Of a stretch of 64,000 bases of DNA, positions 1 through 64,000 are shown one piece after another. Location of the stretch: contig CAVVMO010000004.1 in assembly GCA_963749345.1 (NCBI GenBank), forward strand, positions 2,986,588 through 3,050,587, written 5' to 3'. This DNA comes from an uncultured Bacteroidales bacterium (GTDB taxonomy: Bacteria; Bacteroidota; Bacteroidia; Bacteroidales; JAADJA01). Numbering within the stretch: the first letter of the stretch is position 1; the number at the start of each line of letters is the position of its first letter. Under the pieces are notes generated by a model. The model worked only from the letters and a program-made list of their open reading frames with translations, searched no databases and had not been told where the DNA came from. A program made the position numbers and the translations under genes.

Positions 1-1
1 G

Positions 2-558
2 ATATTGTTTCATAAAGACAGAGATAACAAGATTCTGAATCCCGGCAATTCTTCTTTCCGGATAAGGCCTTCACGGTTCTACCAGGAGGGAAGTTATAAA
101 GATTCGGCTATCATTGAAGGCAAATCCATCCTGATCTCATTGCTACCGCTCAGTGCGCAGACCTCACTGGTTCAAAGCGAGTTTCAGCCTAAGGATGCAA
201 TGCCGGAAGTGGTGATCAGTGAGTCGAAGGAGGTGGAACCTGAACATGCCATTGACAAGCATAAAACCAGTCCGCATGAAGCTGTCGTTGATCTTCACAT
301 CGGTGAGCTTGTACAGGATTACCGCACCCTCGATAATGTGGAGATATTAAAGATCCAGGTTAATTATTTTACCCGTTGCCTCGAAAGTGCCATAGCCAAT
401 CATCTCTCAAAAGTAACAATCATACATGGTGTTGGAACTGGTGTTTTGAAAACAGCCATCAAACAATCCTGAAAGATTATCCGAATACCGAATACCGCGA
501 TGCTTCCATGCAGCAATTTGGGTATGGCGCAATGGATGTGATCATCCATAAAAATTAA
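2..558 (+). pseudogene. Smr-domain (small MutS-related) protein, 5' end outside the window, frame break near 461-469
   Basis: ORF 5..472 ends ...VVDLHIGEL...KVTIIHGVGTGVLKTAIKQS*. The Smr domain continues in another frame (376..558) as ILKDYPNTEYRDASMQQFGYGAMDVIIHKN*. One missing base near AAACAA restores a contiguous Smr C-terminus. Confidence 0.6.
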
Positions 559-911
559 AATTTATCAAGCTAATTCGTTTGCGAAAAGCAATTCTATCTG
601 CTTATTTCGGGCCGCTCTTGACCAGGCAGGAATAATTAGATTCGATGGATAAATTTAATTCTACTTCAAATCAATCCTTACGCACAATATCCAGTCATTG
701 AATTAAGTTGTATCTTTGCATCGGTTTCAGCATTTGTTCTTTGAATCATTTTAAAGAAAAATGTTCAGGATGTAATTAACCTTAAACATTGAACTTTAAA
801 CCTGGAACCATTGACCGGGGCTGACCGGATTTGACAGCAAGGACAGTGGGACTGTAAGCATGCCGGGCATTGACGATGTGGCTCGTTAAAAACTATCTTC
901 AAACAATAATT

Positions 912-941
912 GGCGAAACTAATTACGCTCTTGCAGCTTAA
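912..941 (+). other. tmRNA tag reading frame, GETNYALAA-stop
   Basis: ggc gaa act aat tac gct ctt gca gct taa. The ...NYALAA ending is typical of Bacteroidota tags. Confidence 0.85.
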
Positions 942-1196
942 TCGAAGTAACAGTAGATCAGGCATTTCATGGCACAAGGTGCTGTGACAAGACATCCCGC
1001 AGGCGGACATGCCTGATTCCAACCTGACCGACGGGGTGCACGCAATTTTAGGCTGGTTCTGTAAGCGCCTTGATTACAGAATAAGATAAAAAGGATAAGA
1101 TGTTGTCTTGGGTGTCTTTTCCCGAGCAATATTCGAAAAACCAATAACTGGATAAGCATGTAGAAAGCACTTTTGCTGCTTGTTTGGACGAGGGTT

Positions 1197-1474
1197 CGAC
1201 GTCGGACCCATCCCGCAGGGATACGGGATTAAAAATCGGATGAATTGCTGGAACTCTTAACATGTAACGATGAAGACAATCAGCAGCCAAGCCTCAGACG
1301 CTTCTGAGGAAGGTTCAGAGACTACAGGGTGACATAGGAAGTCGTAATACCTGCATAGCGTCCGACACCTCGAACAGGTGATGATATAGTCCGATCCTTA
1401 AGGAAACTTAAGAAGAAAATCTTTATGAAGAGTTCAGATTAAAACTCGAGAAAGATTTTTTAATTAAAGGGATG
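1197..1474 (+). ncRNA. Group I intron (ORF-less, 278 nt) inserted in the tmRNA T-loop
   Basis: Classical conserved elements are present: P AATTGCTGGAA (1243-1253), Q AATCAGCAGCC (1278-1288), R GTTCAGAGACTACA (1313-1326), S ATGATATAGTCC (1381-1392). In P1, exon GGGTT (1192-1196) pairs with GACCC (1205-1209) with a U.G pair at the splice site. The intron ends in G1474. GTCG (1201-1204) can pair with 3'-exon CGAC (P10). Confidence 0.88.
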
Positions 1475-1508
1475 CGACTCCCTCCAGCTCCACGAATGAT
1501 ATTTGAAA

Positions 1509-1535
1509 GGCCAACCGAAAGGTTGGTTTTTTTTT
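1509..1535 (+). terminator. Rho-independent terminator after ssrA
   Basis: Stem CCAACC / GGTTGG with loop GAAA, followed by a T9 run (1527-1535). Confidence 0.75.
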
Positions 1536-1936
1536 ATACCGGTTGTAAAAATGGGAGGAGAAGCTTATTTCATTAAGCCGGAAATCTCTTCAATCAATTT
1601 GTGCCCGAACGTTACCTATAATACTGCAATAGTTTTTTTAATCATTATGCTAAACGTATGGTTTTTAAAAAAAAATTATTTATTGACCCGTGCTAATGGG
1701 CGGTGAACAGCCATTCCTTTGGAAAAGGGCAATCAATGGATACCGATTTCTCTTTTGTTACAAAAAAAGGTAAAGGTCAGGAAGTCAGGGTGGTTAAGGG
1801 GTAAAGGTTACGGAGTGCCCCCATCTTACCATGACCATAGCCAAAACCGGCATCTTTACCCTTACCATTTGTACGAAAATCAATAATTAACAGGTTATTT
1901 CTTCTGGACCTATTGATAATTTAATAGATGGACAAA

Positions 1937-4247
1937 CTATAGTACCACAATCTTTTTTGAAATGATTTGTGAACCAATGTTCACCTTTAACAGATAGATA
2001 CCTTTTGACAAATCTGCAATACTAAATGATTCGCTGAAGGTTCCATTTGTTTCAGTTCTGTTGAGTAATGATTTAATCATCTGCCCTTCCAGGTTGTAAA
2101 GTGCAATCGTCAGGTTTTGTGATGATCCAAGTTCAACCGAAACCGAAATCTTATCTTTTGCCGGGTTTGGCTGAACCTGCAGATCAAAATTATGGGCCAA
2201 TAAATTATCTTCAGTTCCTGATAACAGGTCGAATTTATAGATATCGAAACCTGCAGGACCATCGGAAACAAAGACATGTCCGGCGTCATAGGTTACATTC
2301 ACTGCAAAGCAGCCGCTTCGCTTGAAGAATCCTTCAACAAAAGGCATCAGAGAATTGGCAATGTTGATGACCTGCACGCCCTCATTGATATAATTCGCAA
2401 CAAAAGCATAATTCCCGAAGATATCAATTGCCCATGCTGCATCACCTAATTGAAGGTAGCTTTCTTCAGCCGGATTGGCTGGATCGATTACATTGATCAC
2501 ACCAAATCCACCTTCGATGTCGGCAAGGTACGCATACCCACCGGAAGCGTTTATGTCATAAGCTTTGCCGGTATAATTTGGTAATCGTGAAATAAATACC
2601 GGATTTACAGGATCGGTGATGTCAAAAATATAAACTCCTTTGGTATCTTCTGTTTCGGAAGACCCCCAATCTGCCAGGTAAAGGTAATTTCCCTCAATAT
2701 CCAGTGCCTGTACATAGCACCATTCAACTCCCGGAATACCGCCATTCACCCAGCCCATTTCGTGAGCCACTAAAACCGGGCTTTCTGGATTCGAGAAATC
2801 AACTACCCGGAAACCATCCCACCAGCAGGCAACAAATGCGTAATTGCCCTTCAGACTGATATCGTATGTCATGACAGGAGCCATGTAATGTGCAATATAT
2901 TCAGGGTTGGCAGGATCGGAAATGTCCATGATATTTACCTTGTTGTTGGCAGTCATACTTTTTCGGGCAGAATACCGCAATATCGCCGGATACTTTGACC
3001 AAATCTCCCGATGTTTGATGATAGCCCACTTGAACAGGATGATTTTTATCGCTGATATCATACACTCTGAATCCATTGCTGCCGGAATAGGCATAGTTAC
3101 CCGAAACAGCAACATCCCAGGTAGAAGAGGGCAAAGGATATGCACTTGCAACAATGGGCGCCGAAGGTTGTGTGACATCCAGAAAGAGACAACCCTCTGT
3201 ACCACCGGTAGCAAAAACGGTATTATTTTTCCCGGCAATGTAAGTCTGGAAACCGCTATAATCAGCAATATGTTGTGGTAAGCCCGGATTGCTTACATCA
3301 ATAACATTGACACCTCCACCCGGATTGGTGGTCGAATTGGCAATGTAGGCATAATTATTAAAAACGGTCAGGTTCCATGGAGTGCCGCTTTGCGCTATCT
3401 GCCCGGTTAGGGTAGGAGGGAGGGATGTGAAATCATAAATTTTCATACCAAAGGCATAATTTACGATGTAGGCCAGGCTGCCGGTCACGTGCACACTCGA
3501 TGAAGCTGTGGAAATGGTAAATGCATTGGTCAGCAAGGGCGAGGCTGAAAGATCGATGGCTTTGGTGCCGGCATTAGCACCAGCCACAAAAAGCGTATCG
3601 TCTCTCTTAAATGAATTCCAGACCAGCTGTGTTCCTGAAAAGTTATAGGTACCGACTTTGGCCGGATTTTGAGGATCAGAAACATTGAAGACATCTATTC
3701 CATCAACTACATTGGAAAGGTAAGCAAATTCAGGTGTTCCGGAAGCGCTATTGCGGAAATGTACACCTCCTCTGGGTAAGCCTGTGGCAGGCGCGCGCCC
3801 TAACCGCTGCGGGTTATAAATATCCGAAAGGTCCCAGACCTCAATCCCTGAAAAATAAGCGGCAAGGTAAAGCAAATGATTTACAGGGTCGTAGCTGATG
3901 CCATCCACAAGGGCTCTGGCAGAAATCTCCGAAAGCTTAACCGGATTGTAAGGATCGGTCGCATCAAAAATGATGACCCCTGCACCGGAACCTGCAAAAA
4001 CCGTATCTCCTGTCGGGCTGCACGAAACAGAAAAACTCTGCCCGAAACCCCAGTTGCCGGTAAAGGACATGTTCAGCGAATCGTAGTCGCTGATTTTCAA
4101 ATTTGAATTGTTAATTTCAATTGATTTTGAAATCTGATTTAAGCTACCTGATCGGGTAATGCTTTGTTTCACTAATTCATATTGACTTTGAGAAATTACG
4201 TTCAAAGCAATCATGAAAACCAGCAGGGATGTAAAGATCGTTTTCAT
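1937..4247 (-). pseudogene. LVIVD-repeat beta-propeller protein with T9SS C-terminal sorting domain; frame break around 2945-2985
   Basis: Signal peptide MKTIFTSLLVFMIALNVISQ. Repeated GNYAY(V/I)A...G(V/L)x(V/I)xD(V/I)S(N/D)P motifs. CTD ...GIYLLKVNIGSQIISKKIVVL. ORFs 2901..4247 and 1937..3268 are two frames of one gene; an A5/T5 run at 2959-2963 lies in the switch zone. Confidence 0.7.
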
Positions 4248-4360
4248 AAAAATGATGTTTTTTTTCGAGCCTAAAGATAAAAAGGATTACAACATATTGC
4301 AGCTTTGTGTAATTTTTTTTCTTGGTATTCATAATGGAAATAAATATTTAATACATCTAC

Positions 4361-4391
4361 TTGACTTCGATGTTTTTTTGTATTATCTTTA
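4361..4391 (+). promoter_or_regulatory. Bacteroidota-type promoter (TTG-N20-TATCTTTA)
   Basis: cTTGa at 4361-4363 and TATCTTTA at 4384-4391, 37 nt upstream of the ATG at 4428. A ~70-bp block (4355-4424) recurs at 13385-13454. Confidence 0.45.
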
Positions 4392-4427
4392 GCGCCTAAA
4401 TTTCAATACCAACAAAACACAATTGTC

Positions 4428-6362
4428 ATGAAAAAGATGATTTTTACCCTAGTAGCAGCAGCTATCAGCTATAATATTGTTTTTTCCCAGCCCTGCCTGC
4501 CTGAAGGCATCACATTTACAACGCAGGAACAGATTGATAATTTCCAAACCAATTATCCGGGGTGCACTGAAATAGAGGGTGATGTTATTATTGGAGGAAA
4601 CAACATCTCCAACCTCGATGGGTTAAGTTTAGTAAATGCGGTGGGTGGTTTTTTATGACTGTGCGACAATGCAGTCCTGACAAACGTAGCCGGATTGCAA
4701 ACGATAACTTCCATTGGAGGAAACCTATGGATTTATGAAAACGATGCACTGGTCAATATAGCCGGTCTGGGAAATATTTCCCCGGCCTCAATCAATAATC
4801 TATACATCTACAACAACCCGCTTCTTTCCAATTGTGAGATTGCCAGCATATGCGAATACCTGTTAAGCCCTAACGGGGCAGTAAATATTTACAATAATGC
4901 TAGTGGCTGCAATAGCCAGGCAGAGGTAGAAGAAGCATGTGAAACGTTACCCTGCCTGCCCGAAGGCATTACATTTAATAGTCAAGAACAGATCGATAAT
5001 TTCCAAACCAATTACCCGGGATGTACAGTTATTGAAGGAGATGTTAATATTAAGGGTGAGGATATAACTAATCTTAATGGATTGATTATATTAAATTCAA
5101 TTGAGGGAAATCTTCATATTGGAGGATTTTGGAGTTTAAGCAATAATTCTTTAACAAATCTTCAAGGATTAAACAATTTGACAACTATAGGCGGATCACT
5201 TGAAATTAATTATAATATTGCCTTGGTAACCACTGCAGGACTTGATAATCTTTTATCAGTCGGATCGGATTTGAGTATCCTTTCAAACAATAATCTTGCA
5301 AATCTAATTGGACTTAATGAATTATCATTGGTTGGAGGTGACATATCCATCCGTTATAACGGAGTACTTTCCAGCCTGGAAGGATTAGATAACATTAATT
5401 CAGCTTCAATTAGCAATTTGGCTATCTACGAGAACAACCAATTATCAGAATGTGCGATTGAGAATATTTGCAATTATTTGATTGATCCAAATGGAACTGT
5501 AATAATTTACAATAATTCATATGGTTGTCAAAGCCCTCAGGAAATTGCAGGTAATTGCGGAATAACATTACCATGTTTACCTTACGGTAATTATTATTTC
5601 TATTCTCAGGAAGATGTAAATAATTTTCAAATTAATTACCCAAATTGTAATGATTTAGAAGGAGATGTCACTATTCATGGCTATTATATATATGATCTCA
5701 TGGGTCTAAATTATATAACTTCAATTGGTGGAAGTCTCTATATTCAAGGTGGGCATATTAATAACCTTATGGGTCTAAGTAACCTAAGTTCAATTGGCGC
5801 AAACCTTACAATACGGGGTAATCCGTGTTTAATAAGTTTTACCGGACTCAGCTCTCTATCAGAAATAGGTGGATTTTTAAGGATTGACTTAAATCAAAAC
5901 TCATTATTGACAAGCCTTTCTGGATTAGATAATATAACAGCAGCATCCATTTCGGATTTGATAATTGTAGGCAATTATTCTGTATCCGAATGCGATATTC
6001 AAAATATCTGTGCCTATTTGATAAATCCAAACGGTAATGTTGAAATCCATGACAACGCCCCCGGCTGCAACAGCACGGAAGAGGTTGAGTTGCATTGCCT
6101 GACACAGGTAGAAGAAATTAAAACCGGAAATGGAATTACAATTGTACCTAATCCCTCAAACGACAAAATCACCATTTCATCATTTGCATTAACAGTACCC
6201 ATCCAGCTTTCAATCTTCAATGTCAGCGGGGAAAGAGTATTTGAAGGGCAGCTAACTGATATCGAAACCCAAATCGACATCAGTAACCTGCCACAGGGAG
6301 TTTATTTTGTGAGGGTGCAGGATGAAAAGATGGTGGAGGTGGAAAAGATAATTAAACAATAA
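4428..6362 (+). pseudogene. Secreted receptor-L/LRR-like repeat protein with T9SS CTD; in-frame TGA at 4656-4658
   Basis: ORFs 4428..4658 and 4695..6362 are in the same frame, separated by one TGA. Signal peptide, three CLPEGITF..QEQIDNFQ..YPGC modules, (I/L)GGxLxIxxNxxL repeats, CTD LSIFNVSGERVFEGQL...GVYFVRVQDEKMVEVEKIIKQ. Confidence 0.7.
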
Positions 6363-6365
6363 ATA

Positions 6366-6429
6366 GTTCAGAGTTCAGGGTTTTGGGTTCAGGGTCGATA
6401 CTCAGAACTCAGAACAACGAACTCAGAAC
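6366..6429. repeat. Intergenic word-repeat hairpin (GTTCAGGGT / ACTCAGAAC family), copy 1
   Basis: gttcagagttcagggttttgggttcagggt cgat actcagaactcagaacaacgaactcagaac. The arms are imperfectly complementary. A near-identical copy lies at 8509-8572. Confidence 0.7.
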
Positions 6430-6450
6430 TAAATAAAAAAGAAGGTTAAC

Positions 6451-8505
6451 ATGAAAAACATTACATTTTTAATCATCGTTCTGCTGTTTATCAGTTTTAC
6501 AGCTTTTTCTCAATCGCCCTGCCTGCCCGAAGGCATTACCTTTAATACTCAAGAACAGATCGATAATTTCCAATTAAATTTCCCGGGGTGTACGGAGATT
6601 GAGGGGGATGTTTTGATTTTTGGGGGGTGGAGTATTACAAACCTGGCTGGGTTAAATATGATAACTTCAATTGGGGGTGATCTTGATTTTGAAGAAAGCC
6701 ATGTACTGACCAGCCTTACAGGGCTGGAGAATCTTACTTCGATTAATGGGCGTCTTTGGATTTATCAGACAGATGCCTTGAGCCTGACAGGAATTGAAAG
6801 CTTAACTTCCATTGGTGGTGATCTTTGGTTTACCGAAAACGAATCCCTGGCTAATTTATCTGGGCTTGATAATCTGAACTCTGTTGGTGGTGATATTTTG
6901 ATTTCAGGTAACCCTGCCCTGACCAGCCTGACGGGGCTGGAAAGTTTAGTTACAATAAACGGTAATCTAAGAATTGGTGAACTTGATTATGGTGGCAATC
7001 CTTCACTTGTTAGTATAGCGGCGCTGAATAATCTGACTTACATTGGCGGTATGCTTAGGATTGCTGATAACGATGCGCTGACAAGTTTGACGGGACTGGA
7101 AAATGTATCTGCTCTCGGCGGTGAACTTGGGATTTGCTATAACTTCTCCCTGACGAATTTATGTGGACTTGATAATTTGACTTCCATAGGTGGTGAGCTG
7201 TATATTATATACAACTACCTGACTAATTTAACAGGACTCGAGAATCTGACTTCTATCGTCGGTGGTATTCATATTTGGAATAACTATGCACTTACAAGTT
7301 TAGCGGGTCTTGAGAATCTGACTTATTTTAGTACTCTTTCTATATACAACAACTTTTCCTTATCTGCTTGCGAAGCGCCGTGGCTATGTTATTATCTGTC
7401 GAATCCGAACGGTTATGTTTATATTTATGGCAATGCCGATGGTTGTAGTGGTGTTGTCGAATTAGCCGTTGCTTGCGGTGGTGGTATGCCTTGCCTGCCT
7501 TACGGACATTATTATTTTGAAAGCCAGGAAGATATTGACAATTTTCAATCGGCTTTTCCAAATTGTCAAACATTGGAAGGTAATGTTAGCATTAGCGGAA
7601 GCGATATTAACAGTCTGAATGGACTAAACATAGTAACTTCAATCAGTGGTCTCCTTGATATAAATAATAACACTACCCTCACAAGTATTACAGGAATAAA
7701 TGGCCTGACTTCAACAGGAGGTCTTTCAATAGATGGTAACAATGTTCTGACTAACCTAATGGGCCTGAATAATATAACCTCTATTGATTGGCAACTAAAT
7801 ATTACTGGAAATTCCGTACTGACCAGTTTGACTGGTTTGGAGAATCTGACCTTCATCGGGGATGATTTTTCCTTATATGACAATAACGCCCTAACCAGCC
7901 TTACAGGGTTGGAAAGTTTGACCACAGTAAATGGAAGTCTGAATATTGGCACACAGTCCTATGGCGGTAATCCTTCACTGGTCAATTTGACGTCGCTGAA
8001 TAATCTGACTTCCATAGGGGGAGACCTGCGGATCGGATATAACGATGCCCTGATCAGTTTGACAGGGATTGACAACATAGAACCTAATTCAATCAATTAT
8101 TTGTCAATCTTTGGTAACGATGTTTTATCAACTTGTGATGTACAAAGTATATGCGATTACCTTACCCTTCCGGGTGCTATGGTTAACATCAGCAATAATG
8201 CCCCCGGCTGTAATAGCCAGGAGGAGATAGAAGAACATTGCCTTACTGAGGTTGAAGAAACGACAGCCCGATCAGGAATAACACTAATTCCCAATCCTTC
8301 AAAAGACATAATCACCATTTCATCACCTGCAATAAATGGAAATACATTTCTTTCTATATTTAATGTTAACGGAGAGAAAGTTATAGAAAGGCAGTTACAG
8401 GAACCCGAAACCCGAATCGACATCAGCGCTCTGCCGCGGGGAGTGTATTTTGTGAGGGTGCGGGATGAGGAGATGATAGAGATGGAAAAGATAATTAAAC
8501 AATAA
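6451..8505 (+). CDS. Secreted receptor-L/LRR-like repeat protein with T9SS CTD (paralog of 4428..6362)
   Basis: 684-aa intact ORF with a signal peptide, CLPEGITFNTQEQIDNFQLNFPGC and CLPYGHYYFESQEDIDNFQ modules, LTSLTGLENLTSIGG repeats, and CTD LSIFNVNGEKVIERQL...GVYFVRVRDEEMIEMEKIIKQ. Confidence 0.85.
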   Translation: MKNITFLIIVLLFISFTAFSQSPCLPEGITFNTQEQIDNFQLNFPGCTEIEGDVLIFGGWSITNLAGLNMITSIGGDLDFEESHVLTSLTGLENLTSINGRLWIYQTDALSLTGIESLTSIGGDLWFTENESLANLSGLDNLNSVGGDILISGNPALTSLTGLESLVTINGNLRIGELDYGGNPSLVSIAALNNLTYIGGMLRIADNDALTSLTGLENVSALGGELGICYNFSLTNLCGLDNLTSIGGELYIIYNYLTNLTGLENLTSIVGGIHIWNNYALTSLAGLENLTYFSTLSIYNNFSLSACEAPWLCYYLSNPNGYVYIYGNADGCSGVVELAVACGGGMPCLPYGHYYFESQEDIDNFQSAFPNCQTLEGNVSISGSDINSLNGLNIVTSISGLLDINNNTTLTSITGINGLTSTGGLSIDGNNVLTNLMGLNNITSIDWQLNITGNSVLTSLTGLENLTFIGDDFSLYDNNALTSLTGLESLTTVNGSLNIGTQSYGGNPSLVNLTSLNNLTSIGGDLRIGYNDALISLTGIDNIEPNSINYLSIFGNDVLSTCDVQSICDYLTLPGAMVNISNNAPGCNSQEEIEEHCLTEVEETTARSGITLIPNPSKDIITISSPAINGNTFLSIFNVNGEKVIERQLQEPETRIDISALPRGVYFVRVRDEEMIEMEKIIKQ

Positions 8506-8508
8506 ATG

Positions 8509-8572
8509 GTTCAGAGTACAGGGTTTTGGGTTCAGGGTTGAAACTCAGAACTCAGAACACCGAACTCAGAAC
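8509..8572. repeat. Intergenic word-repeat hairpin (GTTCAGGGT / ACTCAGAAC family), copy 2
   Basis: Same architecture and position (directly after a T9SS cargo stop codon) as 6366-6429. Confidence 0.7.
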
Positions 8573-8593
8573 AAAATAAAAAGGGTGGTTAAA

Positions 8594-11109
8594 ATGAAAA
8601 AATTATTACTTATTACCTGCGGTTTAGCGATAGCGGCAGTAGTGGAAGCACAGATTATCCATGTGCCGGGCGATTATCCCACGATCCAGCAAGGGATTGA
8701 TGCTGCAAACACCGGCGATACCGTTTTGGTCGACCCGGGAACCTATCTGGAAAATATTTACCTCAATAAGAATATTACTCTTTCCTCACTTTACCTGACC
8801 ACTCTGGATACTTCCTTTATATCTCAAACCATCATTGATGGGTGTCATATTAGCCATGTAATAAATATAGTATTTCCTGTTGATACAAATTGCTTTATTA
8901 CAGGTTTTACGATCACAAATGGATATACTGAATATTTGGGTGCCGGAATTATCTGTTCGGGGGCATCCCCTGTACTAAGTTACCTGGTCATTAAGAATAA
9001 TCACGCAGAATATGGGTATATGAGTTATGATGGCGATGGTGGTGGTATTGGATGCGGTATTTATAGTATTACTCCAGGGGGATATACATATTCCTTTCCA
9101 AGGATAAGACATGTCGAAATTTCGGGTAATACTTCTGATGGAGCTGGTGGCGGATTGTACGCCGGTGGAGGTCATACCTATATGGAAGATGTAACATTCC
9201 ATGACAATAGCGGTGGCTGGAACGGAGGTGCAATATATATAGCCATAGGAGATGTTGGCGGTCTTAGCATGAAAAATATTAAAGTGTTTAATAATATTTC
9301 TTATGGAAGCATCATTCACTTGCTTTTTTTGGGATGAAACTTGCAATATCAATTGAGAATGTGACCGTTAATGATAATTCTGGAAATGCTTTTATTATGG
9401 ATACTTATGATGAACCAGGTAGTTTAAATTTGAACCATGTTATTCTTGAAAACAATGCCGGATTCGGATTGCAGTCAAATGGGGTAAACCTGAATTTAAG
9501 CGATGTGAGCATTCATAATAATGCAGGAGGTCTTATCAACGATGACGGAGAGATTGTTTTTGATACCCTTGAGCGATGCAGCATTTATAATAATTTTATT
9601 GGTTACAATAAGGAAATTGCAAGCAATGTTCCGATAGAGGTAGTGCTCGATACCTTTACGGTTCTCAATCCTACTTCATTTCATGTTGATACGCTGCCGA
9701 ACTTTTCATTCGACATTTTGCACGGATTATACGGGCAGATAAACGCTGACGTTTATGTTTCGCCTTCGGGTGATGATTTTAATAGCGGAATCACTCCTAA
9801 TGAACCGTTAAAAAGGATTGTTTGCGCTCAGGCAAGATTGCTCAGCCCCCATACAATTTATCTTGCCGGTGGCAACTACAGTTCATTATTGACAGGTGAA
9901 AATTTTCCCGTCATGTTATTGGATAGCCTCAACCTGATCGGTGTGTCTTCATCTGATGTGGTGATGGACGGTTCAGGGAATACTCTTTTGAAAATCAAAA
10001 ATAACAGCTATAATAACGTGTCAGGATTAACATTAACGGGCGGGGAACGTGGCATCTGGATAGAGAATTCAAATCCTTCGATTGAAGATGTTCATATAAC
10101 AAATAATTCCAATCAGTATAAAGGTGGAGGAATATATTCAACTGGTTCTAATCCAATTCTAAAGGACATTTTTCTTGAAGGAAATTCAGCGACTAATGGA
10201 GGCGGACTTTACTTTACCGAATCATTACCAACGCTGCGTAACCTCACAATAAAAGAAAATTCGGCAGATTGCGGTGGAGGAATATACTTTTTCGGATCCG
10301 ATCCATTCATTATGAACCTAAATATAATTCAGAATACGGCGTATAAGGGCGGGGGTATCTTTTTTAATAATTCTGATCCGTTTATCTGTAATTCAATCCT
10401 GGCTGATAATATTGCTACCAATTGGGGAGGAGGTATTTGCGGAGGAGGCGGATCATATATTCGGTTATCAAATTCAATTTTATGGAATAACGATGTTAAT
10501 CAAATTGCCCTCGTTGGAATTTATGGTGGTATAAATACTATAGAAATATCTTATTCAGATATCGAAGGTGGTGAAGAAGGGATTTATATATCAGGCACAG
10601 GGGCGGTAAACTGGCTGGAAGGCAATATGGTTGAAAATCCTCTCTTTGCAGTAAGCGGAGAACATCCATATGCCTTATCAGATGGATCACCATGCATCGA
10701 TGCTGGTATACCAGATACCACAGGCCTGAACCTTCCTTGCGAGGATATCATAGGTAATAAGCGTATCTGGGATGGAGACGGGAATGGAATCGCGGTTGTG
10801 GATATGGGAGCTTATGAGTTTGGATCGATACCGGTGGGAGTGAAAGAACCTCAAATATCAGTTCAGAGCCCGGAGTTTGAAGTTCGATGTTATCCAAATC
10901 CAACTCATAATAAAATAACCATTGAGTTATCTGCAATAACCAGTATTACCCAACTTTCAATATTCAATGTTAACGGCAAGAAAGTATTGGAAAGGCAGCT
11001 AACAGATAACGAAACCCAACTCGACATCAGCGCACTGCCACGGGGAGTGTATTTTGTGAGGGTGCAGGATGAGAAGAAAGTAGAAGTTGTAAAAATGATA
11101 AAACAATAA
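8594..11109 (+). pseudogene. Right-handed beta-helix (pectate-lyase-fold-like) repeat protein with T9SS CTD; frame break at a T7 tract
   Basis: ORFs 8585..9337 and 9334..11109 are joined if T7 (9324-9330) is read as T8: ...SIIHLLFFGMKLAISIENV. GGGIY/GGGLY repeats. CTD LSIFNVNGKKVLERQL...GVYFVRVQDEKKVEVVKMIKQ. The likely start is ATG 8594 (MKKLLLITCGLAIAA). Confidence 0.75.
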
Positions 11110-11251
11110 GAAAGAAAGGGATATAATTTGATTTTGGTTGAAATAAATTGAAATAAATGGAATTAAGGGTATAGAGGACATTCGGGGAATAGATGTGAAA
11201 ACTCCATGCTCCAAGCCCCATGCTCCATGCATTAATTTAAAATTAAAACCT

Positions 11252-13150
11252 ATGAAAAATTTATTACTTATTACCTGCGGCTTAGCGATAGCGGCTGCAG
11301 TTCAGGCACAGATCATCCATGTTCCCGCCGATTATCCCACGATCCAGCAAGGGATTGATGCAGCAACCAACGGCGATACCGTGTTGGTATCGGACGGTAC
11401 GTATTACGAACAAATCAACTTCCTTGGCAAAAAGCCGCTGATGGTGGCTAGCGAATTCCTTACGGACGCTGATACTAATCATATCGCCAGTACCATTATC
11501 GATGGAAGCCAGTTGACTAATTTGGACAGCGCTTCGGTGGTGTATTTTGTTTCAGGGGAGGATTCTACATCAATCCTCTGTGGATTCACCGTACGGAATG
11601 GAAAAGGTACCTATACAACTGATAATTATAACGACCGGCAAGGCGGAGGTATATGGATTTCAAATGCAGGTGCAAAGATCATTCACAACAGGATCACCCA
11701 CAATACAGTTGATGATACACAGCCAGGAAACGGAGAAAGTACTTGCGGAGGAGGAATAGGGGCAAAATATGGTATGGGTAACTATTGGATTGTAATAGCT
11801 GACAATACGATTGACAGCAATTCCTGCATTTCAACGAATGAATATGCTCAGGGGGGAGGAATATTCTTAAGTTACAACACCAGGATCATCCATAACATTA
11901 TCTCTTATAACAGCGGTAGAGGCTACCAAAGCGCACAATTGTGGGGCGGTGGAATTTATGTTGCAGGATGGCCCAATACTATTGCAATTATTGAAGAAAA
12001 CACCATCACCAACAATACTACGAAAGGACTGGTCAATACTTGTTCGGCCGGGGTGGAATGTGCTAATGTTAAGGTTATATTTTCGGACAATTTGGTTGCC
12101 GATAATACAATAAAGCCGGGTGGTAATGGTGGAGGGGCAGGTTTTCTTTTATATCAGCCAAGGGCCGGGAGTGTATTCAGTAGAAATATTTTCAGAGATA
12201 ATGTAAGTAATGTTGGGATAGGTGGAGGAATGCTTGTTCAAACGAACTCAGCTTTTGTCATCAATACTGTTCTTTTTGAAAATAATTACTTCATTAATAA
12301 TGTGGCACCAGGTGGCGGTGCATTTTGCATTTTAAGCAACCCGGTTTTATTACAGAATAATGTTTTCACAGGTAATCAGGCAACAGGTTCTGGAGGGGCT
12401 TTGTATCTCGATAATAATTTAAATCTGCAAATGGAACATTTTGCCATACTGATCAACAATTCATTTTATGATAATGATGCCAATGGCGCTGGCGGAGCAA
12501 TATGCTCAATTAAAGCGAAGCCTTTGATTTTCAACTCAGTATTTTGGAGCGATAGTGCCAATAATGGTCAGGAAATCTTTATCGTTACGAATGATACAGC
12601 CGAAATAGCATACAGCAATATTAATGCTGATTATGTAAACGGCTATATGTACGATGGAGGCGGAAACATTAACGAAGACCCGTTATTTGAAGATCTTGAA
12701 TTACTTTCATTATCACAAAACAGCCCTTGTATTAATACCGGAACAGCAGAATATATCTGTCATTGCAACAGTTTATATACTGCTCCGGCTTACGATATAC
12801 TTGGAAATCTTCGTCCGCTAAACGATTATTTTGAAATGGGCGCATATGAAAGGCTAATTACGGGAATTGATTATAAGCTTTCCAATAAAACTAAAGATTG
12901 GCATTCTGTCTATCCCAATCCTTTCACCGGCGAGGCAAGGCTCAGTTATGAACTTGACAAGAAAACACAGGTAGAGATCAACCTTTACAACAGCAGTGGA
13001 GAGCTGATTCAAACATTGCTTTCAGAACAGCAGGAGGCAGGTAACCAAGAACTGCAATTCAGTTCCGGCAATTTACCGGCAGGAATTTATTTTTATCGCA
13101 TCACAACCGATTCAAAACAGGCAACAGGGAAAATGATTTTACTAAAATAA
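11252..13150 (+). CDS. Right-handed beta-helix repeat protein with T9SS CTD
   Basis: The likely start is ATG 11252 (MKNLLLITCGLAIAAAVQAQIIHVPADYPTIQQGIDAA), about 85% identical to the N-terminus of 8594... GGGI(Y/F/W) repeats. CTD ...AGIYFYRITTDSKQATGKMILLK. Confidence 0.85.
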   Translation: MKNLLLITCGLAIAAAVQAQIIHVPADYPTIQQGIDAATNGDTVLVSDGTYYEQINFLGKKPLMVASEFLTDADTNHIASTIIDGSQLTNLDSASVVYFVSGEDSTSILCGFTVRNGKGTYTTDNYNDRQGGGIWISNAGAKIIHNRITHNTVDDTQPGNGESTCGGGIGAKYGMGNYWIVIADNTIDSNSCISTNEYAQGGGIFLSYNTRIIHNIISYNSGRGYQSAQLWGGGIYVAGWPNTIAIIEENTITNNTTKGLVNTCSAGVECANVKVIFSDNLVADNTIKPGGNGGGAGFLLYQPRAGSVFSRNIFRDNVSNVGIGGGMLVQTNSAFVINTVLFENNYFINNVAPGGGAFCILSNPVLLQNNVFTGNQATGSGGALYLDNNLNLQMEHFAILINNSFYDNDANGAGGAICSIKAKPLIFNSVFWSDSANNGQEIFIVTNDTAEIAYSNINADYVNGYMYDGGGNINEDPLFEDLELLSLSQNSPCINTGTAEYICHCNSLYTAPAYDILGNLRPLNDYFEMGAYERLITGIDYKLSNKTKDWHSVYPNPFTGEARLSYELDKKTQVEINLYNSSGELIQTLLSEQQEAGNQELQFSSGNLPAGIYFYRITTDSKQATGKMILLK

Positions 13151-13178
13151 TTCAGATTAAAATAGACAAAAAGAAATA

Positions 13179-13285
13179 AGCAGGGTGTCTCTCCCTTAAT
13201 TGGTTTTGGTTAATATTTAGGTTTATATTCCTTCCTACATCGCCCTGCTTTAAACCGGCGGAGTTAATTCCCCGCCGGTTTTTTA
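13179..13285 (+). repeat. Conserved ~105-nt 3'-flank element ending in a terminator, copy 1
   Basis: AGCAGGGTGTCTCTCCCTTAATTGGTTTTGGTTAATATTTAGGTTTA...CGCCCTGCTTTAAACCGGCGG..CCGCCGGTTTTTT. Near-identical to 15735-15840. Confidence 0.8.
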
Positions 13286-13390
13286 TTGCAAGTCATCTGG
13301 TTTTAGTGATTCTAAAAATTATTGAAGGATCCATAAAGTAAATAAGAGTTGGGTATTGAATTAATGACAAATAAAATTCTACGTATCTAC

Positions 13391-13421
13391 TTGACTTCGA
13401 TGTTTTTTTGTATTATCTTTA
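13391..13421 (+). promoter_or_regulatory. Bacteroidota-type promoter (TTG-N20-TATCTTTA), duplicate of 4361-4391
   Basis: Same sequence block as upstream of 4428, here about 94 nt upstream of ATG 13515. Confidence 0.4.
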
Positions 13422-13514
13422 ACGCCAAAATTGCAATACCATCAAAACAAAATTTTCTTGAAAAAATGATGGATGAGGAAAATGATTATAGAATAAATTA
13501 TAAAATCAAAAACA

Positions 13515-15734
13515 ATGAAAAAATTAACTTTACTATTAGTCGCATCAATAAGCCTGGCAGGCTTTGCAAATGCTCAAAATCCTCAATGGCTGAATTACAC
13601 AAATGGTGATTATATCCGTGCAATGGCAGATGATGGAAATTTGATTTGGGTAGGAACCGAAGGTGGTTTGGTGAAACTTGACAAAACATCAGGATCTCCA
13701 ACTTTTTTCAACAAATCAAATTCCGACTTGGCTTCCAACTCTATCCTGTCATTTGCAATTAATGAAAACGGAAACAAGTGGATCGGGACTAAAGATGCAG
13801 GATTGGTAAAATTTGACGGACTAAATTGGACTACATACAACACTTCAAATTCCCCATTACCCTTGAACAGTATAGACGTATTAGCTATTGATGGAATTGG
13901 AATTTTGTGGATCGGAACAGCGGGCGGTTTAACGAATTTTGACGGTGCAACCTGGATAACCTACAATGAATCAAATTCGAGCTTGCCTGATAATGATATC
14001 ACTTATATAACATGTGATGGATTCGAAATATGGATTGGTACGTGGAGTGGCGGATTAGCAAAATTTGATGGAATTAACTGGACAATTTACAACAAATCCA
14101 ATTCGGGTCTGCCAGAAAATCATGTTACTTCAATTGCAATTGATGAAAACGGATCAAAATGGATAGGGGCAATTGGAAGTGATTTTACCGGAGGACTCGC
14201 AAAGTTTGACGGAACGTACTGGATAGTTTACAATACAGCAAATTCAGAATTGCCTTCTAATTGGGTACGATCAATAGCGATAGACGAAAACGACAATAAA
14301 TGGATTGGATCTTATGATTTTCAAAACGAAGGAGGATTAACTAAATTTGATGGAGGCAATTGGACAACATATAACACTTCAAACTCAGGGTTGCCCGAAA
14401 ATGATGTTAGATTAATAACAATAGACGGGAATGAAAATGTTTGGATTTTCTCTGATAGCGATTATTTTCCCATGGGTTTATCAAAATTTGATGGCACAAA
14501 CTGGTCAATTTACAACACTTCAAATTCCGAATTACCATCAAACCAGATAACTGCAACCGCCATAGATGACAATGGGAATCTTTGGATTGGAACAGGGGGA
14601 TATTATTTTAGTTTTCCGGGTACATTAATAAAATTTGACGGTTTAAACTGGACCATATACGACCCTGGGAATTCAGGATTACCCAGTTCCCAAATCAACA
14701 TATTAACCATAGATGACAATGGAACTAAATGGATTGGATCCAATAATGGATTAACAAAATTTGATGGATATAATTGGACAACTTATAATCATAGTAATTC
14801 AGGCTTACCTGATAATGAGGTTTATTCCATCGCTATAGAAGCAAATGGGGCGAAATGGATCGGGACCGGAAATGGGTTAGCAGAATTTGATGGAACAAAC
14901 TGGACAACTTACAATACTTCAAATTCGGGACTACCTGGCAATAATGTCTTATCAATAGCCATAGAAGATAACGGATTAAAGTGGATTGGGAGTTATAATG
15001 TTACTAATTTTGAGGGGGGAGGATTAACAAAATTTGACGGAATAGGCTGGACAACCTATACATCTGCAAATTCAGGTCTGCCTTATGACGTAGTAAACAC
15101 AATAGCCATAGACGAAAGCGGGACAAAATGGATTGGTACTTATAATAGTGGTAATTATGAGGGGGGGGGGTTAACAAAATTTGACGGAATAAGCTGGATA
15201 ACCTATACATCTGCAAATTCAGGTCTGCCTTATGACGTAGTAAGGTCAATAGCCATAGACGAAAACGGGACGAAGTGGATAGGGACTGATGACTTTTATT
15301 ATAGTGGCGGATTGGCAAAATTTGATGATGTAAACTGGACAATATACAACACCTCTAATTCAGCCTTGCCTTATCACTATATCCCTTCAATATCCATAGA
15401 TGAAAATGGGACAAAATGGATCGGGACCTTGAATGGTGGATTGACGGGATTTAATGAAAATGGCATTCCTGTTACTGTTAAAGAAAATAGAATAATAGAA
15501 AATAATATGATGGTTTTTCCTAATCCTGCTCAAAATAAAATCACAATTAAATCATCTGCAATGCCAGGAAATAAGAACCTTTCAATTTTCAATGTTACCG
15601 GGGAAAAAGTACTTGAAAGGCAGCTAACTGATAACGAAAATCAAATCGACATCAGCGCCTTGCCGCAGGGAGTTTATCTCCTGAGGCTGCAAAATGAAAA
15701 AACAGTGGAAGTGGGGAAGATGATAAAAGAATAA
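13515..15734 (+). CDS. Two-component-regulator-propeller (Reg_prop)-repeat protein with T9SS CTD
   Basis: About 14 repeats of GL(T/A)KFDGxNWT(T/I)YNTSNSGLPxNxVxSIAIDENGxKWIGT. Signal peptide. CTD LSIFNVTGEKVLERQL...GVYLLRLQNEKTVEVGKMIKE. Confidence 0.85.
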   Translation: MKKLTLLLVASISLAGFANAQNPQWLNYTNGDYIRAMADDGNLIWVGTEGGLVKLDKTSGSPTFFNKSNSDLASNSILSFAINENGNKWIGTKDAGLVKFDGLNWTTYNTSNSPLPLNSIDVLAIDGIGILWIGTAGGLTNFDGATWITYNESNSSLPDNDITYITCDGFEIWIGTWSGGLAKFDGINWTIYNKSNSGLPENHVTSIAIDENGSKWIGAIGSDFTGGLAKFDGTYWIVYNTANSELPSNWVRSIAIDENDNKWIGSYDFQNEGGLTKFDGGNWTTYNTSNSGLPENDVRLITIDGNENVWIFSDSDYFPMGLSKFDGTNWSIYNTSNSELPSNQITATAIDDNGNLWIGTGGYYFSFPGTLIKFDGLNWTIYDPGNSGLPSSQINILTIDDNGTKWIGSNNGLTKFDGYNWTTYNHSNSGLPDNEVYSIAIEANGAKWIGTGNGLAEFDGTNWTTYNTSNSGLPGNNVLSIAIEDNGLKWIGSYNVTNFEGGGLTKFDGIGWTTYTSANSGLPYDVVNTIAIDESGTKWIGTYNSGNYEGGGLTKFDGISWITYTSANSGLPYDVVRSIAIDENGTKWIGTDDFYYSGGLAKFDDVNWTIYNTSNSALPYHYIPSISIDENGTKWIGTLNGGLTGFNENGIPVTVKENRIIENNMMVFPNPAQNKITIKSSAMPGNKNLSIFNVTGEKVLERQLTDNENQIDISALPQGVYLLRLQNEKTVEVGKMIKE

Positions 15735-15840
15735 AGCAGGGTGTCTCTCCCTTAATTGGTTTTGGTTAATATTTAGGTTTAGATTCCTTCCTAACATCGC
15801 CCTTCTTTAAACCGGCGGGGGTGGTTCCCTGCCGGTTTTT
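15735..15840 (+). repeat. Conserved ~105-nt 3'-flank element ending in a terminator, copy 2
   Basis: Starts immediately after the stop codon at 15732-15734. Ends in ACCGGCGGGG..CCCTGCCGGTTTTT. Confidence 0.8.
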
Positions 15841-15851
15841 AATAAAACGGC

Positions 15852-15879
15852 AATCCCCCGCCGAAAAAGGCGGGGGATT
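15852..15879. terminator. Strong GC hairpin between convergent genes
   Basis: AATCCCCCGCC-GAAAAA-GGCGGGGGATT, an 11-bp stem. Confidence 0.5.
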
Positions 15880-15947
15880 GACTTAATTTGAAAAAACTAT
15901 GAATAAAAACCAGGTGTCAAACCCTTTATTTTGTTTTGATGCTCTTT

Positions 15948-16532
15948 TCAGAAAGTATAATCAAGATGCTCGGCGCCGACATACCCGCTCACATGTCCAC
16001 CCGTTCCGTTTGAGTTGATGATGATGGTGATTTGCATGTTGATGGTTTGATCAACACCGGGACCCGTTACCTTTACACCACCCCCGATCGACATGCTCGA
16101 TGCAGTTCCGAATGTTCCGCCCGGCTGTAAGGTAAATGTACCGGCAAGCGAAATGTATGGAGCACCGTTCATCATGTAGGTTCCTCCATTGCTGTTAAAA
16201 GTATAATCGTTGATGGCTTCGGTTAAGCCGATCTGCACTATTCCTGTAATAAGAGCGCCGGTATTATCATCCACAGTGATAGACCCGGTTACACTTCCAA
16301 GCACATGTATAGTTCCGCCTTCAACCCCATACTGGTAGTATTCCACATTGTAATTTATGGGAACGGTTGATTTTAAAGCCATTCCCTGCGAGTAACCGGT
16401 CATCCCGGCTTTGAATATTTCATTGATGAGAACCTTGTTGTCGAGTGTGGGCTCATCCTTGTCTTTTTCTTTATTGCAGCTTATCAGCATTATGAAAGCT
16501 GCTGCGCTTAACAATAAGATTATTTTTTTCAT
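15948..16532 (-). CDS. Hypothetical lipoprotein
   Basis: 194-aa ORF. Lipobox MKKIILLLSAAAFIMLISC. Same strand as, and downstream of, the 16606..18648 cargo gene. Confidence 0.6.
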   Translation of the reverse strand: MKKIILLLSAAAFIMLISCNKEKDKDEPTLDNKVLINEIFKAGMTGYSQGMALKSTVPINYNVEYYQYGVEGGTIHVLGSVTGSITVDDNTGALITGIVQIGLTEAINDYTFNSNGGTYMMNGAPYISLAGTFTLQPGGTFGTASSMSIGGGVKVTGPGVDQTINMQITIIINSNGTGGHVSGYVGAEHLDYTF

Positions 16533-16535
16533 CTT

Positions 16536-16618
16536 GTTTTTTGTCAGAGTTTATGGTGCTGACGCCGCACATTTTAATTTAATAAATATCTTTATAATTT
16601 CTGGATTACCTGTTAATG
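16536..16618 (-). repeat. Conserved 5'-leader block, copy 1
   Basis: On the minus strand: TGCGGCGTCAGCACCATAAACTCTGACAAAAAA directly upstream of the ATG at 16532, with a GTCAG...CTGAC hairpin. Matches 18651-18720. Confidence 0.65.
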
Positions 16619-18648
16619 ATCAGTTTCTGCTGTTCAAATAGCCCGTTCAACCCCACGGTAACGACGTAAAAACCGTTCATCAAACCGGCGGTACTGATCC
16701 GTTGCTGATCCTTCTTCAACGTTTCGGACATTACTTTTGCACCAAGGCTGTTATAGATTGTCAGTGTTGAGTTTTTGATGATTTTAGCTTCGGTGTTGAC
16801 AGTAATATAATCATCGGCAGGGTTCGGGTAAAGACGGAATGTTTTTACTGTTTCATTGTGATCCTCAACTCCTAAAGTGTTGAAAATAGTTACCTGCCCA
16901 TTGCGTATGCAACCGGATGCATCGGTTACGGTTACAGTATAGGTTCCACCGCAAAGATCCGTGATGGAAGAAGTAGATGAACCGTTGCTCCACTCATAGG
17001 TATAGGGAGCAACACCTGCAGTAACGATGGCCGAAGCGCTACCGTTGCAGGCCCAGGAACCCGATTCGTTTACACAGGTTATTTCGAGATGGAGTGAGCC
17101 ACTGACCTGCACCTCGTAAGGTCCGATATCAATCCAGCATCCGCTTATGCGGGGATTGCCATTAATATCGGTTACGGTACAGATACTGAGCGGATCGCCA
17201 GCCTCGATACAGGGTGAGCTCTCCGGCAACGACCAATCAGCTTCGTAACCGTTAAATGCTGCTCCACTTCCTGCCGAAGGAGATACAAACGACGGGTCGC
17301 TTTCAATATTATTGGAATAAGTGCCTGTATAGAAATTACCACCAGTATTGAATTCAGCAATGCCTCCCTGTACATTGCAATAATAAAAATCAGGATCGCT
17401 GGGTTCGTCAAAAAGGAATAATTGTGCACCTGCTCCGGCAGAAGTATTACCCCAGAATATGCAATTTTGCAATACTGGATTGGATTCGCTGCTGCAAAAC
17501 AATCCTCCTCCGTTGATGGCATCGTTGTTAGCCAGTACTGTGTTTACAACTTTTCCATTATATCCTGCACCATAAATACCTCCTCCATTGATTGCATAGT
17601 TATTTGTAATGGTATTATTGCTGATCTCGGTGTTTCCCGACATCGTATAAATACCACCTCCTCCGCTGTTATTCGCGGAGGCAATGTTATTTGATATGGT
17701 ATTCCCGAATATAACCAGGTTTCCCATGCAAAAAATACCGCCCCCACCTGTTGCTGATGAAGTGTTGCTGATAATGGTATTGCCGGCTATTCTGGCATTA
17801 TTGCCTTCGCTGTAAATTCCCCCTCCACCGTACCAACCGAAGGCGAAATTGCCGGAAATTAAATTGTTGGTGATGGTTGCATTTCCCATCCCGAAGAGGC
17901 ATATACCCGCACCGTTATAATCACAGGAATTATTTGAAATCTCATTGTTATCAATCGTAGCATTAATGCAGAAAATCCCGCCCCCGTAGCTTGCAGTATT
18001 ATTGGTTACCACATTGTTGCTGATGATGGGATAGCTTGTGCCTGAACAATAGATCCCACCTCCGCTTCCATAGCAGATAGGTGAGGCCGAATTGCTGGTA
18101 ATTTTATTGTGTTTGATAACCGGACTGCTGTTATCGCAATAAATACCACCGCCGCATCCACCACAATAAAAAGCTGCTGTGTTGTTTGTAATCAAACAGT
18201 TAGAAATTATGGCTTTCGAAAAAGAATTGATAAAAAGTGCTCCACCATGAATATCTGATGCGGCTCCGGTAGTGTTGCCGTATTGCAATTTGCAGTAAAT
18301 GATTTTAGATGTATCATTGGTAACAGGAGTATTGTCAAATCTTATTCCCCGCCAGCCGGCAACGATATCATCCGATGTAAAGGTAATGGTGTCGTTTTCA
18401 TTACCAATAGCCAGGATACGGCCCAGAACAAGCAGTTTGTATGGACCCTGAAAGTTGACCGTAACACCAGGTTCAATCACCAGTAAAGATCCGTCCGTTA
18501 TTTGTATAGGACCTTGAATTAAATATGGAGAGCCGGCTAATGACCAGGTTCCGTTCACATTGCCACCCGGAACGATGGTTTGTGAATCAAGATTAAATGT
18601 AAGTAAAGAAAACATCAATACGATAATACTACTGAACTTTGTTTGCAT
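16606..18648 (-). CDS. Beta-helix repeat protein with SprB-type repeat and T9SS CTD
   Basis: 680 aa. GGGIY/GGGIF repeats. C...CNGSASAIVTAGVAPYTYEWSNG...GGTYTVTVTDASGC (SprB-repeat-like). CTD LYPNPADDYITV...GFYVVTVGLNGLFEQQKLIINR. Confidence 0.85.
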   Translation of the reverse strand: MQTKFSSIIVLMFSLLTFNLDSQTIVPGGNVNGTWSLAGSPYLIQGPIQITDGSLLVIEPGVTVNFQGPYKLLVLGRILAIGNENDTITFTSDDIVAGWRGIRFDNTPVTNDTSKIIYCKLQYGNTTGAASDIHGGALFINSFSKAIISNCLITNNTAAFYCGGCGGGIYCDNSSPVIKHNKITSNSASPICYGSGGGIYCSGTSYPIISNNVVTNNTASYGGGIFCINATIDNNEISNNSCDYNGAGICLFGMGNATITNNLISGNFAFGWYGGGGIYSEGNNARIAGNTIISNTSSATGGGGIFCMGNLVIFGNTISNNIASANNSGGGGIYTMSGNTEISNNTITNNYAINGGGIYGAGYNGKVVNTVLANNDAINGGGLFCSSESNPVLQNCIFWGNTSAGAGAQLFLFDEPSDPDFYYCNVQGGIAEFNTGGNFYTGTYSNNIESDPSFVSPSAGSGAAFNGYEADWSLPESSPCIEAGDPLSICTVTDINGNPRISGCWIDIGPYEVQVSGSLHLEITCVNESGSWACNGSASAIVTAGVAPYTYEWSNGSSTSSITDLCGGTYTVTVTDASGCIRNGQVTIFNTLGVEDHNETVKTFRLYPNPADDYITVNTEAKIIKNSTLTIYNSLGAKVMSETLKKDQQRISTAGLMNGFYVVTVGLNGLFEQQKLIINR

Positions 18649-18650
18649 AT

Positions 18651-18720
18651 TTTTTTGTCAGTGATTATGGTGCTGACTCCGCACCTTTGATAGTAATTCT
18701 ACGAATTACCTGTTAATTAT
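18651..18720 (-). repeat. Conserved 5'-leader block, copy 2, plus remnant of a paralog tail
   Basis: On the minus strand: TGCGGAGTCAGCACCATAATCACTGACAAAAAAAT-ATG(18648). Further upstream ...ATAATTAACAGGTAA mimics the IINR-stop tail seen at 16606. Confidence 0.6.
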
Positions 18721-18849
18721 GTTGCAGGTAATTGCTAAAGGTGCAAATGATATTGGTTAATTTGCAGCTTGGATTAGGCTAATGAATGAATGAGTTTTGA
18801 AGAGTCTGTTATTGTCGTAAATACTTCAGCAGCTAAACTGAATATTTAA

Positions 18850-20013
18850 TTACCCGATTAATGGTTGTGCAAACCGCACAACATCTTCTCCGGTAACTTT
18901 ACCATCGCATAAAATGGCAAGCCTTTCCACTACATTCCGGAGTTCCCGAATATTTCCTGTCCATGGCATTTTCTGGAGTTCCTTAAAAGCTTTTTCTTCA
19001 TAATGCAACAATGGCTTTCCATTGCTGGCGCAAATTTGCAGCATGAAATGATCGGCCAGCAGGGGAATGTCATCTTTTCGCTCGCGCAAAGCAGGAACAT
19101 GAATCAGGATGACGCTTAGCCGGTGGTAAAGGTCCTCGCGGAACCTTTCTTTTTGAATTTCTTCTTTGATGTTTTTATTGGTGGCGGTAATCACCCTCAC
19201 ATCCACAGGGATATCCTTTTCACCACCCACCCGGGTTATCTTGTTTTCCTGAAGGGCACGAAGCACTTTTGCCTGGGCAGAAAGGCTCATGTCGCCGATT
19301 TCATCAAGGAAAATCGTTCCGCCATTGGCTTGCTCAAAATCGCCTCTCCGCTGTTTGATGGCCGAAGTAAACGAACCTTTTTCGTGTCCGAAAAGCTGGC
19401 TTTCGATCAGTTCTGAAGGTATGGCTGCGCAGTTGACCTCAATAAAAGGTGCATGGGAACGGTTGCCTTTTTCGTGCAGCCACCGGGCAACAAGTTCTTT
19501 TCCTGTTCCATTTTCACCGGTAATCAATACCCTTGCATCGGTAGGGGCTACCCTTTCGATCAAAGTTTTAATAGAAGTCAGAGCTTCGGATTCACCCACC
19601 ATTTCCCAGGTTGCGGTCACCTGCTTCTTTAATTTCTTGGTTTCAGTGATGAGATGGGATTTGTCAAGGGCATTCCGGATGGTGATCAATAACCGGTTCA
19701 GGTCAGGAGGCTTGGCAATGTAATCATAAGCTCCTTTTTTGATGCACTCTACAGCTGTCTCAATCGTACCATGCCCGGAGATCATAATGATGGGGGAGTC
19801 GGTCAGTTGTAGGGCTTTTGACAGCACTTCGATGCCATCCACACCGGGCATTTTAATGTCGCACAGGATTACATCATACGTGTTGACCCTGATTTTCTCA
19901 ATTGCAATATCTCCGTTTTCCGCATCATCCACCTGGTATTTTTCGGTTTCAAGAATATCCCGAAGTGTGTTTCGGATGCTCCGTTCATCATCGATGATCA
20001 ATATTTGCGCCAT
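18850..20013 (-). CDS. Sigma54-dependent response regulator (REC + AAA+), no C-terminal HTH domain
   Basis: REC domain ILIIDDE...DVILCDIKMPGVDG. Walker A GENGTGKE. GSFTSA in place of GAFTGA. Walker B GGTIFLDEIGDM. GNIRELRN. The ORF ends about 15 aa after the AAA+ module. Confidence 0.85.
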   Translation of the reverse strand: MAQILIIDDERSIRNTLRDILETEKYQVDDAENGDIAIEKIRVNTYDVILCDIKMPGVDGIEVLSKALQLTDSPIIMISGHGTIETAVECIKKGAYDYIAKPPDLNRLLITIRNALDKSHLITETKKLKKQVTATWEMVGESEALTSIKTLIERVAPTDARVLITGENGTGKELVARWLHEKGNRSHAPFIEVNCAAIPSELIESQLFGHEKGSFTSAIKQRRGDFEQANGGTIFLDEIGDMSLSAQAKVLRALQENKITRVGGEKDIPVDVRVITATNKNIKEEIQKERFREDLYHRLSVILIHVPALRERKDDIPLLADHFMLQICASNGKPLLHYEEKAFKELQKMPWTGNIRELRNVVERLAILCDGKVTGEDVVRFAQPLIG

Positions 20014-20134
20014 ACCAAAGGTTGTTATGAATTACAATCGCTCAAAGATAAAAATTTTATACCGCCACTGAACATGTTCGTTAAAAAAGAAGTCAATTTT
20101 CGTTTCATAGCGGCATAACTCTTTATAATGAGCT

Positions 20135-20167
20135 TTTGCAAATCTGATAAGAAAGAGTATATCTTTG
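20135..20167 (+). promoter_or_regulatory. Bacteroidota-type promoter (TTTG-N21-TATCTTTG)
   Basis: TTTG at 20135-20138 and TATCTTTG at 20160-20167, 17 nt upstream of ATG 20184. Confidence 0.55.
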
Positions 20168-20183
20168 CACTTTATAAATAGCA

Positions 20184-20849
20184 ATGATCCGGGCCGAAAA
20201 TATACACAAGTCATTTGGTAAGCTGGAAGTCCTTAAAGGGATTGACCTTAAGGTAGAAAAAGCAGAAATTGTTTCCATTGTCGGAGCATCCGGTGCAGGG
20301 AAATCCACCTTGCTTCACATCATTGGTACACTTGATTTTGCTGAAAAGGGAGAGGTCTATTTTGAAGATAAAGCGATCAGCAATTTAAATGAAAAAAAAC
20401 TGGCTGAATTCAGGAACAAGCACATTGGTTTTGTTTTCCAGTTTCATCATTTGCTGCCGGAATTTACTGCACTTGAAAATGTTTGCATTCCTGCTTTCAT
20501 TGGAAGGGTTCCGCGTAATAAAGCCATTGCAAAAGCAAAGGAATTACTTGGATTTTTAGGATTAGCTGAACGGCTTGATCATAAACCATCGGAGCTTTCC
20601 GGCGGCGAACAGCAGCGGGTGGCAGTGGCCAGGGCGCTGATCAACGATCCTTCGGTAATCCTTGCTGATGAGCCTTCAGGCAATCTCGATTCGGCTTCAT
20701 CAGTCGAATTACATAAGCTGTTTTTTAAGCTGAGGGATGAATTCAGGCAAACTTTCATAATCGTGACTCATAACCTTGAACTGGCTAATATGGCGGATAG
20801 AAAGCTCACGATTAAAGATGGGATCATTCAGAATGGCTCAGGCAAGTAA
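20184..20849 (+). CDS. lolD: ABC transporter ATP-binding protein, LolD/MacB-type
   Basis: Walker [10 protein letters not shown], signature [15 protein letters not shown], Walker [12 protein letters not shown]. Confidence 0.8.
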
Positions 20850-20924
20850 TAATCGAAAGTCATTATCGTTAATAAAAAAATCTTTTTAAAAAATTGCAAT
20901 ATCAGGAAATTACTAAGCAGCATC

Positions 20925-23900
20925 ATGGCACTTAAAAATCTGTTAATCCTCATTCTAATGTTTCTGTTTTTTCAGCTGACGGCCAATTCGTTTGGTCAGG
21001 TTGGTGATGAAGATTACAAAGCTGCAATAGCCCAGGCCGATAACTATTTTAAAGCAGGCGATTACATCAATGCCAAGGCTTCATACCAATATGCCAGCAG
21101 GCTTAAACCGGGGGAGCAATATCCTAAAGATAGATTGCAGGAATCCATCAATAAGATCAGGGATAAAATGGTGGTGGTTGAGCAATTCAGCATGGTTGTA
21201 GCTGAGGCCGACAAGCAATTCAAAGCCGGAGAATATGAACTGGCAAAAACAAAATATACTGAAGCCAAAAAGATTTTACCTGAAGACCCTTACCCTGACC
21301 AGCAGCTGAATGAAATCATAAGGATTGTTGAAGAGAACACAGCGAAAGAAAGTGAGTATAATGAAGCTATTGCCAACGGAGAGAAATTCATCAAATTCAG
21401 AAAATACGATTTGGCAAAAGCAGAGTTCGAAAAAGCGCTTGCCGTTAGCCCAGATGAGACCTATCCAAAAGAGAAGATTAGCAGAGCTCCAAACCCTGAT
21501 TGAGGAAACCAATAAAACCAAAGCCGCTTACGATGAAACCATAGCCTCTGCCGACAGGCTTTTTAACCTGAAGTATTATGAAAATGCACGCAAAGAGTAC
21601 GAAAAAGCTTTGAATGCAAAACCGGATGAAGATTATCCGGCGGCGCAAATAAAAGAGATCGATAAAATCCTCGTTCAGAAAAATGAATTCGACCGGCTTG
21701 TCAACCTTGCTGATGAGGCCTACGGAAACAAAGACATGGAAACGGCAAAGGCAAATTACCAGGCAGCGTTGAAAATTTATCCTGACGAGAACTACCCGAA
21801 AACCATGATCGATAAAGTCAATAGCAGCTTGCTTACCAGTGCGGAACAGCAAGGATGAACTTTATCAGAAATCTATAGCTGATGCGGATAAATTTCTTTC
21901 TGCGAAGGACTATACCAATGCTCTGAAGGAATATGAAAATGCCTCAACGCTTAAACCGGCAGAGCAGTACCCGACTCAAAAAATTGCAGAAGTCAAAGGC
22001 CTGATGGATAAAATTTCAGGTGATGAGCTTGAGTTCAACCGTGCAGTCCAGCGAGGAGAGCAATTAATGGCTCAAAAAGATTACACATCTGCCCGGGGCG
22101 AATTTACAAAAGCCAGTCAGCTTAAGCCAAATGAATCGTATCCGAAGGAAAAGCTTCAGGAGATTAATCAATTATTGAAACAGCAGGATGAAAACCAGAC
22201 GAGCTTTGATCAGTCTGTAGCGAGGGCGGAAGAATATTATGCAAAAAAGGAATATGATCAGGCATTGAATGAATATCAGAAAGCCCTGGTTTTTATTCCC
22301 GGACAGAAAGATGATCCTGGACAAGATTGATGAGATCAACAGGATGAAATCAGGCCTTGCTGAAAAAGACAAACAGTTTGCTTCCTTGCTTTCTGATGCT
22401 GATAAGTTGTTTGATAAGGCTTCCTACAACGAAGCCAAAGGAAAGTACAATGAAATTCTTGTAATTGAGCCGGATGATGAACATGCCAAAGCCAGGATCG
22501 CCGAAATCGATCAAATCCAGACGGCTCAAAGGGAAATAGAAAATAATTACAACAAGACTATTGCAGCAGCCGACATCTATTTTAAAAATCAGGAATATGA
22601 AAGTGCCAGAACTGAATACCAGAAAGCTTCCTCGTTAAAACCTGCAGAGCTTTACCCAGCCAATAAACTGGTTGAGCTCAATAATATTTTGGAAGGACAG
22701 GCGGCTCAACAAAATTCCTATGACCAATTGATCGCTGGAGCTGACAAGCTTTACAGTGAAGGGAAATATGAACAGGCAAGAATCGAATACCAAAAAGCAC
22801 TGGATATTAGACCCAGACGAAAAATATCCTGCTGAAAAAATTGCTGAAATATCGAAATTGCTCAACTCATTTGCTGATGAGAACAGGGAGTATAATGATG
22901 CGATCAGCGCGGCTGATGAACTTTTCAACCTTAAAAAGTACGCTGAAGCCAATTTGATGTATTTGAAGGCTACTAATATCAAGCCGAAGGAACAATATCC
23001 AAAGGACCGAATGCTTGAAACAGATCAGATGATCAGCCAGCAAAAAGCAGCTGAGGCGGAATATAACCAATATGTTTCGGCCGGCGACCGGATGATGGAG
23101 TCGAAGGAATATGACAAAGCTAAGTGAGAAGTACAATCTGGCTATAGCCATCAGACCTGATGAGAAATATCCTCGGGACCAAATTACGTGAAGTGGAACA
23201 GATTATTTTAGCTCAGGAAAAGATAGTTCAGGAAACCTATGATAATCTGGTCGCTCAGCCGACGATTATTTTAACAAGACAGGAATATGACCAGGCAAAG
23301 ATCAAATACCAGAATGCCTTAAAATATAAGCCAGATGAGCTTTACCCGGTTCAGAAACTGGGCGAAATTGAAGCGCTGGTTTCTGATCTTGAAATGCTGA
23401 AAGCCAATTATCAACGGTTGATCGCTGATGCGGATGTGAACTTCAAGGCAAAAGAGTATCAGGAAGCTAAATCGAAATACGTTGAAGCGTCAGCGCTGTT
23501 CCCGAAAGAAGAATACCCATAACTAAAATTGAGGAGATCAACCTTTACTTTAAAGCGGACAATCTTAAGATGCAGCAAGCTTATGATAAATCGATTGCCG
23601 ATGCCGATAAATTCTTTGCATCCAATGTCCTCGACCAGGCGCTCGAAAGTTACCGGACAGCTAAAAGTATCCTGCCCGAGGAATCGTACCCGGATGAAAT
23701 GATCAACCGGATTTTGGGGATACTCGATGCCAATGCCGTCAGGGATTTGCTTGGTTCAGCCAATAACCATCGCAAACAATGAAGAAAAAAGACTGAAGTT
23801 TGAACCGGTGTTAGTTACCGACAGGAAAAGCAACATGATTTTTATCAAAGCCCGCAATACCACCGATGTTGAATGTAAAGTTGTGCTTAGTTACGGCAAA

Positions 23901-24080
23901 GGCGGTTCAAAAAACGGAGGTTTTATATTACCCATTCCGGCTTCGCAGCAAAGCAAGGAGTACATCATTTCTGTAGGTAAACAATACACATGGTTCAGCC
24001 AGGATAATGACTGGATCAGCCTGGTGCCGCAGGGAGGTTCGGTGGAATTGATACTGGTCAAGATTTCGAAGGGGAATTAG
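20925..24080 (+). pseudogene. Secreted ~57-aa-repeat (TPR-like, ...Y..A..L.P.E.YP...I.EI...) protein, at least 8 frame breaks as sequenced
   Basis: Eight ORF fragments in frames 0,1,2,0,1,(2),0,2,0 all carry the same repeat (for example YPKDRLQESINKI, YPDQQLNEIIRIV, YPAAQIKEIDKIL, YPAEKIAEISKLL). Signal peptide at 20925. A non-repeat C-terminal domain lies at 23790-24080. Confidence 0.7.
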
Positions 24081-24474
24081 ATCAGATGTAAGACTTTAGA
24101 TTTTAGACGTTAGATTGCGGGAAGGTTGTCACTGGTTGCTTGTTACTGGTTGCTGTTAGTGAAGACCGCTTGCAGGCATCGGTCCTGTTTACCCACTTAC
24201 TAAGATAGGATGACTTATCTGCCGCAGGCATGACTGGCGCCAGGTTTGAATACGACCAACCGGGAATTTAAAGAATCAGTCAGTTTTTTACCACATAGGA
24301 TCATAGGCACATCAGAAATCACATAGGAAATTTATAACAAAAATTCGATTAGCCCTATGTGAATCCTATGTTTCTATTTTGGCTATGTGGTTAACTTTTA
24401 AAACTATTGTAAATTGTTCACGGTTATTTCCCGCAGGGGGAGATTAGTTTAAGGAAAGGAGTGAAATTGAAGTT

Positions 24475-24816
24475 TTAGTTTTTATCAATTACTTCAGCAA
24501 TCTGTTTATTTAATTCCGGAATCTTATTTTTAATTACATCCCAGACAATTGAATAATTTACCCCCATATAGTCATGGATTAATCTATCTCTCATTCCGGC
24601 CATATTCCTCCATTGGATTGTAGCCCACTTTATCTTGAAATCTGCAGGAATTTTTTTTGAAGCTTCACCAATTATCTCCAAACTTCTGACAACAGCCCGC
24701 TTTAAAGTTTCATCATTCAGGAAGTCTTCTTTTGAAATGCCTTTGTCAATGAAGGACAGAATGAAATTACTCTCATCGAGTATATGTTTTAAATATTCAA
24801 TTGGCTCTTTAGACAT
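24475..24816 (-). CDS. hepT: HEPN-domain (DUF86) toxin HepT
   Basis: 113 aa with the RDRLIHDY motif (R-x4-H). Overlaps the upstream nucleotidyltransferase gene by 8 nt. Confidence 0.8.
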   Translation of the reverse strand: MSKEPIEYLKHILDESNFILSFIDKGISKEDFLNDETLKRAVVRSLEIIGEASKKIPADFKIKWATIQWRNMAGMRDRLIHDYMGVNYSIVWDVIKNKIPELNKQIAEVIDKN

Positions 24817-25132
24817 ACATAACCTCTTTTAAGATACTGGGGCCAATATATGGGCTTAAACCGTTTTTAGTTATTATTTCAACCTTTTCATTTTTGAAAA
24901 GCTGCTCAAAAATGTCGTAAACGGCCATATAGTTGTCGTAGTTTTCCATTTCAGGATCAAAATCAATCAAAATATCAATGTCACTGGTGGCCGATTGTTC
25001 ACCCCTTAGGTAGGAACCGAAAAGCCCGATATCTGTAATCCCGAGTTTTGTTAGTTCAGGCTTGTGGTTTCTTAGGGTTGCCAGTATATATTCTTTATTT
25101 GTCACGCGGTAAACTTTACTGCAAAAGTACAA
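24809..25132 (-). CDS. mntA: Minimal nucleotidyltransferase antitoxin MntA
   Basis: GLFGSYLRGEQSATSDIDILIDF (the G-S...D-x-D nucleotidyltransferase motif). Start uncertain: TTG 25132 or GTG 25105. Confidence 0.75.
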   Translation of the reverse strand: MYFCSKVYRVTNKEYILATLRNHKPELTKLGITDIGLFGSYLRGEQSATSDIDILIDFDPEMENYDNYMAVYDIFEQLFKNEKVEIITKNGLSPYIGPSILKEVMYV

Positions 25133-25273
25133 ATCTTAACTTGATTGAAATTCGTCTTTTAAATTATGCAGCGGTTTTCACTTATAAATCCAATCCCGGT
25201 TGGTGCGGATAATAGTTTTAAACTATTTTATACGAGGGAGGTCAGCATCAGAATTCGCTCATCCTGCGAATAA

Positions 25274-25486
25274 TCATCCCTTTATTGCTATAATAATTTT
25301 ATTTGATACAACGATTATTCCATACAATATCATTCCTGTTCCGAAGAAAATTAAAGTCATCAGGGTAATATCAATCAGGTTCTGTAATCTGCTTGGGTCT
25401 AATTCATCAGAATCCATAATAAAGCCAAATATTGACAGCAAAAATGCGATGATTGCAATAATTAAAATATTTCTCTTGTGTTTCAT
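25274..25486 (-). CDS. Small two-TM membrane protein (hypothetical)
   Basis: 70-aa ORF with two hydrophobic helices. No recognisable family. Confidence 0.35.
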   Translation of the reverse strand: MKHKRNILIIAIIAFLLSIFGFIMDSDELDPSRLQNLIDITLMTLIFFGTGMILYGIIVVSNKIIIAIKG

Positions 25487-25572
25487 TTTGTTGTTTTTTA
25501 TATAAACGAATAATCTGCGACAAATTGTGTCTATTGTGGGATGAGAGCTGCCAATTTTGTATCAGTTACTGT

Positions 25573-25635
25573 TTTCCTTCATTCCCCTTCCACCACTTCC
25601 CACAGTCCTGTGCTGGTTTCGCTGGGGTTGTAACC
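25573..25635. repeat. ~63-bp repeat, copy 1 (CCACCACTTCCCACAGTCCTGTGCTGGTTTCGCTGGGGTTGTAACC)
   Basis: Nearly identical to 27175-27238. Contains the palindrome CACAGTCCTGTG. Confidence 0.75.
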
Positions 25636-25673
25636 CGCTGCCAGATATAAGGGCAGGTCACCTGCGAAGGGCA

Positions 25674-27040
25674 CTAATCCCGCAGGCAACGGATACTCAA
25701 GCCCCAGGGCTTATCGGAGAAATGCTTGAACACATAGCCTTGCCAGTAACACAGAGAGCGTAACCGGGCGTAGATCAATAAGTGCTCCGTAGAAGACAAC
25801 CAGTACCCGTAATTGCCAATTTCGCCGAAGTAACCTTCGAAGCTACGCATGCCCCCGGAAGACCTGAAAAGCCGTAATCATCTGTGCCATAATTCCCGTA
25901 AAATGTATCTTCATTCCATCGTGGTGGCTGGCTTGAGTTGCAACCTCCACCGAGAGGAGAGTTATCCTGCCTGCAGGATTTCAGTTCATTACCATGGGGT
26001 TCACCGGTTCCGCCAATAAAGTCTGTTAATGAGGTCCATTCGTAATCTGTGGGTACGTGCCAACCTGTAGGGCAAAGTCCATTGGTGTCAACTGTTGCAA
26101 ACCAGTTATATAATGCGCCGTAGAGGTCTTTCCAGCTTATGTTGTTATCATACCACACATAAGCGCCAGTATTGAGATTAATCCATGCATTTTCGTCCGT
26201 TACATTGGGGATTGCCGCACCATTTCGATAGGTTGTGGTTTTCAGGTTTTCTTTCATCCAGCATTGGTTGCCTATAAGAACTGTGTTGTAAACGTTTCCT
26301 TCAATATCGGTAACTGTCGGCATGTTAGGGCAGGGCATGCCACCGCTGCCAAATAGAAATGTGTAGGTCTGGTTCCCGGATGGTGTATCAATGATTGTCT
26401 TGTTGCCCAACGTTGATGACGCCGTGTATTGAAGCTGATCTCCGAGGTCGAAAACAAAGTTGTTCAACATTTTACCTGTCTTATATCCACCGGTGCCGGT
26501 TTTTGTACCATTGTATTCGAGGGTGCAAAGTCCACTTACGGCAGCAATGCCCGGGGAATTGAACATTTTTATCGTCCGGCTTTGCTCATCTGCACGGGCA
26601 GTAAAAAAATAGAGGCTTTCCCTGCCAGGACAGAAGCTGAAGGTATGGGCGCCTTGTACTAACTTAAATTCCTGGTTGACCACCTCCCTTCCCATCACAT
26701 CACTGACTGTAATCACAACATTCTCACTTTCAAGTAACCGAAGGCAAATTGTCGTTTTGCCTTTCATTGGATTGGGATAGTTTTGGGAGAGGAAAAAACC
26801 AATGCCACTGAAATCACTGATTTCTTCCATTCCGGCAACATAATCCAGCACCAGCAATGTATCCGGTGCATAAAGTGTGGTGTCACCGCCCTGGGTCAGG
26901 TTCTCGATCAAAATGCTGTTCAGCGGAACATGGTGGCCGTTGTCGTCGGCGCTGAAGGTTAAGGTAATTGATGGTTTCTGGGCATATGCTCCCATGATCA
27001 TTCCGATCATTGCAATGGTGAGTAAAATTCTTGTTTTCAT
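25674..27040 (-). pseudogene. FISUMP (Fibrobacter succinogenes major paralogous) domain protein; frame break at a C5/G5 run
   Basis: DIEGNVYNTVLIGNQCWMKENL...YGALYNW...CPTGWHVPTDYEW...GFSGLPGG. After the G5 run (plus-strand C5 at 25852-25856) the domain continues in another frame: MRSFEGYFGEIGNYGYWLSSTE...GLSIRCLRD-stop at 25674. The likely start is ATG 27040. Confidence 0.75.
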
Positions 27041-27174
27041 AAATTCTTCTATTAAGCTATTGTCTATTATATTTGGCAACTATGATTTGAAAGGATTTTT
27101 TTCAAACGATTCCGTTCCAATCACGAATAATATAGGAATAAATTTTCTCATTCTCACATTAATTAATTTTCTCA

Positions 27175-27238
27175 TTTCCTTCATTCCACATCCACCACTT
27201 CCCACAGTCCTGTGCTGGTTTCGCTCGGGTTGTAAACC
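27175..27238. repeat. ~63-bp repeat, copy 2
   Basis: TTTCCTTCATTCCACATCCACCACTTCCCACAGTCCTGTGCTGGTTTCGCTCGGGTTGTAAACC. Confidence 0.75.
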
Positions 27239-27605
27239 AAGAGTAAGATGGCAAATTTTCTAATTGTATAATACTTTAAATGAACTTTAGCTAAAATCCC
27301 CATAAAACTACAAATAATAAAATCAACCGAAAACAAAGCCGGAAAGATTATTTGCCGAATTTATAAATATTCAGATAGCAATACGTGAAATCTTCTGCGA
27401 AGATCATTGTTATCAGCGGGGAAATAAGAATTTTTACTCCCGCAGAATGCGCAGATTTCGCAGATTAATATAAACTACCGGTGATTTGAAGTAATGCATC
27501 CAACGAAATAAATCTTTCAGGGCAGGTATGGAAAAGAGCAGGAACGGTTTAGAATTAAGGCAGACTGAAATTTCAGATCATTTATCGATCTTCAATTAAT
27601 TACAT

Positions 27606-28271
27606 TTATTCCTGGTATTCCTGCGTTATGGCATAGTCCGTAATAACATACTCATTCCGCCATAAGCCAATCCACCCATAATAATTCTTGTTTTCTTTAA
27701 TAAGCTTGATTCCGATATATTTACTATTGTTTTCATAAATATCCTTCCAGAAACCTTCTGTCAGATTACAATAAGGTGACAATACCCAGGTTTTACGATA
27801 AATGAGCGATTTGGTCTTTGAATAGTACCCCATACTGCTGCTTATTGTATCATAAGCTGTGATGGTATCCACCCAATCAAGGGATGAATGCATGCATGGC
27901 TCAATAGCCGGGTTGGGATATTCAGTTGGAACAGCGCAAATTTCATTTTCCTGCAGAGGGATTAAGTGGAATTCTGTTTTCCCGACGCCCATCTCTGCGG
28001 GATGACCTTTCTCCATGTAAAAGATATAATCGTTTGTACCATCCATATTCAGGTCAAGATAAACACTGGTGTCCTGGTTTTCATAAGCATTTGCAATAAA
28101 ACATTTAAGGTCCGGAACGAAATCATGATAATGGATGCCATTACCGGATTTTTGACCTGCAAGGATATATTCAGGATGATAAATTGTTTTATCATCGTTG
28201 CACGAAATACAAAATGTTATGGCACAAACCAGTAAGGCTTTTAGTATTGTTCTCATTTTGTGTGTTTTCAT
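27606..28271 (-). CDS. Hypothetical lipoprotein
   Basis: 221 aa with signal/lipobox ...LLVCAITFCISC. Confidence 0.6.
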   Translation of the reverse strand: MKTHKMRTILKALLVCAITFCISCNDDKTIYHPEYILAGQKSGNGIHYHDFVPDLKCFIANAYENQDTSVYLDLNMDGTNDYIFYMEKGHPAEMGVGKTEFHLIPLQENEICAVPTEYPNPAIEPCMHSSLDWVDTITAYDTISSSMGYYSKTKSLIYRKTWVLSPYCNLTEGFWKDIYENNSKYIGIKLIKENKNYYGWIGLWRNEYVITDYAITQEYQE

Positions 28272-28675
28272 GATATCATTTGGTTTGTCAGTATTCCTGT
28301 TTTTTAGTATGAACGGGATGTCATCTGTTTAATGAAATTATTTCGGTATAAAATTACGAATAAAATACCTATAATCCTCTTACTAATATATTAATGATAA
28401 AACCATTACCTTTCTGTGTGATTGTTAGATTAAACAAGATTTATATGAGGGTATATTTAATTTTTAATGGTTACTAGAACATGTTGGAAAATAATTTGCC
28501 GACATTTTATCATTCAACCTTTAAATGGCTTTAGTGGCTGTTATATCTTTTTTGCCAAAAATTATTTCCCGAAAATAAAACCCATTGGGGCGATGGCAGG
28601 TATAAAATTTTAATTTTGCATGAACTTTTATCTGTTTAACCGCTTATTATATAAGCGGAACAAAAGCAACTGATC

Positions 28676-30796
28676 ATGAAAGAAGCACTATCGTATTTCA
28701 AAACCCCCGTTACCGACCCGGTGCTTGTATTTACCATTGTGCTGCTCATCATCCTGCTTATTCCTGTTTTTCTTCGTAAAATAAGAATCCCGAGCATCGT
28801 GGGATTCATCATTGCCGGGGTTGCTTTCGGGCCTTTCGGGCTGAATCTCCTGGAGCGCAATGCCGCCATCATCCTTTTCGGTACGGTAGGGCTCATCTAC
28901 ATCATGTTCCTTGCCGGCCTCGATCTCGACTTCAGCGAGTTTAAAAAGAGCAGGAATAAAAGTATCTTCTTTGGCATCCTTACCTTTGCTTTTCCTTTTT
29001 TTCTTGGTCTGCCTGTTTGTTTGTACATCCTTAATTTGGATATGCTTCCATCCATCCTGGTGTCGAGCATGTTTTCGACGCATACACTCGTGGCTTACCC
29101 TATTGCCAGCCGGCTTGGGGTGACCAGGACCGTCCCGGTGATGCTGGCGGTGGGAGGAACCATCATCACCGATGTGGTGGTGCTGCTTATTCTGGCCGTC
29201 GTGGTGCGAACCGAGGAAGGAACTGCCGGCGCGGGTTTCTGGTTACAGCTCATCATTTCACTCATCGTTTTCAGTTTCATCGTTTTCTGGAGTTTTCCGA
29301 AGATCGCACGCTGGTTTCTGAAAAACATGGAAAGCGAAAAAACCATCCAGTACATTTTCGTTCTGACGTTGTTATTTATTGCAGCTTTTCTAGCAAAGCT
29401 TGCAGGCATAGAGCCCATCCTGGGTGCGTTTGTTGCAGGGATTACACTGAACAAGATGATACCAAATACCTCGGCATTAATGAACAGGATTGAATTTGTG
29501 GGAAACGCCCTCTTCATTCCATTCTTCCTTATCAGTGTTGGAATGCTTGTCGACCTTAGGGTTTTGTTCAACGGTTGGGAAGCTTTTATTGTTATTGTCG
29601 TATTAAGCTCGGCTGCTTTGATAGGCAAATGGCTTGCTGCTTTTTTTACACAGAAGGCATTCCGCTTTTCACGCGATCAGCGGCAGATCATCTTCGGACT
29701 GAGCAGCTCGCATGCTGCTGCCACACTTGCCGTGATCACCATCGGATACAATATCGGGCTGGTAAATATCAATGTGCTGAACGGGACCATCATTCTTGTT
29801 TTTGTCACCTGCCTTGTGGCCTCTTTTGTAACTGAGAGAGCTGCCAGGAACCTTGCCAAGGCCGAGAGTGCCAGTGCCGGACAATTACCGGCAGTTTCTG
29901 AAAAAATGCTTGTATCAATATATAACCCCTCAACCATCGAAAGGCTAATGGACCTGGCCATTCTGCTTCAAATGAAGAAATCAAAGGAATCCATTTACAC
30001 TTTGTCGGTTGTCAGGGATGATGATGAAGCCAAAACCAGGGTGATCAGCAGCAATAAAATGCTGCAGCAAGCTATACAGCATGCATCGTCTACCGATCAC
30101 CATGTCCAGGTTATAACCCGAATTGATGTAAATGTCTCGAGCGACATCAGCAGAACGGTTAAAGAGCTTTTAATCACTTGCGTAATTATGGGCTGGAGCG
30201 ATAGGGTAAAGGCCGGGGATAAAATTTTTGGTACCATTCTCACCAACATCCTCAATAATTGTAACCAGATGCTATGGGTATGCAGGATTCAGCAATCGCT
30301 TAACACCTTTAAAAAAATTATCGTTCTGGTTCCTTCAAATGCTGAATTTGAAATCGGATTCATCCATTTGTACAATAAAATTATTGAACTCAGTGCGCAA
30401 GTAGGTGAGGGGGTAACATTTTGTTGTACCGAGGAAACCCGTAAAAACCTTATTAAGATAACAAATACGAACAAACCAGGAACAAATTTTCAGACCCTCT
30501 ATTTTGATGATTGGTTAAATTTATCGGGAATATCTGAATTAATTCAACCCGATCACCTGTTAATGGTTATAAATGCACGGCGGGGTACGCTGTCGTATCA
30601 AAATTCTTTTCAGTCGTTACCGGATAAACTTCCATTTATGTTTGAAAACAGGAGTCTCATCCTTATTTTCCCAGAACAAAGTGACAAGGTTACCGGGGCA
30701 TTGAACCTGGAAGGTATGGATATGCTGGACGTTCAGCAAAACATTAACCTTATCGGGAAATTGGGTAAACTGATCAGGAACATTTTCAGCAAATGA
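28676..30796 (+). CDS. Cation:proton antiporter (CPA2 / Na+/H+-exchanger family) with a long cytoplasmic C-terminal domain
   Basis: About 400 aa of polytopic membrane domain (IPSIVGFIIAGVAFGP..., 11-13 TM helices) followed by about 300 soluble residues. Confidence 0.8.
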   Translation: MKEALSYFKTPVTDPVLVFTIVLLIILLIPVFLRKIRIPSIVGFIIAGVAFGPFGLNLLERNAAIILFGTVGLIYIMFLAGLDLDFSEFKKSRNKSIFFGILTFAFPFFLGLPVCLYILNLDMLPSILVSSMFSTHTLVAYPIASRLGVTRTVPVMLAVGGTIITDVVVLLILAVVVRTEEGTAGAGFWLQLIISLIVFSFIVFWSFPKIARWFLKNMESEKTIQYIFVLTLLFIAAFLAKLAGIEPILGAFVAGITLNKMIPNTSALMNRIEFVGNALFIPFFLISVGMLVDLRVLFNGWEAFIVIVVLSSAALIGKWLAAFFTQKAFRFSRDQRQIIFGLSSSHAAATLAVITIGYNIGLVNINVLNGTIILVFVTCLVASFVTERAARNLAKAESASAGQLPAVSEKMLVSIYNPSTIERLMDLAILLQMKKSKESIYTLSVVRDDDEAKTRVISSNKMLQQAIQHASSTDHHVQVITRIDVNVSSDISRTVKELLITCVIMGWSDRVKAGDKIFGTILTNILNNCNQMLWVCRIQQSLNTFKKIIVLVPSNAEFEIGFIHLYNKIIELSAQVGEGVTFCCTEETRKNLIKITNTNKPGTNFQTLYFDDWLNLSGISELIQPDHLLMVINARRGTLSYQNSFQSLPDKLPFMFENRSLILIFPEQSDKVTGALNLEGMDMLDVQQNINLIGKLGKLIRNIFSK

Positions 30797-32268
30797 TTAA
30801 GTCTATGGAGAAATATTTCAGGAAATTCAGGCAAAATACTATCGGCAACGAACTCAGGTTTAAAACGCCTTATGGGGAGCAGAAAATGATCTATGCCGAC
30901 TGGATTGCCAGTGGAAGGCTATACCGTCCCATCGAAACAAAACTGATTGACACCTTTGGTCCCTTTGTGGGTAACACCCATACCGAGACTTCTGAGACAG
31001 GCACCCTGATGACGAATGCTTACAAACTTGCTCATAAAAAGATTAAAGAGCACGTGAATGCAGGTCCACAGGATGTGATCATTACCGCTGGTTTCGGAAT
31101 GACGGGGGTGGTGAATAAATTTCAGCGGATGCTTGGATTAAAACAATGTTCTATGCTTGCTGACAGCAAATGCCTAAAGGAAAAGGAACGGCCTGTGGTA
31201 TTTATAACGCACATGGAGCATCACTCCAATCATACTTCCTGGTTCGAAACGATGTCGGATTTAGTTGTCATTCCTCCTGGCGATGGGCTGCTGATAGATT
31301 TGAACAAATTAAGAGCAGAACTGGAAAAATATAAAGACAGGAGTGTCAAGATCGGTTCATTCACTGCCTGTTCAAATGTCACTGGTGTTTTCACACCTTT
31401 TCATGAAATGGCAAAGCTGATGCACGAATACGGTGGTTTGTGTTTTATTGATTTTTCTGCATCAGCACCTTATGTTGACATGAACATGCATCCCGCTAAC
31501 CCGATGGAAAAGCTGGATGCAATTTATTTTTCGCCCCATAAATTTCTTGGAGGGCCCGGTAGCTCAGGCGTCCTTGTTTTTGATTCTAATCTTTATAAAA
31601 GCCCCACACCCGACCAACCTGGCGGCGGCACGGTGGACTGGACGAATCCCTGGGGGGAATACAAATACATCGATGATATCGAAATCCGCGAAGACGGAGG
31701 AACACCAGGGTTTTTACAGGCAATTAAAACTGCCCTGTGCATTGAACTCAAGAACCAAATGGGTGTCGATACCATAAAGTTAAGGGAAGAGGAACTTGTT
31801 AAAAAAGCTTTTGAGCTGCTGTCCAAAGTTCCCAACCTGCATATCCTGGCTGATAATATCAGGGATCGTTTAGGCATTATCTCGTTTTATATTGATGGTA
31901 TACATTACAACCTGCTGGTCAAACTGCTGAACGACCGGTTTGGCATCCAGGTGAGGGGAGGCTGTGCCTGCGCCGGAACCTATGGCCATTACCTGCTTGA
32001 TGTTACCTACGAAGATTCGCATAAGATCACACAACTGATCAATTCGGGCGATCTGTCGGTTAAGCCCGGCTGGGTGCGGCTGTCGTTACATCCTACCATG
32101 ACCAGCGAGGAACTGGAGATTTTTGCAGATGCTTGTCGCCAGATTGTTAAAAACATAGATAGCTGGAAGAAAGATTACATTTATAACAAGCATAAAAACG
32201 AATTCCGCCACCTTACCGAACCCGAAGACAAGACACCACTGGTTAAGGATTGGTTTAGCCTTGATTGA
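30793..32268 (+). CDS. Class V aminotransferase-fold PLP-dependent enzyme (cysteine-desulfurase-like)
   Basis: FSPHKFLGGPGSSGVLVF (PLP-binding lysine motif). ATGA start/stop overlap with the antiporter gene. Confidence 0.75.
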   Translation: MIKSMEKYFRKFRQNTIGNELRFKTPYGEQKMIYADWIASGRLYRPIETKLIDTFGPFVGNTHTETSETGTLMTNAYKLAHKKIKEHVNAGPQDVIITAGFGMTGVVNKFQRMLGLKQCSMLADSKCLKEKERPVVFITHMEHHSNHTSWFETMSDLVVIPPGDGLLIDLNKLRAELEKYKDRSVKIGSFTACSNVTGVFTPFHEMAKLMHEYGGLCFIDFSASAPYVDMNMHPANPMEKLDAIYFSPHKFLGGPGSSGVLVFDSNLYKSPTPDQPGGGTVDWTNPWGEYKYIDDIEIREDGGTPGFLQAIKTALCIELKNQMGVDTIKLREEELVKKAFELLSKVPNLHILADNIRDRLGIISFYIDGIHYNLLVKLLNDRFGIQVRGGCACAGTYGHYLLDVTYEDSHKITQLINSGDLSVKPGWVRLSLHPTMTSEELEIFADACRQIVKNIDSWKKDYIYNKHKNEFRHLTEPEDKTPLVKDWFSLD

Positions 32269-32516
32269 TCAAAACCAGGCTATTTAAAAATTTCCTAATA
32301 ATATAAGAGACTGTTTAAATTTCGCAATAATGAATATTGCAGAAGGATGAATTTGTAATAAATTTTTAGTGAAACTTTGTGTTTTAGAGCTTTTGTGGCT
32401 AAATTTTTCTGCCACTAAATCTCAAAGACACAAAAAACCACAAAATATAAAATACTTAAAATCAAATGTTAATCTAAATTTTAAACAGTCTTTAAAAAAG
32501 CAATAAAATACAGGGC

Positions 32517-33218
32517 TTATTCATTTACCGAAAGCACAAACCCGATCCCATGCAAATTGTTGATTTGAATGTTGGAATCTTCCCTGAGGTATTTTCTTAA
32601 CCTCGAAATAAACACATCGAGGCTGCGGCTGTTGAAATAACTGTCGTCGCCCCAGACTTCGTTTAAAATCTCCTCCTTCTTTAATACCTTATTCATGTTT
32701 TCAGCCAGGTAATTTAAAAGCTCTGCTTCGCGCGAAGTCAGCCTTTGTGATACGTCTTTATATTTGAGATGAAGGTTCATGTGGTCGAAAATATATAGTC
32801 CAATCTTGAGTTCGCCCCGGTTTAATTTGCCGCTTCCCGAAACCCGGCTACGCTTTAGGAAAACTTCTATCTTGAGGCACAGTTCCTCGATGCTGAAAGG
32901 TTTGGTGATATAGTCATCTCCGCCGGCCATGAGCCCGGTGATGCGATCCTCCTTCATCGATTTAGCTGAAAGGAACAGAATCGGGATATGCTCATTCACT
33001 TCACGGATTTTCCTTGCAAGGGTATAGCCATCCATTTCAGGCATCATTACATCGAGGATGCAAAGGTCAAACGCCTTCTTTTGAAAAGCTTCAAAGGCTT
33101 CTATACCATCTTTGCAAAAAGTGATGGCATAGCCCTTTAGCTCAAGATTATCTTTGGTAACGAAGCTCAGATAAATATCATCCTCCACGTAAAGTATTTG
33201 CGGTTTGTTTTTTGTCAT
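32517..33218 (-). CDS. OmpR-family response regulator
   Basis: REC domain (LYVEDD...DLCILDVMMPEMDG) plus a winged-helix C-terminus (LTSREAELLNYL...GIGFVL). Confidence 0.9.
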   Translation of the reverse strand: MTKNKPQILYVEDDIYLSFVTKDNLELKGYAITFCKDGIEAFEAFQKKAFDLCILDVMMPEMDGYTLARKIREVNEHIPILFLSAKSMKEDRITGLMAGGDDYITKPFSIEELCLKIEVFLKRSRVSGSGKLNRGELKIGLYIFDHMNLHLKYKDVSQRLTSREAELLNYLAENMNKVLKKEEILNEVWGDDSYFNSRSLDVFISRLRKYLREDSNIQINNLHGIGFVLSVNE

Positions 33219-34507
33219 AGTGAATTTTTTACAACCGGCATCGTAATGGTAAACCTGCTTCCTTCACCGGGCTTGCTTTCCACATTGATTTTCCATTTGT
33301 GCGCATCAATGATATTTTTAACATAGTTAAGGCCGATCCCGAATCCCTTTACATTGTGAATATTTCCGGTGGGAACCCTGAAAAACTTGTCGTAGATTTT
33401 TTTAATGTATTTCTTTTCAATCCCGATCCCGTAATCTTCAATTTCAAGAATCAGGTCATTTGCCTTTGTGATCGTATGGATTGTTATTAAAGGCTCCTTT
33501 TTTCTGTATTTCACTGCATTGTCTAAAAGGTTATACACCACATTGGTCAGGTGGAGTCTGTCTGCATTGACAATATAATTCTCAGCTTCTAAATTCATTC
33601 GAATAATGCCATTCAGATTTTTTACATTCAGGTTGAAATTTTCAGTTACTTCAGTTACCAGGCCATGCACATCGGTTTCCTCAAACTTAAGATTCAGCTT
33701 ATTTTGTTCAATTCTGGCCACCTGCAATACTTTTTCAATCTGGTTTTCGAGGCGCTTATTCTGGTCGGCAATGATTGCAGCATAGTTGGCCAACCGGTTC
33801 GGATCGTTCAGGATTTCTTTGTTCGACAAAACATTGGCTGAAATACCGATGGTTGAAATGGGAGTCTTGAATTCGTGCGTCATGTTGTTGATAAAGTCTT
33901 TTTGTATTTCCGAAAGACGCTTTTGCCTTAAAATGATAAAAATGGCATATGCAAAGAAAACGAGGGCGGTGATGAGGACGAAGGTGGATATGATCCAGAT
34001 GTTCATTGTTTTAAGGATATAAATGGTCTTGGAAGGAAAGATGATCCCAAAATAGTAGGTGAACTCATCGTATTTCTGGAAAGTTTTTTCTTCGTTTATA
34101 TTGCTCTTCGAAGGGTTGATATAGCTGCCGAATACCATTTTATCTGTTTCGCAATCGTAGATTGCCCATTCGTAGTCGATATTAATATTGCTGTATTCGA
34201 ATTCGGTTTTCAGGTAATGGTCAAGGATGTTTGCATCAATGATTTCGTTGATATCGACAATGAAATAATTGGACGAGATTTGGCGCACAGGGTTCTCATT
34301 TGGAAGTTCGTGGCCATTGAATGTGACCATCTTTTCCGCCACGTTATAAAGAGCGATCTCAGCGGTCCGGTTAAACTGTTGTTCAGCCAGATCGAAGGAT
34401 TGGTTGACCCAATAAAACTGAAAAGCAATGATCCCGACGATCGAGATCGAACCCAGAATGACAGCCAGCCTAATATGGTTGTTTTTCACGAAGGTAAAAT
34501 TAAGCAA
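33215..34507 (-). CDS. Sensor histidine kinase (HisKA + HATPase_c)
   Basis: H-box NMTHEFKTPIS, N-box LLDNAVKY, G-boxes DYGIGI and GFGIGL, two TM helices. 4-nt overlap with the response regulator gene. Confidence 0.9.
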   Translation of the reverse strand: MLNFTFVKNNHIRLAVILGSISIVGIIAFQFYWVNQSFDLAEQQFNRTAEIALYNVAEKMVTFNGHELPNENPVRQISSNYFIVDINEIIDANILDHYLKTEFEYSNINIDYEWAIYDCETDKMVFGSYINPSKSNINEEKTFQKYDEFTYYFGIIFPSKTIYILKTMNIWIISTFVLITALVFFAYAIFIILRQKRLSEIQKDFINNMTHEFKTPISTIGISANVLSNKEILNDPNRLANYAAIIADQNKRLENQIEKVLQVARIEQNKLNLKFEETDVHGLVTEVTENFNLNVKNLNGIIRMNLEAENYIVNADRLHLTNVVYNLLDNAVKYRKKEPLITIHTITKANDLILEIEDYGIGIEKKYIKKIYDKFFRVPTGNIHNVKGFGIGLNYVKNIIDAHKWKINVESKPGEGSRFTITMPVVKNSL

Positions 34508-34595
34508 ATTGGATTAACAGTCGATTTCTTTCCTTTGGGGAATAAAAAAAGCTGATCCTTCGACCAGCTTCACTTTATGGTTCTTTTTTAAAATG

Positions 34596-35333
34596 TTAAT
34601 GACTGACAATAAACCTGCCGGTCTTCAATTCAGCTCCGGATGACGAAAGGATATAGAAATAAAATCCTTCCTGCAGCTTATCAGTATTAATTTGTATTGT
34701 TCCTGATTGATCAGTAATTTCTATTTCTTTCACCAGTGAACCCACCAGAGAATACACCTTTAACTGACTATCAAAAGACTGGTTTAAATCATAGTCGAAC
34801 TTGACAAAACCATTTGCCGGATTCGGGTAAGGCGCTGAAATTGTGAATTCTCTTTCATTTATTGGCGTCACGCCGGTAGCGGTTGTGGTAAATAAAACTG
34901 TCACCATAACCGAATCATTTTCATTGCTGCTATCAAAGAAAACATAGGAAATTGAAGATTGCCCTATAATGGTGCCGGGGTTATAATCTCCTGAAAATTC
35001 TCCTTCCGGACTAATACCTCCTCCGGGAATGGTTGTGGCATTTGGTGATACATAAACATTCGGTGGATAGCACAATCCCCCCCAGCAAAAGGAATTACTT
35101 GTCCCGGGTGCTAGAAAATTCTCAACTTTTTTCACCAAAACATCCATCGAATTGGATGAGTTGTTTTGGACTTGAACAAAAAAAGCCATTACATTTCCAT
35201 TAGCTAATCCCTCAAAAACTATTTCCTCATTTGCGGGAATTGGATTGCCTTCATAAACAAGACTGAGGCTTTGTGAGAATGCAATTGCAGATCCCAGTAA
35301 AATGGTAGCAGAAAATAAAAGTACTTTTTTCAT
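34596..35333 (-). CDS. Hypothetical secreted protein with T9SS CTD
   Basis: Signal peptide. C-terminus APYPNPANGFVKFDY...GFYFYILSSSGAELKTGRFIVSH. Confidence 0.75.
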   Translation of the reverse strand: MKKVLLFSATILLGSAIAFSQSLSLVYEGNPIPANEEIVFEGLANGNVMAFFVQVQNNSSNSMDVLVKKVENFLAPGTSNSFCWGGLCYPPNVYVSPNATTIPGGGISPEGEFSGDYNPGTIIGQSSISYVFFDSSNENDSVMVTVLFTTTATGVTPINEREFTISAPYPNPANGFVKFDYDLNQSFDSQLKVYSLVGSLVKEIEITDQSGTIQINTDKLQEGFYFYILSSSGAELKTGRFIVSH

Positions 35334-35507
35334 TGTTTGAATAATTTTTTAATTGATCATTATCCTAATTAAGACGTACAAAAATATGTATTTATTTCAA
35401 AACTCTTTTGATGACTTTTCATTATTTTTTAATCCATGTTGTATGAATTATAACAATAACTATTTTTAGTCCCAAAAGAATGATATTTTTTACTTAGACA
35501 TTAAAAA

Positions 35508-36785
35508 ATGAAAATAGGTTTCTTTTATTTCAAAGTATTTTTTATTGGATTGATTATCTGTATCCAACAGCATGTTTCCAATGCACAAACTTCTCAGGAG
35601 TCACGAATTAACCAGCTAACAACAAGCGAAATCGAAGCGGGCTGGAAACTCCTGTTTAATGGATTAACCACAAACGGCTGGCGGAATTTCGGAAAAGATA
35701 AAATGAACAAAGGATGTGAGGTACAGGATGGAAACCTGGTGATCCTTGGTAAAGGTGGGGAAATGGGTGGTGATATTGTAACCGTTAATCAGTATGAAGA
35801 CTTTGAGCTTTATCTGGAATGGGAAATCTCACCCAGCGGTAATAGCGGGATATTTTTTCATGTGCTGGAGGATGGATTTTCTGGTCCCTCAGAAACCGGT
35901 CAGGAATATCAGCTGATCGATGATGATGGGTTTCCTGAAAAGCTGGAAGAGTGGCAAAAAACAGCTGCTGACTATGCGATGCATAATACAAAGGACAAGG
36001 TATTGAAACCTGTTGGCGAATTTAACTCAAGTAAAATTATTGTTAAAAACGGCAAAGTTGAGCATTGGCTGAATGAGATACAGGTAGTTGCTTACGAATT
36101 ATGGACTGATGAATGGAAAGCATTGGTTCAGAATGGCAAATGGAAGGATTATCCCGGATATGGACTTGCGCGTAAAGGCTACATCGGATTACAGAATCAT
36201 GGAAGTGAAATTAAATTCAGAAACATCAAAATCCGCGACCTGACCAAACCAGGGAAGCCATTATTTAATGGAACAGACCTGGATGGCTGGAAAATTCATG
36301 GAACTGAAAAATGGTATGTCGAAGATGGTTTATTGGTATGCGAAAGTGGTCAGGATAAGCAATATGGATACCTGGCAACGGAGAAAAAGTTTAAAGATTT
36401 TATCCTTCGGCTGCAGTTTAAGCAGGAGACGAATGGTAACAGCGGTGTGTTTTTCAGATCCTCCATTGACGGGACAAAAATCAGCGGCTGGCAGGTGGAG
36501 GTAGCACCTCCGGGAAATGACAGCGGAGGTATTTATGAATCCTATGGCCGTGGCTGGTTATGGCAGATACCTGATGATAAGGAAAATATTCTGATAATGG
36601 GTGAATGGAATGATCTGGTGATAAAAGTGCAAGGTGATAGAGTTATGACCTGGTTGAACAATGTTTTAATGACCGACTTAAGAGATGACAAGATCGGACA
36701 GGCAACCGGAGTTATTGCACTTCAAATCCATGATGGCGGCGGAATAAAAGTGAAATGGCGGAATATCAGTATTACGGAATTTTGA
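35508..36785 (+). CDS. Tandem DUF1080 (3-keto-disaccharide hydrolase-like) domain protein
   Basis: Two copies of GW..F...W.....GNSG(I/V)FF...GYIGLQNHG..I.FRNI.I. Signal peptide. Confidence 0.8.
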   Translation: MKIGFFYFKVFFIGLIICIQQHVSNAQTSQESRINQLTTSEIEAGWKLLFNGLTTNGWRNFGKDKMNKGCEVQDGNLVILGKGGEMGGDIVTVNQYEDFELYLEWEISPSGNSGIFFHVLEDGFSGPSETGQEYQLIDDDGFPEKLEEWQKTAADYAMHNTKDKVLKPVGEFNSSKIIVKNGKVEHWLNEIQVVAYELWTDEWKALVQNGKWKDYPGYGLARKGYIGLQNHGSEIKFRNIKIRDLTKPGKPLFNGTDLDGWKIHGTEKWYVEDGLLVCESGQDKQYGYLATEKKFKDFILRLQFKQETNGNSGVFFRSSIDGTKISGWQVEVAPPGNDSGGIYESYGRGWLWQIPDDKENILIMGEWNDLVIKVQGDRVMTWLNNVLMTDLRDDKIGQATGVIALQIHDGGGIKVKWRNISITEF

Positions 36786-36976
36786 TTTATATTGGGTTCG
36801 AAATGAATTATAGCTGAATGGGAAATAAAGGAAATACTGGAAATAAAGTAAATAAGGGAAATATGGGAAATAAGGGTATTGTTTCCTTAAATCTACTAAT
36901 CCCCTTATACTTCTATACCATATACCCCATCGTATTTTTAAAGCAGTTTTAAATTAAACAATGCAAACCTATTCAA

Positions 36977-37472
36977 ATGACTCATAGTTACAGGGACATT
37001 AATTATTCAAACACACAGCTTTTCTGGTTGGTGGCATTAAGGGTATTGATCGGATGGCATTTTTTGTATGAAGGCTTGGTCAAGGTTATCAATCCCAACT
37101 GGTCAAGCGCCGGATACCTGATGGATTCGCAGGGTTTCCTTGCTGGTTTTTTTCAGTCGACTGGCCACTAATCAAACTGTATTATCAGTTGTTGATTTTA
37201 TGAATATGTGGGGATTGATTGCCATTGGCCTGGGACTCATCCTTGGCTGTTTTTCCAGAATAGCATTGTCGGGAGGAATAGTATTGTTGCTGTTCTATTA
37301 CCTTTCTCTTCCGCCTTTTGTCGGACTAAAATATGGCCTTCCGATGGAAGGCAGCTACCTGATTGTGAATAAAAACCTCATCGAAATGGTGACATTGATT
37401 GTATTGCTTCTCTTCCCGACAAGCAAAATTGTTGGGATTGACAGGCTGATTTTTAGAAGAAAAAATAAATAA
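36977..37472 (+). pseudogene. DoxX-family membrane protein; frame break at a T7 tract
   Basis: ORFs 36977..37171 and 37140..37472 are joined if T7 (37147-37153) is read as T6: ...[16 protein letters not shown]... Confidence 0.7.
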
Positions 37473-37473
37473 A

Positions 37474-39055
37474 ATGGAACAAGAGATTAAACCGGAAGGC
37501 CCATCAAATAATCGTCATGGTAAAATCGACAGGCGGGAAATCCTGAAAGGGCTGGCGACGGTTCCGGTCCTTGGGGCTTTATTTTATGGATGGTATCGCA
37601 AACAGAAATTTGATAACCTGCTTAAAACTGCCATCCGTGAAGAAGTGAAACTGATGGATGATAACCCGGCTTTTAACCGGACGGTTTCTAATGAAAGGCA
37701 AATCAGGTTAGGAATAATAGGAACCGGGGGAAGAGGACGTTCTCTTTTAAAAGCTGCCGGATTCCTGCGTCCTGAACTCATTGACGAATATATCGAAGGT
37801 GCCAAAAATGATAAATCTGATACACGCTATTCTGAATTCCTGGACCAGCCAGATCTGAATATGGTCGTCAATGGCTTGTGCGATATCTATGACCTTAATG
37901 CCGAGAAGGGATTAAATGCATGCGCAAATCCAAAAAAGACAGGAACCAAAGGTGAAATGAGTAAAAGACCAACCCGTTATAAAAATTACAAAGAACTCCT
38001 TGCTGCCGAAGATATTGATGCAGTCATTATTGCTACTCCCGACCACTGGCACGGAACCATGACTATAGAAGCAGCAAAGGCCGGTAAGCATGTCTATTGC
38101 GAAAAACCAATGACCTGGACTGTTCCTGAAACTTATGAAGTAGTTAAGGCAGTAAATGAAAACAATATTGTCTTTCAATTGGGACATCAGAACCGGCAGA
38201 CAGAGAGTTTTTTTAAAGCTAAGGAGGCTTATGAGAAAGGACTTCTTGGTCCTGTCAATCTTGTTGAAGTAACGACCAACCGCAACGATCCGGAAGGTGC
38301 CTGGGTTTATACTATCGATAAAGAAGCCAGGCCCGAATAACATCGACTGGGAGCAGTTCATTGGCCCGGCGCCATACCATGAATTCAGCCTGGAAAGGTT
38401 TTTCAGGTGGCGATGCTGGTGGGATTATAGCACAGGTTTATCAGGTGACCTTTTTACACATGAGTTTGATGCCATGAACCAGATACTTGGACTTGGAATT
38501 CCAAATTCGGCTGTGGCTTCGGGAGGTATTTATTTTTATAAAGATGGCCGTACTGTTCCCGATGTGCTTCAGCAGGTATTTGAATATCCTGACCGAGACC
38601 TGACACTGATTTATAGCGCTTCGCTTTCCAGCAATAAAATTCGTGGAAAAATGATCATGGGGCACGATGCTTATATGGAAGTTGATAATGACCTGAGAAT
38701 TTACGCTGATTCAGGTTCAACCAAATACAAGGAAAAGATCAGCAATGGAGTGATTGATCCGTCCTTACCTCTCTATTCTTTTACTCCTGGTGCAAAGCAT
38801 GTGGATGCTATTACTTCAGCTACCGAGCAATATTTTGCCAGCAGGGGATTGCTTTACACTTACCGCGGCGGAAAAAGGGTTGACACTTCGCACCTTCATA
38901 TTAAAGACTGGCTCGATTGCATCAGAGGTGGAGGAAAGCCTTCGTGCAATGTGGAGGAAGGGTTTGAGGAAGCTATAACCGCTCATATGGGAACCATTGC
39001 GTTGCGCGAAAACAGAAAAGTTTATTGGGATGCTAACAAAAAATTAATTGTGTAA
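37474..39055 (+). pseudogene. Gfo/Idh/MocA-family oxidoreductase with Tat signal; frame break near 38329-38337
   Basis: Tat-like RREILKGLATVPVLGA. Rossmann motif GIIGTGGRGRS. CEKPMTW. The second half (38297..39055) continues ...PNNIDWEQFIGPAP. Removing one C of CCC at 38332-38334 joins the two frames. Confidence 0.75.
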
Positions 39056-39090
39056 ATTAGTGGATTCATTTTTGAATAATAAATAAAAGA

Positions 39091-39239
39091 ACCACGGAGG
39101 CATGGAGCACACTGAGAAACACGGAGATAGTATAAAAGGAATTTATAATAAAATCTAAAAGAATAACTTATTTCGCAACGACAGAAAGAATATATGGGTT
39201 TTTCTCCGTGCAACTCCATGCTCTCTGTGTTTCTGTGGT
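39091..39239. repeat. Intergenic imperfect inverted repeat (CACGGAGA / GCATGGAG word family)
   Basis: Left arm ACCACGGAGGCATGGAGCACACTGAGAAACACGGAGA. Right arm TCTCCGTGCAACTCCATGCTCTCTGTGTTTCTGTGGT. Confidence 0.7.
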
Positions 39240-39268
39240 AAGAATTTAAACATTTTAACACGAATATA

Positions 39269-40112
39269 ATGACCAACCGCAGAACTTTTATCAAAGGATT
39301 AGCTGCAGCAACAGCAGCAGGATTAATTATTCCGGAAAAATTATTTGCTATGCCAAAAGGGAAAACTATTGGAATTCAGCTTTACACTATCAGGGAAATG
39401 GTGAATAAAGATTTTGAAGGCACTTTGAAAATTCTTTCAGGAATTGGTTACAATTCAGTCGAGGCTGCCGGATATGGCGAACGGAAATTTTATAATTATG
39501 ACCCAAAAGACTACCACAAAATCTGCAAGGATTATGGTATTCTTCCTTTAAGTTCGCACAGCGGGATAAGCCTTGAAAATGCTGATGTGGTGATCGAAGA
39601 TACCGCTAAAGCCGGCATGAGTTATCTGGTATTGCCTTCAATCCCAAAGGAAAAACGTCAAACCCTGGATGATTATAAACAACGCACAGATGAATTCAAT
39701 TTGATAGGAGAGAAATGCAAAAAGTCAGGCCTGAAGTTCGGATATCATAACCATGCTTTTGAATTTGAAAAAATAGAAGATCAGGTACCGTATGATATTT
39801 TACTTGAAAATACCGATCCTGATTTGTGTTTCATGCAGGTGGATTTTTACTGGATGGTTTATGGGGGCTATGATCCATTCGATTATATCAAGCAATACCC
39901 CGGGACGGTTTGAATTGTGGCATGTGAAGGATATGGACAAAAGTGAGCAGCGCGAAAGTACTGAAATAGGGCAGGGGATGATTGATTTTCCAGGATTGTT
40001 CAAGAAGAAAAAGAAATCGGGCATGAAATATTATTTTGTTGAGCAGGAGGAATTCAAGGTGGATATGGTAGAAAGTATTACGATGAGTTATAATTATTTG
40101 AACGCCCTATAA
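39269..40112 (+). pseudogene. Sugar-phosphate isomerase/epimerase (xylose-isomerase-like TIM barrel) with Tat signal; frame break at a C4G3 run
   Basis: MTNRRTFIKGLAAATAAG. FGYHNHAFEF. The frames are joined at CCCCGGG (39898-39904): ...DYIKQYPGRFELWHVKD... Confidence 0.75.
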
Positions 40113-40123
40113 ATCAAAGAACA

Positions 40124-41176
40124 ATGAAAAAAAATATTCAAACTGGGATTGTTGGATATGGATTATCAGGCCGATATTTCCATGCTCCATTCCTGAAAGC
40201 TCATCCCGGATTTAAGGTCATTAAAGTCCTTGAAAGAAAGTGTGAAGCGTCGAAGGAATTATTTCCAAAAGTTGAAGTCGTAAAGGATTTCGAATCGGTC
40301 ATCAATGATCCTAAAATAGAACTGGTAGTTATCGCCACTCCAAATAACTATCATTATTCTATGGCGAAAGATTGCCTCCAGAACGGAAAACATTTAGTCA
40401 TTGAAAAACCTTTCACATTAACATCAAAGGATGCTGATGAACTGATCGCACTCGCCGACAAGAATAAACTAAGGATATTTGTTTATCACAACCGCAGATG
40501 GGATGGAGATTTTCTTACCATCCAAAAACTTTTAAAAAGTGGGGCACTCGGAGAAGTAAATGAATATGAAGCCCATTTTGATCGCTATCGTCCCAAACTT
40601 ACAACCCGCTTGTGGCGGGAAGAGGAAAAGAACGGAGGAGGCGTGCTCTATGACCTGGGACCACACCTTATTGACCAGGCTTTGCAATTGTTTGGCGTAC
40701 CGGATAAACTGCTGGCACAAATTGAATCACAGCGAAAAACAAGCAAAGTAGACGATTATTTCAGGTTGATTTTTTCCTATGGAAAAATGAAAGCGATTCT
40801 GACGGCAGGAATGTTAGTTAAAGACCCCGGTCCACGGTATATCATTCATGGCATCATTGGCTCATTTGTCAAATATGGTATTGATCCGCAGGAAGAAGAA
40901 TTACGCAAGGGTGTAATGCCGGGTTCAGAAACATGGGGAGTTGAAGACCCCGATAAATGGGGACTTGTAACCATTGACTACGCCGATATGAATGTGCATG
41001 GATCGGTTGAAACAGAACCAGGAAATTATATGGAGTTTTATAATAATGTTTATGATGTTTTAACGAAAAAAGCCGTGATGAGTGTTAAGCCGGCTGAAGC
41101 AAGAAACGTCATTCGGATCATCGAGCTTGCCAGGGAAAGCAGTGTAAAGAATAAAGAAGTTAAAGTGAAACTTTAA
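40124..41176 (+). CDS. Gfo/Idh/MocA-family oxidoreductase (cytoplasmic)
   Basis: GIVGYGLSGRYFH Rossmann motif, IEKPFTL, 350 aa. Confidence 0.85.
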   Translation: MKKNIQTGIVGYGLSGRYFHAPFLKAHPGFKVIKVLERKCEASKELFPKVEVVKDFESVINDPKIELVVIATPNNYHYSMAKDCLQNGKHLVIEKPFTLTSKDADELIALADKNKLRIFVYHNRRWDGDFLTIQKLLKSGALGEVNEYEAHFDRYRPKLTTRLWREEEKNGGGVLYDLGPHLIDQALQLFGVPDKLLAQIESQRKTSKVDDYFRLIFSYGKMKAILTAGMLVKDPGPRYIIHGIIGSFVKYGIDPQEEELRKGVMPGSETWGVEDPDKWGLVTIDYADMNVHGSVETEPGNYMEFYNNVYDVLTKKAVMSVKPAEARNVIRIIELARESSVKNKEVKVKL

Positions 41177-41185
41177 AATCTATAC

Positions 41186-41316
41186 CGTCATTGCGAACGG
41201 AATGATATGGAGTGAAGCAATCTCTTCATCGACAGATTAGCTGCCTGTCGGCAGACAGGCTTCGGTCGTTCCTCCCTCGCAATGACGTACCAATAGATTT
41301 TTCGGAGGGGTCTCAA
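41186..41316 (+). repeat. Palindromic intergenic element (CGTCATTGCGA...TCGCAATGACG family), copy 1
   Basis: Outer stem CGTCATTGCGA (41186-) / TCGCAATGACG (41277-41287), inner GC hairpin CTGCCTGTCGGCAGACAGG, tail TTTTCGGAGGGG. Confidence 0.75.
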
Positions 41317-41389
41317 CTATAGAATTAAATTTTGGAACACGTTTAAATACAATTTACAAATAGAAATTAATATCAAATAAAATTATCCT

Positions 41390-42877
41390 ATGGAAATTAA
41401 AGAAAACAAATCAATCAGCCGAAGGAAGTTTATCGGCAACGCTGCGGCAGCAACTGCCGGGTTCACTATTCTACCTTCTTATGTAATTAGCGGGTTTGGG
41501 TATAAAATGCCCAGTGACAAGTTGAATATTGCCGGAGTTGGTGTCGGCGGAGTTGGCGCTCACAATGTGACCAACTGCGCCGGTGAAAACATCATTGCCT
41601 TGTGCGATGTCGACTGGGCTTATGCTGCCGGAACGTTCGAAAAATATCCAAATGCCAAGAAGTACAAGGATTACCGGAAAATGTTTGACGAACTGGGAAA
41701 ATCCATTGATGCTGTGATCATCGCTACACCCGATCATACCCATGCCATCATCACTGCCCAAGCGATTAAAATGGGAAAACACGTATACACCCAGAAGCCT
41801 TTGACACATACCGTATATGAGTCGAGATTGCTGAAAAATCTGGCAAAGGAATATAAAGTTGCAACCCAAATGGGCAACCAGGGAAATTCAGGTGACGGCA
41901 TCCGCCAAACTTGCGAATGGATTTGGGATGGAGCTATCGGCGAAATCACTGAGGTTCATGCCTGGACCAACCGTCCTATCTGGCCTCAGGGATTGGAAAG
42001 GCCAACAGAATCCTTTGATGTTCCTTCCACCCTCGATTGGGATTTGTTCATTGGCCCGGCGCAATGGCGTCCTTATCATCCCTCTTATACACCCTGGAAC
42101 TGGCGGGCATGGTGGGATTTTGGAACCGGTGCTTTGGGCGACATGGCCTGCCATATTGTTGATCCCGCATTCTGGGCATTAAAGTTGGGACATCCAACGT
42201 GTATCTATGGTAGTTCAACCCAGGTGAATACCGAAAGCGCTCCTCATTCGGAGATGGTTCATTATGAGTTTCCCGACAGGGGCAGTATTGGAAATATAAA
42301 ACTTCTGCCGCTTAAAATGACCTGGTACGATGGTGGACTTCTGCCGCCCCGTCCTTCTGAATTGAAAGACGGACAGATCATGGGCGATCATAGTGGTGGG
42401 GTACTTTTTGTCGGTACAAAAGGAAAGTTGATGACAGGATGTTATGGGCGTGATCCTATTCTTCTTCCTGAGCAGCTCCATAGTGAGTACAAACGTCCGG
42501 AACCTTCGATCAGGAGGATTGCAGATGCAATGGAGGGAGGTCATGAACTCGATTGGATAAGGGCATGTAAGGAAAGCCCTGAAAGCAGGGTTCAAACTAG
42601 TTCAAACTTCGATTATTCCGGTCCGCTCAATGAGCTGGTGGTGATGGGTAATCTGGCTGTCCGTCTGCAGGATCTCAATCGTAAACTGATGTGGGATGGC
42701 GAAAATATGATGATCACCAACATTTCCGATGCAGATGAGATCAGGGTGGTGACAACGGATAAGTTCACCGTTATTGAAGGGCACCCCAACTTTGATACTC
42801 AATATGCCACAATAAAGGCCTTACCGGCTGCACAGGAGTACATTCAGCATAAATACAGGGAAGGGTGGGAGATGTAG
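41390..42877 (+). CDS. Gfo/Idh/MocA-family oxidoreductase with Tat signal
   Basis: SRRKFIGNAAAATAGF. GVGVGGVGAH. TQKPLTH. 495 aa. Confidence 0.85.
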   Translation: MEIKENKSISRRKFIGNAAAATAGFTILPSYVISGFGYKMPSDKLNIAGVGVGGVGAHNVTNCAGENIIALCDVDWAYAAGTFEKYPNAKKYKDYRKMFDELGKSIDAVIIATPDHTHAIITAQAIKMGKHVYTQKPLTHTVYESRLLKNLAKEYKVATQMGNQGNSGDGIRQTCEWIWDGAIGEITEVHAWTNRPIWPQGLERPTESFDVPSTLDWDLFIGPAQWRPYHPSYTPWNWRAWWDFGTGALGDMACHIVDPAFWALKLGHPTCIYGSSTQVNTESAPHSEMVHYEFPDRGSIGNIKLLPLKMTWYDGGLLPPRPSELKDGQIMGDHSGGVLFVGTKGKLMTGCYGRDPILLPEQLHSEYKRPEPSIRRIADAMEGGHELDWIRACKESPESRVQTSSNFDYSGPLNELVVMGNLAVRLQDLNRKLMWDGENMMITNISDADEIRVVTTDKFTVIEGHPNFDTQYATIKALPAAQEYIQHKYREGWEM

Positions 42878-42922
42878 GTTCAAGGTTTCAGGTTCAAGGT
42901 TCAAAGTTCAAGGTTCAAAGTT
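42877..42922. repeat. (GGTTCAAG/GGTTCAAA)n short tandem repeat
   Basis: ggttcaaggtttcaggttcaaggttcaaagttcaaggttcaaagtt, directly after the stop codon. A related tract lies at 49058-49115. Confidence 0.7.
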
Positions 42923-42928
42923 ATGGTC

Positions 42929-43055
42929 ACTCCGAAAAGTTGGAACCCGTCATTGCGAACGAAGTGAAGCAATCCTTTCGCATAGAAAACCAACAGATTG
43001 CTTCGGGCTTTGCCCTCGCAATGACGACCTAATTGACTTTTCGGAGGGGACTCAA
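42929..43055 (+). repeat. Palindromic intergenic element (CGTCATTGCGA...TCGCAATGACG family), copy 2
   Basis: Outer CTCCGAAAAGT/ACTTTTCGGAG, middle CGTCATTGCGA/TCGCAATGACG, inner GAAGCAATC/GATTGCTTC. ORF 42901..43101(-) is an artefact of this element. Confidence 0.75.
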
Positions 43056-43121
43056 TGTTCAAAGTTGACTGAAGACTTAAAGCTTTAATCAAAATATACA
43101 AATGACATAATACAATTAAAT

Positions 43122-43841
43122 ATGAAAAAGTTAGGAAAGTTAATTTTAGTATCAGTTATTATTGCAGTTATGACTAATTGCGCACCGAAAGGAGAACAAA
43201 GTAAAGACGAAGGCTGGGTGCCTTTGTTTGATGGAAAGACCGCAGAGGGCTGGCGGAGTTATGGAAAAGAAACCTTCCCCGAAAAAGGCTGGTTGATTGA
43301 AGAGGGTGTATTGCATGTTCAGGGTTCAGGAAAGGGTGAAGCCGGCGGTGGTGGCGACATCATTACCATGAAAAAGTATAGCAATTTCGAGTTGTCGCTT
43401 GAGTGGAAAGTCTCGGAAGGCGGCAACAGCGGTATCTTTTACCTTGTGCAGGAAAAGCCGGACCAGGAAATCTGGAAATCGGCGCCGGAAATGCAGATAC
43501 TGGACAATGCGAAGCATCCCGATGCAAAGCTGGGTGTGGATGGTAACCGTGCAGCCGGTTCGTTGTACGACCTCATTCCCGGGAAATTTGAGGCGGTGAA
43601 GCCTGCCGGCGAATGGAACCAAGTGAAGATCATGGTTTACAAAGGAACCGTTGTCCACTGGATGAACGGCGAGAATGTGCTGGAATACCACCTGTGGACC
43701 GACGACTGGAAGAAGATGGTTGCCAACAGCAAGTTTAAGGATTATCCTGATTTTGTGAACCCCGCACAGGAGGGTTACATCGGCCTGCAGGACCATGGCG
43801 ATGATGTGTGGTTCAGGAGTATTAAGATAAGGGAACTGTAG
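43122..43841 (+). CDS. DUF1080 (3-keto-disaccharide hydrolase-like) lipoprotein
   Basis: Lipobox VIIAVMTNC. GW..L..GKT..GW. GGNSGIFY. GYIGLQDHGDDVWFRSIKI. Confidence 0.8.
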   Translation: MKKLGKLILVSVIIAVMTNCAPKGEQSKDEGWVPLFDGKTAEGWRSYGKETFPEKGWLIEEGVLHVQGSGKGEAGGGGDIITMKKYSNFELSLEWKVSEGGNSGIFYLVQEKPDQEIWKSAPEMQILDNAKHPDAKLGVDGNRAAGSLYDLIPGKFEAVKPAGEWNQVKIMVYKGTVVHWMNGENVLEYHLWTDDWKKMVANSKFKDYPDFVNPAQEGYIGLQDHGDDVWFRSIKIREL

Positions 43842-43853
43842 GTTTTTAAGATC

Positions 43854-44069
43854 ATGAATTGTATTATTTTTGTAAAAAAATTGGACATGCTTACAAAGAA
43901 AAAAGTAAATAAAACCATCAAAAAACTGCCTGATACTTTTACGATTGATCAGTTGATTGATGAATTGATCTTTATTGAAAAGGTGGAGGAAGGGTATCAG
44001 CAATCAGAGGCCGGTAAAGTAGTTTCAAATGAGGATTTGAAATTAATGATTGATAAGTGGTCAAAATAG
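43854..44069 (+). CDS. Putative antitoxin partnered with a ParE/RelE-type toxin
   Basis: Small ORF whose stop overlaps the start of the ParE-like frame. Family not recognised. The start may be ATG 43887. Confidence 0.45.
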   Translation: MNCIIFVKKLDMLTKKKVNKTIKKLPDTFTIDQLIDELIFIEKVEEGYQQSEAGKVVSNEDLKLMIDKWSK

Positions 44070-44356
44070 TTTGGACTGAGGTTTCGATCCGGGACAATAA
44101 GGAAATATTTGATTACATTGCAGACGATTCTGTCCGCTAATCTGCGCTTACAGTCCATAAAATTTATCAAAAGGTTCAGCCACTCACTCATAATCCTTTT
44201 ATTGGCAGGATAGTTCCTGAATTTAACGAAAAATTAATAAGAGAAGTAATCGAAGGTAATTACAGAATAATTTACAGGTTAAAAAAAGATAACCAAGTAG
44301 ATATTTTAAGAGTTTACCATTCAGCCCGATTATTGAAACAGAACAAAATTAAATAA
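44057..44356 (+). pseudogene. ParE/RelE-family toxin with in-frame TAA at 44138-44140
   Basis: (V)VKIVWTEVSIRDNKEIFDYIADDSVR-stop-SALTVHKIYQKVQPLTHNPFIGRIVPEFNEKLIREVIEGNYRIIYRLKKDNQVDILRVYHSARLL. The whole length is in one frame. Not in the ORF track because of the stop. Confidence 0.7.
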
Positions 44357-44527
44357 CCCAGATGCTGGCGAGCTTGCTGCTCGTGCCATGCAAGACATTG
44401 GGATTAATAGCGATATTTGCGGAGTGAGGCAGAACGAAATAAAACCAGGCTCTATTCAGGGTTATCCGGCTAAGGGTGGTTGGATAGGCTGGGAAGAGAA
44501 AGGGGGATGAAGGAGGTAGAGCTCATT

Positions 44528-45214
44528 ATGAGAAACATTAAAATTGGAATATTACTTTTCTGTATGATTTTGATGATTTGTTGTAATCAAAAAAATGGAG
44601 ATAGTTCTACTAATTCCGATATAGAAGTATGGGATTCAGTAAAGAGTTCAACAAATCATTATGATTACTTACGTTTCATGATAAACCATGCAGATTCAAG
44701 GTATTTTGATACTGCATTAATAAGATATTTTAAATACCAGGAAATATTATTTGACTCCATAGGTCCGCCAATGGTGGATTGTTTCGATAGATGCATAAGT
44801 GTAATAATTACAAAATCTGATTCAATATTGTTTGAGCATGAACCGATTCTATTTGGTGATTTAAACAAAAAATCCCTTTCATATTTGATAAATGAAAATA
44901 ATTATGAATGGATGCCTGAACAAAAATTAGTAAAAGATAAAAACGGATTAGAAAGATACGTTTCGAATGGCTACTTTTATTTGCAAACAGATTTAGAATC
45001 AAATTATAAATTGAAACAAGGTATAAATGAAATTAAATTAGCCTATAAAAATTACAAGAATTATCTTTCAGAGAAATGGTTTAGAGTGAAGTTTGACAAA
45101 TTGGATCCTGACAATAAAGAACTTATTGATAATCTGGTAAGACAGAGGATTAAAATAGGAAAATACTATAAAATTATTTTAGTTGAAGAAGATATTAACG
45201 GAATTAATACATGA
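44528..45214 (+). CDS. Hypothetical lipoprotein, AT-rich
   Basis: MRNIKIGILLFCMILMICC lipobox. Visibly lower GC than the flanks. Bracketed by imperfect direct repeats at 44364-44396 and 45233-45267. Confidence 0.55.
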   Translation: MRNIKIGILLFCMILMICCNQKNGDSSTNSDIEVWDSVKSSTNHYDYLRFMINHADSRYFDTALIRYFKYQEILFDSIGPPMVDCFDRCISVIITKSDSILFEHEPILFGDLNKKSLSYLINENNYEWMPEQKLVKDKNGLERYVSNGYFYLQTDLESNYKLKQGINEIKLAYKNYKNYLSEKWFRVKFDKLDPDNKELIDNLVRQRIKIGKYYKIILVEEDINGINT

Positions 45215-45306
45215 ATAACGAGCTCTACCGTCGCTGGCGCGTACTTGTAGCTCGTGCCATGCAAGACGAACTTAGATCTATAATAGCATCTTATAAAAGA
45301 TAATCT

Positions 45307-46146
45307 GTGAAACACCTCGCCCTATTTGCCCTGCTATCCATCCTGCTATCCTGTTCTCAACCGGTTCAAAAGCCAAAAGCCGCCGCGAATGATACCTGGC
45401 GCACAGAAGTTGTAAGACCGGATTTCCGGCAAATCCTCGACTCGGCAAATGTGGAGAGTTCGGTTTTGGTTTACGATCTTCAGAGCGATACAGCATATTC
45501 AAACGACTTTACCCGTTGCGATATGGGTTTTTTACCGGCATCCACGTTTAAAATACCCAATTCGATCATTGCATTGGAAACAGGCCTGGTGGAAGACGAC
45601 AGCACCTTGTTTAAATGGGATGGCGAAAAACGAAGGCTTCCTGTCTGGGAGCAGGATTTGATTTTCAGGGATGCCTTCCAGTTCTCGTGCGTACCTTGTT
45701 ACCAGGAGATAGCCAGGAAAATAGGAGTGGAGCGGATGAAAGAATACCTTGCCAAACTCAACTACGGGAACATGGTTGTTGACTCAGCCACCATTGACCT
45801 TTTCTGGCTCGAAGGCGAGTCAACCATTACGATGAACCAGCAACTTGATTTCCTGAAACGGTTTTACTATTCCGAATTACACATATCCGAAAGAACCTAT
45901 GAAATAATGAAACGCCTGATGCTGATAGAATCAAATGATTCATGGAAATTCAGCGGTAAAACGGGCTGGGCAATCAGGAACGGGAACAACATTGGTTGGT
46001 TCGTCGGCTATCTCGAAAAAGGAAACAAAGTATATTTTATCATCACCAACATTGAACCCAATGAAGCCTTCAACATGGATTTGTTCCCGAAGATCAGGAC
46101 GCAGATTTCACTCGGTGCATTCAGAAAACTGGGTTTGATTGAATAA
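45307..46146 (+). CDS. Class D (OXA-type) beta-lactamase, lipoprotein signal
   Basis: The class D motifs are present in order: S-T-F-K (PASTFKIPNS), S-x-V (SCV), YGN, FWLEG, K-T-G (GKTGWA). GTG start, LLSC lipobox. Confidence 0.85.
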   Translation: MKHLALFALLSILLSCSQPVQKPKAAANDTWRTEVVRPDFRQILDSANVESSVLVYDLQSDTAYSNDFTRCDMGFLPASTFKIPNSIIALETGLVEDDSTLFKWDGEKRRLPVWEQDLIFRDAFQFSCVPCYQEIARKIGVERMKEYLAKLNYGNMVVDSATIDLFWLEGESTITMNQQLDFLKRFYYSELHISERTYEIMKRLMLIESNDSWKFSGKTGWAIRNGNNIGWFVGYLEKGNKVYFIITNIEPNEAFNMDLFPKIRTQISLGAFRKLGLIE

Positions 46147-46221
46147 TGTTGTGAGCGGCCAAAGTTAAAAGTCCATCAGTAATTATTATTTATTTTTGCC
46201 TGCTTAAAATTCCCGGACAGG

Positions 46222-47265
46222 ATGATTTCTCCCTTATTCAGTCAATTGCTCATTCCATTTCTGGTAGCCATGTTCCTCGCCATAAACATGGGTGGAAGCG
46301 GAACGGGGCCATCCTTTTCGGCGGCTTTTGGTGCAAATGCAATCAGGCGTAGCGCTATCGCCGGTTTATTCGGGATCATGGTGTTTCTGGGAGCCATACT
46401 GGCCGGAAAAGCCACGGCAACAACCCTGGGGAGAGATTTGCTGAATCCCGAAATGATGTCATACACAGTAGTATCGATTATTCTTTTTGCAGTAGCTATT
46501 TCTCTGCTTGTCGCCAATCTTTTCGGCATCCCTCAATCCACCAGCCAGTCAACAGTGCTGGCGGTTACAGCGGCTGCTATTTATTTCCACGAGTTCAATT
46601 CAAACAGACTTTTTATTCAAATCATCCCTGCATGGTTTATCCTTCCGGTTATTTCATTTTTTGTCTGCCTGCTGATCGGGAAGTATATTTACAAACCCAT
46701 CCGCAAGCGGGGATATTTTTTATCGGCGCGCCTGAACCAGCACCCAGCCTTAAGGATGGTAATTATTATCATGTCGTGCTATGTGGCATTTTCAATCGGA
46801 TCAAACAACGTAGCCAATGCCTCCGGCCCCATTGCTTCTATGATCATTAAAGAACTCAACCTTGATCCGGGCGGAAGGAATTTTATCCTGATCATGATTT
46901 TATCCACTTTGATTGTCGCTCCCAGTTTTGGCATCGGCAGTTCTGTTTTTGGCCGTAAAATACTTCAAAACACCGGTAAAGAGATCATCCTTTTCGGGAA
47001 AATAGAAGCTGCAATCATTGCCTTTGTCAGTGCAACGTTATTGTTGCTGGCTTCAATAACCAAAGGTATCCCAACATCGCTGGTACAACTGAATGTAGCT
47101 GCCATTCTCGGAATTGGTGTTGCCAAACTGGGTTTCAAAAATATTTTCCGAAGGACGGAAGTCAATAAGTTTTTTGTGATGTGGGTCGTAGCACCTGTGA
47201 TTGCCTTTGTTCTTACCCTTTTAATGCTTTATGTTGCAGATGTAAATGGATTGCTGTTTTTATGA
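46222..47265 (+). CDS. Inorganic phosphate transporter, PiT (PHO4) family
   Basis: Polytopic membrane protein with NMGGSGTGPSF and GSNNVANASGP motifs. Confidence 0.75.
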   Translation: MISPLFSQLLIPFLVAMFLAINMGGSGTGPSFSAAFGANAIRRSAIAGLFGIMVFLGAILAGKATATTLGRDLLNPEMMSYTVVSIILFAVAISLLVANLFGIPQSTSQSTVLAVTAAAIYFHEFNSNRLFIQIIPAWFILPVISFFVCLLIGKYIYKPIRKRGYFLSARLNQHPALRMVIIIMSCYVAFSIGSNNVANASGPIASMIIKELNLDPGGRNFILIMILSTLIVAPSFGIGSSVFGRKILQNTGKEIILFGKIEAAIIAFVSATLLLLASITKGIPTSLVQLNVAAILGIGVAKLGFKNIFRRTEVNKFFVMWVVAPVIAFVLTLLMLYVADVNGLLFL

Positions 47266-47293
47266 TAGTGGATTAGCGGCAGTGGCAGTAGCA

Positions 47294-47467
47294 GGGGAAG
47301 CGGCAGCGGCAGCGGTAGTTTGAACCCAGAACTCAGAACTCAGAACACTGAACTGAGAACAGAGAACATTTACCGAGGTATAATGGAAATAAGGAAATAG
47401 GGGGAAGCGGCAGCGGCATCGGCAGTTTGAACCCAGAACCCAGAACACTGAACTGAAAACAGAGAAC
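47294..47467. repeat. Two ~70-nt units: (GCGGCA)n + GTTTGAACCCAGAAC(T/C)CAGAAC...AGAGAAC
   Basis: Unit 1 is 47294-47367 and unit 2 is 47401-47467, separated by GGAAATAAGGAAATAGG words. Confidence 0.75.
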
Positions 47468-47545
47468 TGTTAAATATTATTAAACCAATTCTTCACAAAC
47501 AACAAAATTGTACATTTGTGCAATAACAATTTAAACCCTTATAAA

Positions 47546-48106
47546 ATGACAACAATTATCATTCTTATTATTGCAGCGATCATAGCGATCTGGCTGGTCA
47601 GTCTTTACAACAGGTTAGTAAAACTCCGGAACAACCGGGAGAATTCATTTGCAGACATCGATGTTCAGCTCAGGCAGCGTCACGACCTTATTCCGCAGCT
47701 GGTGGAAGCGGTAAAAGGCTATATGAAGCATGAAAGCACTGTTCTTTCAGATGTGACCAATGCAAGGGCAAATGCATTAAAAGCAACCTCTATAAACGAT
47801 AAAATCACAGCTGAGAACCAGCTTTCTTCTGCGTTGCGTGGGTTGCAGGTAGCCGTCGAGGCCTATCCCGACCTGAAAGCCAGCCAGAATTTCATGAACC
47901 TGCAGGAAGAAATTTCCGATGTGGAGAACAAGCTGGCTGCAGCAAGACGGTTTTTCAACTCTGCCACCAAAGAATACAACAATGCAGTGGAAGTTTTTCC
48001 AAGCAACATCGTAGCCGGTACTTTTGGCTTCAATAAGGAAGTTATGTTTGATCTTGGAAATGATGGACGCGAGCAGATGGAGCAACCCCCAAATGTGAAG
48101 TTTTAA
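47546..48106 (+). CDS. lemA: LemA-family protein
   Basis: N-terminal TM helix, then YNRLVKLRNNRENSFADIDVQLRQRHDLIPQLVE... Confidence 0.85.
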   Translation: MTTIIILIIAAIIAIWLVSLYNRLVKLRNNRENSFADIDVQLRQRHDLIPQLVEAVKGYMKHESTVLSDVTNARANALKATSINDKITAENQLSSALRGLQVAVEAYPDLKASQNFMNLQEEISDVENKLAAARRFFNSATKEYNNAVEVFPSNIVAGTFGFNKEVMFDLGNDGREQMEQPPNVKF

Positions 48107-48127
48107 TTTCTGATTACAAATAATCAA

Positions 48128-49057
48128 ATGAAATACGTCGGTCTGCAAACCCAGATATGGCGGAACAATTTAAATTCAGTCATCCTGCTGATATTGTTTC
48201 CGGTGGTTCTGTATGCACTCTTCTGGCTATTCGTATATTTTACTTCTGGCAATGGTGAATACGATCCGGTTGACACTGCCAACACTTCTTTTATTTATAT
48301 GTTTCCATGGATCACAGTAGGTGTGGCCATCTGGTTCCTTATCGCATGGCTTTCGCACACTTCCATGATCAACAGGGCGACCGGGAGCCGCCCTCTCGAA
48401 AGGAAGGAGAATAAGCGGGTTTACAACCTTGTGGAAAATCTGTGCATCACTTCCGGAATGAAGATGCCGAAGGTGAATGTGATCGAGGATGATTCGTTGA
48501 ATGCGTTTGCCAGCGGCATTAGTCAGGGAACTTTCACTGTTTCAGTATCGCGGGGTATGCTTAATAAGTTGGACGACCAGGAACTGGAAGGAGTTATCGC
48601 ACATGAACTCACGCATATCCGCAACCGGGATGTGCGGCTACTGATCGTATCCATTATTTTCGTCGGGATTTTTGCTTTCGTGGCTGAAATGTTTTTCCGG
48701 GGCATGATATTCGGCGGTGGCAGCCGCAAAGGAAAAGGTGGCGGCGCTATGATCGTTGGTCTTATTCTCGCACTTGTAGGATATTCTTTATCGGTCATTT
48801 TCCGGTTTGCCATTTCGCGAAAGCGTGAATATATGGCTGATGCAGGCGGTTCTGAGATGACTAAAAATCCGTTGGCGCTTGCTTCTGCATTACGAAAAAT
48901 ATCCATTGATCCGCGTATTGAAGCGGTAGAGCGTCAGGACGTAGCTCAAATGTTTATCGAAAATCCACAGGAAAAGCAAAAAGGTTTTTCATTCTCCTCT
49001 ATTTTCGCAACCCATCCACCTATTGAAGAAAGGATCAAACTGCTTGAGCAGTTTTAG
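48128..49057 (+). CDS. M48-family (HtpX-like) zinc metalloprotease
   Basis: HELTHIRNRD (HExxH), four TM segments, the common LemA-M48 gene pairing. Confidence 0.8.
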   Translation: MKYVGLQTQIWRNNLNSVILLILFPVVLYALFWLFVYFTSGNGEYDPVDTANTSFIYMFPWITVGVAIWFLIAWLSHTSMINRATGSRPLERKENKRVYNLVENLCITSGMKMPKVNVIEDDSLNAFASGISQGTFTVSVSRGMLNKLDDQELEGVIAHELTHIRNRDVRLLIVSIIFVGIFAFVAEMFFRGMIFGGGSRKGKGGGAMIVGLILALVGYSLSVIFRFAISRKREYMADAGGSEMTKNPLALASALRKISIDPRIEAVERQDVAQMFIENPQEKQKGFSFSSIFATHPPIEERIKLLEQF

Positions 49058-49115
49058 CAGGTTCAAGGTTCAAAGTTTCAGGTTCCAGATTTCGAATTTC
49101 AAATTTCGAATTTCA
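49058..49115. repeat. GGTTCAAG / ATTTCGAATTTCA short tandem word repeats
   Basis: caggttcaaggttcaaagtttcaggttccagatttcgaatttcaaatttcgaatttca, between convergent genes. Confidence 0.65.
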
Positions 49116-49116
49116 T

Positions 49117-51471
49117 TTATTCATACTTCAACGATTTGACAGGATGTTGCTGCGCCGTCCTGATGGCCTGGTAGCTCACTGTCAGCATAGCAATCAGTAA
49201 TGAAATGACTGCAGTTAAAAGGAATATCCATGTTGACAATCGCGTGTGGTAGGCATAACCGAGCAGCCAGCGGTTCATAGCATAATATGCCAGCGGCCAG
49301 GCGATGAGGTTGGCGATGATGACCCATTTCATGAATTCGCCTGAAAGGGCAGTGAATATATTGTAAATATTTGCACCCAGCACTTTGCGTACTCCAACCT
49401 CTTTGGTGCGCTGTTCTGCTATAAATGCGGCCAATCCGAACAATCCAAGGCAGGAGATCAGGATGGTTAATATTGAAAAATACCTGAATATCTTTCCCAG
49501 CTTTTCTTCCGACCTGTAAAGTTCCTGATAGGAATCATCAAGGTATTTATACTCAAAGGGAAATCCCGGATTGGCTTTTTCCCAGCTATTTCTCATGTAA
49601 TCGAGGGTTTGTTCCTGGTTATTGCCGGTCAATTTGGTGAAAATGATATCACAATATTTTGGGGCATAAACAATGACAAGAGGGCTAATCTCGCTGGTCA
49701 TGTCGAGGAAATGAAAATCTTCAACTACGCCGATGATAGTGAATTTCGTTCCGTTCCAGGACATCCATTTGCCGATTGGATCCTGCATTCCCATAAGGGT
49801 TGCCGTTTTCTGGTTAATCAGGATTGATAAACTGTCGGTACTGAAGGAAGGATCGAAATCCCTGCCGGCAACTACTTTCATTCCAAATGTTTGGCTATAG
49901 CCGAAATCAGTAAAGCCAAAACCGATCAGCACTTCATCTTTTGTATCGCGGCCTTCCCAATCAAAACCTCCGCTGTTGCTTCCTATATCAAATGGCAATG
50001 AATTCGCCCTTGTTACAACGGTAATATTCGGATTTTGGAGAAATTCATTCTTTAGAATTTCATATTTTTCAACGGATTTACCTTGCATGGATGCAAAAAC
50101 AACATTTTCCCTGTCCATCCCGGTTTTTTTATCACGGATATAAGCAAGTTGTTTGTAAACCACGATGGTGCAAATGATCATGATGACGGAAAGGGTGAAC
50201 TGGAACACGACAAGAATTCGGCGAAAGTTTGAACTGCCTTTTCCTTTTCCAGGTAATTTCCGCAAGGCTGCTATCGGATTCAGTGACGAAAGATAAAATG
50301 CCGGGTAGCTTCCCGCCAGAATACCCACAAAAATGATGATGCCTACGAGAGTAGTTGCGAAGTTTAAATCACGCCAGTCAAAAGAAAGAGACTTGTCTGA
50401 TAGTTGATTGAATCCGGGAAGGAAAAAATTAACGAGTACAATTGAAACAATAAAGGCCACCACCGTGATCAGCATCGATTCCCCGATAAACTGAATAATG
50501 ATCTGTTGACGTCCGGCACCGGCAGCCTTTCGCAGTCCTATTTCACGGCTGCGGCGTGCTGCCCTTGCTGTTGAAAGGTTCATGAAATTGATGCATGCGA
50601 TGACAAGAATGAATAGCGCTATTATTGAAAAAATGTACACATACTTTATATCCCCGCTATACGCTCCAAAGGAATAGAGATGGATTTTTGTCAATGGAAA
50701 AAGAAATAGGTCAACGGCAGCTTCAGAAGGATCGTCTTCGTCCTGAGATTTCAGCATAAGATAATTTTTTATCTTTTCATTTACAGTTTGGTAATCAGCA
50801 CCCGGAGACAGTTCAACATAGCAATGATAAGTGTTCCATCCATATTTGTCAACAGTAAAACCGAAATTCTCAATGTATTCAAAAGGGATGCAGACATCAA
50901 AACGGAAGCTTGAATTGGTTGGTGTTTCAGCTATAACTCCGCTCACTTTGAAGGGATGTTCCCCGTTTATAGTAAGTACTTTCCCGAGGGGATTTTCGTT
51001 GCCAAAATACTTCGTCGCTATTTTATCGGTTATAACGACGGAATTCAGGTCATTAAAAACATTATTGGGGTCGCCTTTCAGGAAGGTGAATGTGAACATG
51101 TTGAATAATTCCCGGTCTGCCAGCCTGATATTTTCCCGGAAAACTCTGTCCTCGTAATTGATAACTCCTGTAATTACAAAATACATAAAACTGTTAACAA
51201 TGTCAGGAAAATCCTTGTGCACATCAGCACCAATTAAGCCGGGCATACATGCAGTGGTTAAAGGACCTGAACTATAGTGCTGGGTTTGCACAAGGCGATA
51301 TAATCGGTCAGCCTTTTCGTTGAACCTATCGTAACTCAGTTCGTGGCGAACCCAGAGCATAATCAGGATAAAACAAGCCATTCCAACTCCAAGACCTACG
51401 ATGTTAATAGCTGAAAATCCTTTTTGCCTTATCAGGTTTCGGATTGCGATGAGAAGGTAATTTCTAAACAT
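49117..51471 (-). CDS. ABC transporter permease, FtsX/MacB-like (duplicated FtsX domain)
   Basis: 784 aa. N-terminal TM helix, large periplasmic domain, 3 TM helices, second periplasmic domain, 3 TM helices. Confidence 0.8.
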   Translation of the reverse strand: MFRNYLLIAIRNLIRQKGFSAINIVGLGVGMACFILIMLWVRHELSYDRFNEKADRLYRLVQTQHYSSGPLTTACMPGLIGADVHKDFPDIVNSFMYFVITGVINYEDRVFRENIRLADRELFNMFTFTFLKGDPNNVFNDLNSVVITDKIATKYFGNENPLGKVLTINGEHPFKVSGVIAETPTNSSFRFDVCIPFEYIENFGFTVDKYGWNTYHCYVELSPGADYQTVNEKIKNYLMLKSQDEDDPSEAAVDLFLFPLTKIHLYSFGAYSGDIKYVYIFSIIALFILVIACINFMNLSTARAARRSREIGLRKAAGAGRQQIIIQFIGESMLITVVAFIVSIVLVNFFLPGFNQLSDKSLSFDWRDLNFATTLVGIIIFVGILAGSYPAFYLSSLNPIAALRKLPGKGKGSSNFRRILVVFQFTLSVIMIICTIVVYKQLAYIRDKKTGMDRENVVFASMQGKSVEKYEILKNEFLQNPNITVVTRANSLPFDIGSNSGGFDWEGRDTKDEVLIGFGFTDFGYSQTFGMKVVAGRDFDPSFSTDSLSILINQKTATLMGMQDPIGKWMSWNGTKFTIIGVVEDFHFLDMTSEISPLVIVYAPKYCDIIFTKLTGNNQEQTLDYMRNSWEKANPGFPFEYKYLDDSYQELYRSEEKLGKIFRYFSILTILISCLGLFGLAAFIAEQRTKEVGVRKVLGANIYNIFTALSGEFMKWVIIANLIAWPLAYYAMNRWLLGYAYHTRLSTWIFLLTAVISLLIAMLTVSYQAIRTAQQHPVKSLKYE

Positions 51472-51577
51472 AAAACTTCGGATAGTTATATAGTTAATGA
51501 CGACAATTAAAAGAGATTGTTACCGGATTGTCGTTATTTGGGATTCTTTAATGCTTTTTCTGAAGCTGAATAATAAA

Positions 51578-51608
51578 GGGTTACCGACTCAAAATTGCCA
51601 GGTAACCC
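51578..51608 (-). terminator. Rho-independent terminator after the esterase gene
   Basis: GGGTTACC...GGTAACCC stem, followed on the minus strand by TTTATTATT. Confidence 0.5.
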
Positions 51609-51636
51609 CTATAAAAAAACTTATGCCTATGAAATA

Positions 51637-52821
51637 TTATTTTTCTGCAAGTAATTTCTGTACCCGTTTCAGATTTTCTTTGTAAACCTGTGTGAATTCA
51701 TTGGGCTTTTTATCTGAAAGAGCCACAGCCTTGTCATAGTTCTTCTCAGCTTCGGCATACTTAGAGCTTTTTTCAAATGCCTCACCCAGGCTGTCATAAA
51801 CATTGGCCGATTCAGGATAACGCTTGACATTTTCCTTAAATACTTCAATGGCTTTTTCAAATTCTTTATTACCCAGGTATTGGTATCCCAACAGGTTGAT
51901 GACATACTCGGGTGTTTTGGTTTCGTACCCGAATTTGTTAGTTAATGTTTTATAATGTGCATCAATGCTTGCAAGCCCTTCTTTATACATGCCGTCTGGT
52001 ATTTTCCATCCGTCGTAAATGGCTTTAAAGCCATTGTACATACTCAGGTGGGGGATTGAACCATGATCTTCATCTTTCATATATTCGTATTGAAAGGTCA
52101 ATCCTGTGGGTGCTGCGGTTTTAATCATTTGGGCAAATTTTTCCACATTAGGGATAAACTCAGGCTCATTTCCCAGCGTCATGTAGAAAAATTTATTTTT
52201 ATAACCGGATTTCAATTTTTCACCCGTTTGCTTAATAAGCATGTTATCATCCCATGCCAGGTAAGGGCTAATGGAAATGTAGCCATCGAAAAGGTCAGGA
52301 TTATTCAGGAAAGCATAGGTTGCAAAAGTGCCTCCGAGTGAATGCCCGACTAAAATACTGTATGGTTCTGTCCGGTAAGTTTTGTCGATGTATGGTTTTA
52401 ATTCATCCTTTATGAAAGAGGCGAATTTATCAGCACCACCGCCATTCTTAATTTTAGCATCCGGTGTGGGAGTGAAATCTCTGCCGCGGTCGACATTGAC
52501 AATGCCTACAACGATCGCCTGGGGCATTATTCCCTGGCCGGAAAGAAACTGAACCATTCCGCTTGCATGAAGGAAGTGATATCCCCCATCCAGAAGATAA
52601 ATGACGGGATACTCTGATGCTATCAGGTTATAACCATCAGGTAAATACACAAGTAAATTACGTTCTTCATTCAGAACTTTTGATTGAATGGTGACTTTTT
52701 CACCAATGGAGATTTTGTTGTCACCGGCTTTTGCATTTGACGCTGCACCGGTAAGGAAGATTGCTGTTAAAACTATCAGCAACACCTTCATGATTGCATT
52801 CATTGATTTTTTAGTTTTCAT
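51637..52821 (-). CDS. Alpha/beta hydrolase (putative esterase family) with C-terminal TPR
   Basis: Signal peptide. GHSLGG nucleophile elbow. C-terminal AIEVFKENVKRYPESANVYDSLGEAFEK... Confidence 0.75.
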   Translation of the reverse strand: MKTKKSMNAIMKVLLIVLTAIFLTGAASNAKAGDNKISIGEKVTIQSKVLNEERNLLVYLPDGYNLIASEYPVIYLLDGGYHFLHASGMVQFLSGQGIMPQAIVVGIVNVDRGRDFTPTPDAKIKNGGGADKFASFIKDELKPYIDKTYRTEPYSILVGHSLGGTFATYAFLNNPDLFDGYISISPYLAWDDNMLIKQTGEKLKSGYKNKFFYMTLGNEPEFIPNVEKFAQMIKTAAPTGLTFQYEYMKDEDHGSIPHLSMYNGFKAIYDGWKIPDGMYKEGLASIDAHYKTLTNKFGYETKTPEYVINLLGYQYLGNKEFEKAIEVFKENVKRYPESANVYDSLGEAFEKSSKYAEAEKNYDKAVALSDKKPNEFTQVYKENLKRVQKLLAEK

Positions 52822-52856
52822 CGTTTTTTGTTTTTAGTTATTATTAAATCGCATTC

Positions 52857-55022
52857 TTAAAGTTTAATGATCTTTCTATGCTCATAGTGATTTCCTGAGC
52901 GAATATTTATAAAAAAAACTCCGCTGCGAACGGTGGTTCCTTCATTGTTTTTTCCATCCCATGAAAATGAAGATATTGGAAAGTCGAAATAGAGGTCTTT
53001 AATTACTTTACCATTGATATCAAAAACGGTAACTTCAATATCCGATCCTGAATTATCAATTATTTCCACATTGATTTGCTCATTGAATGGATTGGGAAAT
53101 ATATCCTTTATAAAACTATCACTGATTATATTTTCCTTTATTTCAGTACCTGTAACCATGACAAAGTCAACGGTGCTGCCGCCATAATTTGGAATTGCAA
53201 GAATGTTGTTCTGCTGGTTGTATTCAAGCCCTGCAGGCTGGTTGTGCCCGGATGAGACAATATCGTAATCACCACTTAGTCCATAAAAATACCTGACTAT
53301 CCTCCCGGGTGACTGATGAGAGGCAAGGTACACATTTCCAAACTGGTCCATCGTGATTCCATCGTAATTACTGAAGTTTGTTGGATAATTCGTGACCGAT
53401 GAATCGGCAAGACTGATGGCCTGAATGGGAGCATTGGAAGCATAACCGATTGCCAACAGCCGGTTGTTGACCTGATCAAAAACAATATCCTGGGTCCAGT
53501 TAGTTAAACCAGATGTTCTGAATAAGGACACTGTCTGGGTTTCAAGGTATATCTTGTAGATCCTGCCCCATGTATCGACAACAAACAGATGCCCGTCATT
53601 GTCATAGGCCAGTCCGTCAGGATTTCCAACTGTGTTTAACGCCTGGAAGAAAACCTGTTCCTTTGTTTCCAGGTCAAAACCCAGTACACCCGAGTTTTCC
53701 TCAGATACATATAAAACTCCTTCGGCAATGCACATACCCAAAGGGTCTTCAATATTTGTTACGAAATATTGCGCCATACCCAAATAATCAACTTCAGAAA
53801 TATATCCGGGGGCATTGGGGCCACCAGTGCTTGAAATAAGCCAGCGTTGATGGGCATAATCATATACACAACTTTCAGGATGATTATATGGATTTGGATT
53901 GAGCAGTTTGTTTTCGAACCATGAAATTTTATTCGATCCGTATCCGATCGCAACAAAGTCATTATCGTTATCATTATCCATTTTAGCCGGAATGATGCAG
54001 AAAGCCTGAGTAAAACCTCCATCAATATTGATTTTGGTGAATTCTTGATTTCCATTGTTTTGCCACCATGCAAGATTTGGAGCAGACTGGCCTGCTCCGA
54101 ATAAATCCCGGTCTCCATCGTTGTCCACGTCTGTTGCATCAAGCCATAAAGCTCCTCCAAAATTGGGTAAGGCATGTTTAATAAATACCCCCTGCCCGTT
54201 GTTCTCATACCATGCAATTTTACTGCTAATGCAGGCCGAAGCCAGAATGTCGCCGTCACCATCCAAATCAACATCACGGGCAATAACAGTATGGACAGCA
54301 TCCATCAGGCTATCGATCATGTGTTCATCAAAGTTTTCGGCTCCGGTATTCTCCCACCAAAGTATTTCATCATCCTGTTCACCACATGCAATTACATCAA
54401 GGTCATTATCCCCATCCATATCGTCGCCGTAAATAAACGGTGAAGTCTGGAAACGGTCAGAGATCAGGTGTTTCGTCCAAACCACCGGATTCTGGCCATC
54501 ATTTTCATACCAGGCGATTTCACTTTCAAAGTTGATATTATCAAACCCTGAACAGAGAATGTCAGGATGATTATCGTCGTTTACATCCTTTATATCAATG
54601 GTATGCGCTCCGGCAAAATCAGCGTCAACAATGGATTCAGCAAATGTGTTATCCCCATTATTTTGCAATAAGATGATACTGTTTTCCTCAATAGCGGCTA
54701 CAATCAGATCAGTTTTATTGTCGGCATTCATATCATGTGCTCTAACACTCCTGAGTTTACCTGCATTGTCAAGAATTACAACTTTTGTGAATTCATTGAA
54801 TCCGTTGTTCTTCCACCAGGCTACTTCAGCATTTACATGCCAGTTCACCGAAATGATGTCTTTATCCCCATCCAAATCAAGATCATTGACAATCACATCC
54901 ACTCCGGCAGGGAAATTTGATGTAACCTGATGCTGAATAAATTCAGGTTGCGACTGGGTAATGAACATGCAACATGATAAAGCAATGATGAGTGATCCTT
55001 TAAATTTGTCTGTTGTTTTCAT
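52857..55022 (-). CDS. FG-GAP/VCBS-repeat plus NHL/SMP-30-like propeller protein with T9SS CTD
   Basis: Repeated D(L/V)DGD.D / DVDNDGDRD calcium-binding motifs. C-terminus IFPNPFNEQINVEI...GVFFINIRSGNHYEHRKIIKL. Confidence 0.8.
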   Translation of the reverse strand: MKTTDKFKGSLIIALSCCMFITQSQPEFIQHQVTSNFPAGVDVIVNDLDLDGDKDIISVNWHVNAEVAWWKNNGFNEFTKVVILDNAGKLRSVRAHDMNADNKTDLIVAAIEENSIILLQNNGDNTFAESIVDADFAGAHTIDIKDVNDDNHPDILCSGFDNINFESEIAWYENDGQNPVVWTKHLISDRFQTSPFIYGDDMDGDNDLDVIACGEQDDEILWWENTGAENFDEHMIDSLMDAVHTVIARDVDLDGDGDILASACISSKIAWYENNGQGVFIKHALPNFGGALWLDATDVDNDGDRDLFGAGQSAPNLAWWQNNGNQEFTKINIDGGFTQAFCIIPAKMDNDNDNDFVAIGYGSNKISWFENKLLNPNPYNHPESCVYDYAHQRWLISSTGGPNAPGYISEVDYLGMAQYFVTNIEDPLGMCIAEGVLYVSEENSGVLGFDLETKEQVFFQALNTVGNPDGLAYDNDGHLFVVDTWGRIYKIYLETQTVSLFRTSGLTNWTQDIVFDQVNNRLLAIGYASNAPIQAISLADSSVTNYPTNFSNYDGITMDQFGNVYLASHQSPGRIVRYFYGLSGDYDIVSSGHNQPAGLEYNQQNNILAIPNYGGSTVDFVMVTGTEIKENIISDSFIKDIFPNPFNEQINVEIIDNSGSDIEVTVFDINGKVIKDLYFDFPISSFSWDGKNNEGTTVRSGVFFINIRSGNHYEHRKIIKL

Positions 55023-55148
55023 AGTTTAAATCTGTTAGTTTGTTTTTGGTTTCAGCCTCCTTCCCCGGGCAGGGAAGGAGGAGTTGATTTGAAACCATTT
55101 TCAGTTGTAGCTGAAATAAAAAAAATGATCATGAAGAGGGATAGTCCA

Positions 55149-57899
55149 TTATAATTTAATCATTCTGTTAACGACAGGTTTTCCGCCACTGAGAATTTTG
55201 ATGTAGTAAATTCCTGCCGTCAGCTCATTGATTTTTAATTCTGCTCTTTGATTTTCGAACCTGACACTTTGCTTGTAAACCAGGCTGCCATTGGCGCTAT
55301 AAATTTCCAGGTCTCGTTTACCATCCTGACCTTTTACATCCTGAATAAAAACGAGGTCCGAAGCAGGATTGGGATAGATAATCAAATCGCCTTCGGCAAG
55401 TTCAGCTATATTAGTTGCCGGATTGTAATTGAAAGAAGTGGTATAAAATCCCCTGCCATGGGTGCCGGCCAGAACAGTATTATCCGTCTTACGAACCTGC
55501 AACATATCCACCCTCACATTGGCAAGGCCTGAGTTATCAGGCTGCCATGTTACATCTGTGCAATGCAGGTTGTTGGATGTCCAGACACCAATCTCTGTTG
55601 CAAGCATAGCGGCCCTCGCGTTCTGGGGCTGGTATATAGCCCACCTGACAGGCATGTCCGGAAGATTTCCTTCTTTTTCTACCCAGCTAACAGCCGCGTC
55701 GTAGCTTTGCCAGACAGATGAGACTCCGTAATTGGAAAAAGTCACAAGGATAGTGTCTTCCGATCCTCCAAAAGCAATACAGGAAACGGCTGCCTGAGGA
55801 AAGGTGGCACTCCCGATTTCGTTAACAATAGGTTCTGCATTGGCATTCATCACCCTGAACATTCTGCCCGATTGCGTTCCGAGGTATAGCGTGGCAGATC
55901 CTATGGTGGAATATTCCGAATATTTTACGCAGGAATACGGCACCGATGAGCCTGTTGCCATGTAAAGAAATTCTCCAGCCACTGGCCCATAGGGAACACC
56001 GGTGATCCGAAGAATACTATCGGCTAAGGTATTGATGGTAGTTACTGCATTTGCATAAATGGTATTCAGGTTATAATCATAATCCACAGAACTGATAAAG
56101 TTACCGCTTGCCCATTGAGTGGCATTATTTTGAAGCTGATAGTTTCCAAAAAGGAAAAACCTGTTATTTTGGTATGAGGTGATAAAAACATCAGGTTCGT
56201 TTTGATCGATAAAACAGGCACCTCCATCTCCACCTGTCACACGGTTATTGTTACCGATGGGGGTTCCGTCGTAATATATTGTTCCGTTATCCTGCATTCC
56301 TGCCAGGTAAAAAATTGTTCCGGATACCGGATGGAGGGCACATTTGTACATCTGCAGAGTATTAAAACCTTCGCTTCGTTCCTGAAAGGTGATTGTATTT
56401 AATGATCCATTAAAGGTATAGAAAATTCCACCGTCAGAAGCAACAACAAACTTGTCAGATGATCCTTGCTGGAAAAGAACCCTGTGCAGATCGGCATGGA
56501 TATAATTAGTACCACCCACTGCTGTCCAGTTCGATTTTTTTGACCAGTTCAATCCCGCGTTGTCTGATCTCCACAGGTCAAGTCCGCCAATGTAAACTTT
56601 GTCGGGATTGTTAGGATCCACCGCTGCAGTAAGTGCATGCCAGGCAATATAAGCCCAGTTTCCGTTTGCTCCTGCTGGTGGAATATTCGTGGTCTGCCAA
56701 GTCACTCCTTTATCGTCTGAACGGGCTATAATATGACATTCATAACCCGGAAGTCCATAAAAATAACCCTGAGCAACCAACGCATATACCCGGTTCGCAT
56801 CCGATGGCGCGGCAGCAAGAATTACCCTTCCGGGTAAATCGAATCCGGGTGTATTTTCGATTATCAGTTTATATTCTTCATTTACAGACCAACTATCCGG
56901 TAAAGCATTATCTGAATGTAATATAGTAGCGCCACCGTCACCTTCCACATTCGGCATAGTACCCACAAACATCCTTCCATCGGCGCCTATTTCAATGTCG
57001 GATGGCGAATAAGGAACTTCAAGACCGGTAATATTGGGTAACACTTGTTCCCATGTTCCTGAACCAATAACCATGCGGAACAGTCCGTCGGAGGGTTCGC
57101 TTAAATGCTGAGTACCTTTATAAACTCCTGATGCAACCCCCGCATAAATGACACTGGTGCCATTTTCATTTCTGACCTCAATATCTGTAATGTATTCAAA
57201 TTCTTCCGTCCCAGTCATCACATTCCATGTTAGCCCGGCATCTGACGACTTCATAATCCCGAAACCAAGACCGGAAGATTCCCGGTAAATGATCAGGGCA
57301 GTTTGTGCTTCACCGGTTCCTACATAAAAAGTCTGTGGATCATTGGGGTCATAAGTTATGCAGCTAACGGCCAGGTCGGGCCAGAAATCATCCACAGGTA
57401 CCCACAGGTCGTTTTCGTTGGTAATATCTTCACGATACCACAGACCTCCGGTAACGCCTCCGGCCCAGACTTTCCGGTTCATTGGATCATTCGGATCCCA
57501 CATGATTGCCCTGACCCTGCCTCCGATATTTGCAACTGTGCCTTGCCATTCCAGCGGAGTAAAGGATTTGTCCAACGGCTCCTTTTCAAGGGCTTCGGTT
57601 TCCATATAGGCGTCCTTAAGCCTTTCCCTGGGAACCCTTTCCAGCTTGGGGTCCACTGTCATCAGGTAATCCTGCAATGCCGCCAAATCAGGCGAATCGG
57701 ATTTTAATCCGTCTGGTGTTTTTACCTTATCCTCGGAGAAAAATTCTGCCATCCGCTGATTCAGGAATTTTTCAAATTTTTCCCGTTCAACCATTTTCGT
57801 GACCTGGCTGAACCAGTCAAAATTCCAGCAAAGACAAATGAGGCTGATTCCCAGAGAAGGTATCAACCAATACACGATTTTTATTAAAGCAGTTTTCAT
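55149..57899 (-). CDS. BNR/Asp-box repeat (sortilin/Vps10-like) protein with T9SS CTD
   Basis: Asp-boxes SSDAGLTW, SDDKGVTW, RSDNAGLNW, SYDAAVSW. CTD IIYPNPASDLVFIQ...GIYYIKILSGGKPVVNRMIKL. Confidence 0.8.
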   Translation of the reverse strand: MKTALIKIVYWLIPSLGISLICLCWNFDWFSQVTKMVEREKFEKFLNQRMAEFFSEDKVKTPDGLKSDSPDLAALQDYLMTVDPKLERVPRERLKDAYMETEALEKEPLDKSFTPLEWQGTVANIGGRVRAIMWDPNDPMNRKVWAGGVTGGLWYREDITNENDLWVPVDDFWPDLAVSCITYDPNDPQTFYVGTGEAQTALIIYRESSGLGFGIMKSSDAGLTWNVMTGTEEFEYITDIEVRNENGTSVIYAGVASGVYKGTQHLSEPSDGLFRMVIGSGTWEQVLPNITGLEVPYSPSDIEIGADGRMFVGTMPNVEGDGGATILHSDNALPDSWSVNEEYKLIIENTPGFDLPGRVILAAAPSDANRVYALVAQGYFYGLPGYECHIIARSDDKGVTWQTTNIPPAGANGNWAYIAWHALTAAVDPNNPDKVYIGGLDLWRSDNAGLNWSKKSNWTAVGGTNYIHADLHRVLFQQGSSDKFVVASDGGIFYTFNGSLNTITFQERSEGFNTLQMYKCALHPVSGTIFYLAGMQDNGTIYYDGTPIGNNNRVTGGDGGACFIDQNEPDVFITSYQNNRFFLFGNYQLQNNATQWASGNFISSVDYDYNLNTIYANAVTTINTLADSILRITGVPYGPVAGEFLYMATGSSVPYSCVKYSEYSTIGSATLYLGTQSGRMFRVMNANAEPIVNEIGSATFPQAAVSCIAFGGSEDTILVTFSNYGVSSVWQSYDAAVSWVEKEGNLPDMPVRWAIYQPQNARAAMLATEIGVWTSNNLHCTDVTWQPDNSGLANVRVDMLQVRKTDNTVLAGTHGRGFYTTSFNYNPATNIAELAEGDLIIYPNPASDLVFIQDVKGQDGKRDLEIYSANGSLVYKQSVRFENQRAELKINELTAGIYYIKILSGGKPVVNRMIKL

Positions 57900-58179
57900 G
57901 GTTTAAATTATTTCCTGGTTTGAAATCATCATGCAATTTTAAATTCGGACTGAAATTAATATCAACATATAAATTATAGTATGGTAAATTTACAAACCTG
58001 TTGTTTCAGTTTATCATTGGTTGAATCAGGCTAATAATTGTTTGCCTTTCTGAACTGTTCAGTTTTAAAAAGGTGAATAATAACAATCCAGGCTTTTATA
58101 GTAATTTGGTATTTATATTTGCAAAATTGCAACCCTCGTAAAATTCATTTGTCATTAACCCTGAAATACAAAGAAAGAA

Positions 58180-58740
58180 TTGGCTGTAGCGGTTCCGGAC
58201 ATACACAGAGAGATCATTGAGAAATGCAAGTCGGGCGACTCTGCGGCTCAGTACAAGCTGTATAGTTTGTATGCAAAAGCCATGTTCAACATTGCTTACA
58301 GGATGATGAATAACAAGGAAGAAGCGGAAGATATGCTACAGGAATCGTTTACGGATGCATTTGCCAGGCTAAATTCTTTCAGGTATGAATCAGGCTTCGG
58401 ATCGTGGATGAAAAGGATAGTGATCAACCACTGCCTGAACGAAATCAAGAGGCGAAAGGCCGACTTGCAGTTCTTTGAAGATATGAACCTGTTCGATCAG
58501 AAAACGGATGACGACTCAGGCTATGAAGCAGGATTAAGTGTGGAGAATGTGCGTAAAGCCATGGAGCATTTGCCCAATGGCAGCAAGATGATCTTTTCAC
58601 TTTATCTGCTCGAAGGATACGATCACATTGAGATTGCACAAATTTTGAAAATCAGCGAGTCGAACTCGAAATCGCAATATATGCGCGCAAAACAAAAAGT
58701 TAAAGAAGTCTTAAAAGATATAAGCTATGCAACAGGATAA
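58180..58740 (+). CDS. ECF-type RNA polymerase sigma factor
   Basis: Region 2 (EDMLQESFTDAF...WMKRIVINHCLNEIKRRK) and region 4 (IFSLYLLEGYDHIEIAQILKISESNSKSQYMRAKQK). Confidence 0.85.
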   Translation: MAVAVPDIHREIIEKCKSGDSAAQYKLYSLYAKAMFNIAYRMMNNKEEAEDMLQESFTDAFARLNSFRYESGFGSWMKRIVINHCLNEIKRRKADLQFFEDMNLFDQKTDDDSGYEAGLSVENVRKAMEHLPNGSKMIFSLYLLEGYDHIEIAQILKISESNSKSQYMRAKQKVKEVLKDISYATG

Positions 58741-59296
58741 ACTGGAGAAATTCATCATCGAAAACCGGGAAGAGTTTGATGTATTTGAACCCGGTACTGA
58801 ACTTTGGGACCGCATTCAAAAGCCGGCTCCAAAAGTAATCAGGCTGAACTGGAAAACCATCCTTGTGAGGGTAGCGGCAGTTGTCGTCATTTTCATTGCC
58901 TCCTATTTTTTCCATGATATGATGCAGAAAGGTGACAAGAGTGATGTTGCCAGTAATGAGCAGCCACTGGAAAATGAGGATCAGAATAAGGTGAATGTGC
59001 TGATGGAAGCGGAGATGTTTTATACTTCCCAGATCAATACGGCAAAGGAAGAGATCATCCTGTTATCGGGAAATGACAAAGGCCTGATGGATGACCTTAA
59101 TTATGACATGGTAGAACTGGATAAAGTGTTTGATGAACTGAAAAACGACTTAAAAGATAATAGTGACAACGAAGAAGTGATTGAGGCAATGATTCAGAAT
59201 TACAGGATCAGGCTTCAGGTGCTGGAGGAAATCCTCCTTCAGCTGAATAAGTCAAAAAATATTGAGAATGAAAAAAGCAACAGCAATGAAATATAA
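58727..59296 (+). CDS. Putative anti-sigma factor (single TM helix)
   Basis: Overlaps the sigma gene by 14 nt. One TM helix (ILVRVAAVVVIFIASYFF). Confidence 0.55.
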   Translation: MQQDKLEKFIIENREEFDVFEPGTELWDRIQKPAPKVIRLNWKTILVRVAAVVVIFIASYFFHDMMQKGDKSDVASNEQPLENEDQNKVNVLMEAEMFYTSQINTAKEEIILLSGNDKGLMDDLNYDMVELDKVFDELKNDLKDNSDNEEVIEAMIQNYRIRLQVLEEILLQLNKSKNIENEKSNSNEI

Positions 59297-60386
59297 GTTA
59301 ATTGTATTCATAAGCATTTACGGCCTGCTGATTCCTGCTATTGCAAAACCGCAGGTTTTCGAAAGGGATCGTCATGAATCCAAAACCTGGAAGGTTTCGA
59401 AGGAGACGTCGCTGGAGATATACAACAAGTACGGCAACATCCACCTTTTTACCTGGGATAAGGATTCGGTAAGGGTAGATATCGATATGCAGATTAAAGC
59501 CAGCAAGGAAAGCAAGGCCGATAAAATTTACGAATACATCGACTTTGAGTTTTCTGACAATAAATATTATGTCATTGCCCGCACCCGGCTCAACCAGCAG
59601 GGAGAGTTCTGGGCTGAAGTCAGCGACCTGGCCAATACCTTTTTCAGCAGTGGCACCAAGGTGCAGATCGACTATTCCGTTTATTTGCCGCAATCCATCA
59701 ATGTAAAAATTGAGAATAAGTTCGGGAATATTTACACAACTGATCACCTGGGTAAGATGTCGGTGATCCTATCCAATGGCGATTATAAAGCCAACGATTT
59801 GAAAGGAACCGTCGACTTGAACGTCAGTTTTGGGAATGCAACCATCAATTCAATCGAATCGGGCAAGCTGAGCCTTAACTATAGTGAATTAGAGCTTGGA
59901 GTCGCCGGTAATCTTACCATCGAAAGCAAATCTTCAACGCTTAATATTGATAAGGCTGGCACACTGAATATTAATTCCAAAAGGGACAAATATTACATTA
60001 ATCAACTTGAAGTATTGTCAGGTAAAACATCTTTTTCTTATCTGACACTAAAATCATTTAGTTCGGATTTAACCCTGAGCACAGATTACGGCGAGGTCAA
60101 TCTTGAAAGCATCAGTTCCGAATTCAAGCTGATTGACCTGACATCCAATTACACGGATATACTTGTGAGGATCCCGGCACAGGCATCCTATGCAGTTGAT
60201 ATTTCCCACTCTGTATCAACGGTGATCACAGCTCCTGATGATTATTCAGGTATGAAATCGGAAACCATTGATAAAAAGCTTGACCTTTACAAAACGAAAG
60301 GAACGGCCGGGAATGGCCCGCTAAAGAAGGGAAAGATGACGATCAGCAGCAAGTCGGGTAAAATAACATTCAGGGAAGCATTATAA
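59262..60386 (+). CDS. DUF4097-like beta-strand repeat protein (putative adhesin fold)
   Basis: Third gene of the sigma/anti-sigma trio. Repeated ...GN(I/A)xI... strands. The start may be ATG 59286. Confidence 0.5.
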   Translation: MRMKKATAMKYKLIVFISIYGLLIPAIAKPQVFERDRHESKTWKVSKETSLEIYNKYGNIHLFTWDKDSVRVDIDMQIKASKESKADKIYEYIDFEFSDNKYYVIARTRLNQQGEFWAEVSDLANTFFSSGTKVQIDYSVYLPQSINVKIENKFGNIYTTDHLGKMSVILSNGDYKANDLKGTVDLNVSFGNATINSIESGKLSLNYSELELGVAGNLTIESKSSTLNIDKAGTLNINSKRDKYYINQLEVLSGKTSFSYLTLKSFSSDLTLSTDYGEVNLESISSEFKLIDLTSNYTDILVRIPAQASYAVDISHSVSTVITAPDDYSGMKSETIDKKLDLYKTKGTAGNGPLKKGKMTISSKSGKITFREAL

Positions 60387-60420
60387 TTGATTCAAGACTG
60401 AAAAATAAAAAAGAAATAAA

Positions 60421-60530
60421 TGCCACTAAAACACCAAATCACTAAAACTCACAAAAAAAGAATAAATAAACTAATCTTAGTGAAATCCTGCCTGCGGCAG
60501 GCAGGTTGGTGTTTTTGTGTTTTGGTGGCA
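60421..60530. repeat. Intergenic inverted repeat (GCCACTAAAACACCAA family)
   Basis: TGCCACTAAAACACCAA...TTGGTGTTTTTGTGTTTTGGTGGCA, with inner palindrome TGCCTGCGGCAGGCA. Related words occur at about 32367-32455. Confidence 0.7.
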
Positions 60531-60633
60531 GGAAAACAATTTTTAAAGAAGATTAATGTTTTTTGTAAAAATTTTAGACTAATTGCGACCCTTGAAAATT
60601 TTAGTTGTCAATCATAAAAGTAAATTGAGAAAA

Positions 60634-61146
60634 ATGAAGAAACAGATTATAACTACGTTAATTATTCTTTCAGGATTTGTGGGGATGGCACAGATTGGAA
60701 GCTCAGCCATCGGGCTCAGGGGCGGTGGCATATCGGGAATGACCATCAAATTAATTGATGAAGACCTGAGTGCAGTGGAAATTCTCCTGGGATTTCAGCG
60801 AAACGGATTGAAGATGACAGGAATGCTGCAGCGGTTCAAACCTATTAAAACGGACAGGATAAGTAACCTCTATGTTTTTTCAGGATTAGGCGCTCATGCC
60901 GGTTTTGAAAGATGGGATGATGAACAATCACAAACGGTAGACGGAGTCACTTACTATTCCTACCGCAAGGTTGTTTCTCCTGTTATTGGTGGTGACCTGA
61001 TCGTTGGACTTGAATATCATTTCGAGTCGGTTCCCTTTCATGTGAGCATCGATTACAAGCCCTATATGGAGTTTTTCGGCGAAAAGATTTTCAGGATCGA
61101 TTTCTGGGATATCGGTTTTTCGCTCCGTTATGTTATAAACCAATAA
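60634..61146 (+). CDS. Small outer-membrane beta-barrel protein (hypothetical)
   Basis: Signal peptide MKKQIITTLIILSGFVGMAQ. Alternating beta-strand pattern. Aromatic residue near the C-terminus (LRYVINQ). Confidence 0.5.
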   Translation: MKKQIITTLIILSGFVGMAQIGSSAIGLRGGGISGMTIKLIDEDLSAVEILLGFQRNGLKMTGMLQRFKPIKTDRISNLYVFSGLGAHAGFERWDDEQSQTVDGVTYYSYRKVVSPVIGGDLIVGLEYHFESVPFHVSIDYKPYMEFFGEKIFRIDFWDIGFSLRYVINQ

Positions 61147-61158
61147 AAATTAAATAAG

Positions 61159-61866
61159 ATGAAAAAAACAGTAATTTTAATGATGGCTTTGTTGACCGTT
61201 ACCATTGGTATGACACAGGAAGACAAAAGCAAAAATGACCAGGAATTCAAAACTATTTTTAATGCGAATAAAGGAGATAACAAAATTATCCATGGTGGTT
61301 ATGGTGGTATAATGATGAATTATACGCAGATTGACAACAAGGACGCCTTTCTCGCAGGTATACGCGGAATGTGGATCATCAATCACGGGATTGGAATCGG
61401 TATTGGTGGTTATGGATTTGCCAATGAGCTTAAGTTTGATCAAAATTCTTATGACAATCAGGACTATTCTCTTGCCGGAGGATATGGTGGCCTTATAATC
61501 GAACCCATCATTGCAGCCAAATCTCCGGTGCATGTATCTTTCCCGGTGCTAATTGGGGCTGGAGGTGTCGCTTCTATCCAGGAGCAATGGTCGCCTTATT
61601 CCTATCATGATGACAATTATTATTCAGAAGATGCAGCGGCTTACTTTGTTTTTGAACCTGGCGTTGAGGTGGAATTTAATATGGTAAAGTTTTTTAGGTT
61701 AGCGATGGGAGTTTATTACAAATTTACTTCTGACGTCAACCTTGATGTGTGGACAGGTACAAACTATGAAACTATAAATCCAAACCTTGGACTTAGTGTT
61801 AAAGATGAACCTAAAGTTCCAGGAGGTTTTTCGTTTGGATTGGCCCTCAAGTTTGGAAAATTTTAA
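61159..61866 (+). CDS. Hypothetical secreted/outer-membrane protein
   Basis: Signal peptide, Gly/aromatic-rich, C-terminal ...LKFGKF. Confidence 0.5.
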   Translation: MKKTVILMMALLTVTIGMTQEDKSKNDQEFKTIFNANKGDNKIIHGGYGGIMMNYTQIDNKDAFLAGIRGMWIINHGIGIGIGGYGFANELKFDQNSYDNQDYSLAGGYGGLIIEPIIAAKSPVHVSFPVLIGAGGVASIQEQWSPYSYHDDNYYSEDAAAYFVFEPGVEVEFNMVKFFRLAMGVYYKFTSDVNLDVWTGTNYETINPNLGLSVKDEPKVPGGFSFGLALKFGKF

Positions 61867-61942
61867 ACTGGTTTGAAACCGGAATAGATTTTTAATATTT
61901 TTGCAGAATCTATTGCGGGAATATCCGTCAAGTGCCGGACAG

Positions 61943-61988
61943 GGCTCAGTTGGTAGTCCCGCCTTTGGCGGGATACCAAGCTAAGGGT
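61943..61988 (+). pseudogene. Truncated tRNA-derived unit (unit 0)
   Basis: GGCTCAGTTGGTA-G-TCCCGCCTTTGGCGGGA-TACCAAGCTAAGGGT. A D-loop fragment, an acceptor-like hairpin and a degenerate anticodon-arm 3' part. Confidence 0.6.
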
Positions 61989-62000
61989 AATAGATTTAAA

Positions 62001-62073
62001 GCGGGAATAGCTCAGTTGGTAGAGCATTAGCTTCCCAAGCTGAGGGTCGCGGGTTCGAGTCCCGTTTCCCGCT
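62001..62073 (+). tRNA. tRNA-Gly (anticodon CCC)
   Basis: Hand-folded 73-nt cloverleaf: GCGGGAA/TTCCCGC acceptor, GCTC-AGTTGGTA-GAGC, TTAGC-TTCCCAA-GCTGA, variable loop GGGTC, GCGGG-TTCGAGT-CCCGT, discriminator U. Confidence 0.9.
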
Positions 62074-62086
62074 CAAAAGAATAAAA

Positions 62087-62112
62087 GGCTTACAATGATG
62101 TAGGCCTTTTTT
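62087..62112 (+). terminator. Rho-independent terminator after tRNA-Gly
   Basis: GGCTTACA-ATGA-TGTAGGCC plus T6. Repeated after units 1 and 2 (62210-62235 and 62336-62361). Confidence 0.7.
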
Positions 62113-62122
62113 GTTTTTCCCA

Positions 62123-62194
62123 GGCTCAGTTGGTAGTCCCGCCATGGCGGGATCCCAAGGTGAGGGTCGCGGGTTCGAGTCCCGTTTCCCGCTC
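62123..62194 (+). pseudogene. tRNA-Gly-derived pseudo-unit 1
   Basis: GGCTCAGTTGGTA-G-TCCCGCCATGGCGGGA-TCCCAAGGTGAGGGTCGCGGGTTCGAGTCCCGTTTCCCGCTC. No 5' acceptor strand, and the D-stem 3' half and anticodon-stem 5' half are replaced by a hairpin. Confidence 0.75.
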
Positions 62195-62251
62195 AAAATT
62201 GGAAAGAAAGGCTTACAATGATGTAGGCCTTTTTTGTTTTTTCCCTATGCC

Positions 62252-62320
62252 CAGGTGGTAGTCCCGCCTTTGGCGGGATCCCAAGCTGAGGGTCGCGGGT
62301 TCGAGTCCCGTTTCCCGCTC
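62252..62320 (+). pseudogene. tRNA-Gly-derived pseudo-unit 2
   Basis: CAGGTGGTAGTCCCGCCTTTGGCGGGATCCCAAGCTGAGGGTC... with a 3' 42 nt identical to the tRNA. 126-bp period to unit 3. Confidence 0.75.
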
Positions 62321-62377
62321 AAAATTGGAAAGAAAGGCTTACAATGATGTAGGCCTTTTTTGTTTTTTCCCTATGCC

Positions 62378-62446
62378 CAGGTGGTAGTCCCGCCTTTGGC
62401 GGGATCCCAAGCTGAGGGTCGCGGGTTCGAGTCCCGTTTCCCGCTC
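62378..62446 (+). pseudogene. tRNA-Gly-derived pseudo-unit 3
   Basis: Identical to unit 2 over the tRNA-like part. Followed by a different terminator (62459-62487). Confidence 0.75.
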
Positions 62447-62487
62447 AAAAGAAAAGAAAGATCTGTTTAATGACAGGTCTTTTTTTG

Positions 62488-62559
62488 CTCAGTTGTTAGT
62501 CCCGCCTTTGGCGGGATCCCAAGCTGAGGGTCGTCCCGCTGAGGCGGGATTTCCCGCTC
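62488..62559 (+). pseudogene. tRNA-Gly-derived pseudo-unit 4 (T arm also replaced)
   Basis: ...TCCCGCCTTTGGCGGGATCCCAAGCTGAGGGTC-GTCCCGCTGAGGCGGGAT-TTCCCGCTC. A second TCCCGC/GCGGGA hairpin sits where the T arm should be. Terminator at 62573-62600. Confidence 0.7.
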
Positions 62560-62711
62560 TCAATGATGACAAGGGTTTGCTGGATTTAGCAAACCTTTTT
62601 CGTTTTAAGTGGATACATATTTGGATACATGAAAACCTGTTTACATTGGTTGTTAATATCTTTTTTTATCTTTGAAGTTGACTATTTTACAATTTCTAAA
62701 TTTTATTGATC

Positions 62712-63662
62712 ATGTCTGAAAAAATTACATTTATCCTTGGTGCGGGGTCAAATAAGGATTATGGTTTTCCACTTGGGTTTGATTTATATAAAATGACGAT
62801 TAAGGATTTAGAAAATTTAAATACAGAAGAAGAAGAGAAGAGTGAATTATTTAAAATATTGAGGCATTTTAATTTAATAATGCATATTGATGTATTTAGG
62901 AATAAGCTGGAGGGTTCTCAATTTAGCTCATTAGATGAATTTGTTTATCATTATCCAGAATATGAAAAAATTGTAAGATACATAATAAGCTATTATATAA
63001 TTTGGTATGAGGATAATTCTAAACTCTTGGAACTTAGTAACGAAAATCATTGGTATCGGTCTTTTTGGAAAAATATTAAAACTTACAACTTTGAAGATTT
63101 ACCGAAAGGAAAATATGGATTTATTACTTTTAATTATGATCGATCATTAGAGGCTTATTTTACAGAAGTTATGTATAATACATATTTTAACCAAATTAAA
63201 AAAGATCGATTTGAGATTTATAATTTACTGAATGATTATTTCCCTATTTACCATGTTTACGGGCATTTGGGAAAGTTATATGCAAATGGTCGTAATAGTT
63301 TTGAGTATGGAGCTAAACGAAGTGCAAGCGAAAGTATATTAAGAAGTAACTTTGTTGATAAAATAAATTTTGCTTCTCGTCAAATTGAATTAATATTTTC
63401 AAAGAGGCAAGAAAAACCAGAACTTCAAAAAATCTTTAAAAGGTTAGAAAATTCAGATAAAATAATTTTTTTGGGATTTGGATTTGATGATCTTAACCTT
63501 GAAAATTTAAAAATAAAAGAATTAAATAAAACAAAAATTGGTTATGTTAGAGGGTTATCTACTAAAAGAGTAAAACAACTTAAATCAATTTATAATATAA
63601 ATTGTAATACAATTCATATTGATAATATTGTGGAATATTTGAAAAGGATTGAGATTATTTAG
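62712..63662 (+). CDS. SIR2-like (SIR2_2 family) domain protein, stand-alone about 316 aa
   Basis: ITFILGAGSNKDYGFPLG (Rossmann GAG), GFITFNYDRSLE (compare the TTNYD motif), IYHVYGHLG, IIFLGFGFDDLNL. Strongly AT-rich. Confidence 0.65.
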   Translation: MSEKITFILGAGSNKDYGFPLGFDLYKMTIKDLENLNTEEEEKSELFKILRHFNLIMHIDVFRNKLEGSQFSSLDEFVYHYPEYEKIVRYIISYYIIWYEDNSKLLELSNENHWYRSFWKNIKTYNFEDLPKGKYGFITFNYDRSLEAYFTEVMYNTYFNQIKKDRFEIYNLLNDYFPIYHVYGHLGKLYANGRNSFEYGAKRSASESILRSNFVDKINFASRQIELIFSKRQEKPELQKIFKRLENSDKIIFLGFGFDDLNLENLKIKELNKTKIGYVRGLSTKRVKQLKSIYNINCNTIHIDNIVEYLKRIEII

Positions 63663-63683
63663 CATTTTAAAATTAGTTCCATA

Positions 63684-64000
63684 ATGAAAAAACTACTTTC
63701 TGATTTTTTAAATTTGTTTACGCCTTACAATAAAATTGAAGTTCATTTCTGGTGGATTATAATTCTAATTATTTTACTCTTGACCTTGGTTATTGCGTAT
63801 TCTATCTATTTTGCCTTAAAAGAAAGGAATAAAGAATTATCAAAGAAAGATTTAGCAAGAAAAAAATTGATCTCTGAGATAAGGAATTTTAAATTATTTT
63901 GGTTAACACCGAGTTTAAGTTTAGCTACCACAGTTGTTGTTGCAATAGTAGGGTGGCGATCAGGCTTTTTTGAGACAAATTTGAAGTTAATAGAGATTAA
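63684..64000 (+). CDS. Membrane protein of unknown function, 3' end outside the window
   Basis: ATG 63684, 21 nt after the SIR2-like stop codon. Open to the window end. TM helices FWWIIILIILLLTLVIAYSIYFAL and LSLATTVVVAIVGW. Not in the ORF track because there is no stop codon. Confidence 0.5.
   Translation, partial: MKKLLSDFLNLFTPYNKIEVHFWWIIILIILLLTLVIAYSIYFALKERNKELSKKDLARKKLISEIRNFKLFWLTPSLSLATTVVVAIVGWRSGFFETNLKLIEI

Follow-up and report, generated by a model that had tools for sequence, protein, structure and literature searches.

The stretch of DNA analysed here (64 kb in all, hereafter the window) carries on its forward strand a tmRNA gene, ssrA, in two exons separated by 278 nt. Analysis of the sequence confirms that the gene is interrupted in its T-loop by a group I intron, a real but rare arrangement. 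The gene and its neighbourhood comprise the following features.

711..718, forward strand: possible promoter -7 motif TAnnTTTG, TATCTTTG, from a motif search, about 100 nt upstream of the mature 5′ end
817..1196, forward strand: tmRNA exon 1, 380 nt (Rfam RF00023, 113.8 bits; ARAGORN on the spliced sequence)
912..941, forward strand: tag reading frame GETNYALAA and stop (ARAGORN)
1197..1474, forward strand: group I intron, 278 nt, without ORF (RF00028, in-silico splicing, covariation, search for ORFs and homing-endonuclease genes, HEGs)
1475..1493, forward strand: tmRNA exon 2 (ARAGORN; acceptor stem including G3·U70 read directly from the sequence)
1505..1535, forward strand: intrinsic terminator, a GC-rich hairpin followed by nine U (RNAfold, -15.2 kcal/mol)

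The interrupted tmRNA gene

Exon 1 begins with GGGGCTGACCGG at 817 and ends with GTTTGGACGAGGGTT at 1196. It contains the 5′ acceptor strand GGGGCUG, the tag region, the pseudoknots, the 5′ strand of the T-stem (GAGGG) and the first two nucleotides of the T-loop (UU). Its tag is that of Bacteroides fragilis and B. thetaiotaomicron, an identity reported by ARAGORN; together with seven window proteins carrying T9SS C-terminal sorting domains (20 ORFs scanned), it points to the phylum Bacteroidota. Exon 2 supplies nucleotides 3–7 of the T-loop (CGACU), the 3′ strand of the T-stem (CCCUC), the 3′ acceptor strand CAGCUCC, the discriminator A and one C. Its sequence at 1475–1492, CGACTCCCTCCAGCTCCA, occurs only once in the 64-kb window. 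Since the CCA is only partly encoded (…CUCCA-CGA), 3′ trimming and CCA addition would be needed. The exon strings and coordinates given by a sequence-only reading of this DNA (start at 817, tag at 912–941, end at 1196, 3′ end at 1475–1492) were all found in the sequence.

Run on the unspliced genomic sequence, ARAGORN called no tmRNA. The RF00023 match (824–1217, E 9e-45, cut-off 47) covers the overall sequence and structure of a tmRNA, including the pseudoknot region, despite the missing 3′ end: its alignment stops in the T arm, without the 3′ acceptor strand. Once 1197–1474 had been deleted in silico, ARAGORN called a 399-nt tmRNA starting at 817 with the tag GETNYALAA. The tRNA-like domain appears only after this deletion, with a 7-bp acceptor stem GGGGCUG/CAGCUCC containing G3·U70 and a T arm GAGGG-UUCGACU-CCCUC with its 7-nt loop. 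The predicted ligated junction is GAGGGUUCGACUCCCUC, the exon joint reading GAGGGUU-CGACUCCCUC. Joining 1196 to 1475 thus restores the T arm and acceptor stem, as had been proposed, and places the insertion between nucleotides 2 and 3 of the T-loop (GAGGG-UU|CGACU-CCCUC).

The exact junction is ambiguous at the level of the product: CGAC stands at both boundaries, and the five junctions from 1196/1475 to 1200/1479 consequently yield an identical mature RNA. Only 1196/1475 has both a U at position -1 and a terminal guanosine (omega-G), and this junction also has a 4-bp P10. The Rfam group I model RF00028 matches 1152–1413 with 90.2 bits (cut-off 50, E 7e-23). Its start within the exon reflects the loosely defined P1/P2 of the model, which is pushed onto an exon helix; the corresponding pairs are flagged as non-canonical in the alignment. 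The catalytic core P3–P9 lies wholly inside 1197–1474, so that the match is compatible with the proposed boundaries. Both Rfam models score above their cut-offs here.

Elsewhere in the window, Rfam recognised one other structured RNA, a tRNA-Gly. Neither a second tmRNA 3′ end nor an intron-free copy of ssrA was found within the 64 kb, and none of the 20 window ORFs scanned encodes SmpB. TAnnTTTG is what we take to be the Bacteroides promoter consensus, and the motif at 711–718 might tentatively be regarded as the ssrA promoter. A sigma-70 promoter scan gave nothing above chance. The hairpin and U9 at 1505–1535 sit immediately 3′ of exon 2 and were not flagged by a consensus terminator scanner.

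Anatomy of the intron

The P1–P9 structure was drawn by hand and its 66 pairs were checked against the window sequence: all are standard pairs. The elements are listed below with their behaviour in the alignments of homologous introns described in the next section.

1192..1209, forward strand: P1, exon GGGUU (1192–1196) with GACCC (1205–1209), loop CGACGUCG; paired in 10/10 sequences
1201–1204 with 1475–1478, forward strand: P10, guide GUCG with exon-2 CGAC; the guide lies immediately 5′ of G1205
1210..1229, forward strand: P2 hairpin AUCCCG/CGGGAU; compensatory changes at 5/6 pairs, 98% of cells pair
1236..1365, forward strand: P3, long-range helix 1236–1242/1359–1365; compensatory changes at 5/7 pairs
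1246–1251/1280–1285, forward strand: P4; compensatory changes at 4/6 pairs
1255–1276, forward strand: P5, within P3
1286–1314, forward strand: P6; compensatory changes at 5/7 stem pairs
1318..1392, forward strand: P7, 1318 and 1320–1324 with 1387–1392, A1319 bulged; invariant, paired in 10/10, high Rfam posterior probability
1325–1353, forward strand: P7.1 hairpin (five-sequence alignment)
1366–1380, forward strand: P8, enclosed by P7
1397..1412, forward strand: P9 hairpin with a GAAA tetraloop; compensatory changes at 5/6 pairs, GAAA invariant in the alignment
1413..1474, forward strand: post-P9 tail, 62 nt, ending in the omega-G at 1474; fold of about -12.4 kcal/mol

P3 encloses P4, P5, P6, the 5′ strand of P7 and the P7.1 hairpin. 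P7 corresponds to the conserved R/S core and forms with P3 the usual pseudoknotted core; in group I introns P7 holds the guanosine-binding site. The P, Q, R and S elements are present where the sequence-only reading had placed them (1243–1253, 1278–1288, 1313–1326 and 1381–1392). So is the P1 helix with its wobble at the 5′ splice site: U1196·G1205 is U·G in 10/10 homologues. One extra hairpin lies between P7 and P3′ (1325–1353); subgroup IA is marked by extra helices P7.1/P7.2 there. Beyond P9, the tail (1413–1474) forms its own hairpin, AAAAUCUUU/AAAGAUUUU.

Related introns, covariation and the endonuclease gene

Nine related introns were obtained from metagenome contigs, all at the same T-loop site as that of the window. 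A tolerant pattern scan of metagenome contigs picked out three further tmRNA genes carrying such an intron: L020, a close relative with the same tag; L017, with the tag GEDSYAMAA; and L013, which is more distant. A scan of genome contigs with the narrow pattern GGACGNGGGTTNNNNGTCGGACCC gave 10 chance matches, none with a tmRNA or an intron. Intron-free tmRNAs were recovered in the same metagenome scan: for example L014, with the tag GETRYALAA, the T-loop UUCGAGA and 74% identity to the spliced window gene.

The introns of L017 and L020 carry after P9 an ORF of the LAGLIDADG type opening with MNW(N/D)YISGFFDADGS. A search with a 46-aa HEG fragment returned two truncated matches only, on contigs of 516 and 607 bp, and yielded L021. 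A full-library phmmer search returned 62 single-motif LAGLIDADG proteins, mostly of about 130–145 aa, whose contigs led to L024, L025, L026, L030-32 and L033; in each of these a group I core immediately precedes the ORF. A further HEG candidate (P0021, L027-29) had been read as running into a tmRNA exon (…FFATPDSST…); this reading was rejected and the candidate left uncounted, since the ORF adjoins a complete tRNA and its contig is from a phage. That contig, starting at the ORF, shows no intron core. The sequence GGGUU|…GACCC is common to 9/9 relatives. The 3′ end can be read in five of them: four have the boundary G|CGA(A/C/U), and the fifth, L013, lacks that G. These common boundary sequences place all nine relatives at the same T-loop position.

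To examine the fold, the hand-drawn pairs were counted on an ordinary MAFFT alignment of ten homologous introns that had been made without any fitting to that structure. In this alignment 96.1% of the cells in the P1–P9 structure pair, and 27 of 54 pairs change on both sides. The cells changed on both sides number 95, compared to 28.5±4.1 in shuffles and to 1–13 when the 3′ partners are slid by 1–3 columns. P2, P3, P4, P6, P8 and P9 each contain several compensatory pairs, while P1 and P7 are invariant and always paired. A five-sequence test including P7.1 agrees with the ten-sequence result.

P10 extends the covariation into the exons: in six loci (L030 being read by hand), the guide covaries with the first 4–6 nt of the 3′ exon, as follows.

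Window: guide GUCG, 3′ exon CGAC
L025: guide GAUUCG, 3′ exon CGAAUC
L026: guide GGUUUG, 3′ exon CGAACC
L024: guide GAGUUG, 3′ exon CGACUC
L030: guide GAUCG, 3′ exon CGAUC
L013: guide GUUCG, 3′ exon CGAAU

Five of the six loci have the omega-G, L013 appearing to have lost it. The terminal G1474 and the GUCG/CGAC pairing that had been read from the window alone are both present. P10 covariation, together with the independence of the contigs, excludes chance and an assembly chimera as explanations, and speaks for splicing being under selection in these introns. Foreign DNA inserted chimerically into the ssrA contig during assembly could account for the 4-nt repeat CGAC flanking the 278 nt, but we regard such an artefact as exceedingly improbable: the insert holds an internal guide sequence complementary to both exons of the same gene, and nine other contigs, from unrelated samples, carry homologous introns at the same phosphodiester bond. 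The GC content is also unremarkable (intron 43%, exons 47%, window 41%).

The window and L020 share 93.5% identity in the intron core and 84.3% in exon 1. A core more conserved than its exon would fit a recent horizontal movement of the intron, without being decisive; the pseudoknot regions of tmRNA evolve quickly.

No endonuclease gene accompanies the window intron, as the sequence-only reading had stated. The ORF search found no ORF in it, and tblastn gave noise-level matches only, with no similarity to LAGLIDADG proteins in the intron or elsewhere in the 64-kb window. L013 likewise has no LAGLIDADG ORF, while 8/9 relatives (L017, L020, L021, L024, L025, L026, L030 and L033) have one after P9. 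In these relatives the ORF reaches the 3′ splice site or continues past it; the omega-G of L025 is supplied by the TAG stop of its ORF. At the DNA level the window tail resembles the last ~47–50 nt of the L030 HEG ORF (…EDLKKFDKLDKEFFDF*), with a score of 19 against a null mean of 10 (p~0.001, mononucleotide shuffles), and its frame 2 still reads ENLYEEFRLKLEKDFLIK. The alignment consists of one short AT-rich match, and two of four comparisons with the 3′ ends of the relatives' introns reach p<0.05. The tail at 1413–1474 thus probably descends from the 3′ end of a LAGLIDADG gene that was deleted, the similarity being suggestive only, and it is likely, with the same suggestive support, that the endonuclease gene was deleted from this intron. 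The DNA-level alignment to L030 and the reading in frame +2 together replaced an earlier reading of the tail in frame +1 as IKTRERFFN*.

Outside the window, the intron of L024, L026 and L030-32 sits in the acceptor piece of circularly permuted tmRNA genes. This permuted-plus-intron form is absent from the gene forms in Table 3 of PMC11915505 and was not found by a literature search; searches of phage genomes with these loci matched the generic intron core only. The occurrence of the family in permuted tmRNA genes is a more interesting lead than the window locus itself. A broader history can be drawn from these loci, to which we give slightly less than an even chance: the window intron would come from a mobile lineage of LAGLIDADG introns, with its own endonuclease recently deleted. 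This lineage would home to the near-universal T-arm sequence GGGUU^CGA, would have spread horizontally among Bacteroidia, in which the intron core is better conserved than the host gene, and would also have entered circularly permuted two-piece tmRNA genes.

Published tmRNA introns and the proposed splicing pathway

T-loop introns of tmRNA have been surveyed in PMC11915505 (NAR Genomics and Bioinformatics 2025), which lists 883 unique intron-form tmRNA sequences. All are in the T-loop, at internucleotide positions 2, 3, 7 and 8, and the different subsites are interpreted there as separate invasion events. An intron between loop nucleotides 2 and 3 falls at position 3 of this survey; the numbering was cross-checked with the C. 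botulinum intron, whose 5′ exon ends in CGAU and which is at position 7. The position-3 introns all come from the class Bacteroidia. Among 29,415 Bacteroidota genomes (Supplementary Table 2 of PMC11915505), 9 introns are at position 3, 3 at position 7 and 14 at position 8. The sequence-only reading implied that such an intron was new in Bacteroidota; this does not stand, since the survey already reports T-loop introns there at positions 3, 7 and 8. The window intron has the same site in a standard tmRNA gene, the -1U, the omega-G and the Bacteroidota host in common with the published position-3 class, from which it shows no substantive difference. Its 278 nt are also near the 293-nt mean of the founding set of PMC11915505, where the P7.1 region is named in tmRNA introns and a few HEGs are noted after P9. 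The window locus is thus an instance of an already described, rare class, found in about 0.03% of Bacteroidota genomes.

Self-splicing of the 287-nt C. botulinum tmRNA intron had been demonstrated earlier, according to PMC2729099. This intron (Williams 2002, cited in PMC11915505 and PMC2729099) resembles the window intron in lacking a HEG, in its T-loop location and in its length of about 280–290 nt; it differs in host and site, being in Bacillota at T-loop position 7 (5′ exon …CGAU), whereas the window intron is in Bacteroidota at position 3. Position 7, this original site, is now known in 21 phyla (PMC11915505). Over the P3–P9 core, the window intron shares 72–75% nucleotide identity with phage group I introns (among them those in psbA of Synechococcus phage S-PM2 and in the split terminase gene of a Vibrio phage), which makes it an ordinary bacterial/phage type. 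Those phage introns interrupt protein-coding genes, and their likeness to the window intron is limited to the catalytic core. The C. botulinum intron is, we assume, assigned to subgroup IA3. The bacterial group I introns of tRNA anticodon loops are likewise small, reside in a tRNA-shaped RNA and are mapped by the same -1U/omega-G rules; they differ in that tmRNA has no anticodon loop, its introns lying in the T-loop.

From established group I chemistry, we infer the following pathway for the window gene, with its splicing activity and its processing steps. A single precursor would be transcribed from about 720–817 to the terminator at 1505–1535, and its intron would fold into P1–P9. An external guanosine would attack after U1196, held in the P1 U·G wobble; P10 (GUCG with CGAC) would then align the 3′ exon, and the freed 3′-OH of U1196 would attack after the omega-G at 1474, ligating the exons. 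Ligation would restore a T-loop of 7 nt (UUCGACU), together with an acceptor stem, GGGGCUG/CAGCUCC, that contains G3·U70. RNase P, 3′ trimming and CCA addition would finally give a tmRNA chargeable with alanine.

Two other fates of the transcript were weighed against this pathway. The intron could be decayed and splicing-dead, ssrA being a pseudogene and rescue being provided by another ssrA or by alternative factors elsewhere in the genome. The absence of the endonuclease is what is expected late in the life of a homing intron, and the apparent loss of the omega-G in L013 indicates that damaged copies exist. Such decay is nevertheless hard to reconcile with the window intron, whose core helices are all intact and fully paired and in which P7, the -1U·G, the omega-G and P10 are all present. 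Joining the exons, moreover, yields a whole tmRNA in which the tag frame is open and G3·U70 is present, the window contains no second tmRNA 3′ end, and the identities to L020 (core 93.5%, exon 84.3%) are unlike those of decaying sequence. We therefore consider a dead intron improbable, to be given only a small weight.

Alternatively, the precursor might be cut at the intron boundaries and the exons left unligated, since two-piece tmRNAs are functional in other lineages (PMC11915505) and relatives of the window intron occur in permuted genes. Here, though, the gene order is standard and not permuted, and a break in the T-loop would destroy the fold of that loop, and exon 2 would then be attached through nothing more than the T stem (5 bp) and the acceptor stem (7 bp); the covarying P10 is, in addition, precisely the element that aligns exons for ligation. 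An unligated product appears very improbable, even more so than a dead intron, if somewhat less so than the assembly artefact considered above.

We thus favour with high confidence the reading in which the window holds a one-piece Bacteroidota ssrA, split between T-loop nucleotides 2 and 3 by a bacterial/phage-type group I intron, in which the precursor self-splices and the LAGLIDADG endonuclease of the lineage was most likely lost by deletion.

A compact, HEG-less intron of 278 nt with close HEG-bearing relatives is useful for following the cycle of endonuclease gain and loss. This ssrA is missed (ARAGORN) or shortened (Rfam) by the standard finders, so that the genome would seem to be devoid of trans-translation. 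With no intron-free copy within the 64-kb window, trans-translation from this gene would depend on splicing: rescue from the gene would hinge on the ribozyme reaction, a dependence on record for Clostridium since 2002 and, at this very site, for Bacteroidia since 2025.

Group I introns inside circularly permuted tmRNA genes

In three metagenome contigs, L024, L026 and L030, the tmRNA gene is circularly permuted (two-piece), and its acceptor piece holds the group I intron known from the window, again at position 3 of the T-loop but here carrying a homing endonuclease gene (HEG). In all three, the intron-bearing 3′ tRNA domain is upstream and the 5′ domain downstream. The first 7 nt of the 5′ domain pair with the 3′ tRNA domain, G3·U70 included, and a tag ORF is found downstream.

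Permuted tmRNA loci with an intron: coordinates, acceptor pairing, tag ORF
L024:2672-3700; GGGGAUG/CAUCUCC; DKTITHNFAQVRLAA
L026:1690-2620; GGGGACG/CGUCUCC; GKVINLNAFAAPVQAAA
L030:618-1900; GGGGCCG/CGGCUCC; GNVIKHNFNTVARVAA

ARAGORN returned a ‘Permuted’ call for L024 and L030 only once the introns had been spliced in silico. This combined form is absent from the gene forms of Table 3 in the 2025 tmRNA survey (PMC11915505), and neither a literature search nor a search of phage genomes returned an instance of it. The intron core of L030 is also that of two further contigs, L031 and L032. As to surroundings, the L026 locus adjoins dnaE on a 101-kb contig, and the L024 contig looks phage-like.

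Non-permuted loci and the neighbourhood in the window

In L015 (4446-8337; also L012 and L016), two full-length standard tmRNA genes are spaced about 1.4 kb apart in L015, and some 2 kb downstream the 3′ part of tmRNA is matched once more. This arrangement looks like a tandem duplication or repeated integration of an island at ssrA. In L014, a c4-2 antisense RNA (8912-8989, Rfam RF02944, 64.8 bits), which may be prophage-related, lies about 900 nt upstream of an intron-free tmRNA gene of the Bacteroidia type.

Far from the tmRNA, the window carries, within 61940-62520, a tRNA gene followed by a tandem array.

Features at the window's tRNA-Gly
62001-62074: tRNA-Gly(CCC)
After the tRNA: tandem array, 126-nt unit, 3.4 copies, with partial unit copies on both sides

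Every unit comprises a terminator and a degenerate tRNA-like copy in which a remnant of the D-loop survives, a hairpin (TCCCGCC-ttt-GGCGGGA) takes the place of the anticodon arm, and both the T arm and the 3′ acceptor strand are intact; neither ARAGORN nor Rfam called a tRNA in these copies.

At 1.9-18.6 kb and 52.8-57.9 kb, the window encodes a dense cluster of large secreted proteins, each bearing a C-terminal T9SS sorting domain, with LVIVD, receptor-L/LRR, beta-helix, FG-GAP and BNR repeats among them; the contig is therefore assigned to Bacteroidota. On the minus strand at 1937-4247, two long LVIVD-repeat ORFs (1937-3268 and 2901-4247) lie in different frames and share about 370 nt. Only the downstream ORF carries the T9SS sorting domain, and the two are probably a single gene that a frameshift or sequencing error has divided.

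Variation and possible spread of the T-loop intron

A divergent tmRNA in L013 (tag ANATVGHFVTEGATVAA) contains a related 221-nt intron (region 750-1000) devoid of HEG. Because of the P10 pairing (GUUCG/CGAAU) and the required 7-nt T-loop, its 3′ splice site was placed after an A (…AAUUUA|CGAAUCCC), whereas all five of the other complete loci have G at this position. Either a lost omega-G or an error in the contig could account for the missing G.

In L033, a contig of 1155 bp (Logan SRR17886269), the LAGLIDADG ORF (P0005) follows P9 but is antisense to the intron and tmRNA, unlike the other loci, where it is on the same strand.

The relative in L020 has an endonuclease ORF, whereas the window intron has none. 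Across window positions 817-1412, identity to L020 is higher in the intron core (93.5%) than in the host gene (84.3%), a sequence difference compatible with recent lateral spread of the intron.

Follow-up and report, generated by a model that had tools for sequence, protein, structure and literature searches.

The 64,000-nt stretch of DNA analysed here in its entirety (the window) comes from an uncultured Bacteroidales bacterium and contains its single-copy tRNA-Gly(CCC) gene, accompanied by one tRNA-derived unit upstream (u0) and four downstream (u1-u4), with a terminator-like hairpin present for every unit. Similar units recur in related genomes, where they are polymorphic for presence and absence; the tRNA 3' part that several of them repeat is used by real attP sites, and the terminators of the array match the tRNA flanks of sister genomes. 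The units are probably inert gene fragments left at an attachment hotspot of Bacteroidales tyrosine integrases by the integration and loss of elements together with unequal recombination. This type of locus is in itself ordinary; the unusual part is a hairpin that recurs within the fragments.

Anatomy of the tRNA-Gly(CCC) array

According to ARAGORN, the tRNA-Gly(CCC) gene is the sole tRNA in the 64 kb. The features of the locus are listed below.

61896-61903, + strand: putative Bacteroidetes-type -7 promoter box TATTTTTG (sequence; comparison with L046 and L047)
61915-61988, + strand: pseudo-unit u0 (R1 covariance model, 69.5 bits)
61915-61923, + strand: u0, 5' acceptor strand GCGGGAATA
61924-61943, + strand: u0, 20-nt insertion with a small hairpin
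61944-61956, + strand: u0, D-loop segment
61957-61973, + strand: u0, hairpin H1
61974-61988, + strand: u0, decayed anticodon-loop segment TACCAAGCTAAGGGT
61989-62000, + strand: spacer AATAGATTTAAA between u0 and the tRNA (RNAfold of the precursor)
62001-62074, + strand: functional tRNA-Gly, anticodon CCC (ARAGORN; Rfam tRNA model RF00005, 70.3 bits)
62083-62110, + strand: terminator tA, copy 1 (further copies at 62204-62235 and 62330-62361)
62123-62194, + strand: u1, with D-loop segment, H1 with loop AT (62137-62152) and the 42-nt 3' half with one mismatch
62249-62320, + strand: u2, with decayed D-loop segment GCCCAGGTGGTAG, H1 (62262-62278) and the exact 42-nt 3' half
62375-62446, + strand: u3, pseudo-tRNA part identical to u2
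62460-62486, + strand: terminator tB, GATCTGTTTAATGACAGGTC followed by a T run
62487-62559, + strand: u4, D-loop segment and then H1 (62500-62516)
62517-62532, + strand: u4, anticodon-loop and variable segment
62533-62550, + strand: u4, hairpin H2 replacing the T arm
62551-62559, + strand: u4, 3' acceptor strand TTCCCGCTC
62571-62598, + strand: terminator tC
62611-62630, + strand: two direct repeats GGATACAT, starting at 62611 and 62623 (sequence; comparison with attP/attL layouts)
62712-63662, + strand: gene for a SIR2_2-like protein (316 aa), with which the AT-rich variable region begins (Pfam PF13289)

A preliminary description of this locus had reported one genuine tRNA-Gly with a unit upstream and four units downstream, and this was borne out by ARAGORN, by Rfam and by the positions of blocks and hairpins. 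The 42-nt block TCCCAAGCTGAGGGTCGCGGGTTCGAGTCCCGTTTCCCGCTC, whose copies begin at U33, occurs four times, at 62033 (within the tRNA), 62153 (one mismatch, G for C), 62279 and 62405, and u1-u3 keep the 3' part of the tRNA as described, including the substitution in u1. The block was found in none of 100 shuffles and nowhere else in the 64-kb window, which consequently holds no distal copy. Tandem Repeats Finder returned a period of 126, with 3.4 copies and 95% matches over 62033-62450, in agreement with the 126-bp spacing given earlier, and u1 and u2 are identical at 119 of 120 positions in register. Near-identical 126-bp repeats such as these are poorly handled by short-read assemblers, and their copy number could in principle have been inflated or collapsed. 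Such an artefact is extremely improbable, as arrays of the same design, with differing unit numbers and point differences, are present in independent assemblies from other samples (L008, L009, L004 and L013), the window units differ from one another at diagnostic positions, and the source contig is apparently longer than 1 Mb.

In each unit, hairpin H1 substitutes tRNA nt 23-32, which comprise the D-stem 3' strand and the anticodon-stem 5' strand; the hairpin reads TCCCGCC-TTT-GGCGGGA at 61957, 62262, 62388 and 62500, and has a version with a 2-nt loop at 62137. The earlier statement that the D-stem and anticodon-stem region is replaced is thus correct for nt 23-32 only, as the units keep the D loop along with the 5' strand of the D-stem (GCTCAGTTGGTAG). 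In u4 a second hairpin, H2 (GTCCCGC-TGAG-GCGGGAT), stands for the T arm, as had been noticed. Likewise, the absence of the 5' acceptor strand, previously attributed to all units, holds for the downstream ones; u0 retains this strand and is instead devoid of the T arm and the 3' acceptor strand.

Regarding u0, the box TATTTTTG is likely the promoter for the entire transcript of u0 and the tRNA, judging from its sequence and from TAnnTTTG, which we take to be the Bacteroidetes promoter consensus; an identical -7 box immediately precedes the real tRNA in the relatives L046 and L047. The spacer AATAGATTTAAA is complementary to the leader at 61905-61914, so that u0 is predicted by RNAfold to be closed as a separate folded domain.

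Neither ARAGORN nor the Rfam tRNA model detected the units, both finding 62001-62074 only, and a Rfam search of 61000-64000 at E values up to 1 yielded the tRNA alone, the sub-threshold matches to Phe_leader and CRISPR-DR58 (the latter with 24 bits, E 0.13) being due to chance. All units lack one acceptor strand as well as nt 23-32, and their predicted folds are rods devoid of an acceptor stem (two rods in u4, z -4.6); none of the units is a tRNA. The preliminary description had also raised the possibility of transcribed tRNA-like RNAs, in which GCGGGA of the hairpin and the downstream TCCCGC would form an acceptor/T-arm minihelix; applied to u1-u3, such a helix could be processed and perhaps charged. 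This alternative fold does exist in u1-u3, only 4.8 kcal/mol above the minimum when forced, and from its sequence it would present the tRNA-Gly discriminator U and the G1-C72 and C2-G71 pairs. Nevertheless, the predicted fold always has the hairpin, u1-u4 are situated behind terminators, with one directly upstream of each unit, and no promoter-like site was found for them. The pairing cannot form in u0, which lacks the 3' strand, or in u4, which lacks the T arm; it is broken in L013 (GGCGGA vs TCCCGC) and not conserved in L010. With u1-u3 confined to this genome and invisible to both tRNA searches, transcribed minihelix RNAs are hardly credible.

Relatives, terminators and attachment sites

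Seven genomes with common flanking genes, the window included, carry from 0 to 5 units, distributed as follows.

L047: none
L046: degenerate u4 only
L048: degenerate u0 only
L004: u0 and u4
L008 and L009: u0 and two u4-type units
Window: u0 and u1-u4

Orthologues of u0 are hence found in L008, L009 and L004, with a degenerate one in L048 and none in L046 and L047, and those of u4 in L004, L008 and L009, with a degenerate copy in L046; u1-u3 were found in no relative and are window-specific. The units u0 and u4 are older than u1-u3, which are a 126-bp amplification specific to this genome. The tandem amplification formerly offered as one of three readings is upheld for these three units, absent as they are in every relative and with u1 and u2 99% alike. 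Among its refuting observations, the preliminary description had listed related genomes with the same array but no adjacent island and no expression, which would favour an inert duplication; as regards the island, L004 is such a case, with u0 and u4 adjoining a housekeeping gene (pterin-4a-carbinolamine dehydratase) and no island. Pattern scans retrieved one true locus (L004) and six chance matches from genome contigs, and six true loci and one chance match (L011) from metagenomes; two DNA-pattern scans of viral contigs gave chance matches only, and the plasmid database only ordinary tRNA-Gly genes.

Each terminator of the array has a counterpart behind the real tRNA of a sister genome. The flank with tA agrees with the real-tRNA flank of L009 (40/42 positions), the flank with tB with those of L008 (41/42) and L046 (35/42), and the flank with tC with that of L047 (37/42). 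Between the units there are terminators alone and no element DNA.

Furthermore, in real attP sites of Bacteroidales the TCCCAAGCTGAGGGTCGCGGGTTCGAGTCCCGTTTCCCGCTC block forms the identity block. An example is the attP of Bacteroides phage BS-TP2 (PQ571275), which reads ..TAATAAGC|TTCCCAAGCTGAGGGTCGCGGGTTCGAGTCCCGTTTGCCGCTC, with a terminator, a pair of direct repeats and the integrase gene coming next, a layout shared by MT838459. The direct repeats in these parallel layouts are GGTGCAAAT (twice) in BS-TP2, GAGTTAAAC (twice) in MT838459 and TTGTTAGGCAAA in L016, where an island with the same kind of integrase adjoins an intact tRNA-Gly(CCC). Integrases lie beside or within tRNA-Gly(CCC) in L010, L015, L016, L050, L058 and BS-TP2, the BS-TP2 integrase being 31% identical to that of L010; in a protein scan of viral contigs with the integrase alignment, the relatives found reached at most 30% identity over substantial stretches, and more only across ~40-50 residues. 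Related integrase islands split tRNA-Gly(CCC) in the anticodon loop in L010, L050, L015 and L058/59, and tRNA-Arg(TCT) at the matching position in L051. The islands of the L010/L015/L058 clade have only TCCCAAGC(TGAA) in common with tRNA-Gly(CCC), and the splitting islands carry int, HTH_17 and VapE-like primase genes plus defence cargo. ARAGORN found no tRNA-Gly in the island parts examined from L010, L015 and L050, nor in L053 and L054, which are part of the island that splits tRNA-Arg, and no far end (attR) of an island was present within 10 kb.

In the window, the order beyond u4 (3' acceptor strand, terminator, two direct repeats, AT-rich genes) is the order in real attL/attP sites, and by analogy this DNA appears arranged like a P' arm. 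The GGATACAT repeats are positioned like the integrase arm-type sites of real attP/attL and may correspond to them, with no integrase following. The GC content is 0.336 at 62001-64000 versus ~0.41 in the remaining window, and the first gene of this variable region encodes the SIR2_2-like protein (PF13289, E 7e-6; PADLOC SIR2 models match weakly), which is a decayed pseudogene in L046 and L047. The distal 42-nt copy and integrase suggested by the preliminary description did not materialise: neither lies within the 64 kb, the integrase having been sought with 121 queries, and the island extends past the window end.

These findings agree in outline with the stacked att remnants previously suggested, through the attP identity block, the anticodon-loop islands, the terminators in sister genomes and the P'-arm layout, and this reading and tandem amplification apply in combination. 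We propose that tRNA-Gly(CCC) serves as an attachment hotspot for tyrosine-integrase elements whose attP carries the stretch of tRNA between the anticodon loop and the 3' end and, behind it, the element's own terminator. Each integration would supply a new module of 3' half plus terminator and push the previous one downstream, which would be why tA, tB and tC differ. Unequal recombination at the common 42-45-nt blocks would have reshuffled the units, and the 126-bp amplification to u1-u3 would have taken place in this genome only. That integrases produced this particular array is what we infer from these parallels; since only terminators separate the units, unequal homologous recombination alone could have made much of it. 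Besides, integration at the anticodon loop alone leaves the H1-bearing upstream units unaccounted for.

A purely local origin would dispense with site-specific recombination altogether. Slippage or unequal crossing-over would have duplicated parts of the tRNA gene in tandem, and the copies would have decayed into pseudogenes, with template switching at quasi-palindromes making the hairpins and keeping them perfect. The units do adjoin terminators without foreign DNA and are decaying in L046 and L048, and u1 and u2 differ at one of 120 positions. Pairing of CCAAGCUGAG with the D-loop segment CUCAGUUGG is already seen in the predicted fold of the real tRNA, and each of the apparent compensatory changes described below for L004 and L010, whose covariation is not significant (39/500 shuffles), could be a single template-switch event. 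We consider this origin unlikely, as it leaves unexplained why the repeats start exactly at the integrase identity block and why three terminators are stacked, each being the tRNA flank of a sister genome. Moreover, the hairpins of L010 and L013 are not templated by the local tRNA, yet are near-identical at unrelated loci.

The recurring hairpin

The hairpin substitution at tRNA-Gly(CCC) recurs in four unrelated genomic contexts and five to six genomes: after an OMP-like gene (the clade of the window), after rseP (L013), before cinA (L012/L014), and in L010. Across 358 kb of related loci, every unit matched by the R1 model adjoins tRNA-Gly(CCC). As stated in the preliminary description, the hairpin arms equal the acceptor-stem strands in the window, and this extends to L004 and L012; the equality fails in L010 (acceptor GCGGAAG, hairpin GGCGGGG) and L013 (hairpin GGCGGA), which rule out that the arms are templated by the local acceptor stem. 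The arms are conserved and the loops variable (TTT, TCT, TTC, GTT, GTC, AT, TCA, TC, CAC, GC and GT), with two double compensatory changes; apparent compensatory changes include TCTCGCC/GGCGAGA in L004 and CCCCGCC/GGCGGGG in L010. The covariation of the long hairpin was not significant (two pairs changed on both sides, matched in 39 of 500 shuffles), and selection on the hairpin is weakly indicated. For one and the same hairpin sequence to be present in four unrelated contexts, the loci would have to share an ancestor, the hairpin to have spread horizontally, or a directed mechanism to have acted.

Other origins of the hairpin were weighed and set aside. The 8-bp junction palindrome GGGATCCC is the sole feature in keeping with formation through two deletions in a tRNA dimer, or through a hairpin-capped break at the integrase cleavage site, which is otherwise unsupported. 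Integron attC sites, REP/RAYT, IS200/IS605 and CRISPR were discarded, the hairpin copies of the 64 kb being confined to the array and the spacers repeating one another. The terminator after the VapE-like primase gene in L015/L058 (GTCCCGC.., GTCCTGCC..) resembles H1 and H2 by coincidence, because the L016 version differs and no att core is nearby.

Nucleotides 23-32 include the left anticodon-stem arm, the inverted repeat that serves such integrases as core site. The BS-TP2 attP retains this arm, as ATAAGC where the tRNA has ATTAGC; in the units, GCGGGA stands at this place. In the hotspot scheme, H1 would clamp the D-loop segment to the anticodon-loop segment, giving a rod, and H2 would likewise substitute the T arm in the oldest unit; as a consequence, the fragments could not be folded or processed as tRNA and would have neither an acceptor stem nor a symmetric core site. 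The hairpins may in this manner turn the units into dead att sites. H1 itself may have arrived on an element arm or spread among units by gene conversion; no H1-bearing arm was found in the island parts or phages examined, and no hairpin lies left of the BS-TP2 attP core.

Alternatively, the hairpin-clamped fragments could be a maintained module, acting as leaders that insulate the pre-tRNA, as a reserve of 3' halves, or as decoys or safe sites for landing, a distinctly unlikely view. The GC clamp, put in place of the left anticodon-stem arm and later of the T arm, would then hide tRNA-derived repeats from tRNA-processing enzymes and from the core-binding domain of integrases, host or elements would keep the repeats as protection of a single-copy tRNA often targeted by disruptive integrases, and the hairpin would be common to four unrelated loci through selection or because element arms spread it. 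Another version, in which the upstream units are selected as a structured pre-tRNA leader and all units as inert or decoy att sites protecting the gene from disruption or integrase-mediated deletion, appears very unlikely. It accords with the four unrelated contexts, with conserved arms, free loops and two double compensatory changes, and with the fact that both acceptor strands are together in no unit and that the hairpin deletes exactly the left core arm retained by a real attP. Additionally, the u0 copies of the window and L008 differ at 3 of 86 nt (96.5% identity, manual count), the flanking DNA being ~89% identical between the window and L009, where the same u0 is present, and u0 is predicted to form a closed domain leaving the tRNA fold free. 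Against it, units are lost or degenerate in the close relatives L046, L047 and L048, covariation has weak statistical backing, terminators precede the downstream units, L004 by inspection does not conserve the stem that closes u0, and many tRNA-Gly(CCC) loci targeted by integrases have no units (L015, L016, L050 and L058).

Comparison with known systems

Tandem genomic islands and CIME-like remnants reportedly form stacks of att direct repeats at tRNA/tmRNA genes, and direct-repeat stacks at ssrA are said to occur in Dehalococcoides. The window is similar to such stacks in that its direct repeats are the 3' part of the target gene and lie downstream of one intact copy, each repeat begins in the anticodon loop, and an AT-rich variable region with defence-like genes lies beyond, with a copy number that varies between strains. 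It differs in having almost no element DNA between the repeats, terminators only; in the upstream fragments with the 5' part of the gene; in the GC hairpin that every fragment has for nt 23-32, and once for the T arm; and in the absence of an integrase from its 64 kb. Stacks of this sort, left as integrative elements accrete and decay, are reportedly covered by the reviews PMC5704250 and PMC5812530 and, for ssrA of Dehalococcoides, by PMC3146451. By matching displaced modules of 3' half plus terminator to sister genomes, the history of a tRNA hotspot becomes reconstructable.

BS-TP2 and the Bacteroidales elements with Arm-DNA-bind_5/SAM_5 tyrosine integrases share with the window the same 42-45-nt tRNA-Gly(CCC) block, and in BS-TP2 the succession of block, terminator and two short direct repeats is that found after u4. 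In the phage, however, an integrase gene follows the repeats, where the window has the SIR2_2-like gene, and the arm left of the core keeps the anticodon-stem-like ATAAGC, with no hairpin. The recurrent hairpin deletes exactly the half-site that such integrases should need. If it is selected, it would represent a host- or element-side way to neutralise att-site repeats, of which we know no described example; if it is mere debris, the locus would be an ordinary, well-documented hotspot.

The integrase islands themselves point to a Bacteroidota clade with defence cargo for which it is routine to leave tRNA-Gly(CCC) and tRNA-Arg(TCT) split and not rebuilt, a behaviour that to our knowledge is otherwise known only from the tRNA-dependent lysogeny of mycobacteriophages. 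In that system, the attP overlaps the tRNA by only ~10 bp and integration destroys the gene (Guerrero-Bustamante and Hatfull, 2024; PMC10865867). The islands of the L010/L015/L058 clade, with the short core TCCCAAGC(TGAA), similarly leave tRNA-Gly(CCC) split, and would therefore generate 5' and 3' fragments like those of the window. In contrast, the window tRNA is intact, the island parts examined bring no replacement tRNA, and these are islands with int, HTH_17, VapE-like primase and defence cargo rather than mycobacteriophages.

Finally, partial, non-canonical tRNA genes made by integrating elements have been reported (van der Gulik et al., 2023; PMC9897764). The fragments in the abstract of that study are plain ones, with neither a hairpin substitution nor arrays flanking a gene on both sides being mentioned there. 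They resemble the units in being tRNA pieces beside canonical genes that are not to be annotated as tRNAs, and for annotation the five convincing-looking tRNA pieces of the window are likewise fragments and not genes.

Composition of the tRNA-Gly(CCC) gene and its fragments

ARAGORN recovered the tRNA-Gly(CCC) of the preliminary description, as the only tRNA gene of the whole window, and in a search of 61000-64000 it reached 70.3 bits with the Rfam tRNA model, with nothing else above threshold. One pseudo-unit (u0) lies upstream of this gene and four (u1-u4) downstream. The tandem array, the 42-nt block and the hairpin already described were all found again: Tandem Repeats Finder gave a period of 126 bp, 3.4 copies and 95% matches; the block lies at 62033 within the tRNA and at 62153 (1 mismatch), 62279 and 62405, with no further copies elsewhere in the 64 kb and none in shuffles; and the hairpin TCCCGCC-TTT-GGCGGGA (H1) lies at 61957, 62262, 62388 and 62500, with a 2-nt-loop form at 62137. 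The unit number is that of the assembly, and independent assemblies confirmed the array design.

Features of the window, by position
61896-61903, presumed Bacteroidetes-type -7 box TATTTTTG, ahead of u0
61905-61914, leader AGAATCTATT
61915-61923, GCGGGAATA, 5' acceptor strand of u0
61924-61943, 20-nt insertion TCCGTCAAGTGCCGGACAGG between the u0 acceptor strand and D-loop segment, with its own small hairpin
61989-61998, spacer AATAGATTT, complementary to the leader
62001-62074, tRNA-Gly(CCC)
62533-62550, second hairpin (H2), in u4
62611-62630, 8-mer direct repeats GGATACAT at 62611 and 62623, after the terminator tC
62712-63662 (+), SIR2_2-like ORF (Pfam E 7e-6; PADLOC SIR2 models match weakly), first of the AT-rich region that follows the repeats
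63686 onward, small ORF in AT-rich DNA, hydrophobic by eye

Composition in tRNA segments: a and A', the 5' and 3' acceptor strands; b, the 5' strand of the D stem with the D loop; c, nt 23-32; d, from the anticodon loop through the 3' strand of its stem to the variable region; e, T arm
tRNA gene: a, b, c, d, e, A'
u0: a, insertion, b, H1, d
u1-u3: b, H1, d, e, A'
u4: b, H1, d, H2, A'

Segment c is absent from all units, and the two acceptor strands occur together in none. The preliminary description is thereby refined: the units were said to lack the 5' acceptor strand, which u0 retains; the hairpin substitution holds, limited to nt 23-32, with the D-loop segment GCTCAGTTGGTAG kept in every unit; and the T arm of the last unit is indeed replaced, by H2. 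A terminator-like hairpin follows the tRNA and each of u1-u4, in the order tA (three times), tB and tC. The hairpin of the u0 insertion is a third small hairpin within a pseudo-tRNA.

In the predicted folds the units form rods in which H1 caps a helix of b and d, segments already complementary in the real tRNA, and u4 has a second short helix capped by H2; the folding z-score of the u0 core was -3.6 and that of u4 was -4.6. The leader and spacer are predicted to form an 11-bp stem closing off u0 just before the tRNA, which folds independently; conservation of this stem was not apparent in L004, the most distant syntenic locus. The proposal that the units are tRNA-like minihelix RNAs was not supported, the acceptor/T-arm minihelix of u2 being 4.8 kcal/mol worse than the predicted fold.

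Syntenic loci and terminator flanks

Six syntenic loci were obtained from one genome scan, one metagenome scan and look-ups via the upstream OMP-like protein.

Arrangement at the syntenic loci
L047: promoter, tRNA, tC, GGATACAT/AGATACAT repeat pair, decayed AT-rich DNA; zero units
L046: tRNA, tB, about 200 nt, degenerate u4, tC, GTATACAT repeat pair, decayed SIR2 gene
L048/L049: degenerate u0, tRNA, tB-like terminator; no u4
L008: u0, tRNA, tB, u4a, tA', u4b, tC, SIR2 gene
L009: u0, tRNA, tA, u4a, tA', u4b, with the contig end inside u4b
L004: u0 without the 20-nt insertion, tRNA, u4, pterin-4a-carbinolamine dehydratase gene

By this distribution, u0 and u4 predate the species of the window and were often lost or decayed; u1-u3 occur, among the loci compared, in the window only. 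At two more distant orthologues of the flanking gene (L055, L056), the tRNA is absent from the corresponding site. The terminators match the flanks of real tRNA genes in sister genomes: tA after the window tRNA and u2 agrees with that of L009 at 40/42 positions (39/42 for the copy after u1), tB after u3 with that of L008 at 41/42, and tC after u4 with that of L047 at 37/42. Therefore, each unit is a former or exchanged gene 3' end.

The insertion TCCGTCAAGTGCCGGACAGG is shared by the window, L008, L009 and L048. An 8-mer pair of the GTATACAT type also occurs in L008, just past the last terminator, and the SIR2_2 stretch, intact there, has decayed to a pseudogene in L046 and L047. The stretch of about 200 nt in L046 (10838-11010) is GC-richer and contains CGCAAAG-like repeats; it may be a small repeat element, or all that is left of an element.

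Hairpin substitution at unrelated loci

In the metagenome scan, units also turned up at tRNA-Gly(CCC) genes whose neighbours are quite unlike those in the window; in all of these units a CCCGCC/GGCGGG-type hairpin takes the place of nt 23-32.

Units at unrelated loci
L013: 4 upstream and 2 downstream units, between rseP and a region with an EACC1 gene and an ABC ATPase
L012/L014: 2 upstream units, both having a leader of their own, followed by a cinA-like gene (identified by eye)
L010: 2 upstream units

The arms had been equated with the acceptor-stem strands, an equation that fails for L010 and L013, where they differ from the local acceptor stem. A b-H1-d covariance model scored units at 40-74 bits versus 28-40 bits for real tRNAs and, in 358 kb of related loci, found units only beside tRNA-Gly(CCC). 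The hairpin loops vary freely. The arms differ little from unit to unit, showing several breaks and two double compensatory changes. In a pair-count test, the 2 pairs changed on both sides among 19 units were matched by 39/500 shuffles, which is not significant. That the hairpin units are functional seems improbable to us.

Among the window, L008, L009 and L004, the arms are constant and the loops read TTT, TCT, TTC, AT, GTT or GTC, differences between very close relatives being mostly C/T changes; raised mutation in an extruded hairpin loop may be involved. Downstream of the L013 array (2000-9000) lies a conflict-system-like cluster with an EACC1-domain protein, an ABC-type ATPase and several proteins without family match. 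Stems GTCCCGC../GTCCTGCC.. in terminators after VapE-like primase genes (L015 15271-15297; L058 19399-19425) resemble H1/H2, a likeness judged coincidental, the L016 counterpart being different.

Integrase islands and the origin of the array

At L010 an island interrupts the tRNA after TTCCCAAGC; it opens with a 407-aa tyrosine integrase whose domains are Arm-DNA-bind_5, SAM_5 and Phage_integrase. Homologues lie at the same kind of junction, splitting tRNA-Gly(CCC) in L050, L015 and L058/L059 and tRNA-Arg(TCT) in L051; in L016 the integrase adjoins an intact tRNA-Gly(CCC).

Stretches where gene-splitting islands were noted (also in L050 and L058/L059)
L010, 377-1600
L015, 9783-11215
L051, 8330-9761

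These islands carry int, HTH_17, a VapE-like primase and cargo such as BREX. Those that split tRNA genes form a Bacteroidota clade with defence cargo that inserts in the anticodon loop of tRNA-Gly(CCC) or tRNA-Arg(TCT) and leaves the gene split, shares only about 8-12 nt with the target gene and, in the parts read, brings no replacement tRNA. In L016 (9690-9770), the arm-type motif TTGTTAGGCAAA precedes the integrase gene and also lies upstream of the intact tRNA, which is therefore flanked as in attP; an earlier element may have left this behind.

Bacteroides phage BS-TP2, from the phage database, carries the block TTCCCAAGC...GCCGCTC followed by a terminator, two direct repeats and the integrase, and MT838459 has the same layout, which shows the 42-nt block to be the block of identity in genuine attP sites. 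In u4, A' is followed by the terminator and then by two direct repeats, as in a P' arm. The repeats at 62611-62630 occupy the position that arm-type integrase sites have in BS-TP2, MT838459 and L016, but here an integrase gene does not come next. Left of the core, BS-TP2 keeps the anticodon-stem-like ATAAGC, whereas the units have GCGGGA.

The preliminary description had offered att remnants and tandem amplification as separate readings; taken jointly, they give the most economical one, and the array is probably debris of element integration and unequal recombination at a tRNA-Gly(CCC) hotspot. Successive elements would supply a new 3' half and terminator, displacing old ones, and unequal recombination between shared blocks would shuffle the units and, in the window genome, amplify one of them. 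None of the fragments is a tRNA, and they probably do not serve as integrase substrates. Against integration, the units are not separated by element DNA, H1 was in none of the element arms read, and upstream units with H1 are not produced by anticodon-loop crossover alone: their formation would additionally require either an element-borne tRNA or gene conversion from unit to unit. Since, moreover, no integrase was found in the 64-kb window, where the island extends past the end, and a relative with units and no adjacent island, as envisaged beforehand, does exist (L004), purely local duplication with template-switch palindromes is a serious rival, although we consider it a good deal less probable than hotspot debris.

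Both tRNA gene fragments (PMC9897764) and tRNA-destroying integration (PMC10865867) are already described. The splitting islands resemble tRNA-dependent lysogeny. Direct repeats derived from tRNAs are also known to form arrays at integration hotspots. We know of no described case in which fragments flank the gene on both sides, all with the same GC hairpin for nt 23-32, and recur at unrelated loci.

What the first reader, a model, noticed from the sequence alone, without database searches (positions are those of the whole stretch)
62601..64000. AT-rich island next to the tRNA array opens with a stand-alone SIR2-like protein plus a membrane protein: candidate defence module, cut by the window end
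**Composition**
Immediately after the tRNA-derived array the composition drops to a visibly much lower GC than the rest of the window.

**First ORF (62712-63662)**
- It carries the hallmark blocks of the SIR2_2 family: a GAGS Rossmann start, a TFNYD block, an HxxGH block and an FLGFGFDD block.
- At about 316 aa it has no fused sensor domain (no SLOG, TIR, STAND, pAgo or HerA domain).

**Second ORF (63684 to beyond 64000)**
- It starts 21 nt downstream and encodes a protein with at least two TM helices and a charged linker.

**Interpretation**
- SIR2 domains are NAD+-depleting effectors in several anti-phage systems (Thoeris ThsA, DSR, SIR2-HerA, SPARSA).
- I do not recognise a short SIR2 paired with a small membrane protein as one of the named architectures.
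- The position, tRNA-adjacent and compositionally foreign, fits a defence island.
- The system is incomplete in this window, so partner genes are unknown.
Basis: partly seen in the sequence, partly recalled or inferred. Interest (0 to 1): 0.7.

Follow-up and report, generated by a model that had tools for sequence, protein, structure and literature searches.

The report
Stand-alone SIR2 gene in variable slot
A small low-GC islet next to a tRNA gene carries a short, sensor-less member of the immune-type SIR2 (NAD-degrading) enzyme family. It also carries an unrelated, very rare membrane protein, and related genomes show the two are separate swappable cassettes rather than a new two-gene defence system.

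Summary
GC is 25.8% in 62601-64000 against 41.2% elsewhere (z -5.4). ORF1 (62712-63662, 316 aa) passes Pfam SIR2_2 and carries the four reported motifs. ORF2 starts 21 nt downstream and has two TM helices.

ORF1 models confidently (pLDDT 91) as one SIR2 domain. It is closest to the immune SIR2s (SIR2-HerA, KomC, SPARSA, ThsA, DSR2). Its family of about 300-350 aa was found in at least 433 species and in phage contigs. It has no conserved neighbour and always has lower GC than its flanks.

The SIR2 plus membrane-protein pairing is not supported:
- ORF2 (304 aa in full) belongs to a family of only six known proteins.
- In sister contigs the same tRNA-adjacent slot and promoter carry either a 41%-identical SIR2 allele with only a 22-codon ORF2 remnant, or the ORF2 homologue with no SIR2.
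- The islet is about 2 kb and probably ends just after ORF2.

Caveat: the canonical catalytic His position is Tyr183 in ORF1. An invariant His181 lies two residues upstream.

Most likely ORF1 is an autonomous single-gene NAD+-depleting defence candidate. This makes it an uncharacterised variant of a known kind, of moderate interest.

The parts
62001..62074 (+). tRNA-Gly(CCC), the only intact tRNA. It anchors the variable slot.
   Evidence: ARAGORN. Rfam tRNA 70.3 bits. 97-100% identical in sister contig L084.
62124..62565 (+). Four tRNA-derived repeat units of about 113-126 nt, each with a hairpin terminator. They are context only, not part of the SIR2 gene. The last unit (62487-62565) is a variant whose T-arm is replaced by a second hairpin.
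   Evidence: the repeat finder families D1-D5. The same units lie upstream of the slot in L081, L084 and L085.
62571..62598 (+). Terminator-like hairpin that closes the tRNA array and separates it from the ORF1 transcription unit.
   Evidence: scan_promoters_terminators.
62599..62711 (+). Conserved promoter and leader region of the slot. It contains a Bacteroidota-type -7 box, TATCTTTG (TAnnTTTG), at 62667-62674.
   Evidence: 77-90% identical to L084. The TATCTTTGAAGTT block is present in the window, L084 and L085, whichever gene follows. Promoter function is inferred from the known Bacteroides consensus, not tested.
62712..63662 (+). ORF1, a 316-aa single-domain immune-type SIR2 (SIR2_2) protein. 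Family-invariant residues are G10 A11 G12, N141 Y142 D143 R144 S145, H181, G184 and G255. The canonical HG histidine position is Y183.
63684..64000 (+). ORF2, the first 105 of 304 codons, cut by the window end. The full protein has two TM helices, a long coiled coil and a C-terminal helical domain. It is a separate cassette and belongs to a very rare family.
   Evidence: 304-aa product, 21 nt downstream. (P0041 full length). (6 proteins in 5.8 billion). (all-helical model, pLDDT 63). No Pfam, PADLOC, NCBIfam or PHROG assignment.

Best explanation
ORF1 is an autonomous, single-domain member of the immune-type SIR2 clade (Pfam SIR2_2, the 'SIRim' group). It is most likely a single-gene abortive-infection effector.

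**Proposed mechanism (inferred by analogy with ThsA, DSR2, KomC, Avs5 and FAM118B, not shown here)**
- The protein is kept inactive until phage infection.
- It is then switched on, probably by oligomerisation or filament formation or by a phage-derived ligand.
- It consumes NAD+.

**Genomic setting (shown)**
- ORF1 sits in a strain-variable cassette slot of about 2 kb, directly 3' of the tRNA-Gly array.
- The slot is driven by a conserved promoter.
- ORF2 shares the slot but is an unrelated, very rare membrane/coiled-coil gene.
- The two genes are co-located and probably co-transcribed here, but they are not an obligate functional pair.
- SIR2 alleles appear to be exchanged between conserved flanks. 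These flanks are the promoter plus the first 22 codons on one side and the start of ORF2 on the other (the exchange is inferred).
For: **SIR2 identity**
- Pfam SIR2_2 scores above the gathering threshold.
- A 34-sequence family alignment has invariant GAG, NYDRS, H181 and G255.
- The AF2 model has pLDDT 91.1 and pTM 0.91.
- The top Foldseek hits are all immune SIR2s: E. coli SIR2 of SIR2-HerA (2e-6), KomC (9e-5), SPARSA (3e-4), ThsA (7e-4) and DSR2 (1e-3). They rank ahead of the canonical sirtuins (2e-3 or weaker).
- The best PDB sequence match is KomC.

**Autonomy**
- 433 genomic loci were found.
- No neighbour family occurs in more than 6 of 80 loci.
- Tightly adjacent genes are often housekeeping: aaRS and LeuRS, LpxB and PriA, GidA, TruA.

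**Accessory or defence character**
- GC is lower than the flanks in 63 of 63 loci, by 9 points on average.
- Some immediate neighbours are Mrr, IetA, AAA_21, DUF4238, PIN_8 or a SIR2 paralogue.
- Thirteen viral contigs encode relatives, and several of these sit beside terminase, primase or methyltransferase genes.
- Bonhomme et al. (bioRxiv 10.1101/2024.09.18.613514) report that the neighbourhoods of bacterial proteins in the clade that holds all known antiphage SIR2s are 12-fold enriched in defence systems, relative to the sirtuin clade.

**Slot variability**
- L081/L084 carry a SIR2 allele with 41% aa identity behind the same tRNA units and promoter, and ORF2 there is reduced to 22 codons.
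- L085 joins the same promoter directly to the ORF2 homologue (69% identity), with no SIR2, and ends at a terminator.
- The identity profile between the window and L084 is:

| Segment | DNA identity |
|---|---|
| Flanking gene | 75-95% |
| tRNA | 97-100% |
| First 60 nt of SIR2 | 95% |
| Rest of SIR2 | 45-65% |
Against: - No experiment exists for this family.
- There are no hits to curated NCBIfam models, and only weak hits to PADLOC SIR2 models (ORF1 E about 1e-3; best family member 6.5e-10).
- The canonical catalytic His is H206 in FAM118B and H146 in KomC, directly before the Gly. That position is Tyr183 in ORF1, and it is Tyr in 76 of 112 family members.
- NADase activity would therefore have to rely on the invariant H181, which is untested.
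- No sensor domain or trigger can be named.
- Most immediate neighbours are not defence genes.
- The slot comparison rests on short metagenomic contigs (1.2-3.2 kb).
Confidence: 0.55

Rival explanations
1. ORF1 and ORF2 form a new two-gene defence system in which the membrane protein senses or executes and SIR2 depletes NAD+.
For: - The gap between the genes is 21 nt, they are on the same strand, and no terminator lies between them.
- The identical pair is seen on an independent 2256-nt contig.
- ORF2 has weak, sub-threshold resemblance to KwaA (E 0.003) and SLATT_1 (E 0.32) membrane modules.
Against: - No ORF2 homologue lies within 6 kb of any of 80 SIR2-family loci.
- The ORF2 family has only 6 members in 5.8 billion proteins, against at least 433 SIR2 loci.
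- L085 has ORF2 without SIR2.
- L081/L084 have SIR2 with only a 22-codon ORF2 remnant.
- Four ORF2 relatives lack the first TM helix.
Confidence: 0.08
2. ORF1 is a SIR2-fold enzyme with a chemistry other than bulk NAD+ hydrolysis. Candidates are ADP-ribosyl transfer to a protein or nucleic-acid target, or production of a signal. It could act as a toxin or as a phage/MGE competition factor.
For: - Tyr occupies the canonical catalytic His position in about two thirds of the family, while His181 is invariant, giving the motif H-x-[Y/H]-G.
- Relatives are encoded by phages next to packaging and replication genes.
- From background knowledge, SIR2-fold enzymes include ADP-ribosyltransferases (the SirTM class, SIRT4/6). 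This was not tested here.
Against: - The NAD-pocket motifs GAGxS and TxNYD are fully conserved.
- All of the closest solved structures are NADases of defence systems.
- No target or partner is evident.
Confidence: 0.2
3. ORF1 is a decaying or catalytically inert passenger gene, or a housekeeping sirtuin-like deacylase, with no role in defence.
For: - Tyr183 replaces the canonical His.
- Many homologues sit between housekeeping genes.
- The slot contains pseudogene remnants in relatives.
Against: - ORF1 is an intact ORF, with 15 invariant positions across relatives that share only 24-44% identity, which implies purifying selection.
- The match is to Pfam SIR2_2, not to the sirtuin family SIR2, and there is no Zn-ribbon (only one Cys in the protein).
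- The family is patchy (433 of 185,579 species) and always compositionally foreign. This is unlike a housekeeping gene.
Confidence: 0.12

Closest known systems
KomC, the SIR2 NADase of the Kongming system (PDB 8zsf, 9xvc)
   Same: - It is a short SIR2-only polypeptide (264 aa).
- It is the best PDB sequence match to the family profile (E 2e-4), with Foldseek E 9e-5 and TMt 0.59.
- It shares the GAGxS, TxNYDR and F-[IL]-G-[FY] blocks.
   Different: - KomC works in a complex with KomB and is activated by dITP made through KomA (PMC13454610 abstract).
- No such partners lie next to ORF1 or next to its homologues.
- KomC has the canonical HG histidine (H146), where ORF1 has HVYG.
SIR2 of the SIR2-HerA (Nezha) system (PDB 8sub, 8uae)
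   Same: - It is the top structural match (Foldseek E 2e-6).
- It is an immune-type SIR2 fold.
   Different: - It is about 400 aa and obligately paired with the HerA ATPase.
- No conserved neighbour of any kind was found in the ORF1 family.
- TM-scores are only 0.44-0.49.
DSR1/DSR2 (defence-associated sirtuins)
   Same: - They are single-gene SIR2 defence systems that deplete NAD+.
- The DSR2 SIR2 domain is a structural match (E 1e-3).
   Different: DSRs carry large C-terminal sensor domains that bind phage proteins. Their size of about 1000 aa is from background knowledge. ORF1 is 316 aa with no extra domain.
ThsA of type I Thoeris
   Same: - It has a SIR2_2 domain.
- It is a structural match (8bto, E 7e-4).
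- It is activated by filament formation.
   Different: - ThsA has a C-terminal SLOG sensor and needs the TIR protein ThsB.
- Neither is present here.
FAM118A/B (vertebrate immune-type sirtuins)
   Same: - They are stand-alone SIR2_2-type proteins of similar size.
- They share the H-x-H-G motif seen in about a third of this family (FAM118B LHIHG).
- They form filaments and process NAD (PMC12700824).
   Different: - They are eukaryotic.
- The sequence match is only marginal (E 0.4-0.7).
- FAM118B uses H206, the residue before the Gly, which is Tyr in ORF1.

Membership tests
SIR2_2 / immune-type SIR2 ('SIRim') superfamily | Match to the Pfam PF13289 model above its gathering score | tested here: met
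   26.6 bits against a cutoff of 24.5, E 7e-6, residues 137-266. PF13289 is also precomputed for about a third of the homologues.
SIR2_2 / immune-type SIR2 ('SIRim') superfamily | Rossmann-type SIR2 fold with an N-terminal GAGxS NAD-binding loop and a TxNYD motif | tested here: met
   The AF2 model has pLDDT 91. All Foldseek hits with E below 1e-3 are SIR2 domains of defence systems. G10 A11 G12 and N141 Y142 D143 are invariant.
SIR2_2 / immune-type SIR2 ('SIRim') superfamily | Catalytic His immediately preceding a conserved Gly (HG: H146 in KomC, H206 in FAM118B) | tested here: inconclusive
   ORF1 has H181-V-Y183-G184. The canonical position is Tyr (76 Y, 31 H among 112 family members), while His two residues upstream is nearly invariant. 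No residue-level structural superposition was possible.
SIR2_2 / immune-type SIR2 ('SIRim') superfamily | NAD+ glycohydrolase activity and phage protection | not testable with these tools
   Requires biochemistry and phage challenge.
Thoeris (ThsA/ThsB) | SLOG (or Macro) sensor domain fused to SIR2, with a TIR-domain ThsB neighbour | tested here: not met
   ORF1 is a single domain of 316 aa with only the SIR2_2 hit. ORF2 has no TIR hit. No conserved neighbour exists across 80 loci.
SIR2-HerA (Nezha) | Adjacent HerA-type ATPase gene | tested here: not met
   The downstream gene is a 304-aa TM/coiled-coil protein with no Pfam domain. Upstream lies the tRNA array. No partner recurs in the homologues' loci.
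Kongming (KomABC) | [quoted passage not shown] | tested here: not met
   No such genes are in the slot in the window, L081/L084 or L085. No partner recurs in the family.
DSR1/DSR2 | Large C-terminal sensor region fused to the N-terminal SIR2 | tested here: not met
   ORF1 ends at residue 316, and the model is one compact domain.
SPARSA / SIR2-APAZ with short pAgo | APAZ domain fused to SIR2, with an adjacent short pAgo gene | tested here: not met
   No APAZ or pAgo hit for ORF1 or ORF2. Only weak Aga_SIR2 model hits in 4 of 34 family members.
   0 of 80 loci have an ORF2 homologue nearby. L085 has ORF2 alone and L081/L084 have SIR2 with an ORF2 remnant.

The most novel reading that the evidence does not exclude
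A minimal, sensor-less SIR2 family with a shifted active-site signature, H-x-[Y/H]-G, may be a fully autonomous single-gene anti-phage NADase, or another NAD-consuming effector. It would spread as a one-gene cassette among bacteria, an archaeal MAG and phages. In this lineage it would sit in a tRNA-adjacent slot where highly diverged alleles are swapped by recombination between conserved promoter/5' and 3' anchors. If so, sensing and activation must be built into the SIR2 domain itself, for example through infection-triggered filamentation.
Probability: 0.35. Interest if true: 0.55.

Novelty: new variant of a known kind. Interest (0 to 1): 0.35.

Why it matters
- **Mechanistic question.** In every characterised SIR2 defence system the NADase is coupled to a sensor or partner: SLOG, HerA, pAgo, STAND, the DSR C-terminal domain, or KomA/B. 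A widespread family of about 310 aa with neither would raise the question of how a bare SIR2 domain is kept off and then switched on. It would also be a compact model for that question.
- **Active site.** The Tyr/His alternation at the canonical catalytic position gives a clear mutational test.
- **Locus variability.** The locus shows a small cassette slot at a tRNA array where defence-type alleles turn over far faster than the flanking core genome.
- **Negative result.** The proposed SIR2 plus membrane-protein system should not be catalogued as a new two-gene architecture.

Tried and rejected
- **ORF2 fragment in the word-indexed protein search.** No hit at all. The index-free search then recovered the full protein and 3 relatives.
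- **Family assignment of ORF2.** Pfam, PADLOC, NCBIfam and PHROGs gave only sub-threshold TM or coiled-coil noise, including KwaA at 0.003 and SLATT_1 at 0.32. These were rejected as assignments.
- **Structure of ORF2.** The AF2 model has pLDDT 63, and Foldseek gave no PDB match with E below 0.3. This was uninformative.
- **Contig extension beyond 64000.** The source genome was not returned. A 2256-nt contig with identical genes gave gene positions but no DNA. Several JGI contigs likewise had no DNA.
- **Metagenome scan with the last tRNA-derived unit.** It found only one contig, L084.
- **tRNA-derived unit and tRNA 3' half in viral contigs.** No match, so there is no evidence for a phage attP origin.
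- **ORF1 against GenBank phages by tblastn.** No match. IMG/VR did give 13 distant relatives.
- **tRNA adjacency as a general family feature.** Only about 3 of 60 loci have a tRNA within 1.2 kb. Rejected as a family trait.
- **Rfam sub-threshold hits in the array.** Phe_leader and CRISPR-DR58 were judged to be chance.
Full report
**1. The observation**

The last 1.4 kb of the window is a real compositional outlier.
- GC is 25.8% in 62601-64000 and 41.2% in the rest of the window.
- This is lower than any of 612 sliding 1400-nt windows elsewhere (minimum 31.8%; z = -5.4).

- ORF1 runs 62712-63662 on the + strand and encodes 316 aa.
- It contains GAGS (residues 10-13), TFNYD (139-143), HVYGH (181-185) and FLGFGFDD (253-260).
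- ORF2 starts at 63684, 21 nt after the ORF1 stop.
- Its 105 visible residues hold two hydrophobic helices separated by a charged linker.

The 'tRNA array' upstream is one intact tRNA-Gly(CCC) at 62001-62074. It is followed by four tRNA-derived repeat units with terminator hairpins.

**2. What ORF1 is**

Domain and family searches give the following.
- Pfam gives a single hit, SIR2_2 (PF13289), just above the gathering score (26.6 against 24.5 bits).
- NCBIfam has no family for it.
- PADLOC SIR2 models match only at E about 1e-3. For other family members the best value is 6.5e-10.
- A protein search found 40 relatives, mostly 290-370 aa.
- Their alignment has invariant G10 A11 G12, D75, E100, W114, N141 Y142 D143 R144 S145, H181, G184 and G255.

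The structure model agrees.
- The alignment-based AF2 model is confident (pLDDT 91.1, pTM 0.91).
- It is a single Rossmann-type domain with a helical insertion of about 110 residues between strand 1 and strand 2.
- The best Foldseek matches are the SIR2 subunits of defence systems: E. coli SIR2-HerA (2e-6), KomC (9e-5), SPARSA (3e-4), ThsA (7e-4) and DSR2 (1e-3).
- These rank ahead of the canonical sirtuins, at 2e-3 or weaker.
- The best sequence match among solved structures is KomC, with marginal matches to FAM118B.
- ORF1 contains a single Cys, so it has no sirtuin Zn-ribbon.

ORF1 is therefore a genuine, minimal, immune-type SIR2 domain protein.

**3. A caveat on the active site**

- In KomC (H146) and FAM118B (H206; PMC12700824) the catalytic His directly precedes a conserved Gly.
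- The HMM alignment to FAM118B (LHIHG) places ORF1 H181 on the first His and Y183 on the catalytic one.
- Of 114 family sequences, 112 carry H-x-x-G. Its third residue is Tyr in 76 and His in 31, while the first His is nearly invariant.
- The Asn/Asp of TxNYD are intact.
- H181 may be the functional base. No residue-level superposition was possible with the tools.

**4. Is there a conserved partner?**

A scan of one genome per species found 433 loci that encode a relative. Eighty were fetched with 10-kb flanks.

| Test on the 80 loci | Result |
|---|---|
| ORF2 fragment against all neighbours within 6 kb | No credible hit (best E 0.02) |
| All-against-all clustering of neighbours | No family in more than 6 loci; those few come from closely related Roseateles/Mitsuaria genomes |
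| Immediate same-strand neighbours | Often housekeeping, with a minority of defence-type genes |
| GC of the SIR2 gene against its flanks | Lower in 63 of 63 loci, mean -9 points |

- The housekeeping neighbours include a class II aaRS and LeuRS (L004), LpxB and PriA (L012), GidA (L027) and TruA (L033).
- The defence-type neighbours are Mrr, IetA, AAA_21, DUF4238, PIN_8 and a second SIR2.
- Thirteen IMG/VR viral contigs encode relatives. In several, the gene sits as an opposite-strand insert beside terminase, primase/helicase or methyltransferase genes.
- Distant relatives also occur on Agrobacterium and Rhizobium plasmids.

The family therefore behaves as a self-contained, horizontally moving single gene.

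**5. What ORF2 is**

- An index-free search with the 105-aa fragment recovered the full 304-aa protein (P0041) and three relatives.
- A profile search of 5.8 billion proteins found only six members in all.
- Four of them (231-269 aa) lack the first 44 residues, that is, TM1.
- No Pfam, PADLOC, NCBIfam or PHROG family applies.
- The model is all-helical: two TM helices, a coiled coil of about 75 residues and a C-terminal helical bundle. Confidence is low (pLDDT 63) and there is no structural match.

**6. The slot**

Three kinds of related contig show the same place in sister genomes.

| Contig(s) | Content of the slot after the tRNA units and promoter |
|---|---|
| L081, L082, L084 | 333-aa SIR2 allele (41% aa identity); 22-codon remnant of the ORF2 5' end; a 127-aa lipoprotein; a 45-aa ORF resembling the ORF2 N-terminus; then a terminator or other small genes |
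| L085 | The ORF2 homologue (P0045, 69% identity, 305 aa) directly after the promoter, with no SIR2; ends at the hairpin that closes the islet in L081 |
| 2256-nt contig with genes identical to the window | 250 nt after ORF2 with no further gene called |

- L084 also carries the same upstream outer-membrane-type gene and the same tRNA-Gly as the window.
- The promoter block includes TATCTTTG, a match to the Bacteroides -7 consensus TAnnTTTG. That consensus is from background knowledge.
- The contig of the closest SIR2 relative (P0002, 46% identity) has a different 220-aa gene downstream.

The DNA identity profile between the window and L084 is:

| Segment | Identity |
|---|---|
| Flanking gene | 75-95% |
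| tRNA | 97-100% |
| Promoter | 77-90% |
| First 60 nt of SIR2 | 95% |
| Rest of SIR2 | 45-65% |

- The first ~30 nt of ORF2 are again conserved.
- This mosaic pattern is best explained by cassette or allele replacement between conserved anchors. That is an inference.
- SIR2 and ORF2 each occur without the other, so they are independent cassettes.
- In the window genome the islet is about 2 kb and most likely ends just beyond ORF2.

**7. Mechanism proposed**

*Shown*
- Fold, motifs, single-gene autonomy, foreign composition, presence in phages, and slot variability.

*Inferred*
- ORF1 is transcribed from the conserved slot promoter, with ORF2 co-transcribed in this genome.
- The protein is held inactive and, on infection, is activated and consumes NAD+, causing abortive infection.
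- Activation is most plausibly by oligomerisation or filament formation, as in ThsA, KomC, Avs5 and FAM118B (abstracts listed; PMC12700824).
- The trigger is unknown.
- The helical insertion (residues about 11-122) is the only region that could act as a built-in sensor.
- I put about 0.55 on this overall reading. The structural and genomic parts are much firmer than the functional part.

**8. Rivals**

| Rival | Confidence |
|---|---|
| The two-gene SIR2 plus membrane system, largely refuted by the slot variants | about 0.08 |
| A SIR2-fold enzyme with different chemistry, suggested by the Tyr/His alternation | about 0.2 |
| An inert or housekeeping protein; argues against this: strong motif conservation at 24-44% identity, patchy distribution and foreign composition | about 0.12 |

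**9. Comparison with known systems and novelty**

- ORF1 passes membership of the SIR2_2 / immune SIR2 superfamily. The position of the catalytic His remains inconclusive.
- It fails the defining features of Thoeris, SIR2-HerA, Kongming, DSR and SPARSA, namely the required partners or fused domains.
- It is not covered by PADLOC v2 or NCBIfam models.
- Literature searches found no description of a short stand-alone SIR2 defence gene.
- Bonhomme et al. note that many bacterial immune-clade SIR2 proteins fall outside the known systems.
- I therefore rate it a new variant of a known kind, of moderate interest (0.35).

Noticed in passing
window 61944-62565 (also L084 and L081:1-245): The 'tRNA array' is one real tRNA-Gly(CCC), preceded by a pseudo-unit at 61944-61988 and followed by four units of about 126 nt. 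In these units the anticodon arm is replaced by the hairpin TCCCGCC-TTTG-GCGGGA, and each has its own terminator. In the last unit the T-arm is also replaced by a hairpin. The number of units differs between relatives: four after the tRNA here, two in L084. No match was found in viral contigs, so an origin as att-site relics is unproven.
   Followed up: partly
window 63684-63815; L081:1412-1479 and 1914-2051; L084: The first ~44 residues of ORF2 (MKKLLSDFLNLF..., TM1) recur in sister contigs as separate short ORFs or remnants, for example MKQLISDFIHLFLPNDETEVYSW... (45 aa). They are absent from four of the six ORF2-family proteins. ORF2 therefore looks like a fusion of a small TM-peptide module with a coiled-coil protein of about 230 aa.
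   Followed up: partly
L048, L052, L054, L059, L065, L069 (Roseateles/Mitsuaria), about 11000-12010: In this clade the SIR2 homologue is followed after 14-18 nt by a 314-335-aa DUF4238 protein (Pfam E 6.5e-23). This is the only recurrent tight pairing seen in the family. From background knowledge, DUF4238 proteins have themselves been reported as a defence gene.
   Followed up: no
L042:9983-11896: Two SIR2-family paralogues lie in tandem, 48 nt apart.
   Followed up: no
L090, L092, L093, L094, L097 (IMG/VR viral contigs): Relatives of ORF1 (24-28% identity) sit inside phage genomes next to terminase large subunit, primase/helicase or DNA methyltransferase genes. In three of these contigs (L092, L093, L097) the gene lies on the opposite strand to the phage genes checked, moron-like.
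   Followed up: partly
family-wide; window 63252-63263: The active-site signature of the family is H-x-[Y/H]-G (76 Y, 31 H of 112) with the first His nearly invariant. Characterised immune SIR2s have the His directly before the Gly.
   Followed up: partly
window 43700-46146: This is the second-lowest-GC stretch of the window (about 32%, 43.8-45.2 kb). It holds a 244-aa hypothetical protein (44480-45214). Immediately after it is an ORF (45307-46146) with an STFK motif that resembles class D (OXA-type) beta-lactamases.
   Followed up: no
L027:9288-9989: An IS200-like Y1 transposase overlaps the start of the SIR2 homologue by 4 nt, and GidA lies downstream. This hints at one route by which the single gene moves.
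   Followed up: no
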